Shown here: positions 1 through 64,000 of the stretch, piece after piece | Layout of the letters: each line of letters opens with the position of its first letter | Position numbering within the stretch: the first letter of the stretch is position 1 | From: an uncultured archaeon | GTDB lineage: Archaea > Asgardarchaeota > Thorarchaeia > Thorarchaeales > Thorarchaeaceae | Length of the DNA stretch: 64,000 nucleotides | Direction: 5' to 3' | NCBI GenBank assembly: GCA_964473825.1 | Contig: CAYYQL010000003.1 | Coordinates: forward strand, 89,640 to 153,639 | Translations under genes and position numbers: made by a program | Notes under the pieces: generated by a model | What the model was told of the DNA's origin: nothing | Seen by the model: the letters and a program-made list of their open reading frames with translations, nothing else | The model's database searches: none

Positions 1-702
1 TTCAGGTGTTAGAATTGCAGGTCCAGAGAATCGTTTTCCCTTCTTTGCCCCGAGATTCTGCAGTACTCTTTCTGAAAAAAGATCTGTTGTGCCTTCAATG
101 TCCGCATCAGAGAGATTGGTGACTGAGTAGTACATATAGTTGAAAGAACCTACATTATCATCGTCAACGGCCATCCCAAAAAGGAGCCATTGAAGAAGTG
201 TCTTCTTGTATTCTGCTTCAATTCCTCTTGATGAAGCAATAGCCCTATCGGTTGATTTGGCAGTCAAGAAACTCATAGAACCGATGGTAACTCTCTCGTC
301 AAAGCCCTTGGCAGTATCTATGATCCTATTTCCAATGTTAAGAATATCCTCTGTTGAAAGTGTATCGATTTCCTTATCACAAAGAGTGGGCATAGAGTTG
401 ATGGGCTTCGGTTCCGGGAGTAAGTAGTAATCAGCAGATGGCGTTGACTTTGCAATGGATAATGCATCCAGAAGCCCCTTCTCCACTCTCTTGGTATCGA
501 AAGAATTTACGCTTACGAATCCCAGAGACTTGTCTTTGAGAATACGGATTCCAACTCCCTGCAGGACACTACCCACCACGCTCTTTAAAGCACTATTTTC
601 GAGGTTGACAGTATGAGATCGAGCTTGTTCTGCAAATACCTCAACCTCGTCAGCGCCAAGTGTCAGAGCCCTCTTGACGAAGGGTCTGATGAAATCAACC
701 AA
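1..702 (-). CDS. tldE: TldE/PmbA family protein (N-terminal part; runs off window start)
   Basis: Own translation from TTG at 702: MVDFIRPFVKRALTLGADEVEVFAEQARSHTVNLEN...GVGIRILKDKSLGFVS, a PmbA/TldD-type N-domain; directly follows tldD. Confidence 0.85.
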   Translation of the reverse strand, partial: MVDFIRPFVKRALTLGADEVEVFAEQARSHTVNLENSALKSVVGSVLQGVGIRILKDKSLGFVSVNSFDTKRVEKGLLDALSIAKSTPSADYYLLPEPKPINSMPTLCDKEIDTLSTEDILNIGNRIIDTAKGFDERVTIGSMSFLTAKSTDRAIASSRGIEAEYKKTLLQWLLFGMAVDDDNVGSFNYMYYSVTNLSDADIEGTTDLFSERVLQNLGAKKGKRFSGPAILTPE

Positions 703-715
703 TCTCTCCCCTATT

Positions 716-2095
716 CTAGCCACCTCCACCTGAAACAAGGGTTCTAGCACGGGTCGTGCCTCCTCCACCATCTACTTTCGCGAGCTGCCCCTTCCCGCAG
801 TGCCCACAGCCCATTCCGAGCTTCCAGTCTTTGCCAATTGCGTCAATTGACATGAGAACATCAAATGCATTACCAGTTAAGGCAAGGCTTCTCACCGGAC
901 TACCAATCTCGCCGTCCACAATCTCATAGGCTTGGGACATCTCAAACATAAATTCTGCACTGCTGTCTGCCTGTCCTCCCCCAGGCTCTACGCAAAGATA
1001 TCCGAAATCGATTCCCTCAAGTATCTCTTCGTACGAGAAATCGCCGGCCTCAAGGTAGGTATTCCTCATTCTGATAAGGGGTTCGACATTGTATTCAAAT
1101 GCCCGCTCATTTCCGGTTGGTTCGACTCCGAAGTGATGTGCAGAGTGACGACTGTGGAGGTATGACTTCATAACGCCCTTCTCAATAATGACCGTACTCT
1201 CAGATTGCACACCGGCGTCATCAACAGCTAACCATCCTGCTGCAGCCATCTGATTTCCTGAATCAACCAGTGTCACCATTTCACTCGCAATTCTTTTCCC
1301 AATCTTCCCCTTTGCAGCACTACCAGCCATAACGAAGTCGCTCTCAACAGTGTGTCCAATGGCTTCATGACAAATGATGCCCACAACCGAGGGATGCATC
1401 ACAACAGTCTGCTCTCCTCCTTTGGGGAAAGGTGCTTTCAGCAGTTTGATAGCGTAATCAGCAGCCTGCTTTGCCATCTCAGTTGGAGACCTATCAAAAA
1501 TCTCCCATCCCCCCGTTATCCCGTGAGCAGAATATGCTGGGACAATAGTACCTCCTTCTGACGCCACTGCTCTAAGAATGAAATCCGGTCTACTATCTAA
1601 TATCTCGACATCAGTGCCATCCGAGTTCATGATTATTCGATGGTTTTGAGGCACTCTTAGCGATGTGAAGGAGCCACTAATCCTATTATCGTAGTCGTTG
1701 ACAGTTTTGTCCGCTTCTTTGAAGAGCTCTACCATTTCTTCAATTGAATGATTCTCAAACGGATCCTTTCCAAGGTTCGAGTAGGTACCCTCTACAGGTT
1801 CAATTGGTGCAAGCTCTACTTTCTCTTTCTTGCTCTTTGAAACAGCTGTGGCTGCTGATATGGCATTGTCGAGTGTTTCGTCTACTGACTTGAGATCAAG
1901 GATGCTCGTGCTTGCATAGCCCCAAGCGCCGTTTACTAGTACACGAATACCTATCCCTGCAAAGTCATCTACAGTAGCCGTCTTCAGTTCTCCTTTCTCA
2001 ATTAGAATTTGCGTGTTCATCCGTGAATGATATCGCGCTTCGACATGAACTCCACTAGGGGCATTGTCAAGGCTTCGGCGCACAAGTTCCTTCAT
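716..2095 (-). CDS. tldD: TldD metalloprotease
   Basis: HEAIGH zinc motif, GIGIRVL..GAWGYAS, RMRNTY, C-terminal CGKGQ. Confidence 0.95.
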   Translation of the reverse strand: MKELVRRSLDNAPSGVHVEARYHSRMNTQILIEKGELKTATVDDFAGIGIRVLVNGAWGYASTSILDLKSVDETLDNAISAATAVSKSKKEKVELAPIEPVEGTYSNLGKDPFENHSIEEMVELFKEADKTVNDYDNRISGSFTSLRVPQNHRIIMNSDGTDVEILDSRPDFILRAVASEGGTIVPAYSAHGITGGWEIFDRSPTEMAKQAADYAIKLLKAPFPKGGEQTVVMHPSVVGIICHEAIGHTVESDFVMAGSAAKGKIGKRIASEMVTLVDSGNQMAAAGWLAVDDAGVQSESTVIIEKGVMKSYLHSRHSAHHFGVEPTGNERAFEYNVEPLIRMRNTYLEAGDFSYEEILEGIDFGYLCVEPGGGQADSSAEFMFEMSQAYEIVDGEIGSPVRSLALTGNAFDVLMSIDAIGKDWKLGMGCGHCGKGQLAKVDGGGGTTRARTLVSGGGG

Positions 2096-2383
2096 CCCTC
2101 AGTCTCCTGTCCGAGAATACTGACCAATACTAATGTGGAACTCCTTAATAAGCAGTTATGGTGGCCCTATCCATCGCCTTATCAGTTGACTTCTTATCCT
2201 CTCGATCACCCAGAGGATTAGGGGAATGCCTACCCCCTCCGGGATTCACACTGGTGAAGCCTCCTGCTGATTCATTGTCAGACTTACCTCGCGTCGATGG
2301 CGACTTTGTGTGGGACTTCTGCAGTCGTCCCATTCCTTTATGAACAGGTAATTCCATAGCTCTCTGCAGAAGAGAGTGATTCT

Positions 2384-4399
2384 GTGAGATTTGATATATC
2401 AGACGCAATGACGGTCAGGCTCTCTAAGGAACTGCCTCCCTATCCCGATTTTGACCCGAAATACAGGCGGGCTCCTGACCGAGGGTATGACCTCAACCGT
2501 GACGATACGGTAACAGCAGTAAAGAACGCCCTGCGATATGTTCCCACGGAGCTACATGCACAGCTCGCTCCAGAGTTCTTAGAGGAGCTTATGAAACGGG
2601 GCAGAATCTATGCGTACCGCTATCGCCCTCCAAGCGCAATTAGGGCACGACCGACAGATGCGTATAAGGGAATCCTCGAGGCGCGAGCCATTCAAGTCAT
2701 GATAGACAACAACTTGGATTTTGATGTTGCATTGTATCCGTACGAGCTCGTGACGTACGGAGAGTCAGGACAGGTCATGCAGAATTGGCTGCAATACCGA
2801 CTGGTCAAGAAGTACCTGGAGTCAATGGATGCAGAGCAGACTCTTGTTATGAGTTCAGGACACCCGCTTGGGCTATTTCCGTCGCGCCGAGAGGCTCCCA
2901 GGATGATTATCACAAATGGTCTAATGGTGGGTATGTTCGACACCCCTGAGGACTTCCACTGGGCGACACAGATGGGTGTGGTCAACTATGGCCAAATGAC
3001 GGCTGGGGGGCTCATGTATATCGGGCCACAAGGGATTGTGCACGGCACCTACATCACTCTTCTCAATGCGGGACGACAGTATCTGGACATTCCTGAGGAC
3101 GAGGATTTGGCGGGGCGGGTGTACTTGACCTCTGGGCTTGGGGGGATGAGTGGTGCACAGGCTAAGGCCATTGAGATTGCAGGAGGTATTGGTGTCATTG
3201 CCGAGGTTGATAGGAGCCGTATAGAGACCCGCGGTAAACAGGGATGGCTCTCCAAATGGTCTGATGATTTAGAAGAGGTATTCGAATGGGTAGAGACACA
3301 CCGCAAGAGTAAGGAGGCTGTTTCGATTGGCTATTACGGAAACATAGTCGACCTGTGGAGGTACGTCGTTGATAACGAGGTTCCTATTGAGCTTGCCTCG
3401 GACCAGACCTCCTGCCATGCTGTATACGAGGGCGGATATACCCCACAGGGGGTTGGGTTTGAAGAGGGCCGAGAACTATTGAAGAGAGACCGTAACAAGT
3501 TCAAGAAGCTCGTCGACGAATCACTTGAGAGACAATTCAAGCTCATCAAGACCATGGCCGAACGTGGGACGCACTTCTGGGACTACGGGAACAGCTTCAT
3601 GAAGGCAGTATTCGATGCGGGGGTGAAAGAGATTGTCACGAACGGTTCGGACACGAAAGACGGCTTCATATTTCCCTCGTACGTCGAGGACATCATGGGC
3701 CCCATATGTTTTGACTATGGATATGGCCCATTTCGCTGGGTCTGTCTGAGTGGAAGACATGAGGATCTAGTGACCACCGACAAAGCAGCCATGTCCTGCA
3801 TAGACCCAACGCGACGTGGCCAGGATCGAGACAACTATGTCTGGATTCGAGATGCTGACGAGAACAACCTTGTCGTGGGTTCACAGGCCCGAATCCTCTA
3901 TGCAGATGCAGAGGGTCGGATAGAGATCGCCCTGAAGTTCAATCAGCTTGTCCGAGAGGGTAAGGTTCAGCCCATCATGCTTGGTCGCGACCATCATGAT
4001 ACAGGCGGAACAGACTCCCCGTATCGAGAAACGTCGAACATCTATGACGGAAGCAACATCACCAGTGACATGGCGCATCACTGTTGGGCAGGCAATGTCG
4101 CCCGGGGCATGACAATGTGCGTCCTATCTAACGGCGGCGGTGTAGGGACAGGCAAGGCCATCAACGGAGGGTTCGGTCTAGTCCTTGATGGTAGTGAGAG
4201 AGTTGATTCCATCATCAAATCTGCCCTTGATTGGGATGTGAACTGCGGTGTCGCAAGGCGGGCATGGGCTCGAAATGACCATGCACTGGAAACTGCAATA
4301 AGATGGAACAAGAATCTCAAAGGCAGAGGGCAGATCACCGTGCCATTCATCCCAGAGGAAGGGCTTCTTGAAGAACTGGTGGACAAGAGATTAGACTAG
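2384..4399 (+). CDS. hutU: Urocanate hydratase, long (UROC1-like) form; probable ATG start 2408
   Basis: YGQMTAGG..YIGPQGIVHGT, SDQTSCH, GRDHHD, DSPYRETSNIYDGS motifs. Confidence 0.97.
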   Translation: MRFDISDAMTVRLSKELPPYPDFDPKYRRAPDRGYDLNRDDTVTAVKNALRYVPTELHAQLAPEFLEELMKRGRIYAYRYRPPSAIRARPTDAYKGILEARAIQVMIDNNLDFDVALYPYELVTYGESGQVMQNWLQYRLVKKYLESMDAEQTLVMSSGHPLGLFPSRREAPRMIITNGLMVGMFDTPEDFHWATQMGVVNYGQMTAGGLMYIGPQGIVHGTYITLLNAGRQYLDIPEDEDLAGRVYLTSGLGGMSGAQAKAIEIAGGIGVIAEVDRSRIETRGKQGWLSKWSDDLEEVFEWVETHRKSKEAVSIGYYGNIVDLWRYVVDNEVPIELASDQTSCHAVYEGGYTPQGVGFEEGRELLKRDRNKFKKLVDESLERQFKLIKTMAERGTHFWDYGNSFMKAVFDAGVKEIVTNGSDTKDGFIFPSYVEDIMGPICFDYGYGPFRWVCLSGRHEDLVTTDKAAMSCIDPTRRGQDRDNYVWIRDADENNLVVGSQARILYADAEGRIEIALKFNQLVREGKVQPIMLGRDHHDTGGTDSPYRETSNIYDGSNITSDMAHHCWAGNVARGMTMCVLSNGGGVGTGKAINGGFGLVLDGSERVDSIIKSALDWDVNCGVARRAWARNDHALETAIRWNKNLKGRGQITVPFIPEEGLLEELVDKRLD

Positions 4400-4404
4400 T
4401 CCCT

Positions 4405-5058
4405 TCAACATGTTCCTTCGCGGTTTGCCAAGAAGAGCCGTTTCTGTTTCTTGGAGCTTCTATCCGCAAGCCTTAGTGGTTCAGGGTAACCTTGCCGGGC
4501 GCATGCCCGTACGATCGAAACACAAGTCTGTAGAGCGACTCTATGGCCAACCGACACGTAGATTGGATTCTCTCTCTCCCCGAACCACAGAGCCATTCCC
4601 ACAACCTCCCCTCGGTGAACAATCTTTGCCTGATTATCATCTCTCTCTTCAATCTCGCCGAGAAGAAGACGCTTTGCAACTCCTATGGTCACAAGGTCTA
4701 ACCTGACCCCAATATGGGATGCGAGACCAAATCTCCTCGGATGCAAGATTCCATTTCCGTCCACAAGAACTGGTCCCGTTGGGCGGTCTTTCAACAGCAA
4801 CTGCTCTAGAACTGGCCCTTCCCTCAAGTAGAACTGCTCTGGCACATACTCTTCCACTTCAGTTACTACAATCCGGGTTTCGCGGAGTGGTTTGTTGTTT
4901 GCGATATCGAGAGTCACCGCAGCTCCAAAAGCAAGACTCTCTTGATAGGCAACATCAACGCCTGTCACATGATTCCTATTCAAGATGCTGTCATCTGTCC
5001 TGATGACGCTCTTACGGAGTCTATTCTGTTCTCCTTTGAGCCAACTTCTCATTGACAA
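4405..5058 (-). CDS. nfi: Endonuclease V
   Basis: GVDVAY, VDGNGILHPRRFGLASHIG, TIGVAK, PIYVSVGH motifs. Confidence 0.95.
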   Translation of the reverse strand: MSMRSWLKGEQNRLRKSVIRTDDSILNRNHVTGVDVAYQESLAFGAAVTLDIANNKPLRETRIVVTEVEEYVPEQFYLREGPVLEQLLLKDRPTGPVLVDGNGILHPRRFGLASHIGVRLDLVTIGVAKRLLLGEIEERDDNQAKIVHRGEVVGMALWFGERENPIYVSVGHRVALQTCVSIVRACARQGYPEPLRLADRSSKKQKRLFLANREGTC

Positions 5059-5107
5059 ATCCCGCCTATTTCAACCCCCATAATTGAAGCGCGAAGATTT
5101 CCCTTGT

Positions 5108-5752
5108 CTACTTGAGATACTCCTCAATCACACCATGAGTTGCCTTCTTCCATTCCACTGACTTCTTGGCAAGTTCCATAGCTATGTCGCCAGGGAGTGA
5201 TTCGTCTTTAGAGTATTCTTCCATCTTCGACAGCCATGCGCTTGTCGTCAGTGAAGTGGGCTGAACTTCCTCGCCCTCAGTGGCTTTGATTAGCATCTCT
5301 CTTCCGTGTGCGACCTGAATGTAGATTGAGCTGAGCGGTGCTTTGTTGAGGATCTCAAATACCAGTCGGTCCCAGCACATCTTTGCAGTCAACGCTCGTT
5401 TCAGTCTGCTTTGCTCGTCGTCGGGGAGTTCATTGTACTTCTGAACTGCGTCTTCGAAGCGTTCTGCGATTCCATCCACCATCGGTTTCAGTGCGGATTC
5501 ATCCTCTCCCCATGCAGTGAATTCAACGGAGCGTTGAGCCTCTTCAACCCATATCCGTATCGTAACATCTCCATCATCCGACTTGACCGAAAATATTGCC
5601 TTACCCTTGAAAATTTGACTCTCGGCCTCGCTATACTCATTCAGGATTACCCCTGGTTTGCCGGCGACAGTATACCAGGCCAACCTGAATATAACTGACG
5701 ACTCAGGTCGGTCATAGCTTAGAGTCCGTGAGATCTTGGGGCGATCATCCAT
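5108..5752 (-). CDS. Hypothetical protein downstream of SepSecS
   Basis: Long ORF with protein-like composition; ATG 5752 avoids the 80-nt overlap with SepSecS; no recognisable motif. Confidence 0.75.
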   Translation of the reverse strand: MDDRPKISRTLSYDRPESSVIFRLAWYTVAGKPGVILNEYSEAESQIFKGKAIFSVKSDDGDVTIRIWVEEAQRSVEFTAWGEDESALKPMVDGIAERFEDAVQKYNELPDDEQSRLKRALTAKMCWDRLVFEILNKAPLSSIYIQVAHGREMLIKATEGEEVQPTSLTTSAWLSKMEEYSKDESLPGDIAMELAKKSVEWKKATHGVIEEYLK

Positions 5753-5783
5753 CTCTTCCAAGCGAACACTCCCGATGATATCT

Positions 5784-7106
5784 CTATGAAATTTTACCGA
5801 GTTCCTTATAGAGTTTGGCTGTCGCTCCCTCAACATCCTTTCTTCTTGCTCCAATTGCCGCATTCATCACGATGTAGCTATGAGGGTAGTTGTCTACAGA
5901 TGACCCTCGTGCCCCTCTTTCTACTGCTCGGGGACCGGTCACTCTTCGCGTGTATAATCTCGCTCCCAGCTCATTGGCATCAATACCATCAAGGGTCATG
6001 GCACAGGAAATGGGGTTCTCAACTCTCAGGACTCTTTGGCCCAACTCGTCTGCCATCTCTGATAGTCTGGACTCCAGAAGTCTGCGGTTTATCTTCTGTT
6101 CCTCCATCAGCTCACGATACCCATCGTGACCGAGAACTAGAAGAGCGGCCAATGTCTGCACAACTGGAGCCGCAGAGGCTCTTCCTGCATATGTTTCAGC
6201 AATACCCTCAATGCAAGCTTCATCGGGAGATACAACTACTGTTCCACCAACGGGTGTGAGAAAGTTCTTGTCATTGCTCTGAACAACGGCATCTACTCTA
6301 CCAGCATCAACTGCGGATCTGACAGCCTCCATGATGGACTCGGATTGGACACCATATGCATTGTTGATGACCATTGGTATATCTCTTTCTTGACAGACTC
6401 TTGCGATGGCCTTGATTGGATCTGACTCGCGGGGCGCGAAGAATGTGGTTGTTGCAAGTATTGCGCATTTGGTCTCTTGTGAAGCAGCTTTCTCCAAGCT
6501 ATCTAGATCACACCTGACGGCATCTCCATCGATTTTCGTTTTGATGATGACCTCCTCGAGGCCGGCCATTGCTATGCCTCTTGTCGGAGACGTGTGGTCT
6601 ATTCTAGGATAGAGGACGCGTCTGACACCGTATTTCATCCTCAGATACGAGAGTGTGAGGGAGATGGTCATGCCGGTAGACATCGGAAGGATCAGCCCGT
6701 CCCTAACATTTGGAAGCCCCAGCTTTCTTATGGCATCCAGCGCGATCTGATTGGCCAGCCTTTGCATGAGTGATGCCCCTGGGGCTTTTGGCTGCGGTGC
6801 GGTGATATGCCCGCTCCTTCCTATGCCATGGTTAAATCCTGCTGAGAGTTCTCCTATCAGGTTCGACGCTATTCTGCCCTCTCGCTCTCCCACTCGGGCT
6901 GCCTCAGGATCCTTATCCGAGTCCATTGATGAGAGAATCCTGAGCAACCACTCAACCTGAAGGTCCGTGAAACCTGTTGCAGGAAACTGTCTTCGATTGA
7001 GAAGATCCTTGATGGGAGACATCAACGATTCGAAAGTAACGCCTGCTCTTCGGCGGATGCTATCCGGTAGAGTATCCATCAACCTAGTGATAATCTCGTC
7101 ATTCAT
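5784..7106 (-). CDS. spcS: O-phosphoseryl-tRNA(Sec) selenium transferase (SepSecS)
   Basis: VGEREGRIAS, HGIGRSG...QPKAPG, NNAYG, VQSNDKNF (PLP lysine), YAGRAS. Confidence 0.96.
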   Translation of the reverse strand: MNDEIITRLMDTLPDSIRRRAGVTFESLMSPIKDLLNRRQFPATGFTDLQVEWLLRILSSMDSDKDPEAARVGEREGRIASNLIGELSAGFNHGIGRSGHITAPQPKAPGASLMQRLANQIALDAIRKLGLPNVRDGLILPMSTGMTISLTLSYLRMKYGVRRVLYPRIDHTSPTRGIAMAGLEEVIIKTKIDGDAVRCDLDSLEKAASQETKCAILATTTFFAPRESDPIKAIARVCQERDIPMVINNAYGVQSESIMEAVRSAVDAGRVDAVVQSNDKNFLTPVGGTVVVSPDEACIEGIAETYAGRASAAPVVQTLAALLVLGHDGYRELMEEQKINRRLLESRLSEMADELGQRVLRVENPISCAMTLDGIDANELGARLYTRRVTGPRAVERGARGSSVDNYPHSYIVMNAAIGARRKDVEGATAKLYKELGKIS

Positions 7107-8500
7107 AGTTCAATTGTCTCCTTTCGTAGAATATCGAGCCGAACCTCTTCTCCGATCTCGACAGCATCTTCGAATGTTGCCGAAACCAAACCTCTTGTTC
7201 CAAAGGCTTGGCCGATAGTCCCATTGATGCCTGAGTCAGTAGTCACATTTCGCCCTTTTAGCCTCTCGGCCCCCTTCTTACTCGTTGCGAGTCCGATGAG
7301 TAAAGTATCTCTCTCGCGAACTCTCTCGACTCTACCTACTCTGGTACGTTTCCTGAACACTACGCGGTCATCTGAGCCATCCTCTATCTCTCCGGATCCG
7401 ATGATTCTCATCTGATTAGCAGGAAAGTCTGTTCTCAGAAGTAGGACTTTCATACCTCTCTCCGCAACTACCTTCTCTCTGAGTTTGAGGATGGCCATGA
7501 ATCGAGGATTTGTGACTTCGGGTTGTAAGACTCTTCTGTCTTCAACGCGTTCGAAGGGTATGATTTCGCCTGTTGTGCTGGGCATGCCGACTGCCACACT
7601 CACTGTCATTCTCTCAGTCACCCGGCCGAGATATAGGGGGTTGATTGTGATTCTTGCAGTGACCAGACTTGAAGGCCGAACGGAGTCTGGCTCCGCTAGG
7701 TAGTCCCCTCTCTCTATATCTTCATGGCCAACATCGGGAATATTGACTCCTATGCGATCCCCCGCTCTTGCTCGCTCTCGATCCTCTCCAAAGGTCTGTA
7801 TTGTCCTGACTTTGGCATGCCATCCCTTGGGACAAACTTCTATGGTCGTGCCTTGTTCGAGTTCTCCTCTTACTATTGTGCCAGTGACTACTGTGCCATG
7901 ACCTCGAACCGGGAATGCATGGTCGATGGGCATGAGGAGCGGGCCCGATACGTTTCGTTCTTTGGGATGTACTATCCTCTTGAGGGCCTCTTTCAGTTCA
8001 TCTATTCCCCTCGAAGACTTTGCGGAACACCGAACATACTCAACATCCCGAAATCTGGTTCCTGCCATCACTTCCCTCATGCGTTCTTCGGCCATATCGA
8101 GAGCAGACTCATCAACAAGGTCCGCTTTGGTTATTGCCACCACAATCGAGTCGATCTCCATTGCATCAAGAACAACCAGGTGCTCTCCGGTCTGTATCTT
8201 TGGCCCCTCGTCGGCAGCTACTGTCATGATTGCTGCATCAATGATGTTGGCTCCAGCCACAACACTTCTAATCAGATCTGCATGGCCAGGTGCATCTACC
8301 AGAGTCACAAGGTATGACTCTAGTCTGAACATAGTGAATCCCAAATCAATTGTGATTCCTCTCTCTTTGGATTGTGGATGCTTATCGAGACCTGCAGTTG
8401 ATGTTTTCTCCGTGAGAGCCCTGGCAAGTTCTGTCTTTCCGTGGTCGATGTGTCCCATGAGGCCCACGTGTACAGGTACGAGTTCTTTCATCAGGAACAC
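7103..8500 (-). CDS. selB: Selenocysteine-specific elongation factor SelB/EFSec
   Basis: GHIDHGKT, RGITIDLGF, LVDAPGHADLI, IDHAFPVRGHGTVVTGT; archaeal/eukaryotic-type domain IV (GQAFGTRG); overlaps SepSecS start. Confidence 0.95.
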   Translation of the reverse strand: MFLMKELVPVHVGLMGHIDHGKTELARALTEKTSTAGLDKHPQSKERGITIDLGFTMFRLESYLVTLVDAPGHADLIRSVVAGANIIDAAIMTVAADEGPKIQTGEHLVVLDAMEIDSIVVAITKADLVDESALDMAEERMREVMAGTRFRDVEYVRCSAKSSRGIDELKEALKRIVHPKERNVSGPLLMPIDHAFPVRGHGTVVTGTIVRGELEQGTTIEVCPKGWHAKVRTIQTFGEDRERARAGDRIGVNIPDVGHEDIERGDYLAEPDSVRPSSLVTARITINPLYLGRVTERMTVSVAVGMPSTTGEIIPFERVEDRRVLQPEVTNPRFMAILKLREKVVAERGMKVLLLRTDFPANQMRIIGSGEIEDGSDDRVVFRKRTRVGRVERVRERDTLLIGLATSKKGAERLKGRNVTTDSGINGTIGQAFGTRGLVSATFEDAVEIGEEVRLDILRKETIEL

Positions 8501-8611
8501 CTATTCTTCACAGAGATTTCTTGATTTTAACCTTGGCCACTCACTGTTGTTCTGAATCTGTCCCCAATGTATTACGAGGACTTTATTGGGGCATCCAATG
8601 AACACAGAATC

Positions 8612-9022
8612 ATGGTGTCTAGATCTCTTGAGAAGATGATTCTCATTGCCGTCGGTCTTACCACCGCCGTGATGATTGGTGTTCCCGTACTCCTCTTCGC
8701 CATCAATAATCTGAACAGTGCAACTGAGTATGAGCTGGCGCGGCTATTCTCAGAGAAGGTGCATGAAGGAGTCACAAGGGTGGATAATGGCAGTTTGACA
8801 CAGGTTCATTTTGATTTTACTGTTCCAGATGGAATTGAACTGATCTCAAACGGAAACACCCTTTCGATTTCTTATCGGAATGAGTACGGGGTCTTGGGCA
8901 TCTGGACTGAAGATTATTCACATGATATACTCGTTGAGTATCCACCTGAAACCGGCTACCAGTCTGTGACCATCAGGTTGGTTGATGACACATTGGTCAT
9001 ATCGTTTGCACCCGCAACGTAG
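8612..9022 (+). CDS. Membrane-anchored hypothetical protein (possible pilin-like)
   Basis: Short basic N-terminus, SLE then hydrophobic helix, then beta-rich soluble domain. Confidence 0.6.
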   Translation: MVSRSLEKMILIAVGLTTAVMIGVPVLLFAINNLNSATEYELARLFSEKVHEGVTRVDNGSLTQVHFDFTVPDGIELISNGNTLSISYRNEYGVLGIWTEDYSHDILVEYPPETGYQSVTIRLVDDTLVISFAPAT

Positions 9023-9122
9023 ATACTTCGCCATTTGCATCGTCATCATGTTTCAACACAACGTTTTTAATTATCTCTCAGGCTTTCGCCTTTCACAGTG
9101 CCTAAGGCGAGGACAGAGTGAC

Positions 9123-10178
9123 ATGGGCGAAAAAGCCGAAGAGTCCGAGACCATTGACGAAGAGAAACCCTCTGAAGCAACCGGAATCAAGACCAAAGAA
9201 GAAGCCAAGGATAAGAAGCGCGAGCCTGTTCGCCGTAGACTAGCAGGGTCTTTGGGTCTGATTCTCAATGTACGCATGTTGCGAAGAGTGGTACAGATCA
9301 TCTTCTTTCTGGGAATAAACGCTTACATCCTTACGGCATGGTTTGGTATGGAGCAAGTCACAGCATTCTGGACCGGTTTCAGGGATATACTACCAACATT
9401 GCCAATCATCGCACCCCTTGAGGCTCCCTTTGCTGTTCTAGCCGGTTCCTTTGATACTATACAGCGCGTCTTCACATCCGGAGCGTTTCCCTTCTTTACA
9501 CTTGGAGCAATGATAATCATCCTCACCGTTATTGGCCGTGCAGGATGTGCTTGGGTATGCCCTATCGGCACAATTCAAGACTTCATCACACTTCCCAAGC
9601 GCACGAAGCTTAGACCCTCTCCTCAGACCGAAAAGGAGCTTCGTCGTATCAAGGCCTACGTCTTTATTATAGTCATGTTCTTCGCTGTATGGGTTGGAAT
9701 CAGTGCATTGACGGGCACTGCGGATGTCCTCAGAACGGCACTGGGAATATTTGCAGACGCCGCTTTTGATCCTCTCAATCCTGCGTATATCCTCTTTGTC
9801 TTTGCTCCCGAGCAGATATGGCCCGAGAGCTTGGAAACACTCTGGTATCTGTTGTCATGGGACTTTGTTGTATGGCTTCAGTTTGGATTTGTTGTCGTCG
9901 TCTTCGTGATATCTTACTGGATTCCTAGATGGTTCTGCAGATGGCTATGTCCAGCTGGGTGGTTCTATGGTGTCTTCTCTCGGGACGCACTCATAGGCAT
10001 TGGGCGAAACCCGGCTCGATGTACCCCGGACACATGCAACGTATGCGAGGAAGTATGTCCAATGAACATCCGAATACGCAAGTTTCCGTATCAACATATG
10101 TACAGTGCCGACTGCATTCTCTGCTTGGAATGTAAGAGTCACTGCCCCAACGGCGCTATCGAGCTCAGATTTTCCTAG
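9123..10178 (+). CDS. Membrane 4Fe-4S protein, NapH/MauN-like
   Basis: GRAGCAWVCPIG, RWFCRWLCPAG, two ferredoxin-type Cys clusters, several TM helices. Confidence 0.88.
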   Translation: MGEKAEESETIDEEKPSEATGIKTKEEAKDKKREPVRRRLAGSLGLILNVRMLRRVVQIIFFLGINAYILTAWFGMEQVTAFWTGFRDILPTLPIIAPLEAPFAVLAGSFDTIQRVFTSGAFPFFTLGAMIIILTVIGRAGCAWVCPIGTIQDFITLPKRTKLRPSPQTEKELRRIKAYVFIIVMFFAVWVGISALTGTADVLRTALGIFADAAFDPLNPAYILFVFAPEQIWPESLETLWYLLSWDFVVWLQFGFVVVVFVISYWIPRWFCRWLCPAGWFYGVFSRDALIGIGRNPARCTPDTCNVCEEVCPMNIRIRKFPYQHMYSADCILCLECKSHCPNGAIELRFS

Positions 10179-10189
10179 GAGTTTCTTGC

Positions 10190-10531
10190 TCAATCTCTCT
10201 CTGCTACCAGCTCGAATTCGTTTCGGTATTTGGCAAATCGTTCTAGCAGCTGATGACCAACCTCCGTGAGGTTCGCTCCACCACCACCAACAGTTCCCCC
10301 TTTGTATGTCTCTAGGAGTCTGGTGTCGAGCTTCTTTTCGATTTTCCTGATGACCCCCCAAGCGTATCTGTATGACATTCCAAGCTTTCTTGCCCCCTCA
10401 GTAATTGTGCCTGTTTCCTTTATGGCTTGAAGAATGGCATAAGCCCCGGGGCCAAACACGTATTGCCCATCTTTCTCAAGCCAGAGCTTCCAGTTCGGAA
10501 GCAACTCACGAACGATGTCTTCTTCTTTCAA
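10190..10531 (-). CDS. ModE-family winged-helix regulator (DNA-binding domain only)
   Basis: FGPG..ILQAIKETGTITEGARKLGMSYRYAW...KGG..GGGANLT. Confidence 0.9.
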   Translation of the reverse strand: MKEEDIVRELLPNWKLWLEKDGQYVFGPGAYAILQAIKETGTITEGARKLGMSYRYAWGVIRKIEKKLDTRLLETYKGGTVGGGGANLTEVGHQLLERFAKYRNEFELVAERD

Positions 10532-10585
10532 GAGATGGTTCTCCTAGACGGTACAGTGTAGTACCTGTCCGCCTTTCTAAGTAAC

Positions 10586-10813
10586 TCAAGGGCCCCAACG
10601 GAGTCGTTCAGCCTTGGTATCTTGCTTGTAAGTCTTCTTCACAGTCTTCCAGTGATCTCTGCAGAGGTAGGTTTTCCGTTCACGCGGATCTTTGACTTTC
10701 AGACCCGCACCGTTTACACTCTTGCCGATTCGTGATGCTGAAAACGAGCGTTTGGCCGGCTTGTCACAACCTGCTATACTACAGACTTTCTTTGATCTGG
10801 CCAACTTGGTCAC
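10586..10813 (-). CDS. Small basic Zn-binding hypothetical protein
   Basis: CSIAGC...LCRDH motif, Lys/Arg rich. Confidence 0.75.
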   Translation of the reverse strand: MTKLARSKKVCSIAGCDKPAKRSFSASRIGKSVNGAGLKVKDPRERKTYLCRDHWKTVKKTYKQDTKAERLRWGP

Positions 10814-10855
10814 TTCACCATCAAGCCGAGGATGTACATTATAACTATGACGGCG

Positions 10856-11848
10856 TTAGACTTGGTTCCCTTTAGGTGTCAAAAGGGACCCTTTGGAGAA
10901 ATCAAACAGGACTTCCGTTTCAGAATCCAGTTTGAGCCGGACCAACTGGGTATCTTCAACATCACCTATGATCACTGCATCCATTTCGTGTTTCGCGACG
11001 ATATCTCTCAGGGCTTTCGTGTTCTCAGGTGTGACTGCAACGAGAAATCCCAATGAAATATACATTCTCAGCCAATCTTCTAAGGCGATTGCTGGGGGAC
11101 ACGATACCTCTATTGCATCCAAGTCAATCAGAGCCCCGACGCCAGAGTACTCCACCATCATGCCTGCAGTTCCTATGATCCCTGCGGTCGATATGTCCTT
11201 TGAGGCCGTAACGAGCTGCTTGGCCGCAATGCTTGTCATGACCGCCAGTCGCTTTACGGTTTCATCAGAATCACGTTCAGTGACACTATCCCATCCAAGC
11301 CTGTAGTGTTCTCCTCTCTTGCCCTGTCTATCGTAGATCAAGACCAGTGTATCCCCTGGAGTCGCACCTCCTGCTGTCAAGAGGTTTGTCTTCGAAACAG
11401 TTCCTGTTGCTGATCCAACCACATATGTTGAGCTTGATGCAGGGTTAGTGTGTCCTCTCACAATTGGAACCTTGAATCTATGAGAGCCTTCAATGAGCCC
11501 CTCCAGCAATCTCTCTCCTATCTTCTTGTTGGAGTAGGAGAGCGCGACCGCAAATGATGTGGGGACTCCTCCTGCTGCATAGATATCCATCACACTTGCA
11601 AGAACAGCATTGAACCCGGCTGCCTTGGGATGGTTGAGGCAGAGATCTTCCACTATGGCATCGGTGGTCAGAAGAACAAAGTCGTCGCATGCAGTGCAAA
11701 TGGCGGCTGAGTCTTCTCCCAGCGAATGAGGATACTCACCATCATATGACTCAGTTCGTAGTCGATGGATGATTCCTGGGAGTACATATTTGCGAGATAT
11801 ACCTTCAAACCCCTTCAGGAGTTTGACTATCTCATGTAGCCGACTCAA
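10856..11848 (-). CDS. AIR synthase/PurM-superfamily protein (methanogenesis marker 2-like)
   Basis: GEDSAAI, TTDAI, DIYAAGG, GHTNP, SKDISTAG. Confidence 0.85.
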   Translation of the reverse strand: MSRLHEIVKLLKGFEGISRKYVLPGIIHRLRTESYDGEYPHSLGEDSAAICTACDDFVLLTTDAIVEDLCLNHPKAAGFNAVLASVMDIYAAGGVPTSFAVALSYSNKKIGERLLEGLIEGSHRFKVPIVRGHTNPASSSTYVVGSATGTVSKTNLLTAGGATPGDTLVLIYDRQGKRGEHYRLGWDSVTERDSDETVKRLAVMTSIAAKQLVTASKDISTAGIIGTAGMMVEYSGVGALIDLDAIEVSCPPAIALEDWLRMYISLGFLVAVTPENTKALRDIVAKHEMDAVIIGDVEDTQLVRLKLDSETEVLFDFSKGSLLTPKGNQV

Positions 11849-11875
11849 CCGAGATCACTCATTTCAGCGTATTCA

Positions 11876-11998
11876 CTACGGACTGAGAAACTCAATGGCA
11901 AAAGATGCTTGGTTCAGGAGAATCCCGATTCCAAGAAGCGACATACCAATCATGAAAAAGATGAGCGCTCTAATCTCTGGACGGACCTCTTCGAACAC
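11876..11998 (-). CDS. 40-aa single-TM microprotein (not in ORF track)
   Basis: GTG start after GGTGA SD; MFEEVRPEIRALIFFMIGMSLLGIGILLNQASFAIEFLSP; fills a gap in a minus-strand gene run. Confidence 0.6.
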   Translation of the reverse strand: MFEEVRPEIRALIFFMIGMSLLGIGILLNQASFAIEFLSP

Positions 11999-12067
11999 AA
12001 TGAATCACCGTACGAGTCGCTCAGCCACCGCTGCTGCTTATAGGCATTACGGGATGACGACGCTATG

Positions 12068-12364
12068 CTAAAGTTTCTTTCGTATCTTCTTTACGTACTC
12101 CTTTGGAATCTCAGACGGATCCTGCCAGTCATCATCTTCATCAAGAAGAACTGGTTTCTCTGCCCTTCTGCACTTGCCTGTGTCAGTCATTTTGCGTTCT
12201 TTACACAGGCTGTACTGGCACCAGGGCCCGTCGCATTCATCATCAACCCATGTGCACCAATAGACCTTCTTTCCATGACGCTTAATCGTCTTCAATGCAC
12301 TTGGTTTTCTCTCACACCGGAATCTCTCGCAGGCCGGTGTACAATCGGGAAGGTTCTCACTCAT
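12068..12364 (-). CDS. Cys-rich Zn-binding hypothetical protein
   Basis: CTPACERFRC, CTWVDDECDGPWCQYSLC. Confidence 0.8.
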   Translation of the reverse strand: MSENLPDCTPACERFRCERKPSALKTIKRHGKKVYWCTWVDDECDGPWCQYSLCKERKMTDTGKCRRAEKPVLLDEDDDWQDPSEIPKEYVKKIRKKL

Positions 12365-12396
12365 GCTGACAGTCTCCTCAGACTTGAGTCTTCTAG

Positions 12397-13182
12397 TTAC
12401 GCTTCTTTAGCGGCCTCTATGATTTCTTCCAGACCTACTAATGCTCCATCAATGATACTTATTGTTCTTTCCAGTTCATACTTGGCTGAAGTGTATTCAG
12501 TATCCGATATATCCCCTATCTTGAATTTGGCATCAAGACGACTCACGTTTCGTTGGATCTCTTTCCGACGGGACGACATCTCCTTGACCCACCCCTTCGA
12601 CTCGTTAAGCTGCGACTTCAGCAGAGTCTTGAGTTGTTTTACTTCATCCACAAGTTCACGGCGCTGTTCTTCGTATACCACTGAGTCTAGTGTGTCCACA
12701 ATCTCATCAAGCTTTGTGAGCTTTCCTTCGAAGAGTCTGAGATCTTGAGTGGTCTTCTCCAGAGGAACCATCCCCTTGACTTCAAGAAGGGCTCTTCTTC
12801 GTTCCTTCATCATCTCAAGAGACTTCCGGAGCTTCTCGGCTCTGGCCGTAAGAAGAGCTCGGTCGGCATGCTCCAGAGAGAGAGCTTGGCGTGTTGCCCT
12901 TGTCTGCTGGATAAGCCTGTCAAGCTCGCGATTGATGACGGCCAACTCCGCGTGGGCAAGCAATATGGCCAGTGTCTTCTTTTCGACGCCTTGAATGTTG
13001 AAGTTGAACTCAGGTAGTGAATCTGTAAAGGAGGTATCAGAAGACATATCCTCCGCATCTTCAAACTTCCTGGGAAGATGTATTTCGGTTTCTGAGGGCA
13101 AAATCTCTCCGCAGAACTTGCAGTACACCCCGGGTGGCACATCCAAGCCGCATGCTGGGCACACAACAGATTTCTTAGGCAT
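12397..13182 (-). CDS. Zinc-ribbon plus coiled-coil protein (C-terminus resembles CdvA-like coiled coil)
   Basis: CPACG...YCKFCG; heptad-rich helices; LDAKFKIGDISDTEY. Confidence 0.75.
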   Translation of the reverse strand: MPKKSVVCPACGLDVPPGVYCKFCGEILPSETEIHLPRKFEDAEDMSSDTSFTDSLPEFNFNIQGVEKKTLAILLAHAELAVINRELDRLIQQTRATRQALSLEHADRALLTARAEKLRKSLEMMKERRRALLEVKGMVPLEKTTQDLRLFEGKLTKLDEIVDTLDSVVYEEQRRELVDEVKQLKTLLKSQLNESKGWVKEMSSRRKEIQRNVSRLDAKFKIGDISDTEYTSAKYELERTISIIDGALVGLEEIIEAAKEA

Positions 13183-13252
13183 AGGGACTCTCCGCCAATT
13201 TTATGAATATGCCAGGCTTAGGATGCCTGCTGCTGTTCGAACCTGGGCATTC

Positions 13253-13570
13253 TCACACTAGAGTCGCCAACTTGGCTGCAATCTGATCCAACTTGGCTTT
13301 GGAGTTGACGATTGTTTCTGCACCATAGGTTGGCAGTACCTTGAGTTCTTCAATTAAGAGCGCAATTGCAACATTCGGTTCTATTTCCTTCTTATCAAAC
13401 GAACCATCTGGGAATGTGATTGACGCTTCAATCCATTTCGTCTTCGTTTCATCGGCAGGAAACAGGCAATATGCATAGTCGTCGTTGCTGCAGATGAAAG
13501 ATGGTCTTTTTTCCCATGCTTCTGCTAATAGTGCGCCAAACTTCTTCGCGTTTTCTGCCTTGTTTGCCAT
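13253..13570 (-). CDS. Hypothetical protein
   Basis: ATG with GGTGA SD, typical codon use. Confidence 0.75.
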   Translation of the reverse strand: MANKAENAKKFGALLAEAWEKRPSFICSNDDYAYCLFPADETKTKWIEASITFPDGSFDKKEIEPNVAIALLIEELKVLPTYGAETIVNSKAKLDQIAAKLATLV

Positions 13571-13653
13571 TAAGGTTCACCATTGTAGTCTGGATGCAAT
13601 CTAGCTGACCTCACAGCGACGCCTTATTTGTTTTGCTGGTTGTGCGAGTCCAG

Positions 13654-14220
13654 CTATGGTCTGTGCCAGACAAACGAATAATAGGCGATGTCGCCAGATT
13701 CCTTGACTGTTGCGATGATGAACTTCTTCCGGACACTGGTCGCCAGTCTTCCTGCTCTGACAATATCGAGAGGAGCAACACCCCTCTTCTGTGGAATCAC
13801 ATGGACCAGAAATGGTGCATGGTCGATTCCGGGTCCCTTCTCATAAACTGCGAAGTCAGTTCCGAACTTCAGCCCGGGACGTATGATGTAGCCCTTTTCT
13901 CTGAGCTGAGAGTATACAAGTAGTCTGTCTTTAAATTCGCCATCTTGGTCAAAACCAATCCGAACTAGGTCATTTTCCGACAAGAGCCGATCCTGAATTG
14001 GGTCATGCACACAGATACGGGCCTTTGCGACCAGAAAGGCACATTCAAGCAATGATAGCTCGAGTGGCTTATCGAATTCAGGTGATTTTGGCTTTCTAAT
14101 TCCCACTGGCTGTCCGAAGTATCCCTCTGCATAGAGCGCTGAACCATGTTCTGGATTCCAGACTATTGCTCGATCCACCGTAAACTCGGCCGTGACTTCA
14201 CTCTTGCACTCAGGTACCAA
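13654..14220 (-). CDS. endA: tRNA-intron endonuclease
   Basis: LELSLLE, VYSQLREKGY, GLKFGTDFAVY, HAPFLV, GRLATSVRKK. Confidence 0.95.
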   Translation of the reverse strand: MVPECKSEVTAEFTVDRAIVWNPEHGSALYAEGYFGQPVGIRKPKSPEFDKPLELSLLECAFLVAKARICVHDPIQDRLLSENDLVRIGFDQDGEFKDRLLVYSQLREKGYIIRPGLKFGTDFAVYEKGPGIDHAPFLVHVIPQKRGVAPLDIVRAGRLATSVRKKFIIATVKESGDIAYYSFVWHRP

Positions 14221-14238
14221 ATATGTTCACGCATCCGC

Positions 14239-14922
14239 CTATGTATTCAGGGTTAGTGAGAGAGCACGGATAGTATTAGCGGCATCCTCACTCAGATTAG
14301 CCATCTCTTCTATTGTGTTGATGAAGTCACGCGTCCTCAGAATCGTAGCAATTGGGATATCACTTGGATAGAGCTTGCTGACAACGTCTCTTACAAGAAC
14401 GTCAATCTTTTTCTCTATCTTGCAGATATCGTCTGTCTTTGCAATGCTGTTCTCAATGTTCATAGACAGAAATCTTACGGCCTCTCTCTGGTTTGCAACA
14501 ATGTCGTCAATCAGTTGAGCGAGCTGTTCAATACAGACCTTTAGTTTGCCACTTGGTGTCCATTCCGAGGCGACAGCTGCGAGATGATAGCAGGCTATCT
14601 CAGCCCCGTCAATAAGCTTGTCATTGTAGTATACGAGGCGAAGCAAGTCCTCTCTCTGCATGAGCGAGTTGGCTGCTGCCAGTTGGTTCAGAATGGACCG
14701 CTTCAACTCATCACCCTTCTCTTCGTAACTGGTGATCTTCTGCAAGTCTTCTTTCTTTGCTGGTTCGCTCTTATCAAGCCATGTAGATATCACACTTGAA
14801 AGTACCTTGTGTGCGGATAAGGCAACTCGAAAGTGCTCGTCCAGCATCTGAGTTACATTTGCGAGTTCTCCACTCATATAACGACCATTATCCAACACCA
14901 TCTTCGTGACGTCCCTGTACAA
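14239..14922 (-). CDS. DUF47/PhoU-like phosphate transport regulator
   Basis: EEKGDELKR, REDLLRL, IEKKID, EDAAN helical repeats. Confidence 0.85.
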   Translation of the reverse strand: MYRDVTKMVLDNGRYMSGELANVTQMLDEHFRVALSAHKVLSSVISTWLDKSEPAKKEDLQKITSYEEKGDELKRSILNQLAAANSLMQREDLLRLVYYNDKLIDGAEIACYHLAAVASEWTPSGKLKVCIEQLAQLIDDIVANQREAVRFLSMNIENSIAKTDDICKIEKKIDVLVRDVVSKLYPSDIPIATILRTRDFINTIEEMANLSEDAANTIRALSLTLNT

Positions 14923-14988
14923 GTTGCTGTCGGTTTAGGACCAGTTTTAAATCTTCTTGACCCCCTCTAACGTCGGGAAATGGTGTAG

Positions 14989-15783
14989 ATGGAACCTTGG
15001 CAGATAGTATTGGCGCTGATTCAGGGTCTTGTTGAATGGCTGCCTATTAGCAGCGAGGGGCAAGTAGTTCTGTTTGCCTACAACTTCGGCAATGTGCCTC
15101 AGGAATCCCTGATATCCCTTGCAGTATGGCTTCATCTTGGTACCGCTCTTGCTGTGGTGGCCCGTTATCCTCGAGATATTCTGCACATACTCCTGTTACG
15201 AGACCGCAGTCTATTCAGACTGCTGCTCATTGCCACAGTTGGCACAGCCATGACTGCAATCCCCCTTTACTTCGCCTTTAAAGCTGCAATGACTACATTC
15301 CAAGGAGAAGTACTCAACGTCGCAGTTGGAATCTTACTACTGGTGACGGCCTTGGTGCTGTATTTGCCCTCTCGCAGCAGCAATATTACATTAGATGAGA
15401 GCCATCGCGAACCAACCTCTCGTGAAGCACTGACAACTGGCCTCGTTCAAGGGTTCTCGGTCTTGCCTGGCCTGAGCCGATCAGGGCTCACAATCTCCGC
15501 CCTTCTCCTACAAAAGGTGGACAAGGAAAAGGCTCTTCGCTTCAGCTTTCTGATAAGTGTGCCAGCTGTGCTCGGAATTCTCGGCGTTGAACTCCTCACA
15601 GGAGTGTGGCCACTTGCAGTAGTATCGGCCATCGACCTGTTCCTGATGGAGATTATCGTTTTCGCGGCCGGTCTGTTATCGATGGAGGTATTGCTGAGAG
15701 TGGCCAAATCAATTAGCTTCTGGAAACTGTGCCTGGTCATCGGCACCATTGCAATCGTCTTTGGGCTCCCTGCGTTTTTCTAA
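14989..15783 (+). CDS. uppP: Polyprenyl (undecaprenyl)-diphosphate phosphatase, BacA/UppP family
   Basis: QGLVEWLPISSEG, LHLGT, QG..VLPGLSRSG.TI, FSFLISVP. Confidence 0.92.
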   Translation: MEPWQIVLALIQGLVEWLPISSEGQVVLFAYNFGNVPQESLISLAVWLHLGTALAVVARYPRDILHILLLRDRSLFRLLLIATVGTAMTAIPLYFAFKAAMTTFQGEVLNVAVGILLLVTALVLYLPSRSSNITLDESHREPTSREALTTGLVQGFSVLPGLSRSGLTISALLLQKVDKEKALRFSFLISVPAVLGILGVELLTGVWPLAVVSAIDLFLMEIIVFAAGLLSMEVLLRVAKSISFWKLCLVIGTIAIVFGLPAFF

Positions 15784-15787
15784 GTGT

Positions 15788-16504
15788 TCATGTTGAGCGT
15801 TTCTGAAACATGATGGCAATTGGAGAATTGGCCTTTCTCCATTCTGCCAGTTTTCCCTCATAGTCCAAGGGAATGGGGTGCCGTCCGTGATTTCCGATGA
15901 TTACGAATAGGGTGTCCTTCCTGGCCTGTCGAAGAAGCACCTTGATCCAGTTATCGGTTCTTCTCACAATCTTCTCCAGCAATGTCTTGGGTGGTGTTCG
16001 ATGACCGTACTGGGCGTAGAGGCTCTCAAAATCAAGAAAGTGCATGAGCAAAAGCTCACTCTTGTAGATGTGTTTCGTGGCTTCGACATAGGTGGACATA
16101 TCGTCTCTAGTATTGACAGTATAGACTGGGTCGAACTGGAAAACTTTCATGTCTTCTTCTCGGCATATCACGCGAGTAAACTTTCCGTAGTCTTTCACAT
16201 AATCGATGAGGTGAAACCCCTGACTGCTATGAAGTAAGTGGTTCATTAGCGGCACTGCATACGGATCATCGGTCTCGATAAGCGCCAGAGCCTCAAGTTC
16301 TCTGATCATTGCCTCAGGCTTGTACACTACTGCTTCGAAAAGGCCGAAGTTATCTATCACCACAACTACCATGGAAATCGGACTGAATCTTCTTGTTAGA
16401 TTTTCATTAGGCTGGGGAAGCTCATCTGGAATCTCAATACCCATAAGCCTGAGTATAGTCGAGGTAAACTCCTCTGCATAGGATCTGACTTGGGGAAATG
16501 ACAT
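15788..16504 (-). CDS. Alkaline-phosphatase-superfamily-like protein
   Basis: VVVVIDNFG, D..LYAQYGH, FVIIGNHG; degenerate metal ligands. Confidence 0.65.
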   Translation of the reverse strand: MSFPQVRSYAEEFTSTILRLMGIEIPDELPQPNENLTRRFSPISMVVVVIDNFGLFEAVVYKPEAMIRELEALALIETDDPYAVPLMNHLLHSSQGFHLIDYVKDYGKFTRVICREEDMKVFQFDPVYTVNTRDDMSTYVEATKHIYKSELLLMHFLDFESLYAQYGHRTPPKTLLEKIVRRTDNWIKVLLRQARKDTLFVIIGNHGRHPIPLDYEGKLAEWRKANSPIAIMFQKRST

Positions 16505-16662
16505 TGATTCGATGACACCACACGACGGATCATATCTCTCTTGAGTATTATCCGGCAGTATGCTGTAACACCTGTATCTACTAAAAGACCTTTCTCGGCT
16601 CATCTGTACTGTTGCAGAAGGATTATTACACCACTGGATAGACTTCCTTTGAAGGCAGTGAA

Positions 16663-17625
16663 ATGACTCTCGAGAATATACTCTACAATGACCACATCAA
16701 GTTTGTCCTTTCGGGAGGAAAGGGAGGCGTCGGAAAGACCAGCTGCGCCGGCGCAATGGCGCTCATATCTGCAAATCGGGGCTTGCGAACTCTGGTACTA
16801 TCAACGGATCCTGCTCATAGTCTCAGCGACAGCTTCAATCAAGACCTTACTGGTGGCGAGATGATTCCTATCAAGGGAGTCGATAACTTGTGGGGGATGG
16901 AACTAGACACTGAGAAGGGCATGAAGGAATTCCAAGAGAACCTCGGCTCATATGGTGCAGGCCCTGAAGTGGAGATGGCAACTCAATTCATGGGTGGGAT
17001 GGAGAGTATGGCCCCCCCTGGATCTGATGAGGCCATGGCATTCGGGAAGATACTCGAGTTCATGGGTGATACGAGCTTCGATCGAGTGATATTTGACACG
17101 GCTCCTACAGGACATACGCTGAAGCTGCTTGAGCTTCCTGAGGTATTAGACAGTTGGTTGGGTAAGATTCTGACCTTACGACAAAGACTCAGCTCGATGG
17201 TCGCAGGCCTCAGAGGCATGTTCGGTGGTGGAGAGGAGGAGGATACCTCTTGGGAGATGTTGAAGCAGACGAAAGAGAAAATACGTCTTGCCAGGGTTGA
17301 GCTTGCAAATCCTGAGATGACTCAATTCGTAGTAGTCATGATTCCTGAGGCAATGGCCGTCTTTGAGACCCAACGTCTCCTGGCAAGTCTTCATACTTGG
17401 GACATCCCTGCAAACAACATGATAGTGAATCAACTGATCCCTCCAAATCCGGATTGTCCGTTCTGCTCTTCTAGGAGAGAGATGCAACAAGAGAATCTCA
17501 AGGACATTCGCGACATCTATGCCGATTTGGACATCACAGAGGTCCCCCTCTTTGCGGGTGAAATCCGGGGAATCGATGGCCTTAGAAGTCTCGGAAAGAT
17601 ATTGATTAACGATTTGGAGGAATAA
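16663..17625 (+). CDS. get3: ArsA/Get3(TRC40) ATPase
   Basis: GGKGGVGKTS, STDPAHSLSD, FDTAPTGHT, C-terminal CPFC. Confidence 0.92.
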   Translation: MTLENILYNDHIKFVLSGGKGGVGKTSCAGAMALISANRGLRTLVLSTDPAHSLSDSFNQDLTGGEMIPIKGVDNLWGMELDTEKGMKEFQENLGSYGAGPEVEMATQFMGGMESMAPPGSDEAMAFGKILEFMGDTSFDRVIFDTAPTGHTLKLLELPEVLDSWLGKILTLRQRLSSMVAGLRGMFGGGEEEDTSWEMLKQTKEKIRLARVELANPEMTQFVVVMIPEAMAVFETQRLLASLHTWDIPANNMIVNQLIPPNPDCPFCSSRREMQQENLKDIRDIYADLDITEVPLFAGEIRGIDGLRSLGKILINDLEE

Positions 17626-17628
17626 ACT

Positions 17629-17727
17629 GTGCGAGCCGCAACAAAGCGGAAAATTGCTTCGATTCTGCTTGTAATCCTATTCTTGGTTTCTATCGTAGCC
17701 GCTCTGTATACGATGTACAAGGGTTAG
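17629..17727 (+). CDS. 32-aa single-TM microprotein (not in ORF track)
   Basis: GGAGG SD then GTG 3 nt after the get3 stop; MRAATKRKIASILLVILFLVSIVAALYTMYKG. Confidence 0.65.
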   Translation: MRAATKRKIASILLVILFLVSIVAALYTMYKG

Positions 17728-17738
17728 AAGAGAACTCA

Positions 17739-17882
17739 CTAGTTGCTCTTTACCCGCTTGACTACAGGAGGGCGAACCTTGTAGAGTATTCTTCCTCCGC
17801 AAAACGGGCACTTAACGCCCGGCAGGGTCTTGAGATCTTCTGGAGTAACTTCGTGTTTGCAGTTGTGACATATGTATACCAT
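17739..17882 (-). CDS. rpoP: RNA polymerase subunit P (Rpo12)
   Basis: YICHNC...VKCPFCGGRILYKVRPPVVKRVK. Confidence 0.95.
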   Translation of the reverse strand: MVYICHNCKHEVTPEDLKTLPGVKCPFCGGRILYKVRPPVVKRVKSN

Positions 17883-17954
17883 GATGACCCGCCTCGTCTG
17901 TTCAGATTTTGAGTTGCACATATGAAGCTTTGCTTTGGGCATTGGAGCTCTCCA

Positions 17955-19538
17955 TTAGTCTTGGCTGATAACTACTCCCTTCACTAGGCCCGCGCTTATG
18001 ATCTCTTCAATCTTAACTCGGACTAGAGTCCCGGGTGAGTAGCCCCCGCTGACAGTCATGAGGGGTCCATCTCTCAACGGATAAACCATAGTGTAGCCAT
18101 GGTGGTTGAACGAGGGTTCAGCAGCAATGCCTCTGATAGTTTTGCCTACGTAGTCTTTCTTCTTCTGATAGTTAATCTCCTCTGCAACTCTTCTGAGTCG
18201 TTTTCCTATCGGGTCACTTTCGGATGCACTTGGGAACTCTTCAAAGGCGGAACCCGGCAAGGCCCTGAAGCCGTAGAGAATGATTCTCTCTGCCCCAGCC
18301 TTACTCAATTCCCTCATCATGTGCTCGGAATCTCTCACCGTTTTCTCGTTTTCACCTGGCAATCCATAGATGAAGTAGACGTAGGGATGCATCTTGTATT
18401 TCACAGCTGTTCGGACCGCACCCAGGACATCAGCTGGCTCCCCACATTTTCCAATCTGTTCTGCGTGTTCCGCCGAGCCCGTTTCAATGCCAATATTGGG
18501 GGATATATGCGATAGCACCCCGGATATTCTTCGTGCAACTCGCTCAGAGAAAAGGCAGGCCTTCATGTTCTCAATACTGATGTGACAATCCCCATCCGAA
18601 ACCTCGGGAATCTCTACTAGGGTTTTCAGCAGGTCGCTGATTGCATCGATATTGGCTGGCGGTTCGCACGGATTCGTCACTGGATATAATCCTCGTGAAT
18701 AGTCCAGGAAATCGGGAGATTCCAATACGATTCTGTGCACTCCGAGTTCAACGAGCTCCCTGACCTCCGCCACCACGCTCTCTCTAGGTCTGCTCCGCGG
18801 TGGCCCCCATATATTCGGGACACTGCAGAAGCCGCAACCGGGAGGAATTCCTTCAGGACAGCTTTGCCGAGAGGCACTCTCAGAGAAGTCACAGTTTCCG
18901 CAATGGCTGCATTCTCGCCCATCAGGAAGTGCGATTTTGGTTCTGTTGAAGTTGGAACACCCTCGTACCGTTTCTACGTAGACTCTGCTAGCCTGATAAG
19001 ACTTGTAATCTATGACGCGTAATGTGGAGGGCGGAAACTCCCTCCACAGCACATCTTCGGGTATGTGTATTCTCTCTCCTGTAAATATGGGGTTGTTGCC
19101 TTCGAGGTACGCAACACCTCTGATTTCCGTCAGGTCTATCTCATCATGAAGCATGCCCCTATCCACCAGCTGGGCAAGTGTTTCTTCACCTTCACCAACA
19201 ACCAGCACATCCGGCCTGCACTCTTGAAGTGTGTTCCGCCAATCAGTGGCAATGGGTCCACCGAGTAGTACTTTTCCATTCGGCCTTGCATGTTTCCATA
19301 TCGCAACGAATCTGCTAATGACCGGCAGATCCATGTTCATGCCACTAATCGCACAGTGACTGTATCCTTTCAGAATTCTCTTCGCAGTGAGAATCTCCTC
19401 AATCCTGTGAATCCGACATGATATGTCAGCTCTCTCGAAAACGCCTGCTATGGCACGCGGCCCACAGCCGATGGAATCCCGTGAGCTGCTCCTTGTTCCG
19501 TGGCCAGCACTTAGCGCGTCAACGATGACTACTGACAT
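17955..19538 (-). CDS. Radical SAM protein with B12-binding-like N-domain and TRAM-like C-terminus
   Basis: VVGEGEETL, ETVRGCSN...GCGFCS, IGIETGS, YFIYGLPGE. Confidence 0.88.
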   Translation of the reverse strand: MSVVIVDALSAGHGTRSSSRDSIGCGPRAIAGVFERADISCRIHRIEEILTAKRILKGYSHCAISGMNMDLPVISRFVAIWKHARPNGKVLLGGPIATDWRNTLQECRPDVLVVGEGEETLAQLVDRGMLHDEIDLTEIRGVAYLEGNNPIFTGERIHIPEDVLWREFPPSTLRVIDYKSYQASRVYVETVRGCSNFNRTKIALPDGRECSHCGNCDFSESASRQSCPEGIPPGCGFCSVPNIWGPPRSRPRESVVAEVRELVELGVHRIVLESPDFLDYSRGLYPVTNPCEPPANIDAISDLLKTLVEIPEVSDGDCHISIENMKACLFSERVARRISGVLSHISPNIGIETGSAEHAEQIGKCGEPADVLGAVRTAVKYKMHPYVYFIYGLPGENEKTVRDSEHMMRELSKAGAERIILYGFRALPGSAFEEFPSASESDPIGKRLRRVAEEINYQKKKDYVGKTIRGIAAEPSFNHHGYTMVYPLRDGPLMTVSGGYSPGTLVRVKIEEIISAGLVKGVVISQD

Positions 19539-19679
19539 TCTATTGAAAGAAGCTCAGCTTACTCCTCTTTACTCTTGTCAATGTCCTCTCTCTTCCCCCG
19601 CAGTTGCACTTATATGGCACTCTCACATCTATGGGTCTATCAACTTCAAGAAAAAATACATTTCAGGAGTCAGTAAACT

Positions 19680-20018
19680 CTGTCCGATGAAGGTGGAATT
19701 TGTCCCAATTGCGGTCTCCCTACAGATCTGTGCGTGTGTGAGACCATAGCGCAAGAAGAAGCTCGAATAACCGTGACTGTCGAACGAAGAAAGTGGGGGA
19801 GAATGACCACTGTTGTCGAAGGCTTTGATAAAAATATAGACCTTGGTGATATGGCCACGAAGCTGAAAAGCAAGCTTGCGTGCGGCGGTGCCGCGAAGCG
19901 TGGACATGTGGAACTCCAAGGCGACCATCGCGGTGTGATTGTTGATGTTCTTTCCAAGATGGGTTTCCCTGAGGAGTCAATCAATGTCGACTGGTCATTC
20001 AAGGGTGGACGAAGATAG
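19680..20018 (+). CDS. sui1: Translation initiation factor aIF1/SUI1, probable CTG start
   Basis: CPNCGLPTDLCVCE knuckle, RRKWGR..TVVEG, LKSKLACGG, ELQGDHR; in-frame TAA at 19674-76; AGGAG SD at 19665. Confidence 0.93.
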   Translation: MSDEGGICPNCGLPTDLCVCETIAQEEARITVTVERRKWGRMTTVVEGFDKNIDLGDMATKLKSKLACGGAAKRGHVELQGDHRGVIVDVLSKMGFPEESINVDWSFKGGRR

Positions 20019-20085
20019 GGCCAATCATGAAGATTCGTTGTTCAAAGACCTAGGTGTTCTAGCAGAGGCTGTGGCAACTATCTTG

Positions 20086-21054
20086 CTATCTTCCAGTCGA
20101 TTTCGCATCGATTTCGAGTACTTCAACGATCTCCTTGTAGCGATTCCTCACAGTAACCTCTGTGACACGGGCCACTTCGGCAATCTCTCGTTGTGTCTTT
20201 CTTTCATCGAGCATTATTGAGGCAACATAGATTGCAGCTGCAGCAAGGCCAAGCGGATCTCTTCCAATTGTCAGTCCCTTCTCGCGGCTCTGCTGGAGTA
20301 TTTCTACAGTTCTCAGTTGTACAGGACTTGATAGATCCAGTTGGGACGCAAACCGGGAGATGTAGTCAATAGGATTGGACAGAGGTATCTTAACATTCAA
20401 GCTTCTCAACAGCAGACGATAACACTGTCCGAGTTTCTTCTTGTCGATTCTTGAAACATCGGCAACCTCGTCAAGAGGTCGGGGTTTGATTCGCATCCGA
20501 CAAGCGGCATATAGGGTAGCTGCAACCATGGCCTCGATTGAGCGTCCTCTGACAAGTTTCTTGATGATAGATTTTCTATAGAGTACGGCTGCAAGCTCCC
20601 TGATTGGTTTCGGAATGCCAAGTTGGGATGATAGCCTCTCCAACTCCGACATTGCCTGAGCTAGGTTTCTGTCCATTGAGCTATGCACGCGTGAACGTAT
20701 CTGCCATTTCCTCAGCCTGTAAACCTCAGATCTCCGTCGGGGGCTCAACTTCCTACCCGAAGTATCTCTGTCCCTCCAATCAATTACTGTGGAGAGACCC
20801 TTATCGTGAACGGTGTACCTCATAGGGGAACCGACGCGACTTCTTGCCTCTGCCTCTTCAGCGGTGAAGGATCTCCACTCAGCACCAGAATCAATGTGAT
20901 GATCTGATAGAACAAGGCCACATCCCCCACATACTCTCTCACCACGAGCGAGGTCTTCAACGACAAGCTCAGAAGCGCACTCCGGGCAAACGGTCTTTTC
21001 TGTTGGCTCAGGAATACCTTCTTTCTCAGTGGAATAGCCATGTACGCTCTTCAC
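20086..21054 (-). CDS. tfb: Transcription factor B
   Basis: CPEC..CGGCG Zn ribbon, EWRSF, HDKGLST, two cyclin repeats, TEVTVRNRYKE. Confidence 0.97.
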   Translation of the reverse strand: MKSVHGYSTEKEGIPEPTEKTVCPECASELVVEDLARGERVCGGCGLVLSDHHIDSGAEWRSFTAEEAEARSRVGSPMRYTVHDKGLSTVIDWRDRDTSGRKLSPRRRSEVYRLRKWQIRSRVHSSMDRNLAQAMSELERLSSQLGIPKPIRELAAVLYRKSIIKKLVRGRSIEAMVAATLYAACRMRIKPRPLDEVADVSRIDKKKLGQCYRLLLRSLNVKIPLSNPIDYISRFASQLDLSSPVQLRTVEILQQSREKGLTIGRDPLGLAAAAIYVASIMLDERKTQREIAEVARVTEVTVRNRYKEIVEVLEIDAKSTGR

Positions 21055-21269
21055 ACAAATCTCCCCTAGAGTGTGAATGAGATGTTGGAACTGCAGAATG
21101 TCAAGGCAGAATCAAGGTATCTATGCAGCTCCCATTACTCAACTTAACACAGGCGAAAGAACGCTTTTAACGGTTGCGAAGGACGGTTTCCTAATGGACA
21201 TTCTGCCCATCCTAGAGAAACTCGCTCCGATTTCTTGGACACTCTCGGTATTCCTTTTTCGGAACTGAA

Positions 21270-22223
21270 CTATGTTGTCTGCTCGTAGCCATCCTCGGTC
21301 ACAATCACTGTGTGCTCATGTTGAGAAACAAGCTCTTCCTTGTCTTCAGCAAGGATGTTGTGCGCTATCAGAGCACCATTCTGTCGAAGCTCACGGATAG
21401 CCATTTTGAGTTCGGCGTTCTTCATCTCCTTTGCTACCCATCTCTCTGCAAAAGGAAACTCCTGATACTTGCGTCGAGCAATGGCGAGAAACTTCTTTGA
21501 ACCGCGAAATCTCACTGGGACTCTGATTGGAAGTAGCTGGTAGATCAATGGATTTGGAAGATCGCTGACGTTACCCGAACCTGTACTGGCGAAGGTCTCA
21601 ATCGCATAGACTTCTCCTGCTTCAACCAGCACCTCTGATTTGCCGGACACACAGGGCACTTGCTTATCTGAGTGAAGTTCGTACTCTTGGAGCTGATGTC
21701 CTGATAGTTGCTTTACTGGCTGGAAACCTGCACTCTGAATGGTGTCTTCAATCAATGCACCGATGGTGTTCAGCTTGGCACCGGGCCGCATCATCTTGAT
21801 CGCCACAGTGGTTGCATCTTCTGCAGCCTTAACAAGGTCTTGATGGTCTGGATTGAGAGCAACAGTGAAGGCGCTATCAGAAATACAACCGTCAATATGT
21901 GCGCCACAGTCGATTGTTACCAGATCCCCTTCCTGAATTACTGTTTCATCATCTAATGGCGAGGTATAGTGTGCTGCCACATGATTTAGAGCCACATTGC
22001 ACGGAAATGCGATTCCTGTAGCGCTTTCCAAGATATGCTTTTCAACGGCTTCAACAATATCTAAGACCTTAACATCGGGCTCAACCATCCTCCGGGCAAT
22101 ATCAAGCGCATCCTTTGCCACAATCCCTGCTCTCCGCCACTTCTCCCACTCATCCTCCGGCTCTTCGTTCTCGGTGGTCTTTTCTTTTGTTTCGGATGAT
22201 TCTTTATCTGACACCACTATCAC
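21270..22223 (-). CDS. map: Methionine aminopeptidase type II
   Basis: AFPCN, AAHYT, DCGAHIDG..SDSA, LSGH, AIETF, SQHEHT. Confidence 0.96.
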   Translation of the reverse strand: MIVVSDKESSETKEKTTENEEPEDEWEKWRRAGIVAKDALDIARRMVEPDVKVLDIVEAVEKHILESATGIAFPCNVALNHVAAHYTSPLDDETVIQEGDLVTIDCGAHIDGCISDSAFTVALNPDHQDLVKAAEDATTVAIKMMRPGAKLNTIGALIEDTIQSAGFQPVKQLSGHQLQEYELHSDKQVPCVSGKSEVLVEAGEVYAIETFASTGSGNVSDLPNPLIYQLLPIRVPVRFRGSKKFLAIARRKYQEFPFAERWVAKEMKNAELKMAIRELRQNGALIAHNILAEDKEELVSQHEHTVIVTEDGYEQTT

Positions 22224-22283
22224 CTATGCTACTGTTTCATCTCGATAGAAGCCTAATATCACATAAAACTGACGGAAAGACAC

Positions 22284-22709
22284 TTACAGCACGCTTGCTA
22301 TTCTCGTAGCAATGCGGCTCATCATAAAGAACAAGTACCCTATATTTGCGCGTTTGTTGGTGAGAACGGCCAGTAATGCATCCTCTCCTGCATTACAAAT
22401 CACCACATAACCGTCGTCACCCTCGACAAGCATGCGAACCAGCTCTCCGCGTTTTAGCTCACCGAAGACCTTCCGTGTGGACATGTCTATCTGTGTTGCA
22501 CGACCAGCAATCACATCCTCCTCTGGAACCATGCCCTTGTCAGTCCCTGAGGGATAGTGGGATTGTATCGTAAGCCCCTGTGATTTTGAGATTATCATGC
22601 TGGCCTCTATGTTCCCTTGGGAGGCTCGGCTTAGGTCCTCAAGAAGTTCATTCAGCATTTCAGTCTTGCTTGACAATGTGCTTTCCTCCCTTGGGTATCG
22701 TTCTGTCAA
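22284..22709 (-). CDS. Roadblock/LC7 domain protein
   Basis: IEASMIISKSQGLTI, ELKRGELVRMLVEGDDGYVVI, LAVLT...NIGYLFF. Confidence 0.9.
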   Translation of the reverse strand: MTERYPREESTLSSKTEMLNELLEDLSRASQGNIEASMIISKSQGLTIQSHYPSGTDKGMVPEEDVIAGRATQIDMSTRKVFGELKRGELVRMLVEGDDGYVVICNAGEDALLAVLTNKRANIGYLFFMMSRIATRIASVL

Positions 22710-22726
22710 TGACCAAGCTCGGATAT

Positions 22727-23500
22727 TTAAACTCTCTTGGAACCCGCATCCTTCAGTGCTTTGATGATTTCGGCAAGCCCCTTTCCATCATCCTTTGGAA
22801 CCTGCTCCTCTATATAGGTGCCCTGAACGACAATTGACGCTCCTGAATCTATGGCGCCAGCAACCGCTGCTGGGTCGTTGAACCCTCCACCCGTAATGAC
22901 TGGGATATCCACAAACTGAGATACCGTGCTGATGATTTCCGAGGGCACACCGCCCCCTTCTGCGCCGCTTCCCCCCTCCAAGTAGACCAACTTGAAGCCC
23001 ATGAACTGGGCTGCTAGCGCATACATCAGGACAATCTTCGGCTTGTCTCTTGGAAAGACCTTTGCGTCACCGACCCATGCTGCGGTCTTTCCGGGTGCAA
23101 TCAATAGATATCCCATTGGGATGGTCTCTATGCCGGAGAGTCGAACCTTTCCCGCCCCTAAAGCCTGCGCCCCAATAATCCAATAGGGGTTTGTGCTATT
23201 CAGCAGACTCATGAAGAACATAGCATCCGCGTGTTCGGAAACGCCTGTGATGTTACCTGGAAATAGAATGGTGGGAATCTCAACCGCTTCTGTGATGGCT
23301 CTTACAGAATCGTCAATCACGCCGAAGATCGTACTACCTCCGATCATGATGGCATCTGTGCCTGCCTTCTCGGAGAGCTGTGCCAATTCAACAACCGTTT
23401 CTGTGGTCATCTTCAATGGATCCGGATCCAAGAGGGAGAAATGAAGTGCGCCCTCTCTGTCGATCTTGTTTCTGATGTACTTCCACACCTTTCCGGTCAT
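22727..23500 (-). CDS. pcrB: Geranylgeranylglyceryl phosphate synthase
   Basis: LLDPD, DAIMIGGS, ILFPG, FMSLLNS, YLEGGSG. Confidence 0.95.
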   Translation of the reverse strand: MTGKVWKYIRNKIDREGALHFSLLDPDPLKMTTETVVELAQLSEKAGTDAIMIGGSTIFGVIDDSVRAITEAVEIPTILFPGNITGVSEHADAMFFMSLLNSTNPYWIIGAQALGAGKVRLSGIETIPMGYLLIAPGKTAAWVGDAKVFPRDKPKIVLMYALAAQFMGFKLVYLEGGSGAEGGGVPSEIISTVSQFVDIPVITGGGFNDPAAVAGAIDSGASIVVQGTYIEEQVPKDDGKGLAEIIKALKDAGSKRV

Positions 23501-23665
23501 GACATCTTCTCCGTGGGCTGAAGGCTTCGCCTTTATCGTTGCTTTTTATCGTTTTGGTGAGATAGTTGAGAGTTTTCGACTAATCGCGAAAGGAACGGCA
23601 TGATTCAATCCTTCTTCTGTGAGCCTGAACACCCGACTGCGAGAGGCTGGGACCTGAATTTCTAG

Positions 23666-24283
23666 TCAGGTTTTTGGAGTCATCCTTCCAGTCCGCTTCA
23701 TGTATTCTCTGTACTCATCACCAAACTGATCCAGAAGCATCTCTTCCTCCCTCTTCGCGATGGAGTAGTACGCAGGTATCCCGAATAGCATGACTGTGGT
23801 CACTATGGATGGAATTAAGAGAAAGAGCCCCATGAAGCAGATGGCATAAGAAGTGTAAGAGGGATGTCTGACCCACCGATATGGTCCATTCGTAATCAGA
23901 ACGTGCTCCTGACTCATCGCCCATGAAGATGCCATGTCGTTTCTTACCCACCGGGACCAAGCATGGATTGGAATTCCCACCACAATGAGAAACAATCCCG
24001 CCAGCCAAATTGCTGGGAGAGGATTGAAGAGCGGAATCAATGCCAATAGGATGCCCCTGCCAAGCACGCCCACCCATTCTAGAGTCAGCATCAATACCAA
24101 GGCAAATGATAGTAGGGTACTGATCATTGCCGCAATCATCGGTAGAGAGCCTACTGTGTAATCAGATTGTTGTAGGTTCACCTCATCACGCCGTACCTTC
24201 TTCCAGTCAAGGTAGACATGCATAAGGACATCTCCTAACGCGAGAAACGATATCAAAGGACCAACAAGATTGATGTCTAACAT
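23666..24283 (-). CDS. Isoprenylcysteine carboxylmethyltransferase family membrane protein
   Basis: LITNGPYRWVRHPSY, EEEMLLDQFGDEYREY. Confidence 0.9.
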   Translation of the reverse strand: MLDINLVGPLISFLALGDVLMHVYLDWKKVRRDEVNLQQSDYTVGSLPMIAAMISTLLSFALVLMLTLEWVGVLGRGILLALIPLFNPLPAIWLAGLFLIVVGIPIHAWSRWVRNDMASSWAMSQEHVLITNGPYRWVRHPSYTSYAICFMGLFLLIPSIVTTVMLFGIPAYYSIAKREEEMLLDQFGDEYREYMKRTGRMTPKT

Positions 24284-24578
24284 GTGGTTACAATAGCCTT
24301 GGGGCTTTTGAGGCTTGCATTCTTAGCAGAGCAAGCACATCCTGCCCATCCGAGTCTTCGTGGGATAAGAAGTGCTGCTAAACCCATATTCTGGTCTTGT
24401 ATGCCTCAGACTATTCACCTGAATCCTTCAGTTGATAACTATAGCACAACCTGTGCTTCGGCATAATCCGCAACGCTTTATTACCTCAATCCCAGTCTTC
24501 GCAAGACGTATCGCCAACTGGCCGACGGCTGCAAATCACAATGCGCCAAAGCTAGAGGGTGTATCCGAGGAGAACAAA

Positions 24579-26540
24579 ATGCCTGAATCAAGAATCGGCG
24601 TCTTCCTGTGCCATTGTGGCAGTAACATAGCAGGCGTCGTGGACATACCCACCGTGATGGAAGAAGTCAAGACTATTCCTGATGTTGTTCATGTTGAAGA
24701 TTACAAATACGTGTGTTCCAAGCCAGGCCAACAGATTGTCAAAGACAAAATCAAAGAACACAAACTGAACCGCATTGTGATTGGGGCATGCTCCCCAAGA
24801 ATGCATGAACTGACTTTCAGACAGACAATGCGTGAGGGCGGTCTCAACCCCTTCCTTCTAGAGATTGCCAATCTCCGTGAACACGACAGTTGGATTCATT
24901 CGAATGACCCCGAGGCCGCCACCGAAAAGGCGGTCGATCTGGTTCGTATGGCCGTGGCTCGTGCTAGACTTCTGGAACCTCTTGAGGAATCTGAGGTCGA
25001 TATCAGGAAGTCAACACTGATAATCGGAGCAGGAATAGCTGGGATCTCGGCGGCACTGGACTTGGCAGATGCTGGTTTCAAGGTATATCTTGTGGAGAGA
25101 GAACCGAGCATAGGCGGAAAGATGGCACGACACGATAAGACATTTCCAACTCTTGATTGTTCAAGCTGTATCCTCACGCCCAGAATGGCTGAGGCTGGAG
25201 CTCACCCAAATATTGAGATTCTAACAATGGCCGAAGTTGAAAATGTCGACGGTTATGTTGGGAATTTCGAGGTCACTGTCAAACAGAAGCCGAGATACGT
25301 TATAGAAGACAAATGCACCTCCTGTGGCGATTGCTCTGACGTATGCCCCGTTGACATTCCTGCTGAGTTTGACGCTAATCTCACGTATCGTAAGGCAATC
25401 TACATCCCATTTGCTCAGGCTGTGCCTTCGGCTTATCTGCTCGATATGAACAGCTGCCTTGGCGTGGATGCAGTTCGTTGCGGCAAATGCAAGGATGCAT
25501 GTGAGGCTGAAGCAATCAACTATGATGATTCTCTCAGTATCATCAAGTTAGAAGTGGGAACTATTATTGTTGCAACAGGTTTCGACATCTTTGATGCAAC
25601 CCAGAAGGAGGAGTATGGATACGGCGAGTTTGCAAACGTTGTGAACATCATGGAGATGGAGCGCATGTTGAGTGCTGCTGGTCCCACCGAAGGTCATGTA
25701 GTTCGCCCCTCCGATTCTCAGGAGCCGAAGAAAATAGTCTACATCCAGTGCGTCGGCAGCCGAGATGAAAAGACGAACAAGTATTGCTCCCGAATCTGTT
25801 GCATGACAGCTATCAAGCAGGCACGAATGATACGTGACAAGACAGGGGCGCAGATTTATCTCTTCTATATTGACCTCAGGACCTTCGGCAAAGGCTATGA
25901 AGAGTTCTATGAAGAAACTGCCTCGGCGGGTGTAACTTTCATTCGAGGCAGGGTTGGTGAGATTATCGAACAGGCCGATCACGGCTTGGTCGTAAGAGGA
26001 GAAGACACCTTACTTGGCAAACCCATCCAGCTTGAGGATGTTGATCTTGTTGTTCTCTCGACTGGAGTTGTCCCGTCGCAGGGGGCCAAGAGCATCGCGA
26101 AGATTCTCAATCTCAGCCAATCGCCTGATGGATTTCTGATGGAGGCACATCCCAAACTTAGACCAGTAGACAGCTTCAATGATGGTATCTTTGTTGCTGG
26201 CATGGCTCAAGGCCCAAAGGACATCCCTGATACCGTTGCACAAGCGAAGGCTGCATCCTCGGGAGCGATGTCTCTTATGGGCAAGGGCCGGATTACCGTT
26301 GAACCCTACTACACCATTGTGGATGAGGACAAGTGTGCGGGTTGTAGGGTCTGTGTTTCTGTGTGTCCTTACAACGCAGTGACCATAAACGAGCGAGGAA
26401 TGGCGAATGTCAACCCAGCTCTCTGCAAGGGGTGTGGTACCTGCACGTCTACATGTCCAAGCGGGGCAATGAAATCACAGCACTATACTGACGGCCAGAT
26501 ATCTGCAATGATAAAGGAGTATCTGTCGGTCCATGAATAA
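24579..26540 (+). CDS. hdrA: Heterodisulfide reductase subunit A
   Basis: RIGVFLCHCG, ACSPRMHE, IGAGIAG, KTFPTLDCSSC, CVGSRD, CSRICC, ferredoxin motifs. Confidence 0.96.
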   Translation: MPESRIGVFLCHCGSNIAGVVDIPTVMEEVKTIPDVVHVEDYKYVCSKPGQQIVKDKIKEHKLNRIVIGACSPRMHELTFRQTMREGGLNPFLLEIANLREHDSWIHSNDPEAATEKAVDLVRMAVARARLLEPLEESEVDIRKSTLIIGAGIAGISAALDLADAGFKVYLVEREPSIGGKMARHDKTFPTLDCSSCILTPRMAEAGAHPNIEILTMAEVENVDGYVGNFEVTVKQKPRYVIEDKCTSCGDCSDVCPVDIPAEFDANLTYRKAIYIPFAQAVPSAYLLDMNSCLGVDAVRCGKCKDACEAEAINYDDSLSIIKLEVGTIIVATGFDIFDATQKEEYGYGEFANVVNIMEMERMLSAAGPTEGHVVRPSDSQEPKKIVYIQCVGSRDEKTNKYCSRICCMTAIKQARMIRDKTGAQIYLFYIDLRTFGKGYEEFYEETASAGVTFIRGRVGEIIEQADHGLVVRGEDTLLGKPIQLEDVDLVVLSTGVVPSQGAKSIAKILNLSQSPDGFLMEAHPKLRPVDSFNDGIFVAGMAQGPKDIPDTVAQAKAASSGAMSLMGKGRITVEPYYTIVDEDKCAGCRVCVSVCPYNAVTINERGMANVNPALCKGCGTCTSTCPSGAMKSQHYTDGQISAMIKEYLSVHE

Positions 26541-26609
26541 GGGATGCTTCTGTCCTCTCAGTCACCTATGTCAATCGACGCATGAGTCCCCCTTGGAGCG
26601 ATGTGAGAA

Positions 26610-27239
26610 ATGGATGAATCGGACCTGACAGTTGCAGTTCTTGCCGGCGGGAATTCAAGCCGTTTCCAGATGGAGAAAGCACTGGCCCCATTCAATGGTC
26701 GTCCGCTTGTAAAACATATGATAGACACTGCCAGTACAATCTCTCCCAATACGTTACTCGTACTCAATGCAGAACAAGAGACTGCCCAATTCGAAGAGGT
26801 GCTTGGGAGCGTACGAGTTGTTCGTGATCCTGAGGACTCGGTCAAGAGTGCGCTGACTGGAGCAGTCACTGCATTCGAGTTCGCTGAGACTCGATACACA
26901 CTTCTTCTCCCCGTCGACACACCTCTCGCGAACACCACACTTCTGAGAATGCTTGGAGACCTTGCTCCAGGCCATGGTGCAGTTGTCCCTTCTTGGCCTT
27001 CTGGATATATCGAACCCCTTCATGCTGTCTATCTCTCAGAGCATGCATATGCTAACGGTCTGGATGTGCTGGAATCAGGAAAACACCGGATGAGCGATCT
27101 GCTGGATAGGCTTCGGAATGTTCTCTTCATATCAACGGCCATCTTGGAGCAGTTTGATCCGGAACTAAACACTTTCAAGAATCTCAACACCCCTGCTGAG
27201 CTTCGCGAGCTGGAGAGCATCTTAGCCAAGCGACGCTAG
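26610..27239 (+). CDS. mobA: Molybdenum cofactor guanylyltransferase
   Basis: VLAGGNSSRF..EKAL, PVDTP, EPLHAVY, NLNTP. Confidence 0.9.
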   Translation: MDESDLTVAVLAGGNSSRFQMEKALAPFNGRPLVKHMIDTASTISPNTLLVLNAEQETAQFEEVLGSVRVVRDPEDSVKSALTGAVTAFEFAETRYTLLLPVDTPLANTTLLRMLGDLAPGHGAVVPSWPSGYIEPLHAVYLSEHAYANGLDVLESGKHRMSDLLDRLRNVLFISTAILEQFDPELNTFKNLNTPAELRELESILAKRR

Positions 27240-28324
27240 ACCGGAATGTTCTCGTGTCTAATCCGGCAGGTGCCTTCGTGTCCTACCATGCAGGGCCCAT
27301 AGGGGTCAGCCGGGGTACAGCGTTCTCCAAAGAGTGGACAATCCACCGGGTCGACCATGCCGAGAATCACCTTGTGACAGAGACAACCCGGCAGAATATC
27401 AACTGATTCGATTGGAGGGAAGTCATACTTCTCTCTCGCGTCAAAATCCGAGAATTGTTCTTTCAGGAAGTATCCCGAGTCTCTGATTATGCCTAGCCCT
27501 CTCCATGGTGCATCTCGAAGGTCGAAGGTATCGCTGAGAGCCTTCTGTGCTGCTGGATTTCCTCCAGGTCTCACGACACGTCTGTATTCATTCTCTGATT
27601 CTGCTCTCCCCTCTTCTAACTGGACTAGTATCATGCGGATGCTCTCCAGAACATCTAGAGGCTCAAATCCCGCCGCCACGCATGGCACATGATATTTGCT
27701 TGCTAAGGGTTGAAAGACCTCTGTTCCAGTGACTACACTAACATGTCCGGGAGTGATGAAACCATCAACTGCAAATCCCTCAATATTCATCAGAAGATCC
27801 ATGGCGGGTGGAATGACCTTGAGAGAAGTGAGCACAGAGAGGTTCTCAGGAGGAGTGCGAAGCACTTCCAAAGCTATTGTCGGCGCTGTTGTTTCGAAAC
27901 CCGCCGCAACGAAGATGACCTCCTTGTTTGGGTTGTCCGCTGCTATTTTGACTGCCTCGTTCGCGCCATAGACAACTCGGACATCTGCCCCTTCAGCCTT
28001 CTCTCGGGCTAGAGAGGAATCTGTTGAAGGAACACGTATCATATCTCCGAAGGTTGCAACAATATGACCTCTTCGGGCAAGCTCAATGGCCATGTCAACA
28101 TCTTCGGCCGCGCAGACACAGACTGGACAGCCAGGACCAGCGACCAGTTCTATTGTCTGGGGAAGAAGGGATCGAATGCCATTGCTACTTATAGTATCTT
28201 CATGGGTTCCGCATACGTGCACGATTCTGAAATGTCGGTTCCGACTCAATCTCCTGATTTCATCTACAACCGCGTGAGCATATCTAGCATCTCGAAATCC
28301 ACTCTGTTCAAGCATGGGCCCCAT
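27236..28324 (-). CDS. hypD: Hydrogenase maturation protein HypD
   Basis: VCGTHE, GPGCPVC, GFETTAP, PGHVS, GPCMV..EGTC. Confidence 0.96.
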   Translation of the reverse strand: MGPMLEQSGFRDARYAHAVVDEIRRLSRNRHFRIVHVCGTHEDTISSNGIRSLLPQTIELVAGPGCPVCVCAAEDVDMAIELARRGHIVATFGDMIRVPSTDSSLAREKAEGADVRVVYGANEAVKIAADNPNKEVIFVAAGFETTAPTIALEVLRTPPENLSVLTSLKVIPPAMDLLMNIEGFAVDGFITPGHVSVVTGTEVFQPLASKYHVPCVAAGFEPLDVLESIRMILVQLEEGRAESENEYRRVVRPGGNPAAQKALSDTFDLRDAPWRGLGIIRDSGYFLKEQFSDFDAREKYDFPPIESVDILPGCLCHKVILGMVDPVDCPLFGERCTPADPYGPCMVGHEGTCRIRHENIPV

Positions 28325-28440
28325 GTCCGACTCATACCGGAAAGCTATGAATAAAAGAAATCTGCTTGAGGCCACTACTCCTGATAATAATCTGTTTCTT
28401 ACAGTTTGGTGAGTGAGCCTCCCCTGTAAGAGACTTCTGC

Positions 28441-28494
28441 GTTCCACCCCTCCCCTGCCAGCGTCCAGAGCGGGATGTCAGCAAGGGGGGGAAT
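28441..28494. other. GC-rich intergenic stem-loop
   Basis: GTTCCACCCCTCCCCTGC ... GCAAGGGGGGGAAT complementary arms. Confidence 0.45.
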
Positions 28495-28503
28495 CTTACA
28501 TAT

Positions 28504-28564
28504 ATCTGACACTCTTGTCTGACAGATTAACTAGGAAAAGGGGGTATTTTCACTACTCCTGAAC
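28504..28564 (+). repeat. ~60-nt element A, copy 1 (TCTGACA tandem repeat plus AAAAGGGGGTATTTTCA)
   Basis: ATCTGACACTCTTGTCTGACAGATTAACTAGGAAAAGGGGGTATTTTCACTA matches the reverse complement of 63800-63851. Confidence 0.75.
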
Positions 28565-28855
28565 CATATCGTCAAGTATCACAAGCGCTTCTCCGATGGA
28601 TATGGATAGTCTTGTTGCCAGTTCTCTCGGACTGATATCTGGTTCTACGGGTACGATGTTCTCTCTCACGTATCCCGAAAGATTCGCATATAGTGGGCTT
28701 CTGTGTGTGGTTTCAACCAGAATGTTCCAGAGTGGATGTGTCTTGAAGTTCGCCTTGTCAATATCAATTCCCCTTGTCGAGGGGTATTTTTGCTCGACAT
28801 GTTCGGAGCTAGGAACAACCTCGTTGTTGGGTTTCGTCAGTCTCTCTTGCTTCAC
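28553..28855 (-). CDS. Hypothetical protein with C-terminal HTH-like segment
   Basis: PDISPRELATRLSISIGEALVIL. Confidence 0.7.
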   Translation of the reverse strand: MKQERLTKPNNEVVPSSEHVEQKYPSTRGIDIDKANFKTHPLWNILVETTHRSPLYANLSGYVRENIVPVEPDISPRELATRLSISIGEALVILDDMVQE

Positions 28856-29076
28856 GTGCGAATCCTTCCCGGCATGTACGGTTACCCGTTCTTTTCAAAG
28901 CTCGCTCAACTTGAATAAAAGGATTAGGGCATCAAGCAGCCATGGCCGGAGAATCGCGCTAAATGCAAGGCAGTTGATGGTCACTTCAACTATGCTACTG
29001 CAATGAATGCCTTGTAGTAAGGTTTAACAATGAATCGTCCGAGCAAGCACAAGACATACTGACCAATCGGTCAGCA

Positions 29077-29391
29077 TTGGGGTTTGGAATTATATTGCCA
29101 AGTGGCATACGAAGAATCGTTCTGGACGTTTTGAAACCTCACACTCCTCGTCTCACAGATCTTGCACTCATGATTACGAGAGACGAACATGTGAACGGAC
29201 TGAACATCTCTCTGAAAGAAGTCGACCAAAACACTGAGAGCATAGCTATCACAATCGAGGGCGATGACATTAGGTATGAGACTATCAAAGAGATTCTGGA
29301 GCAAGCAGGTGCAGTGATTCATTCAATCGATCAGGTCGTTGCAGGGAAGGAATTCGTTGAGGAAGTAACCCTCCAACCGGAGAATAGCTGA
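29077..29391 (+). CDS. DUF211 family protein
   Basis: IRRIVLDVLKPH, EVDQNTE, GAVIHSIDQV. Confidence 0.9.
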   Translation: MGFGIILPSGIRRIVLDVLKPHTPRLTDLALMITRDEHVNGLNISLKEVDQNTESIAITIEGDDIRYETIKEILEQAGAVIHSIDQVVAGKEFVEEVTLQPENS

Positions 29392-29454
29392 ACCGATGTA
29401 CGGGTCAAATCAGACATGTAAACGGATGTGTCTGGTCTGCAATGAACCGTATTC

Positions 29455-29880
29455 TTAGGGGTTGTTTCCAAACTCATCTGTCACTCTTCGCAGCGACGAA
29501 CTGCTGAGTGACTTATCAACAAGATGAATCCCCTCCTCGGTGAGAGTTCCTTTGACGTAGAATCGGCCAGCGGACTGGATATAGCAGAGCCCTTTCTCCT
29601 TGAGCCTTCGAAGACTTGCCAGGACGATCTGAGTGAGCTCTTCATCAGTTAGTTGTGGCGTACCCGTGGGAGACTGTACAATCTCGGTCATCGTGAGAAC
29701 ATTCTTCATACTGGATAGTTGGCGCCTGTTGTTGTCGTATGGGTTGGAGTAGAGCCAGAGTAGAACTATCAGGTCCACTATACCCAAGCCGATGTCAGGG
29801 TTTCGGCGTAGCATCCTCTTTGCCACTAGTTCTACCATTGGCATTGTTTCACTTCTATTGTCTTCGGCAGTGCTATTCAC
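29455..29880 (-). CDS. Hypothetical protein, possible winged helix
   Basis: LASLRRLKEKGLCYI...KGTLTEEGI wing-like ending. Confidence 0.75.
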   Translation of the reverse strand: MNSTAEDNRSETMPMVELVAKRMLRRNPDIGLGIVDLIVLLWLYSNPYDNNRRQLSSMKNVLTMTEIVQSPTGTPQLTDEELTQIVLASLRRLKEKGLCYIQSAGRFYVKGTLTEEGIHLVDKSLSSSSLRRVTDEFGNNP

Positions 29881-30065
29881 CGTTCATTGTATGTTGGACG
29901 AACTTGAACACCAGAGAGTTGTCCTCCCAGGTAACGGTACTGGGTGGTCTCCGTCGTGGTCAGCGATGTTGTGTGAGGGACCAGCTCTCAATCATGGGCT
30001 GGAGGATATAAACTCTTACGCTGAAATGTCCACCTTTGTCCAAGTTTTCTGTAGCTGTTGGTGTA
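29881..30065. repeat. 185-nt structured non-coding element B, copy 1 (putative ncRNA/leader)
   Basis: 164/185 identical to 32638-32822 by manual alignment, no indels. Confidence 0.9.
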
Positions 30066-30074
30066 ACCATCGAG

Positions 30075-30791
30075 TCAGTCAATCAGACTCACTATGCCAG
30101 GTTCTGGCTGATATATATCACCGGAATTCATGAGCCGATCGAGGGAGGAGAACACCGAGTTCTCCGATATCGACTCCTTACTGTAGTGCTTGACAATCCT
30201 TCTTACAGGAAGGCGTCCGCCATGCTCTCTGAGCAGTCTTAGAATGCTCTTCGACACATCGACTTCTCGAGTAACGTCTTCCGAATTCTCCCCGGAGGTG
30301 CCAACCAGTTTCACCGACCAAGGACGCGGAAAAATGAGAATGCCACGGTTTCCGAGTTTAGTGAGCTGTTCTTCTACCCAGTCCCATTCGAGTTGATACT
30401 TGGAACTGAGTTCTTCTATTCGGTTCAGAGAGCAACTCTGTCTTCGAGCCTCCCGTTCTAGGAGTTTCATGAGTCTCTTTGTCTTGCCTGTTGGTAATTC
30501 TCGCCCCTCAGAATCGTCCGAGATGTCTCCAGCATCTATGGGCTCACTCGGGACAAGTTCGCGCACCCTATCCTTGGAGCGTTCCACCGCCTTCTTGAAT
30601 TCATCACTGCTGCCTGCGTTGAACTCTTTGGTTGCCTTTGTGGCTGCGTGTTGATCATCGAACATTGCAACCGATGCCTTTGAGATGTCGATAAGCTTAC
30701 CACAATAGCTACATCTTCTGCGCTTCTGGCCCACCGGCGCATTGGTGAATCGATGGCATTTGGGACACATGAATACAAAGAACGGCTTCAC
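30075..30791 (-). CDS. DUF1922-like Zn-ribbon plus winged-helix protein
   Basis: CPKC...RCSYCG; two wHTH-like units ending GILIFPRP and GDIYQPEPG. Confidence 0.75.
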   Translation of the reverse strand: MKPFFVFMCPKCHRFTNAPVGQKRRRCSYCGKLIDISKASVAMFDDQHAATKATKEFNAGSSDEFKKAVERSKDRVRELVPSEPIDAGDISDDSEGRELPTGKTKRLMKLLEREARRQSCSLNRIEELSSKYQLEWDWVEEQLTKLGNRGILIFPRPWSVKLVGTSGENSEDVTREVDVSKSILRLLREHGGRLPVRRIVKHYSKESISENSVFSSLDRLMNSGDIYQPEPGIVSLID

Positions 30792-30908
30792 CCAGTTTCA
30801 CCTAGCTCGTTACTTCATCAGCGTAGACGGTATATAACCAGTACTCTCCATGAACACATGAATAGCATTATATCGTAGAGACCAGGCGTGCCCCCTTGAG
30901 GCTGAAGC

Positions 30909-31127
30909 ATGGCACGGAAGGCAAAGCGAATTGTAATTGCCGCTGAACTCTGCAAGGGTTGTCATATCTGTATATCGGCATGTCCCTTTGGAGTGCTGAA
31001 GAAGGGGGATAAGGTGGACAACAGGGGTTTCTATTTGCCAGAGGTCAGCGACATTGATGCATGCAGAGTGTGTCGACTTTGCGAAATGGAGTGTCCAGAC
31101 TTCGCAATCACGGTAGTTGAGGACTGA
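30909..31127 (+). CDS. 2x[4Fe-4S] ferredoxin (2-oxoacid oxidoreductase delta-like)
   Basis: CKGCHICISACP, CRVCRLCEMECPDFAI. Confidence 0.92.
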   Translation: MARKAKRIVIAAELCKGCHICISACPFGVLKKGDKVDNRGFYLPEVSDIDACRVCRLCEMECPDFAITVVED

Positions 31128-31233
31128 TTCTGACTGACTTCATTCCACGAATAAAATATGGAGTCAAATAATACACAGGGTAATATAACACCGGATTCAT
31201 TGAGATACGAGTTCAGACCATCGAAGGTGCGGA

Positions 31234-31800
31234 TTGTTGAGTGATAGCAGAGTCAGGATGTTACTGGAACTGCGGAGGGAGCTTGAGGACGAGCTTGAGA
31301 AGCTAAAGGAGAGAATCCAGCAACTCGAGAGTTACACCAAAGCACTTGACGCCACAATTGGAGCGAGTAGTTTCTCAACAGCACAGGCTGCGTTGGCAGC
31401 TGAAGAACCTGAGCAGAGGGATATCATGGAGGAGGTTCCGTCCAAGGGGCCCCGGACTCTAGGGATCAAGCACAAGTCGAAGGACCTAGAACTTGCCACC
31501 ATGCAGGTCACAGAGGATGAGATAGCAATCACCCCGGCCCCTCACGCATTGTATGATATCAAGCGAGGAGCATTCGCCAGATTCTTTGTGGAAAGAATCC
31601 TGGGCGGTTTTCAACAGGAGGACAAACATCGTGTGGAAAATGGGGAAATAGAATGGGAGGATTCTTTCGATTTTGATATCCAAGCGGAGGACAGCATTCT
31701 CCAGGGAATCTTCATCCGCAACTACGGGGGAGAGGAACGACTGGAAGAAATTCGGAATGCACTAAGATGGGCACTTGAAAAGACATATCGTCCACGCTAG
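31234..31800 (+). CDS. Conserved-looking hypothetical protein (N-terminal coiled coil)
   Basis: Coiled coil then NYGGEERLEEIRNALRWALEK. Confidence 0.8.
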   Translation: MLSDSRVRMLLELRRELEDELEKLKERIQQLESYTKALDATIGASSFSTAQAALAAEEPEQRDIMEEVPSKGPRTLGIKHKSKDLELATMQVTEDEIAITPAPHALYDIKRGAFARFFVERILGGFQQEDKHRVENGEIEWEDSFDFDIQAEDSILQGIFIRNYGGEERLEEIRNALRWALEKTYRPR

Positions 31801-31913
31801 ACAGCAGGGCAAAAAGGCGCGTTCTACACTTACCTCAGTTTCCGATGCAAAACGGATATATCCTTGGCAACTGAAACGTTTGTTGCCTATGTTGACACGA
31901 AGGAGAGGTAGCA

Positions 31914-32540
31914 GTGCATTACGATGACGAGGCGCATCCCGGATTCAACCCCCACGACGTGGTTAATATCGTACGAGATGCGCACGAGTATTTCAAGGAG
32001 AGTAATGTCGATGAACGATATGAGGCAGTGGCCTTAGATCTCATCCGGAGGTATGTGTCAACAGAGGGAAGGCCACGGGAACTTGAACCACTCTATGCAG
32101 CCTCTCTTTACTTGGTGACTCGACATCCCTGGAGCCACCCCAACCCCCTCACAAGAACCGAGTTCGCCAGTAAACTCCGGATCAAAGAGTCGAGTTTAGA
32201 GTGGTATACTGAGTCTATCATTGAGAAGCTTGGATTCGAGGTCTTTCATGACCATGGCCAGCTACCTTTCTACATAGACCCAAGAGGAACTATCTCGAGT
32301 GTCATTAACTCCGTGGTAAGGACGAGTGTAAGCGAAGAAGTGGTCTTGGGTATTGTGAGAGGGGGGGCTGTGGCACCAAGTGCGCTCGCAGAAAGAATAG
32401 TGGAACGCCTCTGCAGAATCGTGAAGATTCTTCCAAATGCCTTCGAGAGAGATTTGTTCACAATAGTAGAGAAGAAGATAGAAGAACAGAGTGGGCGACT
32501 ACTTGCTGAGCTAAAGCAAGGTGCAGCAATGGGACTCTAG
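31914..32540 (+). CDS. Hypothetical protein with a TFB-like cyclin repeat
   Basis: GRPRELEPLYAASLYLVTR...LTRTEFASKLRIKESSL resembles the GR..AAAIY...TQREIA repeat of the tfb in this window. Confidence 0.6.
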   Translation: MHYDDEAHPGFNPHDVVNIVRDAHEYFKESNVDERYEAVALDLIRRYVSTEGRPRELEPLYAASLYLVTRHPWSHPNPLTRTEFASKLRIKESSLEWYTESIIEKLGFEVFHDHGQLPFYIDPRGTISSVINSVVRTSVSEEVVLGIVRGGAVAPSALAERIVERLCRIVKILPNAFERDLFTIVEKKIEEQSGRLLAELKQGAAMGL

Positions 32541-32637
32541 CTAATCCGAGTGGTCAACACCGCGTGGACTCAACAGTCAGACCGTAACTCAGACGGAATA
32601 TTTGGCATCGGATTCGGTGTCTGGTTCTAAGAGGAAT

Positions 32638-32822
32638 CGTTCATTGTATGTTGGACAGACTTAGACACCGGAGAGATGTTCCCCCGGGTAACGGCGTTGG
32701 GTGTTTTCCGTCGTGGTCAGCGATGCTGTGTGAGTGACCAGCTCTCAATCATGGGCTGGAGGATATAGACTCCTATGCTGAGATGTCCAACTTTGTCCAA
32801 GTTTTCTGTAGCTGTTGGTGTA
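32638..32822. repeat. 185-nt structured non-coding element B, copy 2
   Basis: Direct repeat of 29881-30065. Confidence 0.9.
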
Positions 32823-33087
32823 CCCTATATGTAAGATTCTTGCCTTCTGGATGTGGCAATTGGTAATGTTTAAATGTGAACTATTTTGGCATCTGAGTGT
32901 CGCTCTCTGATAGTGACTGTTCGGAACGGAAGGAAGCAGTGCAGGTTCTTGATTCTGCTCGCGGAAGTGGCCTGTATACGTGTGCCGGAGGTTCTGGGTA
33001 GCCATTGAGGGTGCCATGATGAGGAGACTACCTACCAATAGCGGAAGGTGAGCTTTTCATAGGTCACAAGACCAGAAGTGAGGTACC

Positions 33088-33552
33088 ATGCCGTCGTACA
33101 GATACAGCATAATTGGCATTGACCCGGACAGGACTGCCATAGCCAGCGGAAGAAACATGCGATGTTCGCCAAAACATGCGAGAGAAGTGTGTGAGGCCAT
33201 TCGTGGCATGATGCTCGATAAGGCGATTGAGTTGCTTGAGGAAGTCATTGAGGAGAAGGCATGGATTCCGTACAAGCGCCACAAGAAGAAGAGAGCGCAT
33301 CATTCTGGCATGAAGAAATGGCATACTGGTGGCCATCCAGTGAAGGCATCCCAGAGAATTCTGAGAGTGCTGAGAAATGCAGAGGCCAACGCAGACAACA
33401 AGGGTCTAGACATTGATCGTCTGAGAATTATGCATGCCGCAGCTCACAGAGGCAGGACATACAAGAAGTATATCGAACGCGCCTTTGGGCGGAGTACCCC
33501 CTATAACGAGAATACAACACATGTGGAGATTGTTCTAGAAGAGGTGTCATAG
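33088..33552 (+). CDS. rpl22: Ribosomal protein uL22
   Basis: SPKHAREVCEAIRGM, NAEANADNKGLD, RAFGRSTP. Confidence 0.97.
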   Translation: MPSYRYSIIGIDPDRTAIASGRNMRCSPKHAREVCEAIRGMMLDKAIELLEEVIEEKAWIPYKRHKKKRAHHSGMKKWHTGGHPVKASQRILRVLRNAEANADNKGLDIDRLRIMHAAAHRGRTYKKYIERAFGRSTPYNENTTHVEIVLEEVS

Positions 33553-34464
33553 TTGTCGGCAGTTAAGTACTTCATCGAACGCAACACTCGCAAGCTAGCT
33601 CTTGATGAATTTCTGAACCGTGAGCTCAACGCTGCAGGTTATGGTGGCCTTGAGATTCGGAAGATGCCCATGAGGACAGAGGTAGTGATTTACTCCTCTC
33701 GTCCAGGTGTCGTTATCGGACGCAGAGGGTCCAAGGTTCGTGAATTGACTTACATACTTGAAACAGAATTCGGTATAGAGAACATTCAGATCGAGGTCAG
33801 TGAGATTGAGAATCCTTGGCTCAATGCTCAGGTTATGGCCTCTAGACTGGCAAGACAGCTTGAACGAGGCGTTCGCTTCCGTAGAATGGCTTACTGGATT
33901 CTAAGGCGGATTATGCGTGCAGGCGCTCTTGGCTGTGAGATTGTTGTGAAGGGCAAGTTATCCAGTCGTAGAGGACGGTACCAGAAGTTTAAGCAATCCA
34001 CCGTTGCAAAGACTGGAGAACCTGCTGACACATTCGTTGATTCGTCCTATGATAAGGCTGTTCTCAAACCTGGTGTTACTGGCATCAAGGTCAGCATAAT
34101 GAAACCCGGCGCCAAACTGCCTGGTGTTGTTCATGTGAAGAAACCAAAGCACAGAGAGGAGCCAGAACCACAACTTCTCAAAGAACCTACAGAAGAAGAG
34201 GAACCTGACGAAGAGGCTGTTGAGGAAGGCCTTGAGGGAATCACTGACATGGATGAACTTCGCGAGTTAGAAGAGCTTGACGCTTTGGAGCTTGTTGAGG
34301 ATGCTGAACTGGAGGCAGAACAGCGTGAGACTCCGCCGCCAAAGCCAGAGGAAACCTCAGACGACACTCCTGACCAAGAGGCGCCTTCAGAGGAGGCCCC
34401 CTCTGTTGATCTGGAAGAACTAGAAGAGCTTGACGACCTTGATACCGAAGGAGAGGATGAATAA
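33553..34464 (+). CDS. rps3: Ribosomal protein uS3 with acidic tail
   Basis: RPGVVIGRRG, LERGVRFRR, GCEIVVKGKL. Confidence 0.96.
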   Translation: MSAVKYFIERNTRKLALDEFLNRELNAAGYGGLEIRKMPMRTEVVIYSSRPGVVIGRRGSKVRELTYILETEFGIENIQIEVSEIENPWLNAQVMASRLARQLERGVRFRRMAYWILRRIMRAGALGCEIVVKGKLSSRRGRYQKFKQSTVAKTGEPADTFVDSSYDKAVLKPGVTGIKVSIMKPGAKLPGVVHVKKPKHREEPEPQLLKEPTEEEEPDEEAVEEGLEGITDMDELRELEELDALELVEDAELEAEQRETPPPKPEETSDDTPDQEAPSEEAPSVDLEELEELDDLDTEGEDE

Positions 34465-34676
34465 TGGCTCGGTTGACTCCGCGAGACATCCGCAATTTGA
34501 CTCCAGAAGAGAGATCCAAGCGCTTAGAGGATCTCTACAACGAACTATCCACCATTAGGATAGAACTGGCAACAGGAGGCGGCAGTGAGAATCCATATAG
34601 AATTCGAGCCATACGGCGAGCCATTGCACGAATTCTTACGATTCAGAGAGAAGTGGAACTGGAGGGCGAAAGATGA
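34464..34676 (+). CDS. rpl29: Ribosomal protein uL29
   Basis: ENPYRIRAIRRAIARILT. Confidence 0.95.
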   Translation: MARLTPRDIRNLTPEERSKRLEDLYNELSTIRIELATGGGSENPYRIRAIRRAIARILTIQREVELEGER

Positions 34677-34954
34677 TCACACCTGAGAGTCTTGTTCAGC
34701 ATGAACTTGTCGGACTTCATCTGCATATAGTGGAGTCAACTGACCCCACTTGCATTTGTCGTGCAGGCACAGTCGTAAATGAGTCAAGGAATATGCTGTA
34801 CATTCGCACACCGGAGAACCTGATTCGAGTTGCAAAGAATCAGAGCGTATTCGAAATCGAGTTACCCAATAAGAAAATTGTGAGGGTTGATGGACGACTG
34901 CTTGAAGGCCGTCCAGAGCAACGTCTGAAGAAACCCCTCGATAGGAGATGGTAA
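34673..34954 (+). CDS. rnp1: RNase P protein Rpp29
   Basis: HELVGL, GTVVNESRN, VDGRLLEGRPEQRLK. Confidence 0.93.
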   Translation: MITPESLVQHELVGLHLHIVESTDPTCICRAGTVVNESRNMLYIRTPENLIRVAKNQSVFEIELPNKKIVRVDGRLLEGRPEQRLKKPLDRRW

Positions 34955-35313
34955 TGATGGCTGACAAGAAACAGAAAGTTCGCAACATAGGTATCCCGAA
35001 TGTGGAACCTCCTGAGAAGGTGTGTGATGATCCACTCTGTCCATTCCACGGCAGTCTCCCTGTCAGAGGCCGCATCATGGAGGGCACGGTCACCAGCACG
35101 AAGATGCATAATGCAATCACATTTCAGACAGACTACCTTGGTCTTGTGAAGAAGTACTCCAGATACGAACGACGTCGGTCCAAGAAACACGCACACTTGC
35201 CTGATTGTATCGATGTTCAGATGGGCGACTCAGTGAAGGTGGTTGAATGTCGTCCGATAAGTAAGACAATCTCATGTGTTGTTGTTTCCGCTTGGAAGCC
35301 CGAGGAGGAATAG
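34948..35313 (+). CDS. rps17: Ribosomal protein uS17
   Basis: CDDPLCPFHG, KYSRYERR, ECRPISKT. Confidence 0.97.
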   Translation: MVMMADKKQKVRNIGIPNVEPPEKVCDDPLCPFHGSLPVRGRIMEGTVTSTKMHNAITFQTDYLGLVKKYSRYERRRSKKHAHLPDCIDVQMGDSVKVVECRPISKTISCVVVSAWKPEEE

Positions 35314-35316
35314 AAC

Positions 35317-35739
35317 ATGTCGCGTAAAGTTGGTAGAGGAATTCGGAAATTTGTTCCTAGGATAGCACGTGGCCTTCCCATAGGGGCCAAAGTGATATGC
35401 GCAGATAACTCTGGTGCAAAAGTATTGCGGATACTAACAGTACTTGGTTACAAAGGCAAACTCAGGAAGATTGGGAAAGCCGGCGTTGGCGATTGTGTCA
35501 ATGTATCAGTTCTGAAAGGCAAACAGGATCTCAGAAAGCAGGTGTTGCAGGCTGTGATTGTCAGGCAGAAACAGTCCTACAGACGACCTGATGGAAGTTG
35601 GATGCAGTTTGAGGACAACGCGGCCGTTCTGATCAAGCCTGGTGGAGAACCGCAGGGCTCAGAGCTTCGAGGACCTATGGCGAGAGAAGTGACTCTGAAG
35701 TGGCCAAGGGTGGCAGCTATTGCATCGAAGATTGTGTGA
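35317..35739 (+). CDS. rpl14: Ribosomal protein uL14
   Basis: CADNSGAK, FEDNAAV. Confidence 0.97.
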   Translation: MSRKVGRGIRKFVPRIARGLPIGAKVICADNSGAKVLRILTVLGYKGKLRKIGKAGVGDCVNVSVLKGKQDLRKQVLQAVIVRQKQSYRRPDGSWMQFEDNAAVLIKPGGEPQGSELRGPMAREVTLKWPRVAAIASKIV

Positions 35740-35744
35740 GGTTG

Positions 35745-36137
35745 ATGATATTGACAAAGAAAACCAGTCCAAAATCTCCCCGCAAGCAGAGAAGACGAAT
35801 TCACAAGTCGCCACTGCACGCTCACAAGAACATGTTGAGGTGTAGACTTGATGAGTTCCTGCAAGAAGAGCATGGATTTCGGTCTTTACTGGTCAAGAAG
35901 GGTGATCTGGTTCGTGTTATGAGGGGCCAATTCCGAGAGATTGAGGGGAAAGTAACTCGTGTGGACTATAGTGCTGTCAGAGTATACATTGATGCGGCCA
36001 GCATCACTAAGGCTGATGGCAAAGAAGCTCCCATACCCATCCATCCGTCAAACCTCAAGATTGTGAAATTGGAGCTGGATGACGAGAGAAAGAAGCGTAT
36101 CGAACAGAAGATGATTGAATCTGTGGAGGCAGAGTGA
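35745..36137 (+). CDS. rpl24: Ribosomal protein uL24
   Basis: PRKQRR, KGDLVRVMRG, IHPSNL. Confidence 0.96.
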   Translation: MILTKKTSPKSPRKQRRRIHKSPLHAHKNMLRCRLDEFLQEEHGFRSLLVKKGDLVRVMRGQFREIEGKVTRVDYSAVRVYIDAASITKADGKEAPIPIHPSNLKIVKLELDDERKKRIEQKMIESVEAE

Positions 36138-36138
36138 A

Positions 36139-36894
36139 ATGGCGAGAAGAGGTCAAAAGAAGCATCTCAAGCGACTACCTGCACCGAAGCATTGGCCAAT
36201 CAAGAGGAAACACGGAAAGTTCACAACCCGGACTATTCCTGGACCGCATCCTAAGGAAGAATCGCTAACTCTGGCTATATTACTCCGGGAAGTTCTAGGA
36301 TACGCTGAAACCATGAGAGAGGTAAAGACCATTCTATCTGGCGGACAGGTCATGATAGATGGGCGGGTTCGGAAAGATCCCAGATACCCTGTTGGAGTCA
36401 TGGATGTAATTCGGATTGAGTCCTCCAACGAGTTATTTAGGCTGCTCCCAAAGGTTCGTGGCGGCCTGAGACTTGTGAGTATTGATGAGTCAGAGGCATC
36501 ATTCAAACTATGCCGCATTGAGAAGAAGATGATGGTTCCTGGAGGCAGACTGCAGCTGACACTTCATGATGGAAGAAACATCCTTCTTCCTGAAGGAAGC
36601 AAGTCCTCAGATTTCAATACCCTTGATACAGTAAAGATTGGCGTTCCAGATCAGGACTACATGTCCACCATACCACTCGAGAAGGCTGTCTATGCCGTAG
36701 TCAGCCGTGGTAAGAACGTAGGTATCGAAGGTAAGATAGTATCCATTGAACGCCGTTTCGGATCTCATGCCAGTATAGTCAGGCTTCAGGATGCTGAGGG
36801 CAACCAGGTCCAGACTGCTCTTGAGTATATATTCGTCCTTGGAAAGGATCAGCCCGAAGTTTCTCTTGCTTCAATCGGAGGTGCTGCTGAATGA
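36139..36894 (+). CDS. rps4e: Ribosomal protein eS4
   Basis: KHLKRLPAP, PGPH, YPVGVMDVI, LHDGRN. Confidence 0.97.
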   Translation: MARRGQKKHLKRLPAPKHWPIKRKHGKFTTRTIPGPHPKEESLTLAILLREVLGYAETMREVKTILSGGQVMIDGRVRKDPRYPVGVMDVIRIESSNELFRLLPKVRGGLRLVSIDESEASFKLCRIEKKMMVPGGRLQLTLHDGRNILLPEGSKSSDFNTLDTVKIGVPDQDYMSTIPLEKAVYAVVSRGKNVGIEGKIVSIERRFGSHASIVRLQDAEGNQVQTALEYIFVLGKDQPEVSLASIGGAAE

Positions 36895-37484
36895 GCTCAA
36901 GTCCAGACGAATTGACACCAAATCAGGAAGTAATCTTGGAGGAATGGGAATCAACTCCCATGCGGCAACCGTTCATATCCAAGGTTGTCGTTGATATTTG
37001 TACTGGAGGCGGTGATGATCTTAACAGAGCTGCCACCATACTAGAGAATATTACCGGTCAGAAGCCTGCACAGTCGCGGGCCAAACAGACCGTAAGAGAA
37101 TTCGGCATTAGACGGAAAGAGGCAATCGCCGTCAGAGTGACACTTCGTCACGAAAAAGCGATTGACTTCCTCAAGAGAACACTTGAGGCGAAAGAAAAGA
37201 CCTTACTGATTCGCAACTGGGACGAATCCGGTAATTTTGCCTTTGGAATAAGCGAACATATCGACATTTCCGGTGTGAAATACGACCCGAATCTTGGTAT
37301 TCAGGGCATGAATGTCACTGTCTGTGTCGAACGCCCAGGTTACAGAGTGAAGAAACGAAGAAGAAGAAACGCTAGAATCCCGTATAGGCACAGGGTCACA
37401 CCCGAAGAGAGTATGGTTTTCATCAAAGCGGAGTTCGGAGTTGAGATCCTTGAGAAGGAGCGAGAACGCACCTATCTGTTTTGA
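36891..37484 (+). CDS. rpl5: Ribosomal protein uL5
   Basis: FGIRRKEAIAVRVTLR, GNFAFGISEHID, YDPNLGI. Confidence 0.97.
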   Translation: MSSSPDELTPNQEVILEEWESTPMRQPFISKVVVDICTGGGDDLNRAATILENITGQKPAQSRAKQTVREFGIRRKEAIAVRVTLRHEKAIDFLKRTLEAKEKTLLIRNWDESGNFAFGISEHIDISGVKYDPNLGIQGMNVTVCVERPGYRVKKRRRRNARIPYRHRVTPEESMVFIKAEFGVEILEKERERTYLF

Positions 37485-37492
37485 GGTGATCC

Positions 37493-37669
37493 ATGATGAG
37501 TAAATCGAGCAAAGATTCTGATAAGAAGCGCAAGAAAATGGGCAAAGGCAGTAGAAGATGTATACGCTGTGGAACTCACCAAGGAATCATCCGCTCCTAC
37601 GGATTGAACATATGCCGGCGCTGTTTCAGAGAAACGGCTGAGAAGCTGGGATTTCGGAAGTATAGCTAG
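37493..37669 (+). CDS. rps14: Ribosomal protein uS14 (58 aa, below ORF-track cutoff)
   Basis: Own translation: [11 protein letters not shown]...[23 protein letters not shown]. Confidence 0.97.
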
Positions 37670-37683
37670 GAGGTATCGAGAGA

Positions 37684-38076
37684 ATGACACTACTAGACCC
37701 ACTGGCAGATGCAATGTCTACTATCCATAACAGTGAACTTGTGGGCAAACCAGAGGTTGTTGTCAGACCTGCATCAAGCCTGATCGAACGTGTATTGCGT
37801 GTCATGCAGTCAAGGGGTTACATCGGTGAATTCGAGAAGATTGATGATGGAAAGGCCGGAAGATTGAGAATTCAACTCATGGGCCGCACAAACAAATGTG
37901 GAGTCATCAAGCCAAGATTGCCTGTGAGACGTGACGGGTTTGAGAGATTCGAGAAGAGATTCCTCCCGGCGTACAACTTCGGGATTCTAATCGTGACTAC
38001 TCCGCAAGGAGTAATGACCCATGAAGAGGCAAAGCGTCGTGGAATTGGTGGCAGACTGCTGGCTTACGTGTACTAG
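37684..38076 (+). CDS. rps8: Ribosomal protein uS8
   Basis: [23 protein letters not shown]. Confidence 0.97.
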
Positions 38077-38087
38077 GAGGTTACAAG

Positions 38088-38654
38088 ATGTCCAAAACAG
38101 ACTCACTGTATGAACAACGGATAGAGATTCCGGATGAAGTTCAAGTAGAGGTAGATGGGAAGACCGTCAAGGTCAGCGGCCCCAAGGGGACACTTGAAAG
38201 AAGATTTCCTGAACCACAGACTGTCATTGACTTGGAAGGTAACGAGTTAGTTGCAGGAACCCCCATCGCAAGAAAACACACAAAGGCTCTGGTCGGAACA
38301 GTGGTTGCTCATGTACGAAACATGATTGTTGGAGTAGTACACGGGTATACCTACGAGATGAAAGTGGTATACTCGCACTTCCCAATCAACGTCGAGATTC
38401 ATGGCGATGAGGTATGGATTAAGAACTTCATCGGAGAGCGAGGAACGAGAAAAGCTCGGATTATGGGTGACGCGGATGTCAAGGCCCTTGAGGACGAAGT
38501 GATAATCGATGGGATAGACATCGAGGACGTTTCTCAGACTGCAGCTAATATACAACTGGCCTGTAACATCCCTGACAAAGATCGTCGAATATTCCTTGAC
38601 GGGATATACGTCATCAAGAAGCGAAAAGGCGAACATGTGAAATCAATTGTCTAG
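38088..38654 (+). CDS. rpl6: Ribosomal protein uL6
   Basis: YSHFPINV, NFIGER, DRRIFLDGIY. Confidence 0.97.
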   Translation: MSKTDSLYEQRIEIPDEVQVEVDGKTVKVSGPKGTLERRFPEPQTVIDLEGNELVAGTPIARKHTKALVGTVVAHVRNMIVGVVHGYTYEMKVVYSHFPINVEIHGDEVWIKNFIGERGTRKARIMGDADVKALEDEVIIDGIDIEDVSQTAANIQLACNIPDKDRRIFLDGIYVIKKRKGEHVKSIV

Positions 38655-38665
38655 GAGGCCACAGA

Positions 38666-39634
38666 ATGTCGAAGAAATCGAAGAAAACAGCGGCAGGAAA
38701 TTCACTTGACATTCCACTTGAGGAACTACCGGGAGTAGGTGACAAGACTCGCCAAGAGCTCGTCAAAGCCGGCTACAAATCTGTTCGTGCAATAGCAGAA
38801 GCTGATCCCTCTAAGCTGGCTGAGAAGGTAGACGGAGTGGGCGATGTCACAGCCCAAAAGATGATTGATGCAGCCATGGAGCTAGTCAAAGATGCGTCAC
38901 TTCAGGAACTACCGGGAGTGGGTGACAAGACTCGCCAAGGGCTCGTCAAGGCTGGTTATAAGCTTCTAAGCAAGATTGCAGAAACTGATCCGTCCGAACT
39001 GGCCGAGAAGGTAGATGGAGTCGGCGAGGCCACAGCCAAGAAGATTGTGAAGGCAGCAAAGAAGATGTCTAAGGCGCCTGCTGTGGAGAAGACGCCCGAG
39101 AAAGAAGCGGAAGAGAAACCGGCGCCAAAGAAGCCTGCCAAGAAGGCAAAACCGGCCAAGAAAACGCCTAAACCAAAACCATCTGAACAGCGAGTCGACT
39201 CTCGTCTTGTTAGACTTGCTCGTGAGAAGAGACGCCGAAAACCTGCTTTCAGAAATGTACAATCACACAGATGGAAGCGTGTTAAGGACTCGTGGAGGAA
39301 GGTGCGGGGCATCGATAGTGCGGTACGTGAGAAGAAGAAAGGCAGACCTGCAATGGTCAATGCTGGTTACCGTACCCCTAAGGCTGTCAGAGGCTTGCAT
39401 CCGTCGAACTTGGAAGAAGTACTGGTCTATCGCCCTGCGGATTTGGACGGCCTCGACCCTGATATCCATGCAGTTCGCATCGGCGGAACCGTGGGGATGC
39501 GGAAGAAACAGGCCATAATCAAGAAAGCTGACACAATGATGCTTAGAGTACTCAATCCAGGTGCACCAGAAGATCTCATGGAAGAGGACCTCTTCACTGA
39601 GCTCGATGTCATGGATGAACTGGAGGTTGACTAG
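38666..39634 (+). CDS. rpl32e: Ribosomal protein eL32 with tandem N-terminal HhH domains
   Basis: C-terminal WRKVRGIDS, GYRTPKAVRGLHPS; two LEELPGVG..K repeats. Confidence 0.93.
   Translation: MSKKSKKTAAGNSLDIPLEELPGVGDKTRQELVKAGYKSVRAIAEADPSKLAEKVDGVGDVTAQKMIDAAMELVKDASLQELPGVGDKTRQGLVKAGYKLLSKIAETDPSELAEKVDGVGEATAKKIVKAAKKMSKAPAVEKTPEKEAEEKPAPKKPAKKAKPAKKTPKPKPSEQRVDSRLVRLAREKRRRKPAFRNVQSHRWKRVKDSWRKVRGIDSAVREKKKGRPAMVNAGYRTPKAVRGLHPSNLEEVLVYRPADLDGLDPDIHAVRIGGTVGMRKKQAIIKKADTMMLRVLNPGAPEDLMEEDLFTELDVMDELEVD
38715..39059 (+). repeat. Intragenic tandem duplication (183-nt period) encoding HhH domains
   Basis: GGAACTACCGGGAGT(A/G)GGTGACAAGACTCGCCAAG in both units, which start at ~38715 and ~38898. 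Confidence 0.9.
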
Positions 39635-39635
39635 A

Positions 39636-40082
39636 ATGAATCTTACTGCTCAGAAACGATTGGCTGCTGAAGTGCTGAAAGTTGGCATATCCCGAGTATG
39701 GATTGATCCTGACTTTCAAGATGAAGCCTCTCTGGCAATAACTAAGGATGATATTCGCAGACTTATTGACGAAGGGGCAATTCAGAAGAAACAGAAGCGC
39801 GGGGTGAGCCGCGGCAGAGCAAGACACGCTATCGAACAGCGCCGAAAAGGCCGGAGAAGCGGTCCTGGGCGAAAGAAGGGTCATGCAACATCAAAGCTGT
39901 CTGGTAAGGATCGTTGGATGCGGAAGATACGACCAATCCGACGTGAATTGAAGAAGCTTCGAGATGAAGGAACAATATCGCCCGGCGTCTATCGTGATTT
40001 GTATATGAAAGCAAAGGGCAATGTCTTCAGAAGCACTGCTCACCTGAGGACGTACATATCAGAGCGAAATCTGGAGGAATGA
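39636..40082 (+). CDS. rpl19e: Ribosomal protein eL19
   Basis: QKRLAA.VLKVG..RVWIDP, GPGRKKG, LYMKAKG. Confidence 0.97.
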
Positions 40083-40849
40083 AGATAGTGGCACACGGTC
40101 CCACATACAGGGTCAAGTTTAGAAGACGGCGAGAGGGTAAGACTAACTACTATCGTCGTCGCAGACTGTTATTATCCAGAAAGCCCCGTCTTGTGGTTCG
40201 AAAGACCAATAACGCAACCATTGTACAGTTTGTTGTCGCGAAGGCAATCGGTGATGAGACTATAGCTACAGCTGTATCAGACGAGCTCACTGATCATGGC
40301 TGGGTGGCGGGAACGGCAAATATGCCTGCTGCCTATCTCACTGGTCTACTAGCCGGACGACGTGCAAAGAGCCGTGGTATTGATGAAGCCATACTAGATG
40401 TTGGACTTCACCCTCCAATCCGTGGTTCGAAGATATATGCCGCCCTCAATGGTGTTCTCGACGCCGACGTTCCTGTAGCACACGATCCAGAGGTTCTTCC
40501 ATCAGAAGAAAGGATTCGAGGTGAGCATATCGTCGAAGCCTTTGAGCACTTCTCTGATGAGTCTGAGAATCCAGTTTTCAATAATGTTGGTTCACGCAAG
40601 ACGAACATAACAACCATTCCAAAGAAGTTTGATGCTGTTCGGGATGCGATACTAAATATCCCCGCATCAGAACTGAAGAAAAAGAAGAAGAAGACCCCGA
40701 AAGAAACGAAGCCTTCAAAGCCCAAAGGGGAGAAGAAACCCAAGAAGGAAAAGAAGGCAAAGGCTCCGCGAGCCAAGCCCACAGAAGCCAAGCCAAAGAA
40801 ACTACTATCTCGTGGTAAGAGTAAGAAGGGCAGGAAACGCAAGAAATAG
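40079..40849 (+). CDS. rpl18: Ribosomal protein uL18 with Lys-rich tail
   Basis: [28 protein letters not shown]. Confidence 0.96.
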
Positions 40850-40862
40850 GGGATGAATCAAG

Positions 40863-41534
40863 ATGAGCAGAAAACGTAGACAATCCCGCAGCGACCATGA
40901 CCCCATCCAAGACTGGGAACCCAAGACCAATTTGGGGATGCTGGTGAAGGAAGGGCACATCAACAGCATAGAAGATATAATTGAGAACAACTACACAATC
41001 CGAGAGTCTGAGATTGTCGATGTGCTGTTTCCTGATCTTCGGCAGGAGGCTGTGGATGTTACCCTTGTTCAACGACAATCAGATAGTGGTCAACAGAGGA
41101 GTTTCAGAATCACCGTTGTTGTTGGTAACGGGGAGGGCATTATTGGTCTAGGTATGGGTAAGGCTCCCGAGTTTGTGCCCGCAATCCGGGCTGCCGAGAC
41201 CCGAGCCAAGATGAACATCACCCTCTTTCGTAGAGGCTGTGGCTCTTGGGAATGCCGATGTGATGAACCACATAGTGTTCCCTTCGAGGTGGTAGGTCGC
41301 TCTGGATCAGTGAAGGTGACTCTCAGACCGGCCCCCAAAGGCACAGGGCTTGTAACCGCAGATGTTGGGAAGATTGTGCTTCGAATTGCCGGCTTACATG
41401 ATGTATGGTCCATAACAAAGGGTCGGTCGCGATCCTCCTCGAATTTCGCGAAGGCTTTCGTTGACGCCTTGACCAAGACATACCGCGTGTTGCCCCCTCA
41501 AGAATGGGCTATTACAGGAGCGTATGATCAATGA
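40863..41534 (+). CDS. rps5: Ribosomal protein uS5
   Basis: WEPKTNLG, RRGCGSWEC, PAPKGTGL. Confidence 0.97.
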   Translation: MSRKRRQSRSDHDPIQDWEPKTNLGMLVKEGHINSIEDIIENNYTIRESEIVDVLFPDLRQEAVDVTLVQRQSDSGQQRSFRITVVVGNGEGIIGLGMGKAPEFVPAIRAAETRAKMNITLFRRGCGSWECRCDEPHSVPFEVVGRSGSVKVTLRPAPKGTGLVTADVGKIVLRIAGLHDVWSITKGRSRSSSNFAKAFVDALTKTYRVLPPQEWAITGAYDQ

Positions 41535-42016
41535 CCGATGAAGACAGTCCAGTTGTTCTGGCCATTCGGGTTAGAGGTCAGGTGCGAGTTCGTCCTCAAA
41601 TCAAGTATACCTTGGATAAACTCAAGCTTGGCAGGTTACATCATGCCAGGATACTGAAAATGACTCCGAGTGTCCGCGGAATGATCACCAAAGCAAAGGA
41701 CTATCTAACATGGGGCGAAGTTGACGAAGCAACAGTAGTCAAACTGCTAGAGAAACGAGGTAGGCTCTCAGGTAACCGTCGACTTACTGACGGATACGTT
41801 AAGGAGCACTCTAACTACAAATCAATCAAGGCCTTTGCAAAGGCGATTGCAGCTGGAGAGGCAGATCTGTATGCAGTTGATGGCGTTAAGCCGATTTTTA
41901 GGCTGACTCCCCCCTCTGGAGGATATGACGGCAAGACTGCTCTGTCTTTTGAGGTGGGCGGCGCGACTGGCTATCGCGGAGAAGCCATAAGCGAATTGGC
42001 TATGAAGATGATATAG
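41531..42016 (+). CDS. rpl30: Ribosomal protein uL30
   Basis: AIRVRG, GMITKAKDYLTWGE, FRLTPP.GG, GYRGEAI. Confidence 0.96.
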   Translation: MTDEDSPVVLAIRVRGQVRVRPQIKYTLDKLKLGRLHHARILKMTPSVRGMITKAKDYLTWGEVDEATVVKLLEKRGRLSGNRRLTDGYVKEHSNYKSIKAFAKAIAAGEADLYAVDGVKPIFRLTPPSGGYDGKTALSFEVGGATGYRGEAISELAMKMI

Positions 42017-42028
42017 AGGTGCAAGACA

Positions 42029-42577
42029 ATGACTTGGCGCGATCCCAATGATGACGAACGTGACGACCCTCGGAAGCTGTTCCGAAAGTGGTTTGGTTCC
42101 TTCTTCTCAGATGATATGTTCAGGCAGATGGAGGAGATGATGGAACGCATGGTCAGAAACATGGACCAAGGTCCGATGTTCGACAGGAAAGAGCTCGAGG
42201 AGTTCATGCGTTCACCAAACGCTATTAATCCATTTGTAATGGGGTTCTCAGTGCGGATAGGACCTGATGGAAAACCAGTCGTTCAAAGATTTGGAAACTC
42301 TCTTCCCGAGGATGAGCGAGCCGGTCCGCAGGGCACAATAGAACCACTTGTGGACGTCCTAGAGGAAGATGATGAGGTTGTTGTGGTCGCTGAAGTGCCT
42401 GGTGTCGGGAGCGACGAGATCGGCGTCAAGGTCAGGGGTAAGACACTAACAATTCATACAGATAACCCTCAGAGACCGTATCACAAAGAGATTCAGTTGC
42501 CCGTCGATGTCAAGAAGGGGGACGCAAGTTCTTCCATCCGGAATGGGGTTCTAGAAGTCCGGCTCAAGAAATCATGA
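42029..42577 (+). CDS. hsp20: Archaeal small heat-shock protein Hsp20
   Basis: GFSVRIGPDGKP...FGN, EPLVDV, VAEVPGV, NGVLEV. Confidence 0.93.
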   Translation: MTWRDPNDDERDDPRKLFRKWFGSFFSDDMFRQMEEMMERMVRNMDQGPMFDRKELEEFMRSPNAINPFVMGFSVRIGPDGKPVVQRFGNSLPEDERAGPQGTIEPLVDVLEEDDEVVVVAEVPGVGSDEIGVKVRGKTLTIHTDNPQRPYHKEIQLPVDVKKGDASSSIRNGVLEVRLKKS

Positions 42578-42586
42578 TCAAAGGAG

Positions 42587-43057
42587 TTGCTGAGGATGAC
42601 ACGAAAGAGAAAATCGAAGAAGATTAACAAGATGCGTGGCCGTAGGGCTGCAGGTTATGGTTTCAGTGCAGGCCACAGAGCGTCTGGACAAAGGGGCGGC
42701 AAGGGCAACGCCGGTACCAAGAAGCATCATTATATCAAGACAGTGACCAAAGACCCTCGCTATTTCGGGAAATGGGGTTTCAAACGACCACAGAGAATCG
42801 TTGAAGAGACTACAGTCCTCAATATCGGTGAGATTGATGCTATGGCCGATAAATACGTCGAGAGAGGTATCGCTGAGAAAAATGGCAAACGTTACATCAT
42901 TGATGTGTCCAAGATAGGTGTCGAGAAAGTCCTGGGATCGGGACAGGTCACCAAGAAGATAGACCTAAAGGGTGCAGAGAAACTGAGTACACGAGCGAAG
43001 CAGAAGATTCTCGACGTTGGCGGTACAATTGACCTGCTAGAAGAAGAGTCTGCATGA
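42587..43057 (+). CDS. rpl15: Ribosomal protein uL15
   Basis: HRASGQRGGKGNAG..KHH, FGKWGF, KVLGSG. Confidence 0.96.
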   Translation: MLRMTRKRKSKKINKMRGRRAAGYGFSAGHRASGQRGGKGNAGTKKHHYIKTVTKDPRYFGKWGFKRPQRIVEETTVLNIGEIDAMADKYVERGIAEKNGKRYIIDVSKIGVEKVLGSGQVTKKIDLKGAEKLSTRAKQKILDVGGTIDLLEEESA

Positions 43058-43444
43058 ATAGTGGAGGGCGTCGCCCCTCTTTCCATTTCTTTTACTCTTG
43101 ATTTCAGATGAGCGATAGGTTATGTTGGAATTGCAGTGATTGGTCATAGACAGTTTCATACAACTTGGAGACTTACAGACAATAATCCGAGAGAGCTGAC
43201 AAGACACTTTTCAGCTCAGTACAATAGAATAAGCATTAGCTCAACCTGAAAAGATGCCCCCTTGGGGATCCACTTCATCGACGTATGCAGCCCCGGTGTC
43301 CAGTACTGTGCAACTCGTAATGAATAGAGCTACTCTTCTCTATACAGCCTGCTTGCTAGCACTGTACTGTTATTATAGACCACTAGCTTTAAAGGCATTC
43401 ATCAGCTCGAAGCCAAAAAGCAACCCTGCAGGAGACTTTGAGGT

Positions 43445-44944
43445 ATGCCATCGACGTTTCTTCGAATCCTGAGCCCGGCGGTTCGTATAATGCCCGAGGT
43501 AAAGGCGCCAGATAGAGAGGTCTCGTTCCGTGAGAAGGCTGTATGGACCATCGTTGTTCTCATAATCTTCTTGGTTATGAGCCATATGCCTCTGTATGGA
43601 GTCAACAAAGATGTCGGGACTGACTATCTGTGGGCCATGCGAGTCATTCTAGCCAGTACACGTGGAACATTGATGGAGCTTGGAATAGGACCAATTGTCA
43701 CTGCAGGACTTGTTATGCAGCTCCTCTCAGGTTCAAAAATAATCGATGTTGACTATAGCGATCCTGAAGATCGAGCCCTGTTCACAGGTGGCCAGAAAGT
43801 ACTTGCAATGTTGATGACTGGCTTTCAGGCTTTTGCCTACCTCGTGGGAGGAGCATATGGTGAGCTCCAACCTACTCAAGAGGTCATAGTGTTTCTGCAG
43901 CTCTTTGTTTCTGGAGTCGTCGTCATTCTCATGGACGAGCTCATCCAGAAGGGATGGGGTCTTGGGTCCGGTGTGTCCCTGTTTATCATGACGAATGTTG
44001 CAGGACAAGTAATCTTCAACTCTCTTGACACTCTCAACACAGAAGCTGTAGCACCAACAGGCTATCCGGAGGGTGGCACTGGCCTGCCAAAGGGTATCAT
44101 AGCAGCTCTTATCTCCAACATCCTGCGAGTATTCGGTGTAGGCAGTGAGGTCTATCCCCCTGTAGATTTCACTTGGTTGTTCTTCAGAGACGGGTATAAT
44201 CCAAGCATATTTGCACTGCTGGTGACCATTGGAATCCTCTTCGGTGTTTTGTGGATGGAGAGTGTGAGAGTCGAAGTACCGCTACAGTACGCACGATACC
44301 GCGGAATGAAGGCTAGGTATCCTATCAAACTGCTCTATACCTCGAATATACCTGTCATTCTTGCACAGGCTCTCTTTGCAAACATACTATTCTTTGCACA
44401 GATCATCTTCACCAACTTCAATCAAGATGGGACTAACCCGTTCCTCAGCTGGATTGGGGTCTTTGAGCAACAGGAGGGCAGTACACAGATGGTGGCCACT
44501 GCAGGCCTATCGCGGTACATCACGCCGCCTCAGGGCCTCATGGTATTCACCCAACCAGATGGCATACTACATGTGTTATTCTATGCGGGATTCATGATCC
44601 TGTTATGTTGGGGATTCAGCACCATCTGGGTTGAGATAAGCGGCATTGCTCCACGCGATGTATCTCGCCAGCTGCTGGGCTCAGGATACATTGTTCCTGG
44701 ATTCAGAAGGAGCGAAAAGGTCTTGGAGCGATTGCTTCAGCGCTACATCCCAATTGTTGCAGGACTTGGCGGTTTCCTAATTGGAGTTCTTGCGTCCTTT
44801 GCTGATGTTCTCGGGGCGCTCGCCAGTGGTACTGGTATACTGCTCATGGTGTCTATTATCAAGCAATACTACGAGCAGATTGCAAAAGAACAGCTTGCAG
44901 AAATGGGTGGCGAAGGAGTATCAGGCCTACTAGGAATTCTGTAG
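43445..44944 (+). CDS. secY: Preprotein translocase SecY/Sec61alpha
   Basis: GTLMELGIGPIVTAG, GWGLGSGVSLFI, YPIKLLYTSNIP, SGTGILL. Confidence 0.98.
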   Translation: MPSTFLRILSPAVRIMPEVKAPDREVSFREKAVWTIVVLIIFLVMSHMPLYGVNKDVGTDYLWAMRVILASTRGTLMELGIGPIVTAGLVMQLLSGSKIIDVDYSDPEDRALFTGGQKVLAMLMTGFQAFAYLVGGAYGELQPTQEVIVFLQLFVSGVVVILMDELIQKGWGLGSGVSLFIMTNVAGQVIFNSLDTLNTEAVAPTGYPEGGTGLPKGIIAALISNILRVFGVGSEVYPPVDFTWLFFRDGYNPSIFALLVTIGILFGVLWMESVRVEVPLQYARYRGMKARYPIKLLYTSNIPVILAQALFANILFFAQIIFTNFNQDGTNPFLSWIGVFEQQEGSTQMVATAGLSRYITPPQGLMVFTQPDGILHVLFYAGFMILLCWGFSTIWVEISGIAPRDVSRQLLGSGYIVPGFRRSEKVLERLLQRYIPIVAGLGGFLIGVLASFADVLGALASGTGILLMVSIIKQYYEQIAKEQLAEMGGEGVSGLLGIL

Positions 44945-45131
44945 AATTGGGGCCTATCCATGGTCCCAGTGCCCCTCTCTCACTCAGTTCACCGGCACTG
45001 ACTGGCTTACAGATCCTTGTGCATGCATATAAGCTGGTCTCAGCCACTCATAAGCGAACTATCCACAGAATGATATATATCAATGACAAACCGTCGCATC
45101 GATTAGACGCTAAGAACAAGGTGAGAACGAA

Positions 45132-45719
45132 TTGAGTGACAATAGTGTGGTCATTGTAACGGGAATCCCTGGCGTGGGTAAGACTACTGTGATTGACAAG
45201 GCTGTGGAGATGGTCAAGAAGAAACACGGCGAAGAGGTATTGGTACTGAACTTCGGTACCGAGATGTTCGAGGCAGCGTCCGCAAAAAATCTGGTCAAAG
45301 ACCGCGACGAAATGAGGAAGATGTCATCTGACAAACAGAGAGAGATTCAGAAGTCTGCGGGGGAACGTATTGCCGAGAAGGCAAAGAGCTCGAGAGTCAT
45401 CGTTGACACACATACCCTGATTCAGACCAACAATGGATTCCTCATCGGACTACCTGAGTGGGTTGCCAAAGCCATTTCGCCTAAGACCGTGGTCCTGGTA
45501 GAGGCCGATCCCGATAACATTGCTGCTCGTAGAAGTGATGATCCAACACGCGAACGTGATATGCAGGCAGTGGAGAGCATCAAGGTGCATCAAGAGATGT
45601 GTCGAGCAGCAGCAGTGTCTGTAGGGACATTGACTGGTGCTACCGTAAGGATAATCAAGAATCGTCAAGGTCAGGTTGACATGGCAGCTCTCGAGCTCCA
45701 CGATACGTTGATGGAGTAG
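45132..45719 (+). CDS. adkA: Archaeal adenylate kinase
   Basis: TGIPGVGKTT, NFGT.M, RDEMRK, VDTH, GLP. Confidence 0.95.
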   Translation: MSDNSVVIVTGIPGVGKTTVIDKAVEMVKKKHGEEVLVLNFGTEMFEAASAKNLVKDRDEMRKMSSDKQREIQKSAGERIAEKAKSSRVIVDTHTLIQTNNGFLIGLPEWVAKAISPKTVVLVEADPDNIAARRSDDPTRERDMQAVESIKVHQEMCRAAAVSVGTLTGATVRIIKNRQGQVDMAALELHDTLME

Positions 45720-45727
45720 GTGACCTA

Positions 45728-46285
45728 ATGCAAGACATACTAGTCATTCTGAGCAATTGGCTCTACGCGACCTTTCATGAGCCTCCGATGTCAGGTTTAC
45801 TCATCGTGGCCACATCCCTCTTTGTGACAAGTCTCAGTAACTTGGCTATGAAGCGGTTCTCTGATATGCGCCGTCTGAAGAGATACCAGACAGAAATCAA
45901 GCAGTACCAAGAGATGACGAAGAAGGCAGAAGAGACCCAGAATGAGAAACTCCTCAGGAAAGTCCGGAGACGAAAAGCATACATCGATCGGATTCAGCGT
46001 GAGATGCTCGGAGCACGGTGCAAACCCTCCCTGTTTTTCATAGTCCCCTTCATGCTAATCTTCTCGCTATTGAGCGGATTCTACACTGACCCCGTCACAG
46101 GTGGCTCTGAAGTTGTTGCTGTCATCCCCTTCAATGTTCAGAAGCTTCTCCCGTTTCTCGATGGATACATCGGGACGGCCGTAGGCGGTGGATTCGGCCT
46201 ATATTTCTACGCGTTCTACATGCTGGTTGGTTTTGGTCTAGGCCAGATAGTCCAGCGTGTAATGGGCGTGTCTCTCACAGGTTAG
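45728..46285 (+). CDS. EMC3/TMCO1 (DUF106) Oxa1-superfamily insertase
   Basis: TM-coiled coil-TM architecture at the conserved position after secY-adk. Confidence 0.88.
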   Translation: MQDILVILSNWLYATFHEPPMSGLLIVATSLFVTSLSNLAMKRFSDMRRLKRYQTEIKQYQEMTKKAEETQNEKLLRKVRRRKAYIDRIQREMLGARCKPSLFFIVPFMLIFSLLSGFYTDPVTGGSEVVAVIPFNVQKLLPFLDGYIGTAVGGGFGLYFYAFYMLVGFGLGQIVQRVMGVSLTG

Positions 46286-46427
46286 AACTCAGAGCTGGGG
46301 CACTTCAGCCCCTCGCTTCTGACTTCTATTCGCCTCCATCTCAGCTGGTACAAGGTCTACCGTTCTCCTTAAAAGTAAAGGCAGCCCGTGGACGCTAGAA
46401 GCGATGATTTCCAATCGGTGATATGAG

Positions 46428-46697
46428 ATGCCCCGTCCAGGATTCTTGACCAAAGGTAGAGCCAACAGAAAGATAACGACACCCGGAAGCCGTACAGTAG
46501 TACACCGTCGCAATTTCTACCGTTCCTCTGGAACGTGTGCCCTCTCCGGTGTAGCCATGCAGCTTCCAAAGAACGCTAAGAACAGTCTGAGCTACAAGTC
46601 GAGCAAGTCATCAAAACGACCGAATAGGCCCTATGGCGGATATGCGACAGCTACGGCTATGCGTCGGGGCATAATACGAGCGGCCAGAGATATTTAG
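46428..46697 (+). CDS. rpl34e: Ribosomal protein eL34 (Zn ligands mostly lost)
   Basis: TPGSRTVVH, SKSSKRPNRPYGG. Confidence 0.92.
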   Translation: MPRPGFLTKGRANRKITTPGSRTVVHRRNFYRSSGTCALSGVAMQLPKNAKNSLSYKSSKSSKRPNRPYGGYATATAMRRGIIRAARDI

Positions 46698-46698
46698 G

Positions 46699-47244
46699 AT
46701 GAACCGCGTCATTACCATCGGAGGGCTGCACGGGACCGGTAAGAGCTCAGTTGCAGACCGCTTAGCTAATCACTTCAGTCTGAGGCGGGTGTCAGCAGGA
46801 GATATCTTCAGACAATTGGCTGCTGAACGAAATATGAGCTTGGCAGAATTCAGCAGGCATGCTGAGAAGAATGAGGATATCGATCGCCTCCTTGATGACA
46901 CGCTTCGGAGAGAAGCAGAGAAAGGCGATGTTGTACTCGACGGACAGCTTGCAGGGTGGATGGCAGGTGACAATGCGGACCTCAAGATTCTGCTCACTGC
47001 ACCTCTTGAGACTCGGGTTGCCCGGATTGCTGACCGGGATGACATACCGTACGAGGAGGCTCGACGAGAGACAATAACACGTGAGGGCAGCGAACGAGCG
47101 CGCTATCAGGAGTACTATGGCATTGATATCTCGGATCCATCAATCTATGATGTTGTTCTGAACACAGCCAAATACGACCTCGATGGTGTAGTTGGTGTTC
47201 TGATTAGTGCAATTGAAACATATTACGAAAGATCTGCCAAGTGA
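46699..47244 (+). CDS. cmk: Cytidylate kinase
   Basis: ITIGGLHGTGKS, SAGDIFR, RYQEYYGID. Confidence 0.94.
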   Translation: MNRVITIGGLHGTGKSSVADRLANHFSLRRVSAGDIFRQLAAERNMSLAEFSRHAEKNEDIDRLLDDTLRREAEKGDVVLDGQLAGWMAGDNADLKILLTAPLETRVARIADRDDIPYEEARRETITREGSERARYQEYYGIDISDPSIYDVVLNTAKYDLDGVVGVLISAIETYYERSAK

Positions 47245-47370
47245 CCGCATCTAGCGTAAGGCTCTTATTGAGAGTGCGAGTGCGAAGCTTATTCTCCCAG
47301 TTTCCCGGGATGAACATTCGAGGTGACTCAGAATGATTCGGTTGACCGGGACAGGTTGAGGTGTAATATC

Positions 47371-47652
47371 ATGAATCTATTCGAACCAGGTAGAATTTGC
47401 GTTAAGACTATGGGACGAGAAGCAGGCAGCTTCTGCGTCGTTGTTGAAAGAGAGGATAACAGATACGTAACCATCACTGGCCCGAAGCGTATCAATGGTG
47501 TTCGGCGTCGCAGATGCAATACTCGTCATCTAGAACCGATTGACCAGATGTTGGAGATATCTTCAGGGGCTGAAGACGACGAGATTGTAAATGCTTTAGA
47601 AGAGGCTGACCTCGTTGAACAGTTCCGAATGAGAATCAGGATTGAGGAATAG
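47371..47652 (+). CDS. rpl14e: Ribosomal protein eL14
   Basis: GRICVKTMGREAG, VRRRRCNTRHLEP. Confidence 0.95.
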   Translation: MNLFEPGRICVKTMGREAGSFCVVVEREDNRYVTITGPKRINGVRRRRCNTRHLEPIDQMLEISSGAEDDEIVNALEEADLVEQFRMRIRIEE

Positions 47653-47684
47653 CCTTATCCCTTTCCAGGCCGTGTGTTCCCATT

Positions 47685-48686
47685 ATGCCGAATCTACTCC
47701 CCGCTGACAAACAGAGAGAAATCATTATACGGGCTGAGGATACCACAAATGCAGAGTACGGATTCAATGCACCCAAGGATATTCCTGTTGAGCAATTGTT
47801 GCAGAACGGCGTCATAAATCTTGACAAACCATCGGGGCCCACCAGTCATGAGATTGCCACATGGGTCGGACGGATTCTAAATGTGGACAAAACCGGACAT
47901 TCAGGAACACTCGACCCTGCAGTGACGGGAATTCTTCCTGTTGGCATAGGTGATGCGACAAAGGCAATGCAGGCTCTACTCCCTGCAGGAAAGGAATACG
48001 TGTGTGTTCTTGAACTCCATAAGAAGACACCTGAAGAAGATATTCGAGGCGTGATAGAGGAGTTCACGGGGAAGCTGTACCAGAAGCCTCCTCTTAGGTC
48101 ATCCGTTAGGAGAATACTGCGGGTGAGAGAGGTATACTACAACGAGATACTAGAAATCCGGGGACGGCTTGTACTGTTTCGGGTAGGATGTCAGGCCGGG
48201 ACCTACATCCGAAAACTATGTTTTGACATTGGCGAGGCACTGGGGAGCGGTGGGCATATGCGCGAGCTCAGGAGAACCCGCGTTGGTAAGTTCCGCGAGG
48301 ATGAACATCTATGTACGCTTCACGACCTCACTGATGCATATCATTTCTGGAAAGAGGACGGTGACGAAACAGATATTCGGAAGTTCGTTCTTCCCGTGGA
48401 GAGCGCTTTAGCTCATCTCCCTGAAATGGTGATTAGAGACAGCGCCGTGGCCGCTCTCTGTCACGGTGCGGATTTGGCCGCCAATGGTGTCCTGCGCCTC
48501 AGTACAGGTATCCAGCCTGATGACTTGGTCGCCGTCAGGACGCTCAAGGGGGAGGCTGTCTGCCTCTCTACTGCGAAGATGAAGAGCGACAACATTGCAA
48601 AATCTAAGAGCGGCATTGTAGCTGTGACTGACAGAGTCTTGATGGAACGAGGACGATATCCGAGAATGTGGCAATCCAAAGAGTGA
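47685..48686 (+). CDS. cbf5: H/ACA pseudouridine synthase Cbf5
   Basis: LDKPSGPTSHE, GHSGTLDP, GTYIRKLC, PUA domain. Confidence 0.97.
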   Translation: MPNLLPADKQREIIIRAEDTTNAEYGFNAPKDIPVEQLLQNGVINLDKPSGPTSHEIATWVGRILNVDKTGHSGTLDPAVTGILPVGIGDATKAMQALLPAGKEYVCVLELHKKTPEEDIRGVIEEFTGKLYQKPPLRSSVRRILRVREVYYNEILEIRGRLVLFRVGCQAGTYIRKLCFDIGEALGSGGHMRELRRTRVGKFREDEHLCTLHDLTDAYHFWKEDGDETDIRKFVLPVESALAHLPEMVIRDSAVAALCHGADLAANGVLRLSTGIQPDDLVAVRTLKGEAVCLSTAKMKSDNIAKSKSGIVAVTDRVLMERGRYPRMWQSKE

Positions 48687-48740
48687 TCGTTTCTCATGTA
48701 CTAAAGCGAATATTGATTTACTAGTACGGGGACCAGTACG

Positions 48741-49091
48741 TGGCCCTGGAGCGAAAGCGCAACTGACGGTACTCATCATTCTGATGAGAGCTGAGGAAGC
48801 TCCCAACTACAGTCGGTGCCGGTCCTGTGCAAGCAGGGAGGTGAGAGCCTCGCTCTGGGAACAGAAACGACACCTCCAAGCCACAAATGACAATGATGCG
48901 GAAGTTGAATCCGTTGAGAAGTGTCTTGGTCCGGTTGAAACGACCCATCACCGTGTAGCAACTCCAAGAATACATCGTTGACGTGCCGACCCGAGGTGTA
49001 GGGTAGGAGGCTTAGTCTGATGTTGCAAGGTTCTCGCGTGGCAACACGCCTGAACGGAACAGAATTGGGGCTATTCTTCGGACCAGGGCCA
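48741..49091 (+). ncRNA. rnpB: RNase P RNA
   Basis: P1 TGGCCCTGG/CCAGGGCCA; CR-I GAGGAAGCTCC; AACAGAAAC; TGAAAC; CR-V AACAGAATTGGGGCTA. Confidence 0.93.
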
Positions 49092-49099
49092 ATCCCATT

Positions 49100-49633
49100 T
49101 CAGATATCGTTCATGAACTCCTTCTGGACTTGAACCACTTGAGTACTATCCTTACACTCTGAATAGACTTGAAGAGGTTCCTTGTTCAGAGTGAGAAATG
49201 TTGGCCCCCACTTGAAGACCGACATGAGGTCCTCTGCCTGGTTCTTGAAGCCCATGATATAGAGGGCCGCAGCCACAGCCTCAGCAGTTGATAATTTGAT
49301 TGGCTTGTATGTATTGACTGGATTGGCTGCAACGAGATACGGTAGAGCCCTTTGTCGTGTGCTCCAAGTCTGGGCAAATATCTCTTCAGCCCTTTTCCAC
49401 GAGCAGTCCAGTGCGACAATTCCCGATTTCACCGCATGAACAGAATCTTCTCTTGAGAGAGCTCTCTCCGATACCGGATTCAGGACAATACTCTTGCGCG
49501 GAATCTTCCCGGTCGAATGGACAATTTCGGCCCTACCCATCCGTACAAGCCGTAGTCCTGTGCATTTCTTGGGATCGCACTGTGCAGCGTGATAGATGAT
49601 TACCCGGATTTTCTGTGATTTCGCCATATACAT
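49100..49633 (-). CDS. tsr3: 16S rRNA aminocarboxypropyltransferase Tsr3
   Basis: CDPKKCTG, LDCSW, RALPYLVAANPVN, LSTAEA, FKWG. Confidence 0.95.
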   Translation of the reverse strand: MYMAKSQKIRVIIYHAAQCDPKKCTGLRLVRMGRAEIVHSTGKIPRKSIVLNPVSERALSREDSVHAVKSGIVALDCSWKRAEEIFAQTWSTRQRALPYLVAANPVNTYKPIKLSTAEAVAAALYIMGFKNQAEDLMSVFKWGPTFLTLNKEPLQVYSECKDSTQVVQVQKEFMNDI

Positions 49634-49694
49634 CCAACTGACCTTTCGGAAGAGATTTCAACATTCCCCTTTTCCCCGATTAGTTGTGCTCGGT

Positions 49695-49973
49695 ATGCCT
49701 GCAGACCCAGAACATGCGTGCGAGATATGTGGCGAACCAGTGGTTGAGCTGCATATATGCCGCATGTGCGGGGCTCCTGTATGCAACCAGTGCTGGATTG
49801 CGGGCGATCAGATATGCATTATCTGTATGGAAACGCGATGCCGTATATGCAAGGAATATCACGCATCTCGTGCTTGTGACGCATGTGGTCAACTCGTATG
49901 CGAGGATCACGGTCAACGGATTGATGCAGCTACGGTGTGTGAGGTGTGTTTGAAAGACCAAGCTAAACCCTGA
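49695..49973 (+). CDS. Multi-CxxC zinc-finger protein
   Basis: Eight CxxC/H pairs in ~92 aa. Confidence 0.8.
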   Translation: MPADPEHACEICGEPVVELHICRMCGAPVCNQCWIAGDQICIICMETRCRICKEYHASRACDACGQLVCEDHGQRIDAATVCEVCLKDQAKP

Positions 49974-50065
49974 TAACATCGGGTTGCAGTCATTCATCCC
50001 CTCTGATTGCTGTCTACATCGCACAACAATGGTATTATTACCACCTTCTCTTCTACTCATCTTGC

Positions 50066-51406
50066 GTGAGAAGAATGGCCGTTGAAATACATCTCGGACT
50101 TGATGACATAGATAGCCCACGAGGAGGATGCACGACCCATTTTGCCAGTCTGCTTGTTGAGAGGCTATCCGCGGATGGGGTTCAATGGCTTGACTACCCG
50201 AATCTCATACGCTTGAATCCTAATGTTCCGTATAGGACTCGTGGAAATGGTGCTGTCGCGTTGAGGTTCAAGAGCGATGAGAAATACGCGAAGAATGTGC
50301 TTGAGATCGTACGGGAGATATTCCCCTCCTATATAGAGCGTGGCTATCGCAATACCAATCCTGGAGTAGTCTTGGTGCTTGGAAGACCCACGGAAGAGAT
50401 ACGTGAATTCGGCGAGAAGGCGTTGTGGCGTGTCCAACCACTGGGAAATGTACGTACGATGCTCATAGAGAACGATATTCCCCATATCGCGTCTGGAAAC
50501 GGGAGAGGTCTCATTGGCGCAGTATCTGCCATCGGTAATGTCCTAGATGATGATTATACGTATGAGTTTATTGCCTATCGGAGCGCCGAATTGAATGATG
50601 AAGAGCGCGGAGTCGATCCTGTTTCGGTTGCAGAGATGAACAGAAAAATGGGGGACAAGACCTTTGCCAATGTAGATGAATCAACTGGACAGGTTCTGAT
50701 ACAGCCAAATGGACCCGATCCAGTTTTGTTCGGCATCCGTGGCAACGAAGCTGAAGATGTGAAGGAAGCCGCATCTATGGTAGATTCAGAGCAGACTGTT
50801 GAAAGATGGACTATATTTCGGACGAATCAAGGAACAGACGCTCACCTGTCTAATCTTCTGAAGATCAACAAATTGCGGCCATATCTCTCCGCGAGGGTGC
50901 GCGGCGAAGTTTCGAAGGACCCGCGAATGATAGTAGGTGGACACGTTATCTTCGAGATAGAGGACGAATCCGGTTCGGTTGAGTGTGCTGCCTATGAGCC
51001 CACTGGAGAGTTTCGGGAGATCGTGCAGAAACTCATCCCGGGTGATTTGGTCGAGTTGCACGCCGGTGTGAGGCCAGCATCTCGACAACACGAGCTCACA
51101 CTGAATGTGGAGGGCATGATGATTGTACAACTCACAGAGCATGTTGAAGAGGCGAATCCAACCTGCCCCGACTGCGGAAAACGGATGAAGAGTGCCGGAC
51201 GAAAAAAGGGATACAAATGCCCAAACTGTGGCTTGAAGGCCCCAGATGCCAAGCGGGTGAAGAGCATTCTTCCTCGGGAAATCAATACAGGTCTCTATCT
51301 CCCTCCTGCACGCGCGCAAAGACATCTAACAAGGCCTCTCGGCCGTCAGCCGAGAACTGACCTTGGTAAACCATCTAAACTGATCAAACAGTGGCATGTC
51401 CCCTGA
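50066..51406 (+). CDS. tiaS: tRNA(Ile2) agmatinylcytidine synthetase
   Basis: GLDDIDS..GGCTT, LIRLNPNVPYRTRGNG, GPDPVLFGIRG, TNQGTD, OB fold, Zn ribbon. Confidence 0.95.
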   Translation: MRRMAVEIHLGLDDIDSPRGGCTTHFASLLVERLSADGVQWLDYPNLIRLNPNVPYRTRGNGAVALRFKSDEKYAKNVLEIVREIFPSYIERGYRNTNPGVVLVLGRPTEEIREFGEKALWRVQPLGNVRTMLIENDIPHIASGNGRGLIGAVSAIGNVLDDDYTYEFIAYRSAELNDEERGVDPVSVAEMNRKMGDKTFANVDESTGQVLIQPNGPDPVLFGIRGNEAEDVKEAASMVDSEQTVERWTIFRTNQGTDAHLSNLLKINKLRPYLSARVRGEVSKDPRMIVGGHVIFEIEDESGSVECAAYEPTGEFREIVQKLIPGDLVELHAGVRPASRQHELTLNVEGMMIVQLTEHVEEANPTCPDCGKRMKSAGRKKGYKCPNCGLKAPDAKRVKSILPREINTGLYLPPARAQRHLTRPLGRQPRTDLGKPSKLIKQWHVP

Positions 51407-51449
51407 TTGCGACATGGACATGTGCTAGAACTAATTTTGAAAGTGGTAA

Positions 51450-51848
51450 CTAGACTCTTCGACCGCGTCGTCCGCCGGGCTTTCTCGTACCGTCATGCGG
51501 TATGGGAGTAACCTCGTCGATGATCCCAATCCTCAATCCTGCCCGACTCAGAGCTCGTATTGCTGCTTGAGCACCCGGTCCTGGTGTTTTTGGACCATGT
51601 CCTCCAGGTGCTCGCACTCGAATATGAATCCCATAAACCCCTTTATCCTTGGCCTCTCGGGCAGCCTGAAAAGCCGCCTGCATCGCCGCGTGGGGTGAAG
51701 ACTCATTTCTGTCAGCCTTGACCATCATACCCCCAGAGTATCGCGCAATGGTCTCTGCTCCGGTGACATCTGTGATGTGAACTATGGTGTCATTATAGCT
51801 AGCATAGATGTGCGCAACGGCCCATTTGTCTCTCTCGTCGTGACTCAT
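51450..51848 (-). CDS. rps11: Ribosomal protein uS11
   Basis: [30 protein letters not shown]. Confidence 0.98.
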
Positions 51849-52405
51849 TCTTCTTGGACCTCCCCACCAACCATCCGCCGTGCGGCATCAGAAGCAGCTA
51901 TGCGGGCCGGATGAGTTTCGTCGTTTAGAGGCGACTTGTGATGATACTCAATCCTGTCCTCCTCTCCAACGGTGACAATTCGACTCGGTGCATAAACCTT
52001 AGCGCGGTCAAGGGCTATGTGACCATGGGTAACAAGTTGTCGGGCATGGTGCACTGAGCTGGCAAGACCTTTTCGAAAAACGACAGTCTGAAACCTCCGA
52101 TCCAGCAAGTTCGGCAGTTCGAGGTCAAGAACGTCATCAAGCGTTGCGTTCTGTTCGAGAATGCCTAAGCGAGCAAGCTTAGCAATAAGCTCCTTCTCTT
52201 CGTGAAGACGCTCCTCTGGAGGAATTGCCAGCAGATTACGTGCCTGTCGTCTGAAGTCTGACAATGCAGTTCTATGCTTCCAAAGCTCTCTCTTGTTTCT
52301 AAGACCGTAGGTTCCTATGAGCTTCAGTTCTTGCTCAAATCTCTCGGTCTCGAAGGGCCGCTTTGGAGTCATATACTTCTTTTTCTGTCGACGTGGATCG
52401 CCCAT
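51845..52405 (-). CDS. rps4: Ribosomal protein uS4
   Basis: [26 protein letters not shown]. Confidence 0.97.
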
Positions 52406-52408
52406 AGA

Positions 52409-52891
52409 TTAATCCTCCCTCTCAGCTTTGGCCTTCGCAATTAGTTTCTTTCTGGACACACCCACTGACATTCCTGAGCGGCCTGTGGTCCTCGTATGCT
52501 GTCCTCTGACCTTCAGGCCCAATGTGTGCCGTATTCCGCGCCATGACCGAATGCGCTTAAGTCGCTCGATATCATTCTGGTGAGTGAATTCTAAATCTGC
52601 GCCAGTCAGATGTATCATTTTTCCGCTTCGTCGATCACGCTGACGATTCAGCTGCCAGGATGGAAAACCACTCTTCATAGGATTGCCGAGCATGTCTTCT
52701 ATCTTCTCAATCGTCTTATCATCTAGGTGTCCAAGCCTTGCCCTTGGGTCTAGACCCAGCTGGCTGACAACGGTCTTGGATATCCTAAGACCCACTCCCT
52801 TTATTCGGGAGAGACCTTGAATCAGGTTCTCTTGGCCGTCTATGTCTCGGCCGGCCACTCTAACTATGTGATTGTACTCTTGCTCGGACAT
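52409..52891 (-). CDS. rps13: Ribosomal protein uS13
   Basis: SWRGIRH..GLKVRGQHTRTTGR. Confidence 0.97.
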   Translation of the reverse strand: MSEQEYNHIVRVAGRDIDGQENLIQGLSRIKGVGLRISKTVVSQLGLDPRARLGHLDDKTIEKIEDMLGNPMKSGFPSWQLNRQRDRRSGKMIHLTGADLEFTHQNDIERLKRIRSWRGIRHTLGLKVRGQHTRTTGRSGMSVGVSRKKLIAKAKAERED

Positions 52892-52954
52892 GGTGTATTA
52901 CCTCATTCAGACTGGCTTGAGGCTTGCTGGCTTTTTTGAGACACCTTATAATGA

Positions 52955-53446
52955 TTGTCATCAAGCAACCACTATGGCGAGGGGCCTTTTTTAGGTTGCT
53001 GCAGAACAAGTAGTAGGAGAGAGAGTATCCTGTCAGACTACAAGACCCTCCGTAAATCACTAAAGAAAGAACCCATTCCCACACCGTCACAACTTGCAGG
53101 CACTATTGACTGTCTGAGGGAGGTACTAGCAGAGAACATTGTCGTTTCCCAGACTGAACCTCGTTCTACTCTGGTCTCCAGCAATGCTCTAGCAAACCGT
53201 TTCATCATGAATCACTGGGATATTCGTCCATCGCAACGAAAGCGATACAAGAACCTCTTCTTGGCTGTACGACGACGAACACGACGCCTCTTTGAGGGTC
53301 TCTTGGCCAAGGAAAGAATAGAACTTGAGGCAGAAGACACCATCAACACGATTCTTATCCATAAGTTTGACGATGTGCGAGGCAATATCATCCTGGCATT
53401 TAGGGAGATTCCTCAAGGAGCGGAGTACAAGTACGGTTTCCGTTAG
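52955..53446 (+). CDS. Hypothetical basic protein, paralog 1 (true start possibly CTG 53030)
   Basis: Aligns by eye with 53695-54141; AGGAGA SD upstream of CTG 53030. Confidence 0.7.
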   Translation: MSSSNHYGEGPFLGCCRTSSRRESILSDYKTLRKSLKKEPIPTPSQLAGTIDCLREVLAENIVVSQTEPRSTLVSSNALANRFIMNHWDIRPSQRKRYKNLFLAVRRRTRRLFEGLLAKERIELEAEDTINTILIHKFDDVRGNIILAFREIPQGAEYKYGFR

Positions 53447-53492
53447 ACTCCTGCTCCAATCCTCGCTATGTCTTGTTGGTTTCAGCTTCTTC

Positions 53493-53615
53493 CTAACACA
53501 TCACATTCTTGAGGCAATCGGTCAACACCGCCCGCTCATCCGGGCCAACCCAAGAATGGATGTCGTAGTATGCCACTTGTTTCTCCGGTCTGAACTCTTC
53601 TGGGGCGATCTGCAT
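53493..53615 (-). CDS. Possible 40-aa microprotein
   Basis: MQIAPEEFRPEKQVAYYDIHSWVGPDERAVLTDCLKNVMC; weak support. Confidence 0.3.
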   Translation of the reverse strand: MQIAPEEFRPEKQVAYYDIHSWVGPDERAVLTDCLKNVMC

Positions 53616-53652
53616 CGGTCATCACTCTCTATCTAAAAAGAAATCGTGCAGT

Positions 53653-53670
53653 TTGGAACACATGTTCCAA
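53653..53670. promoter_or_regulatory. Palindromic operator candidate TTGGAACA-N2-TGTTCCAA
   Basis: Perfect 8-bp inverted repeat; related GGAAC-T-GTTCC at 53710-53720. Confidence 0.5.
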
Positions 53671-53694
53671 GGTTTTTCTCTCCTGAAATGAACC

Positions 53695-54141
53695 ATGTGG
53701 CCTTCAAAAGGAACTGTTCCGATGTCTAACTGGAGTTGTGTAATGACGCGCTACCTCGATACTAACCGACCGAAGGACAATAAGACTGCCAGTACTTCAA
53801 CTCTGAGCATTCGCAAGCGACTAAGAGTCATACTAAGAAACCGCATTCAGTCTTCTGAGAGAAGAGGCCACTGGAACCTGGTGTCTAGCGAAGACATCGT
53901 GAATCAGTACATCAGGGAACGATGGGGGCTGCTATCTTTTCAGGAACACAGCACCCCTCGCCTATTCAAGCAAGTTAGAGACCAGTCGCGTTTGCTGCTC
54001 CGGCAGTTCATAGAAACGGGACACCTGCAATTGGAGATCGATAGCCAGGTGCAACGATACCTTGTCTACAAATTCAGAGAGACGGATAAGCACATCATCA
54101 TTGGGTTCTTTAGGCCAGATAGGCGGAGTGCAGGGATGTAG
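53695..54141 (+). CDS. Hypothetical basic protein, paralog 2
   Basis: LVSSEDIVNQYIRERW...LFKQVR similar to LVSSNALANRFIMNHW...LFLAVR. Confidence 0.7.
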   Translation: MWPSKGTVPMSNWSCVMTRYLDTNRPKDNKTASTSTLSIRKRLRVILRNRIQSSERRGHWNLVSSEDIVNQYIRERWGLLSFQEHSTPRLFKQVRDQSRLLLRQFIETGHLQLEIDSQVQRYLVYKFRETDKHIIIGFFRPDRRSAGM

Positions 54142-54211
54142 CCTCTCCACGTATAGGTATCTTCTCCGAATGGAAAAGATGAAAAGCAGCGACCAGTTCC
54201 TCTTGGAACGA

Positions 54212-54319
54212 GCCCGGATAGCCAAGCGGTTACGGCGGCAGCCTGGAAGTGGCCATTGGTCAGACAGGCAGCTGCTGTCCTTGACGGACGCGTGAGTTCG
54301 AATCTCACTCCGGGCGCCA
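54212..54319 (+). tRNA. tRNA-Ser(GGA) with ~21-nt intron at 37/38
   Basis: Acceptor GCCCGGA/TCCGGGC, G73-CCA encoded, long variable arm, GTTCGAATC T-loop, anticodon stem GCAGC/GCTGC split by an intron at ~54249-54269. Confidence 0.92.
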
Positions 54320-54391
54320 TGTTTATTCTGTTTTAGGTCTAGAGGGGAAAGAGGGAGCAGCGATGGTGATCAACACACAGCATTAGTCCTC

Positions 54392-55429
54392 CTAATCGCC
54401 CTCTGAGGTGAGACTTGGAGAGATCTCTCCCACGAGATTGGTGATCATCATCTTTCTCACCGTGCCCTCATCATGAGTATGGCCAAGAATCCAGCTCAGT
54501 TTGACCACTGCAGCCTCCGAGGTCATGTCATATGCGCTGATTGCTCCAGCCTCCATAGCAGCCCTTCCAACCTCATATACTGATGGTTCCGCCTGTCCGA
54601 AAGCGCATTGGGATGAAATCACGATGTGACAGTCCTGATTGACAGCTTGTCTGATGGCGCCGACAATCGAGTTTTCCATTGTAGGTATGTTTCCTGATCC
54701 AAAGCCTTCTACTATGATTCCACGATATCCCATCTCAACAATCTTGGAGAGGATGCTCGGAGGCATTCCTGGGAAGACCTTGAGTAGGAACACACGTTCA
54801 TCGATTCGAGTATCAAACTTTGGCACCAGGTTATGGCGCCTTTTTCGTCCTTCGTATAAGACAATGTCCCGTGCCAGTACACCAATGGGAGAGGGGTCCA
54901 TGGAATCAAAGGCATCGTATGCATTCGACCTCACCTTCTTGGTTCTCGTTGGCCGATGTATCTCGCCATTGAATACAATGCATGTTTCTCCGATGTCGCC
55001 GAAAGCTGCCACTCGAAATGCATCTATCATGTTCCTTGGACCATCACTCCAAGGCACTCCGGCTGGAATCTGAGATCCAGTAAAGACTATTGGCTTACCG
55101 AAGTCTTGGATCATTAGGCTAACGGCGGACGCAGAATACACCATCGTGTCTGTTCCATGGGTAATGACGATGCCATCGATGTCGGGCATCTCGTCGTAAA
55201 CGGTCTTGATCTCACCTGCAATCTCCTGCCAGTGGTGAGGTTGTGCATTGGCAGAATCCATCTGAAGTAATTCTCTCTTCACCACTTTGACCCTACCCGT
55301 TCGTCGTGGTAGACTCTCAAGAAGTGCATTGACTGAGAGTTTTGGCCTCAGCCCTTGTGTTTCGGCGTCATAGACACTCGCTATGGTGCCCCCGGTAGTT
55401 ATCAGACATACTTCGGCCTCTTCTGACAT
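54392..55429 (-). CDS. ansA: L-asparaginase type I
   Basis: TGGTIAS, ITHGTDTM, FTGSQ, GSGN, SQC, DMTSEAA. Confidence 0.92.
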   Translation of the reverse strand: MSEEAEVCLITTGGTIASVYDAETQGLRPKLSVNALLESLPRRTGRVKVVKRELLQMDSANAQPHHWQEIAGEIKTVYDEMPDIDGIVITHGTDTMVYSASAVSLMIQDFGKPIVFTGSQIPAGVPWSDGPRNMIDAFRVAAFGDIGETCIVFNGEIHRPTRTKKVRSNAYDAFDSMDPSPIGVLARDIVLYEGRKRRHNLVPKFDTRIDERVFLLKVFPGMPPSILSKIVEMGYRGIIVEGFGSGNIPTMENSIVGAIRQAVNQDCHIVISSQCAFGQAEPSVYEVGRAAMEAGAISAYDMTSEAAVVKLSWILGHTHDEGTVRKMMITNLVGEISPSLTSEGD

Positions 55430-55503
55430 GATAGCACCCGTACGAGCCTAAGATGGCAGGATTTATTGATATTGTGATTAGTTTCTGTCACTGGGTGAGA
55501 CTC

Positions 55504-56712
55504 ATGCATGACGTTATTGTTGTTGGCAGCGGACCCGCAGGTGCAACATGCGCGCGCCGTGTTGCACAGGCCGGACTTGACGTCGTGATGCTTGAGAAGC
55601 ATACTCATCCACGTAACAAGCCCTGTGGGGGAGCATTGAGCCCCCGTATTCTGAATCTCTTAGACTTCGATATTTCTCCCGTTGTGGATCGTGTGCTAAG
55701 TGCAGCCGTCCTCCACTCGCCCTCGAATCGGAGAGTTGTATGTCGCAGAGATGACATAGTCGGCCAGATGGTAAAACGGGCCGATTTTGACAGATTCCTA
55801 GTTGAACAAGCACGTGACGCAGGTGTTGATGTGGTTGAGAATATGCGTGCTGTTGCAGTTGAGAAGGTGCGCGGCGGCGTCAGAGTGTTGTGTCCGGGAG
55901 ATTCGTTCAAAGGGAAACTACTGGTGGGTGCAGACGGGGTTGATGGCATCGTCTCCCGAGAGATTGGCATTCGCTGGCAGTGGCCTGCTGAGAAGATTGT
56001 CCTTTGTATCTCAGGCGATGTGCAGTTGGATTCGGAGGAGATAGAACGAATCATGGCAGTTCGTGATGATACTGACGAAATTGCCATGGACCTCTACTTC
56101 GGCCTCCAACAGAGAGGTTATGGGTGGATCTTTCCCAAACGCGACGAACTCAGCATTGGAATAGGATGCCGAATGGATTCTATGGGGAACATTCGAAATG
56201 AGTGGGGAAGCTTCACTGAAAAAGTTAGAGAAGAGAAAGGCATTCATCTGGATTTTATCCGAAAGGCTTCATTTCGAGTACCTGTAGGCAGGATAGGTTC
56301 TCGATTCACAGGGCGGAGAACGTTGTTGGTGGGTGATGCTGCAGGGCTGGCATCTCCGGTGATAGGTGAGGGAATCTACTACGCCATATACTCCGCCAAG
56401 CTCGCAGCCGATATCATCGGCGAGGCCGCTAAACGGAAATCCCCGTTGTACATCAAGGAGTACGATGTACAGCTTCAGCAGACAATCCTACCTGAGCTTC
56501 AAACTGCAGATCATATTGCCGACTTGCTCTTTAAGTCAGAGAGAAACTCTGAGCTTGTTCTCAAGATGGCATCAGAAGATGCGATCTTGAGAGAACTGAT
56601 GATAGATCTTGTGACAGGGTCTCGACCATACAAGAAGATGCGAATATCAATTGCTAAACACCTCCTCACACACCATCCTCTCAAGGCTGTTCGCCTAGGA
56701 CTGAACATATAG
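55504..56712 (+). CDS. Geranylgeranyl reductase family flavoprotein
   Basis: VVGSGPAG, PRNKPCGG, GADG, GYGWIFPK, VGDAAG...GEGIYYA. Confidence 0.9.
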   Translation: MHDVIVVGSGPAGATCARRVAQAGLDVVMLEKHTHPRNKPCGGALSPRILNLLDFDISPVVDRVLSAAVLHSPSNRRVVCRRDDIVGQMVKRADFDRFLVEQARDAGVDVVENMRAVAVEKVRGGVRVLCPGDSFKGKLLVGADGVDGIVSREIGIRWQWPAEKIVLCISGDVQLDSEEIERIMAVRDDTDEIAMDLYFGLQQRGYGWIFPKRDELSIGIGCRMDSMGNIRNEWGSFTEKVREEKGIHLDFIRKASFRVPVGRIGSRFTGRRTLLVGDAAGLASPVIGEGIYYAIYSAKLAADIIGEAAKRKSPLYIKEYDVQLQQTILPELQTADHIADLLFKSERNSELVLKMASEDAILRELMIDLVTGSRPYKKMRISIAKHLLTHHPLKAVRLGLNI

Positions 56713-56720
56713 CAGGTCTC

Positions 56721-57656
56721 TCAGTCCCTCACTCGTGTTTGATCCTGGTCTACACTGATCTGCATCAAATCCCGCGCAAGAATACTGTTACTGAATACTT
56801 CCCTCGCTTCTAGTAGAATCTGTTCTCCCCCTTCAGCTTCATATCTGGGACTATAGTGGGTCAGTGCGAGAAGCCGCACATTTGCATCTCGAGCCATCTC
56901 GGCGGCTTGGATTGCTGTGGTATGACCTCTTTCAACCGCTAAGTCTCTGTGTTCTTCTGCATACATGGCCTCACATATCAGGAGATTCGCATTCTGAGCG
57001 GCCTCTCTAAGACTGTCGCAAGGTCGTGTATCTCCAGAATAGACTATCTTGATGGGGGGCGGTCTCTCTTCCGTCACCTGTTCAGGTCTGATGGTCGTTC
57101 CGTCATCGAGTTCTATGGTCATTCCGTCAGAGAGCGATTTCCACAGTGGCCCCTCTGGAATTCCAAGTTCTCTGGCCCTATCCGGTAAGAATGTTCCCGT
57201 CATTCGTTGGTATGTGACCTCGAACCCAAATGCCGGTCCACGGTGACTCGCCTCAAATGCTCTTACAGACAACCCATCATCTTCAAAGAGGACTCCGCTC
57301 TCCACACCGTAGACAGTGGTCTCGAAGGTTGTCCCGAGGTGTATCGTCTTCTGGTTCACTTTGATGTATTCAACCAAATCCGGAGGGCCGAAAATCTTGA
57401 GAGGCCTTTGCCTTCCCAACAGCGAGAAACGTAGCAATAGGCCTGGCAGTCCGATTAGGTGGTCTGCATGGATGTGACTGATGAAGATGCGCATAGGCTT
57501 GTTAAGACCGATATTTGCTCTCTCGAGCTGACGCTGAACATCCTCTCCGGCATCCAAGAGTAGGACCCAACCCTCGTGTTGGATTGCAATTGCAGGCAGA
57601 TTGCGTCCCTCTGTGGGGATTGAACCACCTGTACCAAGGAAGGTAACTTCAAACAT
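56721..57656 (-). CDS. rnz: Ribonuclease Z
   Basis: FLGTGGSIP, SHIHADH, GIPEGP exosite, YSGDT, THYSPRY. Confidence 0.96.
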   Translation of the reverse strand: MFEVTFLGTGGSIPTEGRNLPAIAIQHEGWVLLLDAGEDVQRQLERANIGLNKPMRIFISHIHADHLIGLPGLLLRFSLLGRQRPLKIFGPPDLVEYIKVNQKTIHLGTTFETTVYGVESGVLFEDDGLSVRAFEASHRGPAFGFEVTYQRMTGTFLPDRARELGIPEGPLWKSLSDGMTIELDDGTTIRPEQVTEERPPPIKIVYSGDTRPCDSLREAAQNANLLICEAMYAEEHRDLAVERGHTTAIQAAEMARDANVRLLALTHYSPRYEAEGGEQILLEAREVFSNSILARDLMQISVDQDQTRVRD

Positions 57657-57788
57657 AGATGAATCCACAAGATGAATTCTTAGATAGAGCCACATAATAC
57701 TTGTGAAGATGTAGAATTCCGCAAGAGGCCCTAGAAGACTACGGTACAAGCCGAAACAGTCCTGAGACTTGGACTACGCATGTGAGTA

Positions 57789-59141
57789 TCATGCTAGGTC
57801 AACGGGAATGTTCTCGCTGCCCGCATCACGTCTGGCAACGCCATAAGCGACCGGTTCGAAGAACGCACCGTGGTCCCACTTCCAAGAGGAACTTCTATTG
57901 TCAAACATCGTGGACATTGACATTTTTGTTTCCGTTCCTGCAGATATAGTGTGCGCAGAATACTTGTTGACCCGACTTACCTCCTCTTCCAGAATCTGCA
58001 AAATCTTCCTTCCGCTTCCAGCAGGAAGCGCCGCAAGAAACATGATCCTATTATCTTCTGCATCTTCAAGGTTCACTATACGTGACACGTAGGTCTGCGG
58101 CAGCTCTCTCCAGGCAGGAAATATATCCCCTGCAGTCTCGGGAGAGGCTATGACCATTATCTTCTCATTCAGCATGGGAATGTTTACACGTGTTCGCGGC
58201 AACAGAACTGGGGCTCCCGCCTGCTGTATGGCCTTTCTCTTCTTGAAGGCGGTGCTCTCGGAGATGTCTGCCTTTCTTACGATATCCTCGATAGGGCTGT
58301 GGTAGTTCTTTCGAAGCACATCAATGACCTTCAAGTCGTTGTTCTTGAGGTCAGGATATCGTTCTGCCTTGTCAGATGACTCTGCGAGAGTTATGGGCTC
58401 TCCCCCTTGTCGCACGAGCAATCTCTGATGGAGCAGGTCAGGGAACCACGAAGAGCTTGCATAGTCAAAATAGAGGAACGAAAACCTTGGCTTACCCACA
58501 GAGATTCGGAATGCCGAAACGTTATCCGCTGTAGCCCTCAATGACCTGAACAATACGAGCAAGTCCCGCGTTCTCTCGTGAGGGCATGTCACAACCAGGT
58601 GACATCGTGGAATCGCACCATCAACATAGAGACTCTTCTCAATGTAGGGGCCTGCGAGAACCAACCTCGGGTTCTCAAGAATGACCATGACCCTTTCAAG
58701 CCCGATCGATTGATAGTTGAGCATCCCTTCAACGTGCAAGACTCCCGCATGCTCCAGCTTGCGGTACCCTCTTCTTGCACGAGAGTAGCTTATTCCGACC
58801 TGCTTAGAGAGTCTACTGATACTTTTACCGGGTGCCTTCACAGCTCTCTGCAGGACAAGTAACTCGGTGTTGTTCAGTCTAGAGATATTCTCCTCCCAGA
58901 GCTGAGTGAGAAGCGAGAAGAGGTCTCGTTGTGTTGCCAGTGAAGGTCCTCCTAATCTCGCGACTCTTTCCAGCCGCTCCACAAGATCATCGTGAAGACC
59001 ACCTCGATAGGTCTCTACCATTCTTCTGACCTGTTCGATATCTGGTCCGTCACTGAATAGGTCGATGGCTGCCCCCTTCTCTATCATTTGAACTGCTCGG
59101 AGCAGTGCGTTAGCCGATGCTGAAAGCTTGAATCCAGTCAT
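57789..59141 (-). CDS. Large tandem Lrp/AsnC-like HTH regulator
   Basis: Two HTH units (ISRLSKQVGISYSRARR; IEDIVRKADISESTAFK), each followed by an alpha/beta domain. Confidence 0.7.
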   Translation of the reverse strand: MTGFKLSASANALLRAVQMIEKGAAIDLFSDGPDIEQVRRMVETYRGGLHDDLVERLERVARLGGPSLATQRDLFSLLTQLWEENISRLNNTELLVLQRAVKAPGKSISRLSKQVGISYSRARRGYRKLEHAGVLHVEGMLNYQSIGLERVMVILENPRLVLAGPYIEKSLYVDGAIPRCHLVVTCPHERTRDLLVLFRSLRATADNVSAFRISVGKPRFSFLYFDYASSSWFPDLLHQRLLVRQGGEPITLAESSDKAERYPDLKNNDLKVIDVLRKNYHSPIEDIVRKADISESTAFKKRKAIQQAGAPVLLPRTRVNIPMLNEKIMVIASPETAGDIFPAWRELPQTYVSRIVNLEDAEDNRIMFLAALPAGSGRKILQILEEEVSRVNKYSAHTISAGTETKMSMSTMFDNRSSSWKWDHGAFFEPVAYGVARRDAGSENIPVDLA

Positions 59142-59267
59142 GGTCGTTCCTTCCTCACGAGATGCTATTGGAGGGTCTGTGAAAACTGCTCCCTTCTTTC
59201 TCCCTCAAGCGGTCTAATTGGCGGGATCACCATCCCTTATTGTCCTATGCCCCCATTTAACCTCCTC

Positions 59268-60023
59268 CTAGCCTAAAGGCTTGGAGTCCTGCCAGAGAGA
59301 ATCAAAATATGCAGATGCCATCGCTGCAAAGACCGCATGATTTGAATAGACTCCGAGAAACTGCTGCTTTTCTCCCCCAGCCAGCATGATCAGAGTCTGC
59401 CTCTCATCAACAACAAGGCCTGCACCAAATACCCGCTCACGAGTGCGAATATGGAAACCGTCAGGAATCATATTCCTCATAGACTCAGGCACATCAGACG
59501 TTAGAACACTGACATTCTTGGTTCTCACATCAAGAAGTCGCTCAATTATTGCATCAATATCTTCGGTTTCCAAGTCAAGACTGGGAACTGAAAGCTTGAT
59601 CTGTTCGCGAGCGGCATTGACCATCTCGATTGCCTTGGCAAGAATGGCTGAGCGGCCATGTATCACGAAAACATCCCTGCTCGTGACTTGTTGGTCTTCT
59701 TCATACAGCGGCTGTAGTTCGTCCACAACCAGCTTGCTAGAGCGGTCAAGTTTCTCCTCTAGGTCCAGCCTCACAAGACGAACAACCTCCGTAGGTGCCT
59801 TGGCGATGTACAAAGTTGGTCTTCCCCTCTGAATCTGGATGAAACCTTTCTCTTCGAGCCTACCCAGAACGTCGTAGATTCGGCTATAGGGTACACCCGA
59901 TTCTGAGCTGATATCCGAGGCCGGCATCTTGCCGCCATCAACAAGAGCCAGATACGCTGAAGTCTCGTACTCTGTTAGGCCGAGTTCTCTCAGGGCCTTC
60001 AGGGCGTTCTCGCTTATCTTCAT
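59268..60023 (-). CDS. TrmB family transcription regulator
   Basis: LGLTEYETSAYLAL, SGVPYSRIYDVL..LEEKGF, GRP..Y. Confidence 0.93.
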   Translation of the reverse strand: MKISENALKALRELGLTEYETSAYLALVDGGKMPASDISSESGVPYSRIYDVLGRLEEKGFIQIQRGRPTLYIAKAPTEVVRLVRLDLEEKLDRSSKLVVDELQPLYEEDQQVTSRDVFVIHGRSAILAKAIEMVNAAREQIKLSVPSLDLETEDIDAIIERLLDVRTKNVSVLTSDVPESMRNMIPDGFHIRTRERVFGAGLVVDERQTLIMLAGGEKQQFLGVYSNHAVFAAMASAYFDSLWQDSKPLG

Positions 60024-60062
60024 GTATCATACCGGCAGCATCGAGCAATCAATCGAACGGTC

Positions 60063-60641
60063 TTAAGACTTGTTGAACTTGTTTCGATACCATTCAAGAA
60101 AGGAACGGAAAGCTCGAGTTCTATGTGATATGGCTGTCTTCTCCCGAAAGGAGAGTTCCGCGTAGGTCCGGTCGAAGCCCTCAGGAATGAAGATGGGGTC
60201 ATAGCCAAACCCCTCTGATCCACGCTCTTCCAGTGATATCCTCCCCCGCATCTCCCCTGTGAAAGTGTACAAGTTCTCTCCATCAGAATACCCCACACTG
60301 GTCACAAAGCGCGCACTGCGATCTGTCTTCCCTTCAAGGAGTCTGAGTATTCCCCCTCTACCTATGGTTTTGAGTACGAACGCTGGATACGACCTTGGAA
60401 AACCTGCTAGAGTGTCGATATAGAGGCCCGTATCATCGACAACTACTGGCTTCTGCAGGGTCGTGAATGCGTGTTTTGCAGCCTCCCTCGCCACGTTCTC
60501 CACAGAATCGTCCCTTATCTCGACCTTCTCAATACCCATGGTTTCGAAGTTCACTCCATATTCTGCAAAGAGCGGGCGTAGCTCTGCTAGCTTATGTTCG
60601 TTGGTGGTGACCAGGGTCAGTCTACCCCTTGACATATTCAA
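60063..60641 (-). CDS. rdgB: XTP/dITP diphosphatase (HAM1/RdgB)
   Basis: TTNEHKLAE, VDDTGL, GFGYDPIF, SHR. Confidence 0.95.
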   Translation of the reverse strand: MNMSRGRLTLVTTNEHKLAELRPLFAEYGVNFETMGIEKVEIRDDSVENVAREAAKHAFTTLQKPVVVDDTGLYIDTLAGFPRSYPAFVLKTIGRGGILRLLEGKTDRSARFVTSVGYSDGENLYTFTGEMRGRISLEERGSEGFGYDPIFIPEGFDRTYAELSFREKTAISHRTRAFRSFLEWYRNKFNKS

Positions 60642-61746
60642 GTATCTCCTTCATGATTCGATAGGATGATCGAGTTCTCTCAAGATCGAACATTCCTGTC
60701 ACATTCCACATAATGATGTGTTCCAACCCCTGTTTCATGTACTCTTCCAGTATGTCCAGTACTGAGTCTGCATCTCCTGCAACATAGAAACTCTCCAAAA
60801 TCTCCTGTGGCACTCTATCTATGGCCTTCAGTATGGTCTTTCTTCCATACCGCATAGGTATGTAGTCCCGCAGAGAGTAGAAGTCGCTGCCGAGAGGGTG
60901 CTCATATCCAAGTTTTGTCCATAGTTCTGCGGGATAGAGGAGGGCAAAGGCCTTTGCAAGTGGAGTCTGCATCATCCTCCTGCATTCCTCCGGCTCGTCA
61001 TCGAGAATAAACCACTGCCAGAGCGCGGCAGTGAACTCGCTCTCTTTCTTCAATCGCTGTCTGGCTTTCATTATCTGGTCCAAACGATGACCGTAATCAG
61101 TCGGGTCTAAGAGTGTTGGAATCCAGCCATCACCGAACTCCGCTGTGATGTTCAGCATTTTTGGTCCATGTGCAGCAATCCATATTCTGGGAGGTCTGTC
61201 GGCCCTGCTTGGTCTGAGCGACATCACGGCATCTTTCAGCTTCCAGAATTCCCCTTCGTAATCGAACGGTTCATGTGTCTGCCATATTGTCGTGATAATC
61301 TCTAATGCCTCTCGTAGTTTGCCCACTTGCCCTGAGTAGTTGAGGCCGTAGGGTTCTATATTTTCAGCCTCACCTGCTCCGATTCCAAGTATGGCTCTTC
61401 CCTCACTGATGTGATCAAGTGTCATGAAAGTCTGGGCAAGGAGAACTGGGTGCCTACGGATTGGCTCCGTTACAGCTGATATGATATCAACGTGCTTAGT
61501 GACCACAGCTGAGGCTGCCATGATTGAACTGAGTTCAAAGAATGTATGAGGAGACTGCTGTATGAGGGCAAGTGGTGTTATATCTGGGGTCCATATACTC
61601 TCAGGAACGAAGCCTGCAAAATGGTCGGGAAATGCCATGCTGTCATATCCCAATGAATCAATCAACTCTGCATTCTTCTTGACACGGTCCCAGGGCGGCA
61701 AGAAGGGACCCGGAGCACCTATCTGAAGATCATGAACATCAACCAT
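60622..61746 (-). CDS. LLM-class (probably F420-dependent) oxidoreductase
   Basis: GYDS...PDH, RHPVLLAQ...TLDHISEGRAILGIGAG, GDGWIP. Confidence 0.9.
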   Translation of the reverse strand: MVDVHDLQIGAPGPFLPPWDRVKKNAELIDSLGYDSMAFPDHFAGFVPESIWTPDITPLALIQQSPHTFFELSSIMAASAVVTKHVDIISAVTEPIRRHPVLLAQTFMTLDHISEGRAILGIGAGEAENIEPYGLNYSGQVGKLREALEIITTIWQTHEPFDYEGEFWKLKDAVMSLRPSRADRPPRIWIAAHGPKMLNITAEFGDGWIPTLLDPTDYGHRLDQIMKARQRLKKESEFTAALWQWFILDDEPEECRRMMQTPLAKAFALLYPAELWTKLGYEHPLGSDFYSLRDYIPMRYGRKTILKAIDRVPQEILESFYVAGDADSVLDILEEYMKQGLEHIIMWNVTGMFDLERTRSSYRIMKEILEYVKG

Positions 61747-61749
61747 GAA

Positions 61750-62937
61750 CTAACACGACTCTGCGAAGTGAATCAGGGCTCTTTTCACCTTGTCGAAATC
61801 ATCCAGCCTCATGAACTCGTCGATGCCGTGGAAGTTATTGTCCTTAGCAATCGTACCGTAGCATACAGCGGGGATTCCTGCATTCACAAAGAAGGAGCCA
61901 TCATTGCCACCCAGGTCAATAGCCATAGGTACAGGTGTGCCTACGGTTGAGTTGACCGACTTGTGAAATGCCTGTGCATAGGGGTTATCTGTGCCCGAAA
62001 CCCAGCTGTTTGCCTTTGTGATGAATGACACATCTAACTGAATCCCTGTCTCTTCTCGTGTCTTCTCCAAGAACTCGGATATCTGATTGGCAACCTCATC
62101 CGGATTCTCTTCTGGAATTATTCTGCAATCAAACGAGATCTCGGCCTTACCTGGGATTACATTAGTCTTAGTGCCGGCTTTGTAGACGGTCATAGAGAAA
62201 CGTCCCCAGAGATTCTGAAACGGGCTCTCGGGAGGAGCTGGATATTGAGAGGTCACTTTCCTTCTGAGATCTGCGAAGCGGAGTAGCGCATTCATGACCG
62301 GGATGCTGATATGTATCGCGTTTGTGAAGGCAAAGGGCATACCCGCATGGCCCTGTGTGCCAGTTATGGTCACAGTGCCCGCCACGATGCCGCTTGCACC
62401 CATACTGATGTAGTTGGGGCTAGAATCTACTACGATGCCAAAGTCTCCTCGTATTCTAGGGGGCCCATTTATCAGATAGTCGATACCCCATTCTCCTCCA
62501 ATCTCTTCATTGGGCGAGATGAGTATCCTCCAGTTGACTCTTGCTGAGTCCTGCTCCACCAGATTCCTTGCAGCGCTGATGGATGCCACGATGTTTCCTT
62601 TGTTGTCGGTTGTACCTCTCCCATATACTCGGTCTTTCTCAACCACTAGCTCGAACGGTGGTCGGGTCCATTTGTCTTCATCGCCTGCTGGGACAACATC
62701 ATAGTGGGTCGCAAGGAGGACTGTTCGATCGCTGTCAGTATTCAGTTCTGCAACCACATTTGGCTGAGCCACCCCTTCATGCTTCGAGTCGAATACTTCG
62801 ACCTCAAGGCCAGCCTCTTTGCATCTCTCCACCACAACAGCAGCACACTCAGTGTAGTTCTTCTTCTGCTCACTGTTTGTGTCCAGTTCTACAAGCTCTC
62901 TCAAGAATTCTAATTCCCAATCATCCACACTAATCAC
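61750..62937 (-). CDS. M20 family peptidase/deacylase (ArgE/DapE-like)
   Basis: THYDVVP, YGRGTTDNKG, NEEIGG, GHA, HGIDE. Confidence 0.92.
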   Translation of the reverse strand: MISVDDWELEFLRELVELDTNSEQKKNYTECAAVVVERCKEAGLEVEVFDSKHEGVAQPNVVAELNTDSDRTVLLATHYDVVPAGDEDKWTRPPFELVVEKDRVYGRGTTDNKGNIVASISAARNLVEQDSARVNWRILISPNEEIGGEWGIDYLINGPPRIRGDFGIVVDSSPNYISMGASGIVAGTVTITGTQGHAGMPFAFTNAIHISIPVMNALLRFADLRRKVTSQYPAPPESPFQNLWGRFSMTVYKAGTKTNVIPGKAEISFDCRIIPEENPDEVANQISEFLEKTREETGIQLDVSFITKANSWVSGTDNPYAQAFHKSVNSTVGTPVPMAIDLGGNDGSFFVNAGIPAVCYGTIAKDNNFHGIDEFMRLDDFDKVKRALIHFAESC

Positions 62938-62999
62938 CCTGTACTGAGGTCTTCATTCTAATAATGAACGGTTAGAGATTAGTGTTTTGAGCTTCATTT

Positions 63000-63800
63000 C
63001 TAACAGGCCTGACAGTAGTTCGTCTTGAAGCGATTGGCTCTCACTTCCGATACTCTCCCCCCATAGAGCGGACATTTTTCTCCTCCTCTTCCATGAATCA
63101 TCAGGAAGTTTCGCTTCTCCGTGGCTAGTTCCGATAGATTCCTCTTCATCATCATGTCCCGATAGCGCGGCAAGACGCTTCCTATCGCCTTGTAAAGCCT
63201 GACAATCTCGATGGTACTCAGGCTTGCTCTTCTTCTGAACGGCATAACCCCTGCATAGAGAAGAATCTCGTCTGCATATGCGTTACCAATCCCCGTGATG
63301 AACCGTTGGTTTGTGAGAACATTCTTGATATGTCCCCTGAATCTCTTTATTCTTTCTAGGAATTCATCTTCCGTAAGATCCTGTCCAAGCGCCGGTGGTC
63401 CCCGTCCCGCGAAGCCCTTGACAACGGTGAAATCGTCGTCAAGAACCAGATAGACTCTGCTCATTCTCTTAGTATCAGTGTACAGAAGCCTCTCGCTCCC
63501 GAATTCAAGAGCCAAGATGTCTCTCTTCAGAGGTCTTCGTCCTCTCTCTACGATTCTGAATCTGCCTGCAAGCATCGGATTGATTACGATCTTCTTGTTT
63601 CCAGTGAAACTGAGGATTATGAGCTTGCCATCGGCGACACAGGAAGACAAGACCGAATTGGCTATCGCTCCGACGAAATCATCTGATGTGATGGTATGAA
63701 TGACAAGGGCCTCATAGACTTGAACTGATTCGACCTCCTTACCGTTGAACCTTTCCCGTAGTTTTATCGCAATGGCTTCGAGCTCGGGCAGTTCTGGAAT
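63000..63800 (-). CDS. mutM: Fpg/Nei DNA glycosylase-AP lyase (ATT start; possibly decaying)
   Basis: Frame extends to ATT-CCA-GAA-CTG-CCC-GAG (PELPE); H2TH GIGNAYADEIL; C-terminal finger CPLY...YCQAC. Confidence 0.85.
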   Translation of the reverse strand: MPELPELEAIAIKLRERFNGKEVESVQVYEALVIHTITSDDFVGAIANSVLSSCVADGKLIILSFTGNKKIVINPMLAGRFRIVERGRRPLKRDILALEFGSERLLYTDTKRMSRVYLVLDDDFTVVKGFAGRGPPALGQDLTEDEFLERIKRFRGHIKNVLTNQRFITGIGNAYADEILLYAGVMPFRRRASLSTIEIVRLYKAIGSVLPRYRDMMMKRNLSELATEKRNFLMIHGRGGEKCPLYGGRVSEVRANRFKTNYCQAC

Positions 63801-63851
63801 AATGAAAATACCCCCTTTTACTGGTTAAAGTGTCAGATAAAAGTGTCAGAT
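63791..63851 (-). repeat. ~60-nt element A, copy 2 (upstream of fpg)
   Basis: Minus strand ATCTGACACTTTTATCTGACACTTTAACCAGTAAAAGGGGGTATTTTCATTA. Confidence 0.75.
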
Positions 63852-64000
63852 TTGCTCCTTGCCTGCTCCGGGATGTCTTCTGTAGAGGCTTAAATAGGTC
63901 ACATCCGACTGAGGAATGGACTAGGCAAGTGTGCCAGTGTTGTTACACGGAGCTCGCGGCCGAAGACCAGAGGGAGGTCCAAGACCTCTCGACGGAGGTC

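Follow-up and report, generated by a model that had tools for sequence, protein, structure and literature searches.

Does a gene whose product rejects weak start codons itself begin at one, and does such a start let the product limit its own synthesis? The question is raised by the aIF1 (SUI1) gene in the stretch of DNA analysed here (64,000 nucleotides, called the window throughout), in which the first canonical start codon of the gene lies inside a conserved domain. A preliminary description of the window proposed that translation begins upstream of it, at a near-cognate CTG, and that this start serves a feedback loop on aIF1 synthesis. The host MAG (3.27 Mb, 95.7% complete, 103 contigs, 49% G+C) has its nearest named relatives in Candidatus Thorarchaeota, of the Asgard group. 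The sites at issue, and the flanking genes that served as matched controls, are as follows.

17955-19538, minus strand: divergent radical-SAM gene with an ATG start and without a Shine-Dalgarno sequence (SD); matched control
19566-19577, minus strand: conserved box AAGAGTAAAGA, about 30 nt 5' of the radical-SAM ATG
19607-19616, plus strand: TATA-like putative promoter box CACTTATATG, with TTATAT at 19610-19615, about 65-70 nt 5' of the aIF1 start
19665-19669, plus strand: SD AGGAG, 10 nt before the CTG
19674-19676, plus strand: in-frame TAA, which shuts the frame two codons ahead of the CTG
19680-20018, plus strand: aIF1/SUI1 coding sequence, 112 codons plus a TAG stop (20016-20018); sole copy in the genome
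19680-19682, plus strand: CTG, the putative aIF1 initiation codon, homologous to GTG or CTG in Thorarchaeota relatives
19687-19749, plus strand, +1 frame: out-of-frame ATG opening a 20-codon dead-end frame, judged no aIF1 start
19698-19700, plus strand: ATT, the Ile codon of ICPNC; the sole other start that would retain the zinc knuckle, rejected
19701-19739, plus strand: zinc knuckle CPNCGLPTDLCVC, in frame and beginning 5' of the first canonical start, from the alignment with PDB 4MO0
20086-21054, minus strand: convergent TFB gene; matched control

The coding sequence matches Pfam SUI1 (PF01253) at window positions 19758-19970 with 65.5 bits, against a curated cut-off of 25.5, and this is the one PF01253 match across the 3.27-Mb genome. 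As aIF1 is therefore single-copy, its odd start cannot be excused as that of a decaying paralogue. The predicted protein (P0001) also matches M. jannaschii aIF1 in PDB entry 4MO0 (E 1.9e-30; residues 8-104 against chain residues 4-101), the chain sequence of which is also present in entries 5JB3 and 5JBH. This alignment places residue 8, the Ile of ICPNC, opposite chain residue 4, and the CxxC...CxC N-terminal zinc knuckle of archaeal aIF1 is present in the window's protein. By analogy with the S. solfataricus and P. abyssi factors, it is presumably a start-codon fidelity factor; in S. solfataricus, aIF1 disfavours or destabilises complexes formed on non-AUG codons, and in P. abyssi it gives preference to mRNAs that are well positioned (PMC4705826, PMC6237735).

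From the TAA to the first Cys the in-frame codons read ACT CTG TCC GAT GAA GGT GGA ATT, so that a protein retaining the knuckle can start only at CTG 19680 or ATT 19698. No canonical codon (ATG, GTG or TTG) occurs in the frame before GTG 19734, the start given in the ORF track. This GTG specifies the Val that separates the last two of the four Cys, and a start there, inside C-V-C, would lose three of the four zinc ligands. The preliminary description had placed AGGAG 10 nt before the CTG, the TAA at 19674-76 and the ATT at 19698, had put the knuckle 5' of the ORF-track GTG, and had named the CTG and the ATT as the sole initiators that include it. All of this agrees with the sequence on re-reading, with the refinement that the GTG lies within the knuckle; the out-of-frame ATG 19687, formed by GAT GAA, had been overlooked. 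A run of eight codons free of canonical starts has a chance of about two in three and is not unusual. What gives weight to the odd start is that a conserved domain lies 5' of the first canonical codon, and what the relatives show.

aIF1 loci were collected from 77 Thorarchaeota species and anchored on the zinc knuckle. The codon homologous to CTG 19680 is GTG in 61 of them, CTG in 15 and possibly ATT in one; ATG, which the preliminary description had raised as something relatives might show at this position, occurs in none (0/77), and neither does TTG. Codon 2 encodes Ser at 73 of the 75 loci, with six spellings in use (TCC, TCA, TCG, TCT, AGC and AGT), and an amino acid held through six synonymous codons argues that translation passes through this codon. 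A GGAG lies 10-11 nt 5' of the start in 69 of 74 loci, and an in-frame stop between SD and CTG, as in the window, is also found in the CTG species L003, L004, L006, L009, L010, L020 and L045. Aligned SD spacing peaks at 7-11 genome-wide and the AGGAG-CTG site of aIF1 scores 9; its SD is a 5-mer only, weaker than the SDs of other CTG-start genes. The same CTG is present in two further MAGs of the host's genus, which come from different projects (L003/L032 and L004/L033). As it is common to MAGs of three separate assemblies, a base-call error at 19680 is unlikely.

In a tree built on a concatenation of three proteins, radical-SAM, TFB and aIF1 (82 rows, IQ-TREE quick mode, only the starred branches being trustworthy), 12 CTG species from several genera, including the host's genus, group together in a single clade (SH-aLRT 93). 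L009 and L010, a further CTG pair, fall outside this clade, and the start-codon label requires a minimum of 4 changes within the family. To judge from these sequences, CTG at the aIF1 start is inherited rather than erroneous and characterises a Thorarchaeota clade of 12 species or more. The CTG start put forward in the preliminary description is upheld by the same-genus MAGs, by this clade with CTG where most Thorarchaeota have GTG, by the SD spacing and by the retained Ser, and we consider it very probable that aIF1 translation starts at CTG 19680. Of the CTG-state loci, L022 has an in-frame ATG six codons upstream, which leaves its start ambiguous. In L018 (genome G004) the aIF1 N-terminus has been rewritten (…NIQEDVVCSRCG) and offers no canonical start; its best candidate is an ATT 11-12 nt after GGAG; L053, a close sister of L018, retains the usual GTG-Ser-… form.

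A box of the form ACTTATATG or ACTTTTAAGG lies 55-72 nt 5' of the aIF1 start in essentially all Thorarchaeota loci. Read from archaeal promoter architecture, this box is probably the promoter, and its position in the window would give a leadered aIF1 mRNA with a 5' UTR of roughly 40 nt, dependent on the SD. With TFB convergent and the radical-SAM gene divergent, the transcript should be monocistronic. No conserved RNA structure was found around the start across 22 Thorarchaeota sequences (4 weak pairs, without compensatory changes), and the window's own 103 nt around the start folds worse than shuffled versions (z +1.6). Masking of the SD or the start by RNA structure is therefore rejected. 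A search of the MAG with ARAGORN found just 19 tRNAs, with no initiator among them, and is uninformative.

The other start that would keep the knuckle, ATT 19698, would make aIF1 an AUU-led gene in the manner of infC, with the AGGTGG of its Glu-Gly-Gly codons acting as SD. This hexamer (19690-19695) is a good match to the anti-SD, the codon is kept as ATT, ATA or ATC in all relatives, and ATT or ATA apparently starts aIF1 in other Asgard families. The AGGTGG ends 2 nt before the ATT, however, giving an aligned spacing of 5 that is too short against the genome optimum of 7-11, and the upstream GGN Gly codons vary at third positions, with GGC GGA in most relatives, so that the SD is lost. The Ile is conserved at the amino-acid level across archaeal aIF1 proteins, and the Ser-Asp-Glu-Gly-Gly before it is conserved as protein, with TCN/AGY switching at the serine. 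Spacing and the loss of the SD in relatives lead us to reject this start, which we regard as highly improbable. Still less credible is initiation at ATG 19687 in the +1 frame followed by a -1 shift near GAA-TTT into the aIF1 frame, whether the shift is programmed or reflects a one-base error of assembly. Re-reading one base after ATG AAG GTG GAA does yield M-K-V-E-ICPNCG, which resembles the N-terminus of M. jannaschii aIF1, and an earlier annotation gave S. solfataricus aIF1 a -1 frameshift, but that case turned out to be a sequencing error (PMC8211752). There is no slippery heptamer at the site, the ATG is missing wherever relatives write GAC GAA for GAT GAA, and three MAGs of the genus are identical base for base around it. 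The frameshift is rejected on two grounds: the ATG is unconserved, and the reading frame ahead of it shows conservation at the protein level.

The ORF-track start would be correct if GTG 19734 began a 94-residue aIF1 without the knuckle. It is the first canonical start in the frame, and some archaeal aIF1 proteins have no knuckle. Against this, the GTG has no SD and is the codon of the conserved Val of C-V-C, and the knuckle upstream of it is perfectly conserved in 77 of 77 species, which would be senseless if it were untranslated. A variant, in which C 19680 is a miscalled G or A, conflicts with the finding of CTG in MAGs of three separate assemblies and in about 12 further species. We give next to no credence to either form, and CTG 19680 is retained as the start.

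CTG starts also occur in other genes of this genome. A genome-wide scan took 2,361 long ORFs and scored all sense codons 5' of the first canonical start for a spaced SD 5-mer. CTG tops the 61 sense codons for a correctly spaced SD, with 18 of 323 against the 7.2 expected from a background of 2.2%; first starts with such an SD are 275 ATG, 106 TTG and 59 GTG. CTG thus makes up roughly 2% of SD-led starts in the genome, a rough estimate, made with an ORF set compiled for this analysis and an SD defined by a 5-mer, and one in which GCG, also above background, shows the level of noise. In four genes besides aIF1 a CTG start is needed, as their Pfam domains begin at residues 2-14 and their first canonical starts lie 16-49 codons downstream. 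These genes, and another recognised through its orthologues, are listed by contig and position in the host genome (G000).

C10:38288-40375 (L111): Rad50/SbcC-like ATPase, CTG start needed for its Pfam domain
C7:61368-62423 (L112): FAD oxidoreductase, CTG start needed for a GxGxxG motif 5' of the first GTG
C2:153593-155815 (L113): DUF1156 methylase, CTG start needed for its Pfam domain
C1:87466-89271 (L115), minus strand: receiver-histidine kinase, CTG start needed for its Pfam domain
C33:15645-17588, minus strand (loci L261-L290): Zn-ribbon/PUA/PAPS-reductase gene, CTG behind GGAG, from orthologues

In Rad50-like orthologues from 30 Thorarchaeota genomes, the exact position of the CTG, which is limited to the host's genus, carries ATG, GTG or TTG. 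The canonical starts at this position show that the CTG is read as a start, and that the Rad50-like instance is recent. The Zn-ribbon/PUA/PAPS-reductase gene has the deepest conserved CTG start in this analysis; CTG, often with a stop just before it, is its start in 17 of the 19 Thorarchaeota genomes scored, across all genera, and TTG is found in one genus. It occurs in aIF1-GTG and aIF1-CTG species alike and spans genera more widely than the aIF1 CTG, so long-term retention of CTG is not peculiar to aIF1. No link was visible between the aIF1 start state of a species and its use of CTG in the Rad50-like and PAPS-reductase-like genes, although two genes are too few for this comparison. The preliminary description had considered that CTG starts might be equally frequent genome-wide; they turn out to be rare, yet real elsewhere, with four genes confirmed. 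The safer result is that CUG appears to be a working, heritable start codon in Thorarchaeota. The best-supported reading of the wider pattern is that tolerance of CUG is a habit of Thorarchaeota as a whole, some genes having been CUG-led since the family radiated. In a 2020 review, AUG, GUG and UUG are the only start codons given for archaeal initiation (PMC7531240).

Among the matched controls, radical-SAM synteny holds in 80 loci and the gene starts with ATG in nearly all of them. With no SD, and with the conserved box about 30 nt before the ATG, the gene probably gives a leaderless mRNA, unlike the SD-led, non-ATG aIF1 and TFB genes. The TFB gene of Thorarchaeota relatives has, in nearly all species, a GTG or TTG start preceded by GGAGG; ATG occurs once. 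This avoidance of ATG by TFB indicates that such avoidance is ordinary for some SD-led Thorarchaeota genes. TFB is the second persistently non-ATG gene at the aIF1 locus.

A survey of other Asgard archaea covered 66 loci in 26 families. aIF1 starts with ATG in at least 10 families, with GTG in several and with TTG in one, and near-cognate candidates are CTG in f4 (2/2), ATA in f8, f15 (2/2) and perhaps f24, and ATT in f9. The ATA candidate of f15 stands behind AGGAGG-N9, and two Hadarchaeota aIF1 genes read GGAGGTG-N8-CTG with a stop two codons upstream. Rpo10, in which the Met position is fixed by M-I-I-P-V-R-C-F-T-C-G, was used as a control. Its Met position is ATA, ATC or ATT in f3, in one f5 genome and in 3 of 5 f9 genomes, and ATG or TTG in Thorarchaeota. 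aIF1 has near-cognate codons in about 6 of 27 families, and Rpo10 in 3 of about 20, a comparison based on a single control gene with f8 and f15 unscored. Once Rpo10 is scored alike, near-cognate enrichment specific to aIF1 across Asgard archaea is unsupported, and a weak site is not more characteristic of aIF1 than of TFB, the PAPS-reductase-like gene or Rpo10. The near-cognate Rpo10 codons (L185, L190, L196 and L198 in f3; L215, L217 and L218 in f9; L222 in f5) lie a few bases after GGTG or GGAGG; the start in f3 is ambiguous, because the SD there overlaps a GTG that lies in frame, three codons upstream. The Rpo10 N-terminal motif was not found in L212-L214 (f8 and f15), where the Pfam match begins at profile position 7. 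f8 and f15 are the two families with apparent ATA aIF1 starts, and their N-termini may be unusual more widely.

Overall, the explanation we prefer, with a probability of about 0.6, is that CUG 19680 serves as the aIF1 start by a habit of the lineage and that feedback is an expected consequence. The initiation site of this fidelity-factor gene is itself suboptimal, its sole plausible start being a codon that leads only about 2% of SD-led genes. A leadered, monocistronic aIF1 mRNA, made from the TATA-like box near 19610, would bind the small subunit via AGGAG (19665-69), and this pairing would put the CUG, 10 nt downstream, into the P site. Initiator Met-tRNA would be accepted there despite the first-position mismatch, and the predicted product is M-S-D-E-G-G-ICPNCG..., with the N-terminal peptide (M)SDEGGICPNCGLP... 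The weak CUG start should lower aIF1 output. Since aIF1 destabilises non-AUG initiation complexes, the CUG-led aIF1 mRNA should be translated less when aIF1 is plentiful, and abundant aIF1 would in this way reduce its own synthesis, by the logic known from the AUU of infC and the poor context of eIF1 (PMC4705826). A measurable aIF1 feedback may exist, with a chance that we place a little short of even.

A more demanding proposal is that the CUG, or GUG in sister clades, is kept by selection as a dedicated sensor through which aIF1 translation runs inverse to the aIF1 level, as an archaeal counterpart of the AUU of infC and the poor context of eIF1. It is attractive because aIF1 is the very factor that rejects non-AUG starts (PMC4705826, PMC6237735). 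ATG and TTG are absent from the 77 Thorarchaeota species though one mutation away, the CTG clade covers several genera without reversion, and near-cognate aIF1 candidates recur in f4, f8, f15, f9 and two Hadarchaeota. In S. aureus a few other genes share near-cognate starts with infC, so the presence of such genes does not exclude a loop (PMC13009471). The pattern is not specific to aIF1, however, being shared by TFB with its GTG or TTG in nearly all species, by the PAPS-reductase-like gene with CTG in 17 of the 19 genomes scored, and by Rpo10, with near-cognate codons in 3 of about 20 Asgard families (for aIF1, about 6 of 27). The spread of the weak aIF1 site is also uneven: CTG is kept by the clade of at least 12 species and turns up again in f4 and in Hadarchaeota, but 61 of 77 Thorarchaeota species use GTG, an ordinary archaeal start, and many Asgard families use ATG. 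The other CTG genes remove the comparative argument that singled out aIF1, and they do not refute a loop. We regard a dedicated sensor as doubtful, and of the earlier step from CTG to feedback the CTG start survives, while the singling out of aIF1 by its near-cognate start does not survive the controls. It is more speculative still, and in our judgement distinctly unlikely, that the aIF1 level sets stringency throughout Thorarchaeota, with the roughly 2% of genes that have CUG or near-cognate starts forming an aIF1-responsive regulon whose loop is closed by the CUG of aIF1 itself; the candidate members would include the Rad50-like, FAD oxidoreductase and receiver-kinase genes and the PAPS-reductase-like enzyme.

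The preferred reading, a lineage habit with feedback as its expected consequence, can be set beside known systems. As described in the later literature, bacterial infC, which encodes IF3, has an AUU start and is autorepressed in translation (Butler et al. 1987, as cited in PMC4705826), and infC of S. aureus starts with AUA, near-cognate starts there giving about 10% of AUG output (PMC13009471). The aIF1 case is like infC in that the gene of a factor rejecting non-canonical starts is itself near-cognate behind an SD, and like S. aureus in that a few other genes share such starts with it. It differs in that IF3 and aIF1 are unrelated proteins, in the codon (AUU or AUA against CUG) and in that only part of the Thorarchaeota family is near-cognate, the rest having GUG. 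Autorepression is moreover proven for infC, by an AUU-to-AUG mutation, and predicted for aIF1. eIF1 is described as having its AUG in a poor Kozak context and as being negatively autoregulated (Ivanov et al. 2010, PMC2964218, via PMC4705826 and PMC6237735). It is the orthologue of aIF1 with the same fidelity function, and the proposed logic is alike, a high level of the factor giving less initiation on its own weak site. For eIF1, however, the signal resides in the sequence flanking the AUG, on an mRNA that is scanned, and for aIF1 it would be the codon itself on an SD-led mRNA. The cvfC1, ccpN and citZ genes of S. aureus (PMC13009471) have conserved weak starts positioned by an SD, as do the Rad50-like, FAD-oxidoreductase and ZnR-PUA-PAPS-reductase genes. 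In such ordinary genes conserved weak starts are most simply explained as tuning expression down; neither these S. aureus genes nor the Thorarchaeota genes just named have a role in start-codon selection, so no feedback would arise from their weak starts. A full-text search of the literature found no published account of a near-cognate start or of autoregulation for archaeal aIF1.

If the loop exists, control of the start-codon proofreader by way of the weak start of its own gene would be common to all three domains of life, and the archaeal case would sit in the Asgard archaea, next to the eukaryotic eIF1 circuit. If the regulon exists as well, the archaeal group nearest to eukaryotes would possess an SD-based, prokaryotic precursor of the eukaryotic stringency circuit of eIF1 and eIF5. 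What this analysis adds is the matched and control genes, and these lower the weight of the feedback reading. With CUG starts in use in Thorarchaeota, standard gene finders cut aIF1 within its zinc knuckle, and they would likewise truncate a few dozen other proteins per Thorarchaeota genome. In the host genome the parts cut away include the Rossmann motif of the oxidoreductase, the start of the receiver domain of the kinase and the N-terminus of the Rad50-like ATPase.

What the first reader, a model, noticed from the sequence alone, without database searches (positions are those of the whole stretch)
29881..32822. Duplicated 185-nt structured non-coding element (candidate new RNA family) bracketing a block of uncharacterised genes
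Seen: 29881-30065 and 32638-32822 are direct repeats with no indels and 21 mismatches by manual count, 17 of them transitions. Many changes preserve pairing. On the minus strand ACTTGGACA pairs with TGTTCAAGT (copy 1) or TGTCTAAGT (copy 2), i.e. swapped G-C/G-U pairs, and a GGGAG/CTCTC or CCGGGGG/TCTCCGG hairpin is kept. An invariant CCAGC-CCAT-GA-TTGA-GA-GCTGG hairpin resembles an L7Ae-binding K-loop. Copy 1 fills nearly the whole gap between the DUF1922-like gene and the 29455-29880 gene. Copy 2 is free-standing, with a TATA-like CTTACATATA just upstream on the minus strand. I do not recognise it as tRNA, 5S, SRP, RNase P or a known riboswitch. Inference: a structured RNA used both as a cis leader and a stand-alone sRNA, linked to the enclosed wHTH, ferredoxin and TFB-like genes. 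The strand is uncertain because some helices also work on +.
Basis: partly seen in the sequence, partly recalled or inferred. Interest (0 to 1): 0.8.

Follow-up and report, generated by a model that had tools for sequence, protein, structure and literature searches.

The report
Gene-less IS607 mini-transposon with TnpB guide RNA
The two 185-base repeats are copies of a gene-less mini-transposon of the IS607 family, present about 30 times in this genome, that keeps only the transposon ends and the scaffold of the guide RNA used by TnpB nucleases; it is a known kind of mobile DNA, not a new host RNA tied to the genes between the copies.

Summary
The repeat is real: window 29880-30064 and 32637-32821, with no indels.

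It is not a two-copy element. The genome holds 11 near-full copies, several diverged subfamilies and about 30 matches to a covariance model. Relatives in the same family carry up to 64 matches each.

Same-genus genomes have empty sites at copy 1 and at two other copies. There is no target-site duplication. A GG(T) core sits at both junctions and the 5' flank reads GGGT.

On the window's minus strand, the last 105 nt are homologous to the 3' end and right end of 720-aa TnpB-like genes. The first 45 nt match the left end that lies directly upstream of an IS607 serine-recombinase tnpA in relatives.

Three helices in the 105-nt part covary strongly. G-U pairs outnumber A-C pairs, which favours the minus strand. 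A TATA-like box lies 28-30 nt upstream of this scaffold in 36 of 42 gene-less copies.

The enclosed genes occur in relatives without the element.

Verdict: an omegaRNA-bearing, non-autonomous IS607 derivative. This scan had already found the same kind of element on other DNA of this genome.

The parts
29880..30064 (-). Copy 1 of the mini-element, 185 nt. On the minus strand it reads 5'-ACACCAACAGC...CAATGAACGG-3'.
   Evidence: These bases are absent from the otherwise contiguous orthologous site in G002:C4 and G001:C190.
32637..32821 (-). Copy 2 of the mini-element, 185 nt. Its scaffold is more decayed: the P_a and P_b helices carry mismatches.
   Evidence: Alignment to copy 1. The covariance model scores it 92.9 bits against 115 for copy 1. 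The G002 site holds only a degenerate left-end-like remnant of about 45 nt.
30020..30064 (-). Left end of copy 1: an ACAGCTAC box and two TGGACA repeats about 10 bp apart (30037-30043 and 30027-30033). These are the presumed binding sites for the serine transposase.
   Evidence: The same left-end architecture lies directly upstream of IS607 tnpA in G010:C1 and twice in G009:C18. Coordinates.
30006..30012 (-). Internal TATA-like box TTTATAT of copy 1 (copy 2 has TCTATAT at 32763-32769). It starts 28 nt upstream of the scaffold start.
   Evidence: 36 of 42 gene-less modules from several genera match TTTAWATA at 6 of 8 positions or better at -33 to -27, against 0-6 of 42 in control windows. The box is absent from tnpB-linked copies.
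29880..29984 (-). OmegaRNA-like scaffold of copy 1, 105 nt. P_c pairs 29979-29983 with 29957-29961. P_b pairs 29948-29953 with 29912-29917. P_a pairs 29940-29944 with 29926-29930. The right-end repeats TGTYCAA lie at 29904-29910 and 29894-29900, and the terminus is CAATGAACGG.
   Evidence: Homology to the 3' end and downstream region of the 720-aa TnpB genes. Covariation. Coordinates.
32637..32741 (-). OmegaRNA-like scaffold of copy 2.
   Evidence: Covariance-model match at G000:C3:122276-122380, which is window 32637-32741, E 1.4e-18.
30065..30068 (-). 5' flank of copy 1 on the minus strand: GGTT. Most copies have GGGT here, as copy 2 does at 32822-32825. This is the candidate target motif or TAM containing the GG core.
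   Evidence: Flank alignments. Comparison with the published IS607 GG core and TGGG motif (bioRxiv 10.1101/2023.11.20.567912, read).
29860..29879 (-). Predicted guide of copy 1: flank TGAATAGCACTGCCGAAGAC. It lies in the leader of the 29455-29844 gene, whose ATG is 36 nt beyond the right end.
   Evidence: Inference from TnpB biology, in which the guide is the DNA just beyond the right end. Not tested.
32617..32636 (-). Predicted guide of copy 2: flank TTCCTCTTAGAACCAGACAC. It reads antisense towards the 3' end of the 31914-32540 gene.
   Evidence: Inference. Not tested.

Best explanation
Each repeat is a non-autonomous, gene-less derivative of an IS607-family transposon, the family that pairs a serine-recombinase TnpA with the RNA-guided nuclease TnpB.

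Read on the window's minus strand, the element has four parts:
1. A left end carrying two TGGACA repeats.
2. A TATA-like box.
3. About 22 nt of spacer.
4. A 105-nt omegaRNA (reRNA) scaffold. Its 3' part also carries the mirrored TGTCCA repeats and the right-end terminus CAATGAACGG.

Shown here: homology of both ends to TnpA/TnpB-carrying elements, insertion polymorphism without target duplication at GG(T) sites, and three covarying helices.

Inferred:
- The serine TnpA of a full-length element binds the mirrored repeats and moves the mini-element in trans through a circular intermediate.
- The internal promoter transcribes the scaffold and reads about 16-20 nt into the flank, which becomes the guide.
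- One of the resident 720-aa TnpB proteins, whose D-E-D and zinc-finger motifs are intact, uses that RNA in trans to cut the empty (excised) site. This promotes re-copying of the element (homing or retention).

In this genome only a tnpA fragment was found, so the copies may be immobile at present.
For: - Copy number and sharp borders.
- The minus-strand 3' ~100 nt aligns with the end of the tnpB coding sequence (the AARNIIH region) plus the downstream right end at G000 C26, C1 and C15, and more distantly at C78 and C2.
- The tnpB product matches PF07282 at 2e-11, above its cutoff, and NCBIfam guided_TnpB at 7e-17.
- G010:C1 holds left end, truncated IS607 tnpA (NF033518, 1.5e-20), tnpB and right end within 2.65 kb.
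- G009:C18 has the left end directly upstream of a full-length IS607 tnpA at two loci.
- Empty sites: copy 1 in G002 and G001; the C29 and C1:169k copies fit X-GG-[184 nt]-GG-Y against X-(C/G)G-Y exactly.
- Covariation on a structure-blind MAFFT alignment of 42 sequences: 93.9% of cells paired against 58% or less when the partner is slid; 9 of 11 pairs change on both sides; 0 of 500 shuffles reach this.
- Covariation on the model-fitted alignment of 54 distinct sequences: 15 of 16 pairs change on both sides across three helices.
- G-U/U-G cells number 62 against 24 A-C/C-A cells.
- The TATA-like box is position-fixed in 36 of 42 gene-less modules.
- The model hits 18 of 24 genomes of the family and 0 of 16 outside it.
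- Published IS607 properties match: no TSD, GG core, TGGG target/TAM, short inverted motifs at the ends. Gene-less PATE elements that encode omegaRNAs used in trans are described.
Against:
- No intact IS607 tnpA was found in G000, G001 or G002, only fragments.
- The left end of the mini-element was not found next to the three full tnpB loci of G000.
- Copy 1's junctions deviate from the GG-core rule by 1-2 T in a T-run.
- Single-sequence folding is no more stable than shuffled sequence on either strand (z between -0.13 and 0.66). The structure therefore rests on covariation only.
- Copy 2's P_a and P_b helices carry mismatches.
- The tnpB-linked scaffolds differ from the solo ones in P_b and P_c, so compatibility with the resident TnpB is assumed, not shown.
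Confidence: 0.8

Rival explanations
1. Same origin, but the copies are inert relics. On this view the mini-elements are dead insertions, and their conserved helices only reflect descent from functional tnpB-linked scaffolds. Nothing is transcribed or used today.
For: - No intact tnpA in the genus.
- Copies differ by 8-24%.
- Copy 2's helices are damaged.
- There is no excess folding stability.
Against: - Helices covary among solo modules of different genera, which needs selection after the modules became gene-less.
- A TATA-like box is kept at a fixed distance in 36 of 42 solo modules although the sequence around it diverges.
- Insertion differences exist between species of one genus.
Confidence: 0.12
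2. One reading: a host-encoded structured RNA family. It would serve as a cis leader at copy 1 and a stand-alone sRNA at copy 2, carry an L7Ae-binding K-loop, and be tied functionally to the enclosed genes.
For: - No Rfam match.
- A structured module exists on the minus strand.
- Copy 1 sits in a gene leader.
Against: - About 30 dispersed copies at unrelated loci.
- Empty orthologous sites in G002 and G001, which carry the same genes.
- The ends are shared with tnpA/tnpB elements.
- The K-loop hairpin shows zero compensatory changes and five disruptive ones, and other subfamilies lack it.
- The other two proposed helices are not supported.
Confidence: 0.03
3. An IS200/IS605-type PATE, moved as single-stranded DNA by a Y1 (HUH) TnpA and inserted 3' of a tetranucleotide (GGGT).
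For: - No TSD.
- A conserved 4-nt 5' flank.
- Association with TnpB.
- Copy 1's net insertion is exactly 185 nt with no shared bases.
Against: - No Y1_Tnp match in the genome.
- The left end abuts an IS607 serine tnpA in G009 and G010.
- The ends carry mirrored direct repeats rather than subterminal hairpins.
- Two of three empty sites show the shared GG core.
Confidence: 0.03
4. Mobilised by the giant Cas1-like protein encoded next to tnpB in two G000 loci, in a casposon-like manner, rather than by a serine TnpA.
For: - A divergent ORF of about 1,600 aa neighbours tnpB at C26 and C2, in G002, and after tnpA in G009.
- Altae-Tran et al. 2023 suggest that aCas1 is the transposase of such loci (PMC10691335, read).
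Against: - Insertions show no long target duplication, which Cas1-type integration is known to produce (established knowledge).
- G010 has left end, tnpA, tnpB and right end without the giant gene.
- Pfam finds no domain in the giant ORF. Its Cas1 nature was not verified here.
Confidence: 0.03

Closest known systems
IS607-family transposons with TnpB and a right-end omegaRNA, for example the Clostridium botulinum IStron studied by Zedaveinyte et al. (bioRxiv 10.1101/2023.11.20.567912)
   Same: - A serine-recombinase tnpA next to the left end in full-length relatives.
- No target duplication, a GG core at both junctions and a G-rich 5' motif (TGGG there, GGGT here).
- Short mirrored 6-7-bp motifs at both ends.
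- A guide-RNA scaffold that overlaps the tnpB 3' end and the right end.
   Different: - The element here carries no gene at all.
- Its TnpB partners are 720 aa, about twice the usual size.
- There is no group I intron.
- The host is an archaeal lineage.
- The scaffold appears to have its own TATA-type promoter.
PATE-like gene-less IS200/IS605 derivatives that encode omegaRNAs (Meers et al., bioRxiv 10.1101/2023.03.14.532601)
   Same: - A minimal element with a left end and a right end.
- A guide-RNA scaffold that must be used in trans by TnpB encoded elsewhere.
- Many copies per genome.
   Different: - Those elements are moved by a Y1 transposase as single-stranded DNA and have subterminal hairpins.
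- This one has IS607-type ends and GG-core junctions.
Asgard aCas1-associated TnpB loci (groups Cas1H-Asgard-1 and -2 of Altae-Tran et al. 2023, PMC10691335)
   Same: - The full tnpB loci of this genome that share the right end sit head-to-head with a giant ORF of about 1,600 aa.
- Such pairs are catalogued in that paper.
   Different: - The paper describes gene-carrying loci and a hypervariable region with a GTTCACTCA motif. It does not describe the 185-nt gene-less derivative.
- I could not confirm a Cas1 domain.
- I found a serine tnpA at the left end instead.
Classical MITEs (terminal inverted repeats plus target-site duplication)
   Same: - Short, gene-less and multi-copy.
- Mobilised in trans.
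- Inverted motifs near both ends.
   Different: - No target-site duplication.
- The inverted motifs are subterminal tandem repeats, not terminal inverted repeats.
- The element carries a functional-looking RNA module.

Membership tests
IS607-family transposon (non-autonomous derivative) | A serine-recombinase TnpA (MerR-type HTH plus resolvase domain) encoded next to the same left end in full-length relatives. | tested here: met
   In G010:C1 a 121-aa ORF matches NF033518 at 1.5e-20 and lies about 30 nt after the left end. In G009:C18 a full tnpA, above the cutoff, sits directly after the left end at two loci.
IS607-family transposon (non-autonomous derivative) | No target-site duplication, with a shared GG core dinucleotide at both junctions. 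| tested here: met
   The C29 and C1:169k sites fit X-GG-[element]-GG-Y against X-(C/G)G-Y in G002. Copy 1 has no duplication but is off by 1-2 T in a T-run.
IS607-family transposon (non-autonomous derivative) | Short inverted motifs near both ends for TnpA binding. | tested here: met
   Two copies of TGGACA at the left end and two of TGTCCA at the right end, about 10 bp apart. They do not covary as an RNA helix. Binding itself was not tested.
IS607-family transposon (non-autonomous derivative) | Excision and integration by TnpA in trans. | not testable with these tools
   Insertion polymorphism within the genus is the only indirect sign. No intact tnpA was found in G000-G002.
TnpB omegaRNA / reRNA | Scaffold derived from the tnpB 3' end plus the right end, ending at the transposon border. 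| tested here: met
   Alignment to five tnpB-linked ends. Covariance-model hits at the C26, C1 and C15 tnpB ends.
TnpB omegaRNA / reRNA | A conserved secondary structure supported by covariation. | tested here: met
   The pseudoknot hint is only suggestive.
TnpB omegaRNA / reRNA | Transcribed, with the guide taken from the flank, and bound and used by TnpB. | not testable with these tools
The promoter is inferred from the TATA-like box.
K-turn / K-loop RNA bound by L7Ae | A conserved kink-turn hairpin maintained by compensatory change. | tested here: not met
   No double-sided changes and 5 disruptive cells in 15 copies. Other subfamilies lack the segment.
IS200/IS605 PATE | A Y1 (HUH) TnpA in the genome or next to the ends, and subterminal hairpins. 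| tested here: not met
   PF01797 gave no match in G000. The ends carry tandem repeats, not hairpins.
Any Rfam family | A covariance-model match. | tested here: not met
   No match up to E = 10 over 29000-33500.

The most novel reading that the evidence does not exclude
The gene-less modules could be promoter-carrying guide-RNA genes. Each would bring its own archaeal TATA promoter, which fires outward across the right end. Besides supplying about 30 trans-acting guides to 3 TnpB genes, the modules would then act as mobile outward-reading promoters. At copy 1 such a promoter would drive the wHTH gene 36 nt downstream. At copy 2 it would make an antisense RNA to the 3' end of the TFB-like gene. 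This would give these archaea a transposon-borne way to rewire expression of host genes.
Probability: 0.15. Interest if true: 0.55.

Novelty: new member of a known kind. Interest (0 to 1): 0.33.

Why it matters
The result removes a candidate for a new RNA family and explains it as mobile DNA. It also yields a defined, covariation-supported scaffold model for the guide RNA of the unusually large (720-aa) TnpB nucleases of this archaeal family. It fixes exact transposon borders and gives a likely target motif (GGGT with a GG core). It documents that gene-less guide-RNA modules outnumber nuclease genes about ten to one. These are useful starting points for testing these nucleases and their serine transposase. 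They also help annotate dozens of similar repeats that break the assemblies of related genomes.

Tried and rejected
- Rfam scan up to E = 10: no match.
- RNAalifold on a mixed-subfamily alignment: uninformative on both strands. Single-sequence MFE folds were inconsistent.
- Folding stability against shuffles: no signal on either strand.
- phmmer of the TnpB against PDB sequences: no match.
- Search for the mini-element's left end beside the G000 and G002 giant-ORF/tnpB loci: not found.
- Looking for empty sites in G000 at positions where relatives carry insertions: the flanks were not conserved or lay at contig ends.
- Pseudoknot between the P_c loop (GACAC) and GUGUC after P_b: class-specific complements occur (13 of 25 against 2 of 28; GACAT/ATGTC; GACAG/CTGTC), but most rows do not show them, so I left it as a hint.
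- My first reading was IS200/IS605. I rejected it after finding no Y1 TnpA, IS607 tnpA next to the left end and GG-core junctions.
- A protein-coding origin for the whole repeat: an open frame spans copy 1 on the plus strand but not copy 2. Only the last ~30 nt of homology overlaps the tnpB coding sequence in the parent.
Full report
**Observation.** The repeat finder reports 29881-30068 and 32638-32825 as an ungapped direct repeat at 88% identity. No Rfam family matches the region up to E = 10.

**Not a pair but a family.** The window lies at G000:C3:89640-153639.
- A DNA search of the whole genome finds 11 near-full copies on nine contigs and many partial matches.
- A profile search adds diverged subfamilies.
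- Aligned with their flanks, the copies have sharp borders.
- A covariance model of the conserved half finds 30 matches at E below 1e-5 in G000.
- The same model hits 18 of 24 genomes of the family, with up to 64 matches each. These counts are lower bounds. It hits none of 16 genomes outside the family.

**Mobility and exact borders.**
- In the same-genus genome G002 the flanks of copy 1 are contiguous (...GCTATTCA|AACCATCG...). G001 is empty at this site too. The element is therefore window 29880-30064, with no target duplication.
- Two further G000 copies (C29 and C1:169k) also have empty sites in G002.
- Read on the window's minus strand, those two fit X-GG-[184 nt]-GG-Y against X-(C/G)G-Y.
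- Copy 1 deviates by 1-2 T within a T-run.
- Most copies are preceded by GGGT and followed by T.
- The copy 2 site in G002 holds only a degenerate remnant of about 45 nt that resembles the left end.
- The genes between the two copies are present in G002 and G001 without the element. In G001 the block is inverted.
- The genes include a weak DUF1922 match and a 4Fe-4S ferredoxin. The rest have no Pfam match.

**What the ends belong to: the right end.**
- Several partial matches lie immediately after long ORFs that end ...YFYCGRCEEHFHADVNAARNIIH.
- The 720-aa product matches Pfam Cas12f1-like_TNB (2e-11) and NCBIfam guided_TnpB (7e-17, below its cutoff).
- Three full and two partial paralogues exist in G000. 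G[AV]DRG, [LF]E[ND]L, two CxxC and HADVNAARN motifs are kept.
- The minus-strand 3' ~100 nt of the repeat aligns with the last codons of these genes and the sequence downstream. All of them end at CAAT[GC]AACG[GA].

**What the ends belong to: the left end.**
- The left end was not found beside the G000 tnpB loci.
- In G010:C1 the left end and right end enclose 2.65 kb. This holds a 121-aa fragment of an IS607 transposase (NF033518, 1.5e-20) and tnpB.
- In G009:C18 the same left-end architecture directly precedes a full-length IS607 tnpA at two loci. That architecture is GGGT, an ACAGCTA box and two (T/A)GACA repeats.
- Intact tnpA occurs in 16 of 61 family genomes. Only fragments occur in G000 and G002.
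- No Y1 transposase was found in G000.

**Fit to published IS607 properties.** These features match the properties read: a serine TnpA, a circular double-stranded intermediate, no target duplication, a strict GG core, a TGGG target/TAM and short inverted motifs at the ends. Gene-less PATE elements that encode omegaRNAs for use in trans are described in the paper read.

**Structure.**
- On a structure-blind MAFFT alignment of 42 diverse copies, two nested helices are paired in 93.9% of cells. P_b is CGGAGA/TCTCTG in copy 1 and P_a is CCCAG/CTGGG.
- Sliding the 3' partner gives 58% or less. Double-sided changes occur at 9 of 11 pairs, and no shuffle of 500 reaches this.
- On a model-fitted alignment of 54 distinct sequences, a third hairpin (P_c, TGGTC/GACCA) joins them. 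There 15 of 16 pairs change on both sides. That alignment leans towards the structure it was fitted to.
- G-U/U-G cells (62) outnumber A-C/C-A cells (24). This favours the tnpB strand, which is the window's minus strand.
- Folding energy is not better than shuffled sequence.
- A pseudoknot between the P_c loop and the GUGUC that follows P_b is only hinted at.

**Promoter.** In 36 of 42 gene-less modules from several genera, a match to TTTAWATA of 6 of 8 or better starts at -33 to -27 relative to the scaffold start. Control windows give 0-6 of 42. The tnpB-linked copies have coding sequence there instead. An archaeal TATA box centred near -26 would place the transcription start at the first helix.

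**Mechanism proposed.**
- The mini-element is moved in trans by a serine TnpA that recognises the mirrored repeats.
- Its internal promoter makes a 105-nt scaffold that runs into the flank, and the flank supplies the guide.
- A resident TnpB then uses this RNA to cut the vacated site and so retain the element.
- The ends, junctions and structure are shown here. Transcription, TnpB use and current mobility are inferred.

**Comparison and verdict.**
- The element works like, and qualifies as, an omegaRNA-bearing non-autonomous derivative of a TnpB transposon.
- Its ends and junctions place it in the IS607 family, not IS200/IS605.
- It is not a K-turn RNA and not a host regulatory RNA linked to the enclosed genes.
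- Earlier notes of this scan reached the same identification for other copies in this genome. I re-derived it independently here.
- It is a new member of a known kind, of modest interest.

Noticed in passing
G000:C26:28728-33509 (L075) and G000:C2 (L074:3375-8042): A giant ORF (1,555 aa, and 1,594 aa or more at the contig end) is transcribed divergently from the 720-aa tnpB at two loci. It also occurs in G002, and downstream of tnpA in G009. Pfam finds no domain. Earlier notes and Altae-Tran 2023 call such proteins Cas1-like, which I did not verify here.
   Followed up: partly
G001:C190:4877-9323 vs window 28833-33700: In G001 the segment corresponding to window ~29456-32539 is inverted relative to its flanks and carries no element. 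One breakpoint coincides with the copy 2 site.
   Followed up: no
G000:C1:113702-114341 (L032): An internally deleted element: the N-terminal HTH of IS607 tnpA is fused in one open frame to the last ~127 aa of tnpB, followed by an intact right end.
   Followed up: partly
G000:C78:4288-4600 and G000:C2:67200-67503: The right ends of two full tnpB loci are followed closely by tRNA-like sequence on the opposite strand. Their guides may therefore copy tRNA genes.
   Followed up: no
G002:C22:7731-7894 vs G000:C40:21268-21456: At the site orthologous to the C40 copy, G002 carries a diverged element (72% identity) in the opposite orientation. This suggests repeated use of the same site or a local inversion.
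   Followed up: no
G000:C6:86320-88366 and C17:6237-6386: There are three further Cas12f1-like_TNB matches. Two are tandem on C6 and one on C17 carries an in-frame TAG. They belong to other TnpB lineages, and I did not examine their right ends.
   Followed up: no
G023 and G024, many contig ends: Many contigs of these relatives begin or end exactly inside the scaffold. The repeat family therefore fragments their assemblies, and copy numbers are underestimates.
   Followed up: no
window 29844-30077: Copy 1 widens the spacer between the stop of the DUF1922-like gene and the ATG of the next gene from about 45 nt (G002) to 230 nt. It probably splits an operon, and its internal box points at the downstream gene.
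   Followed up: partly
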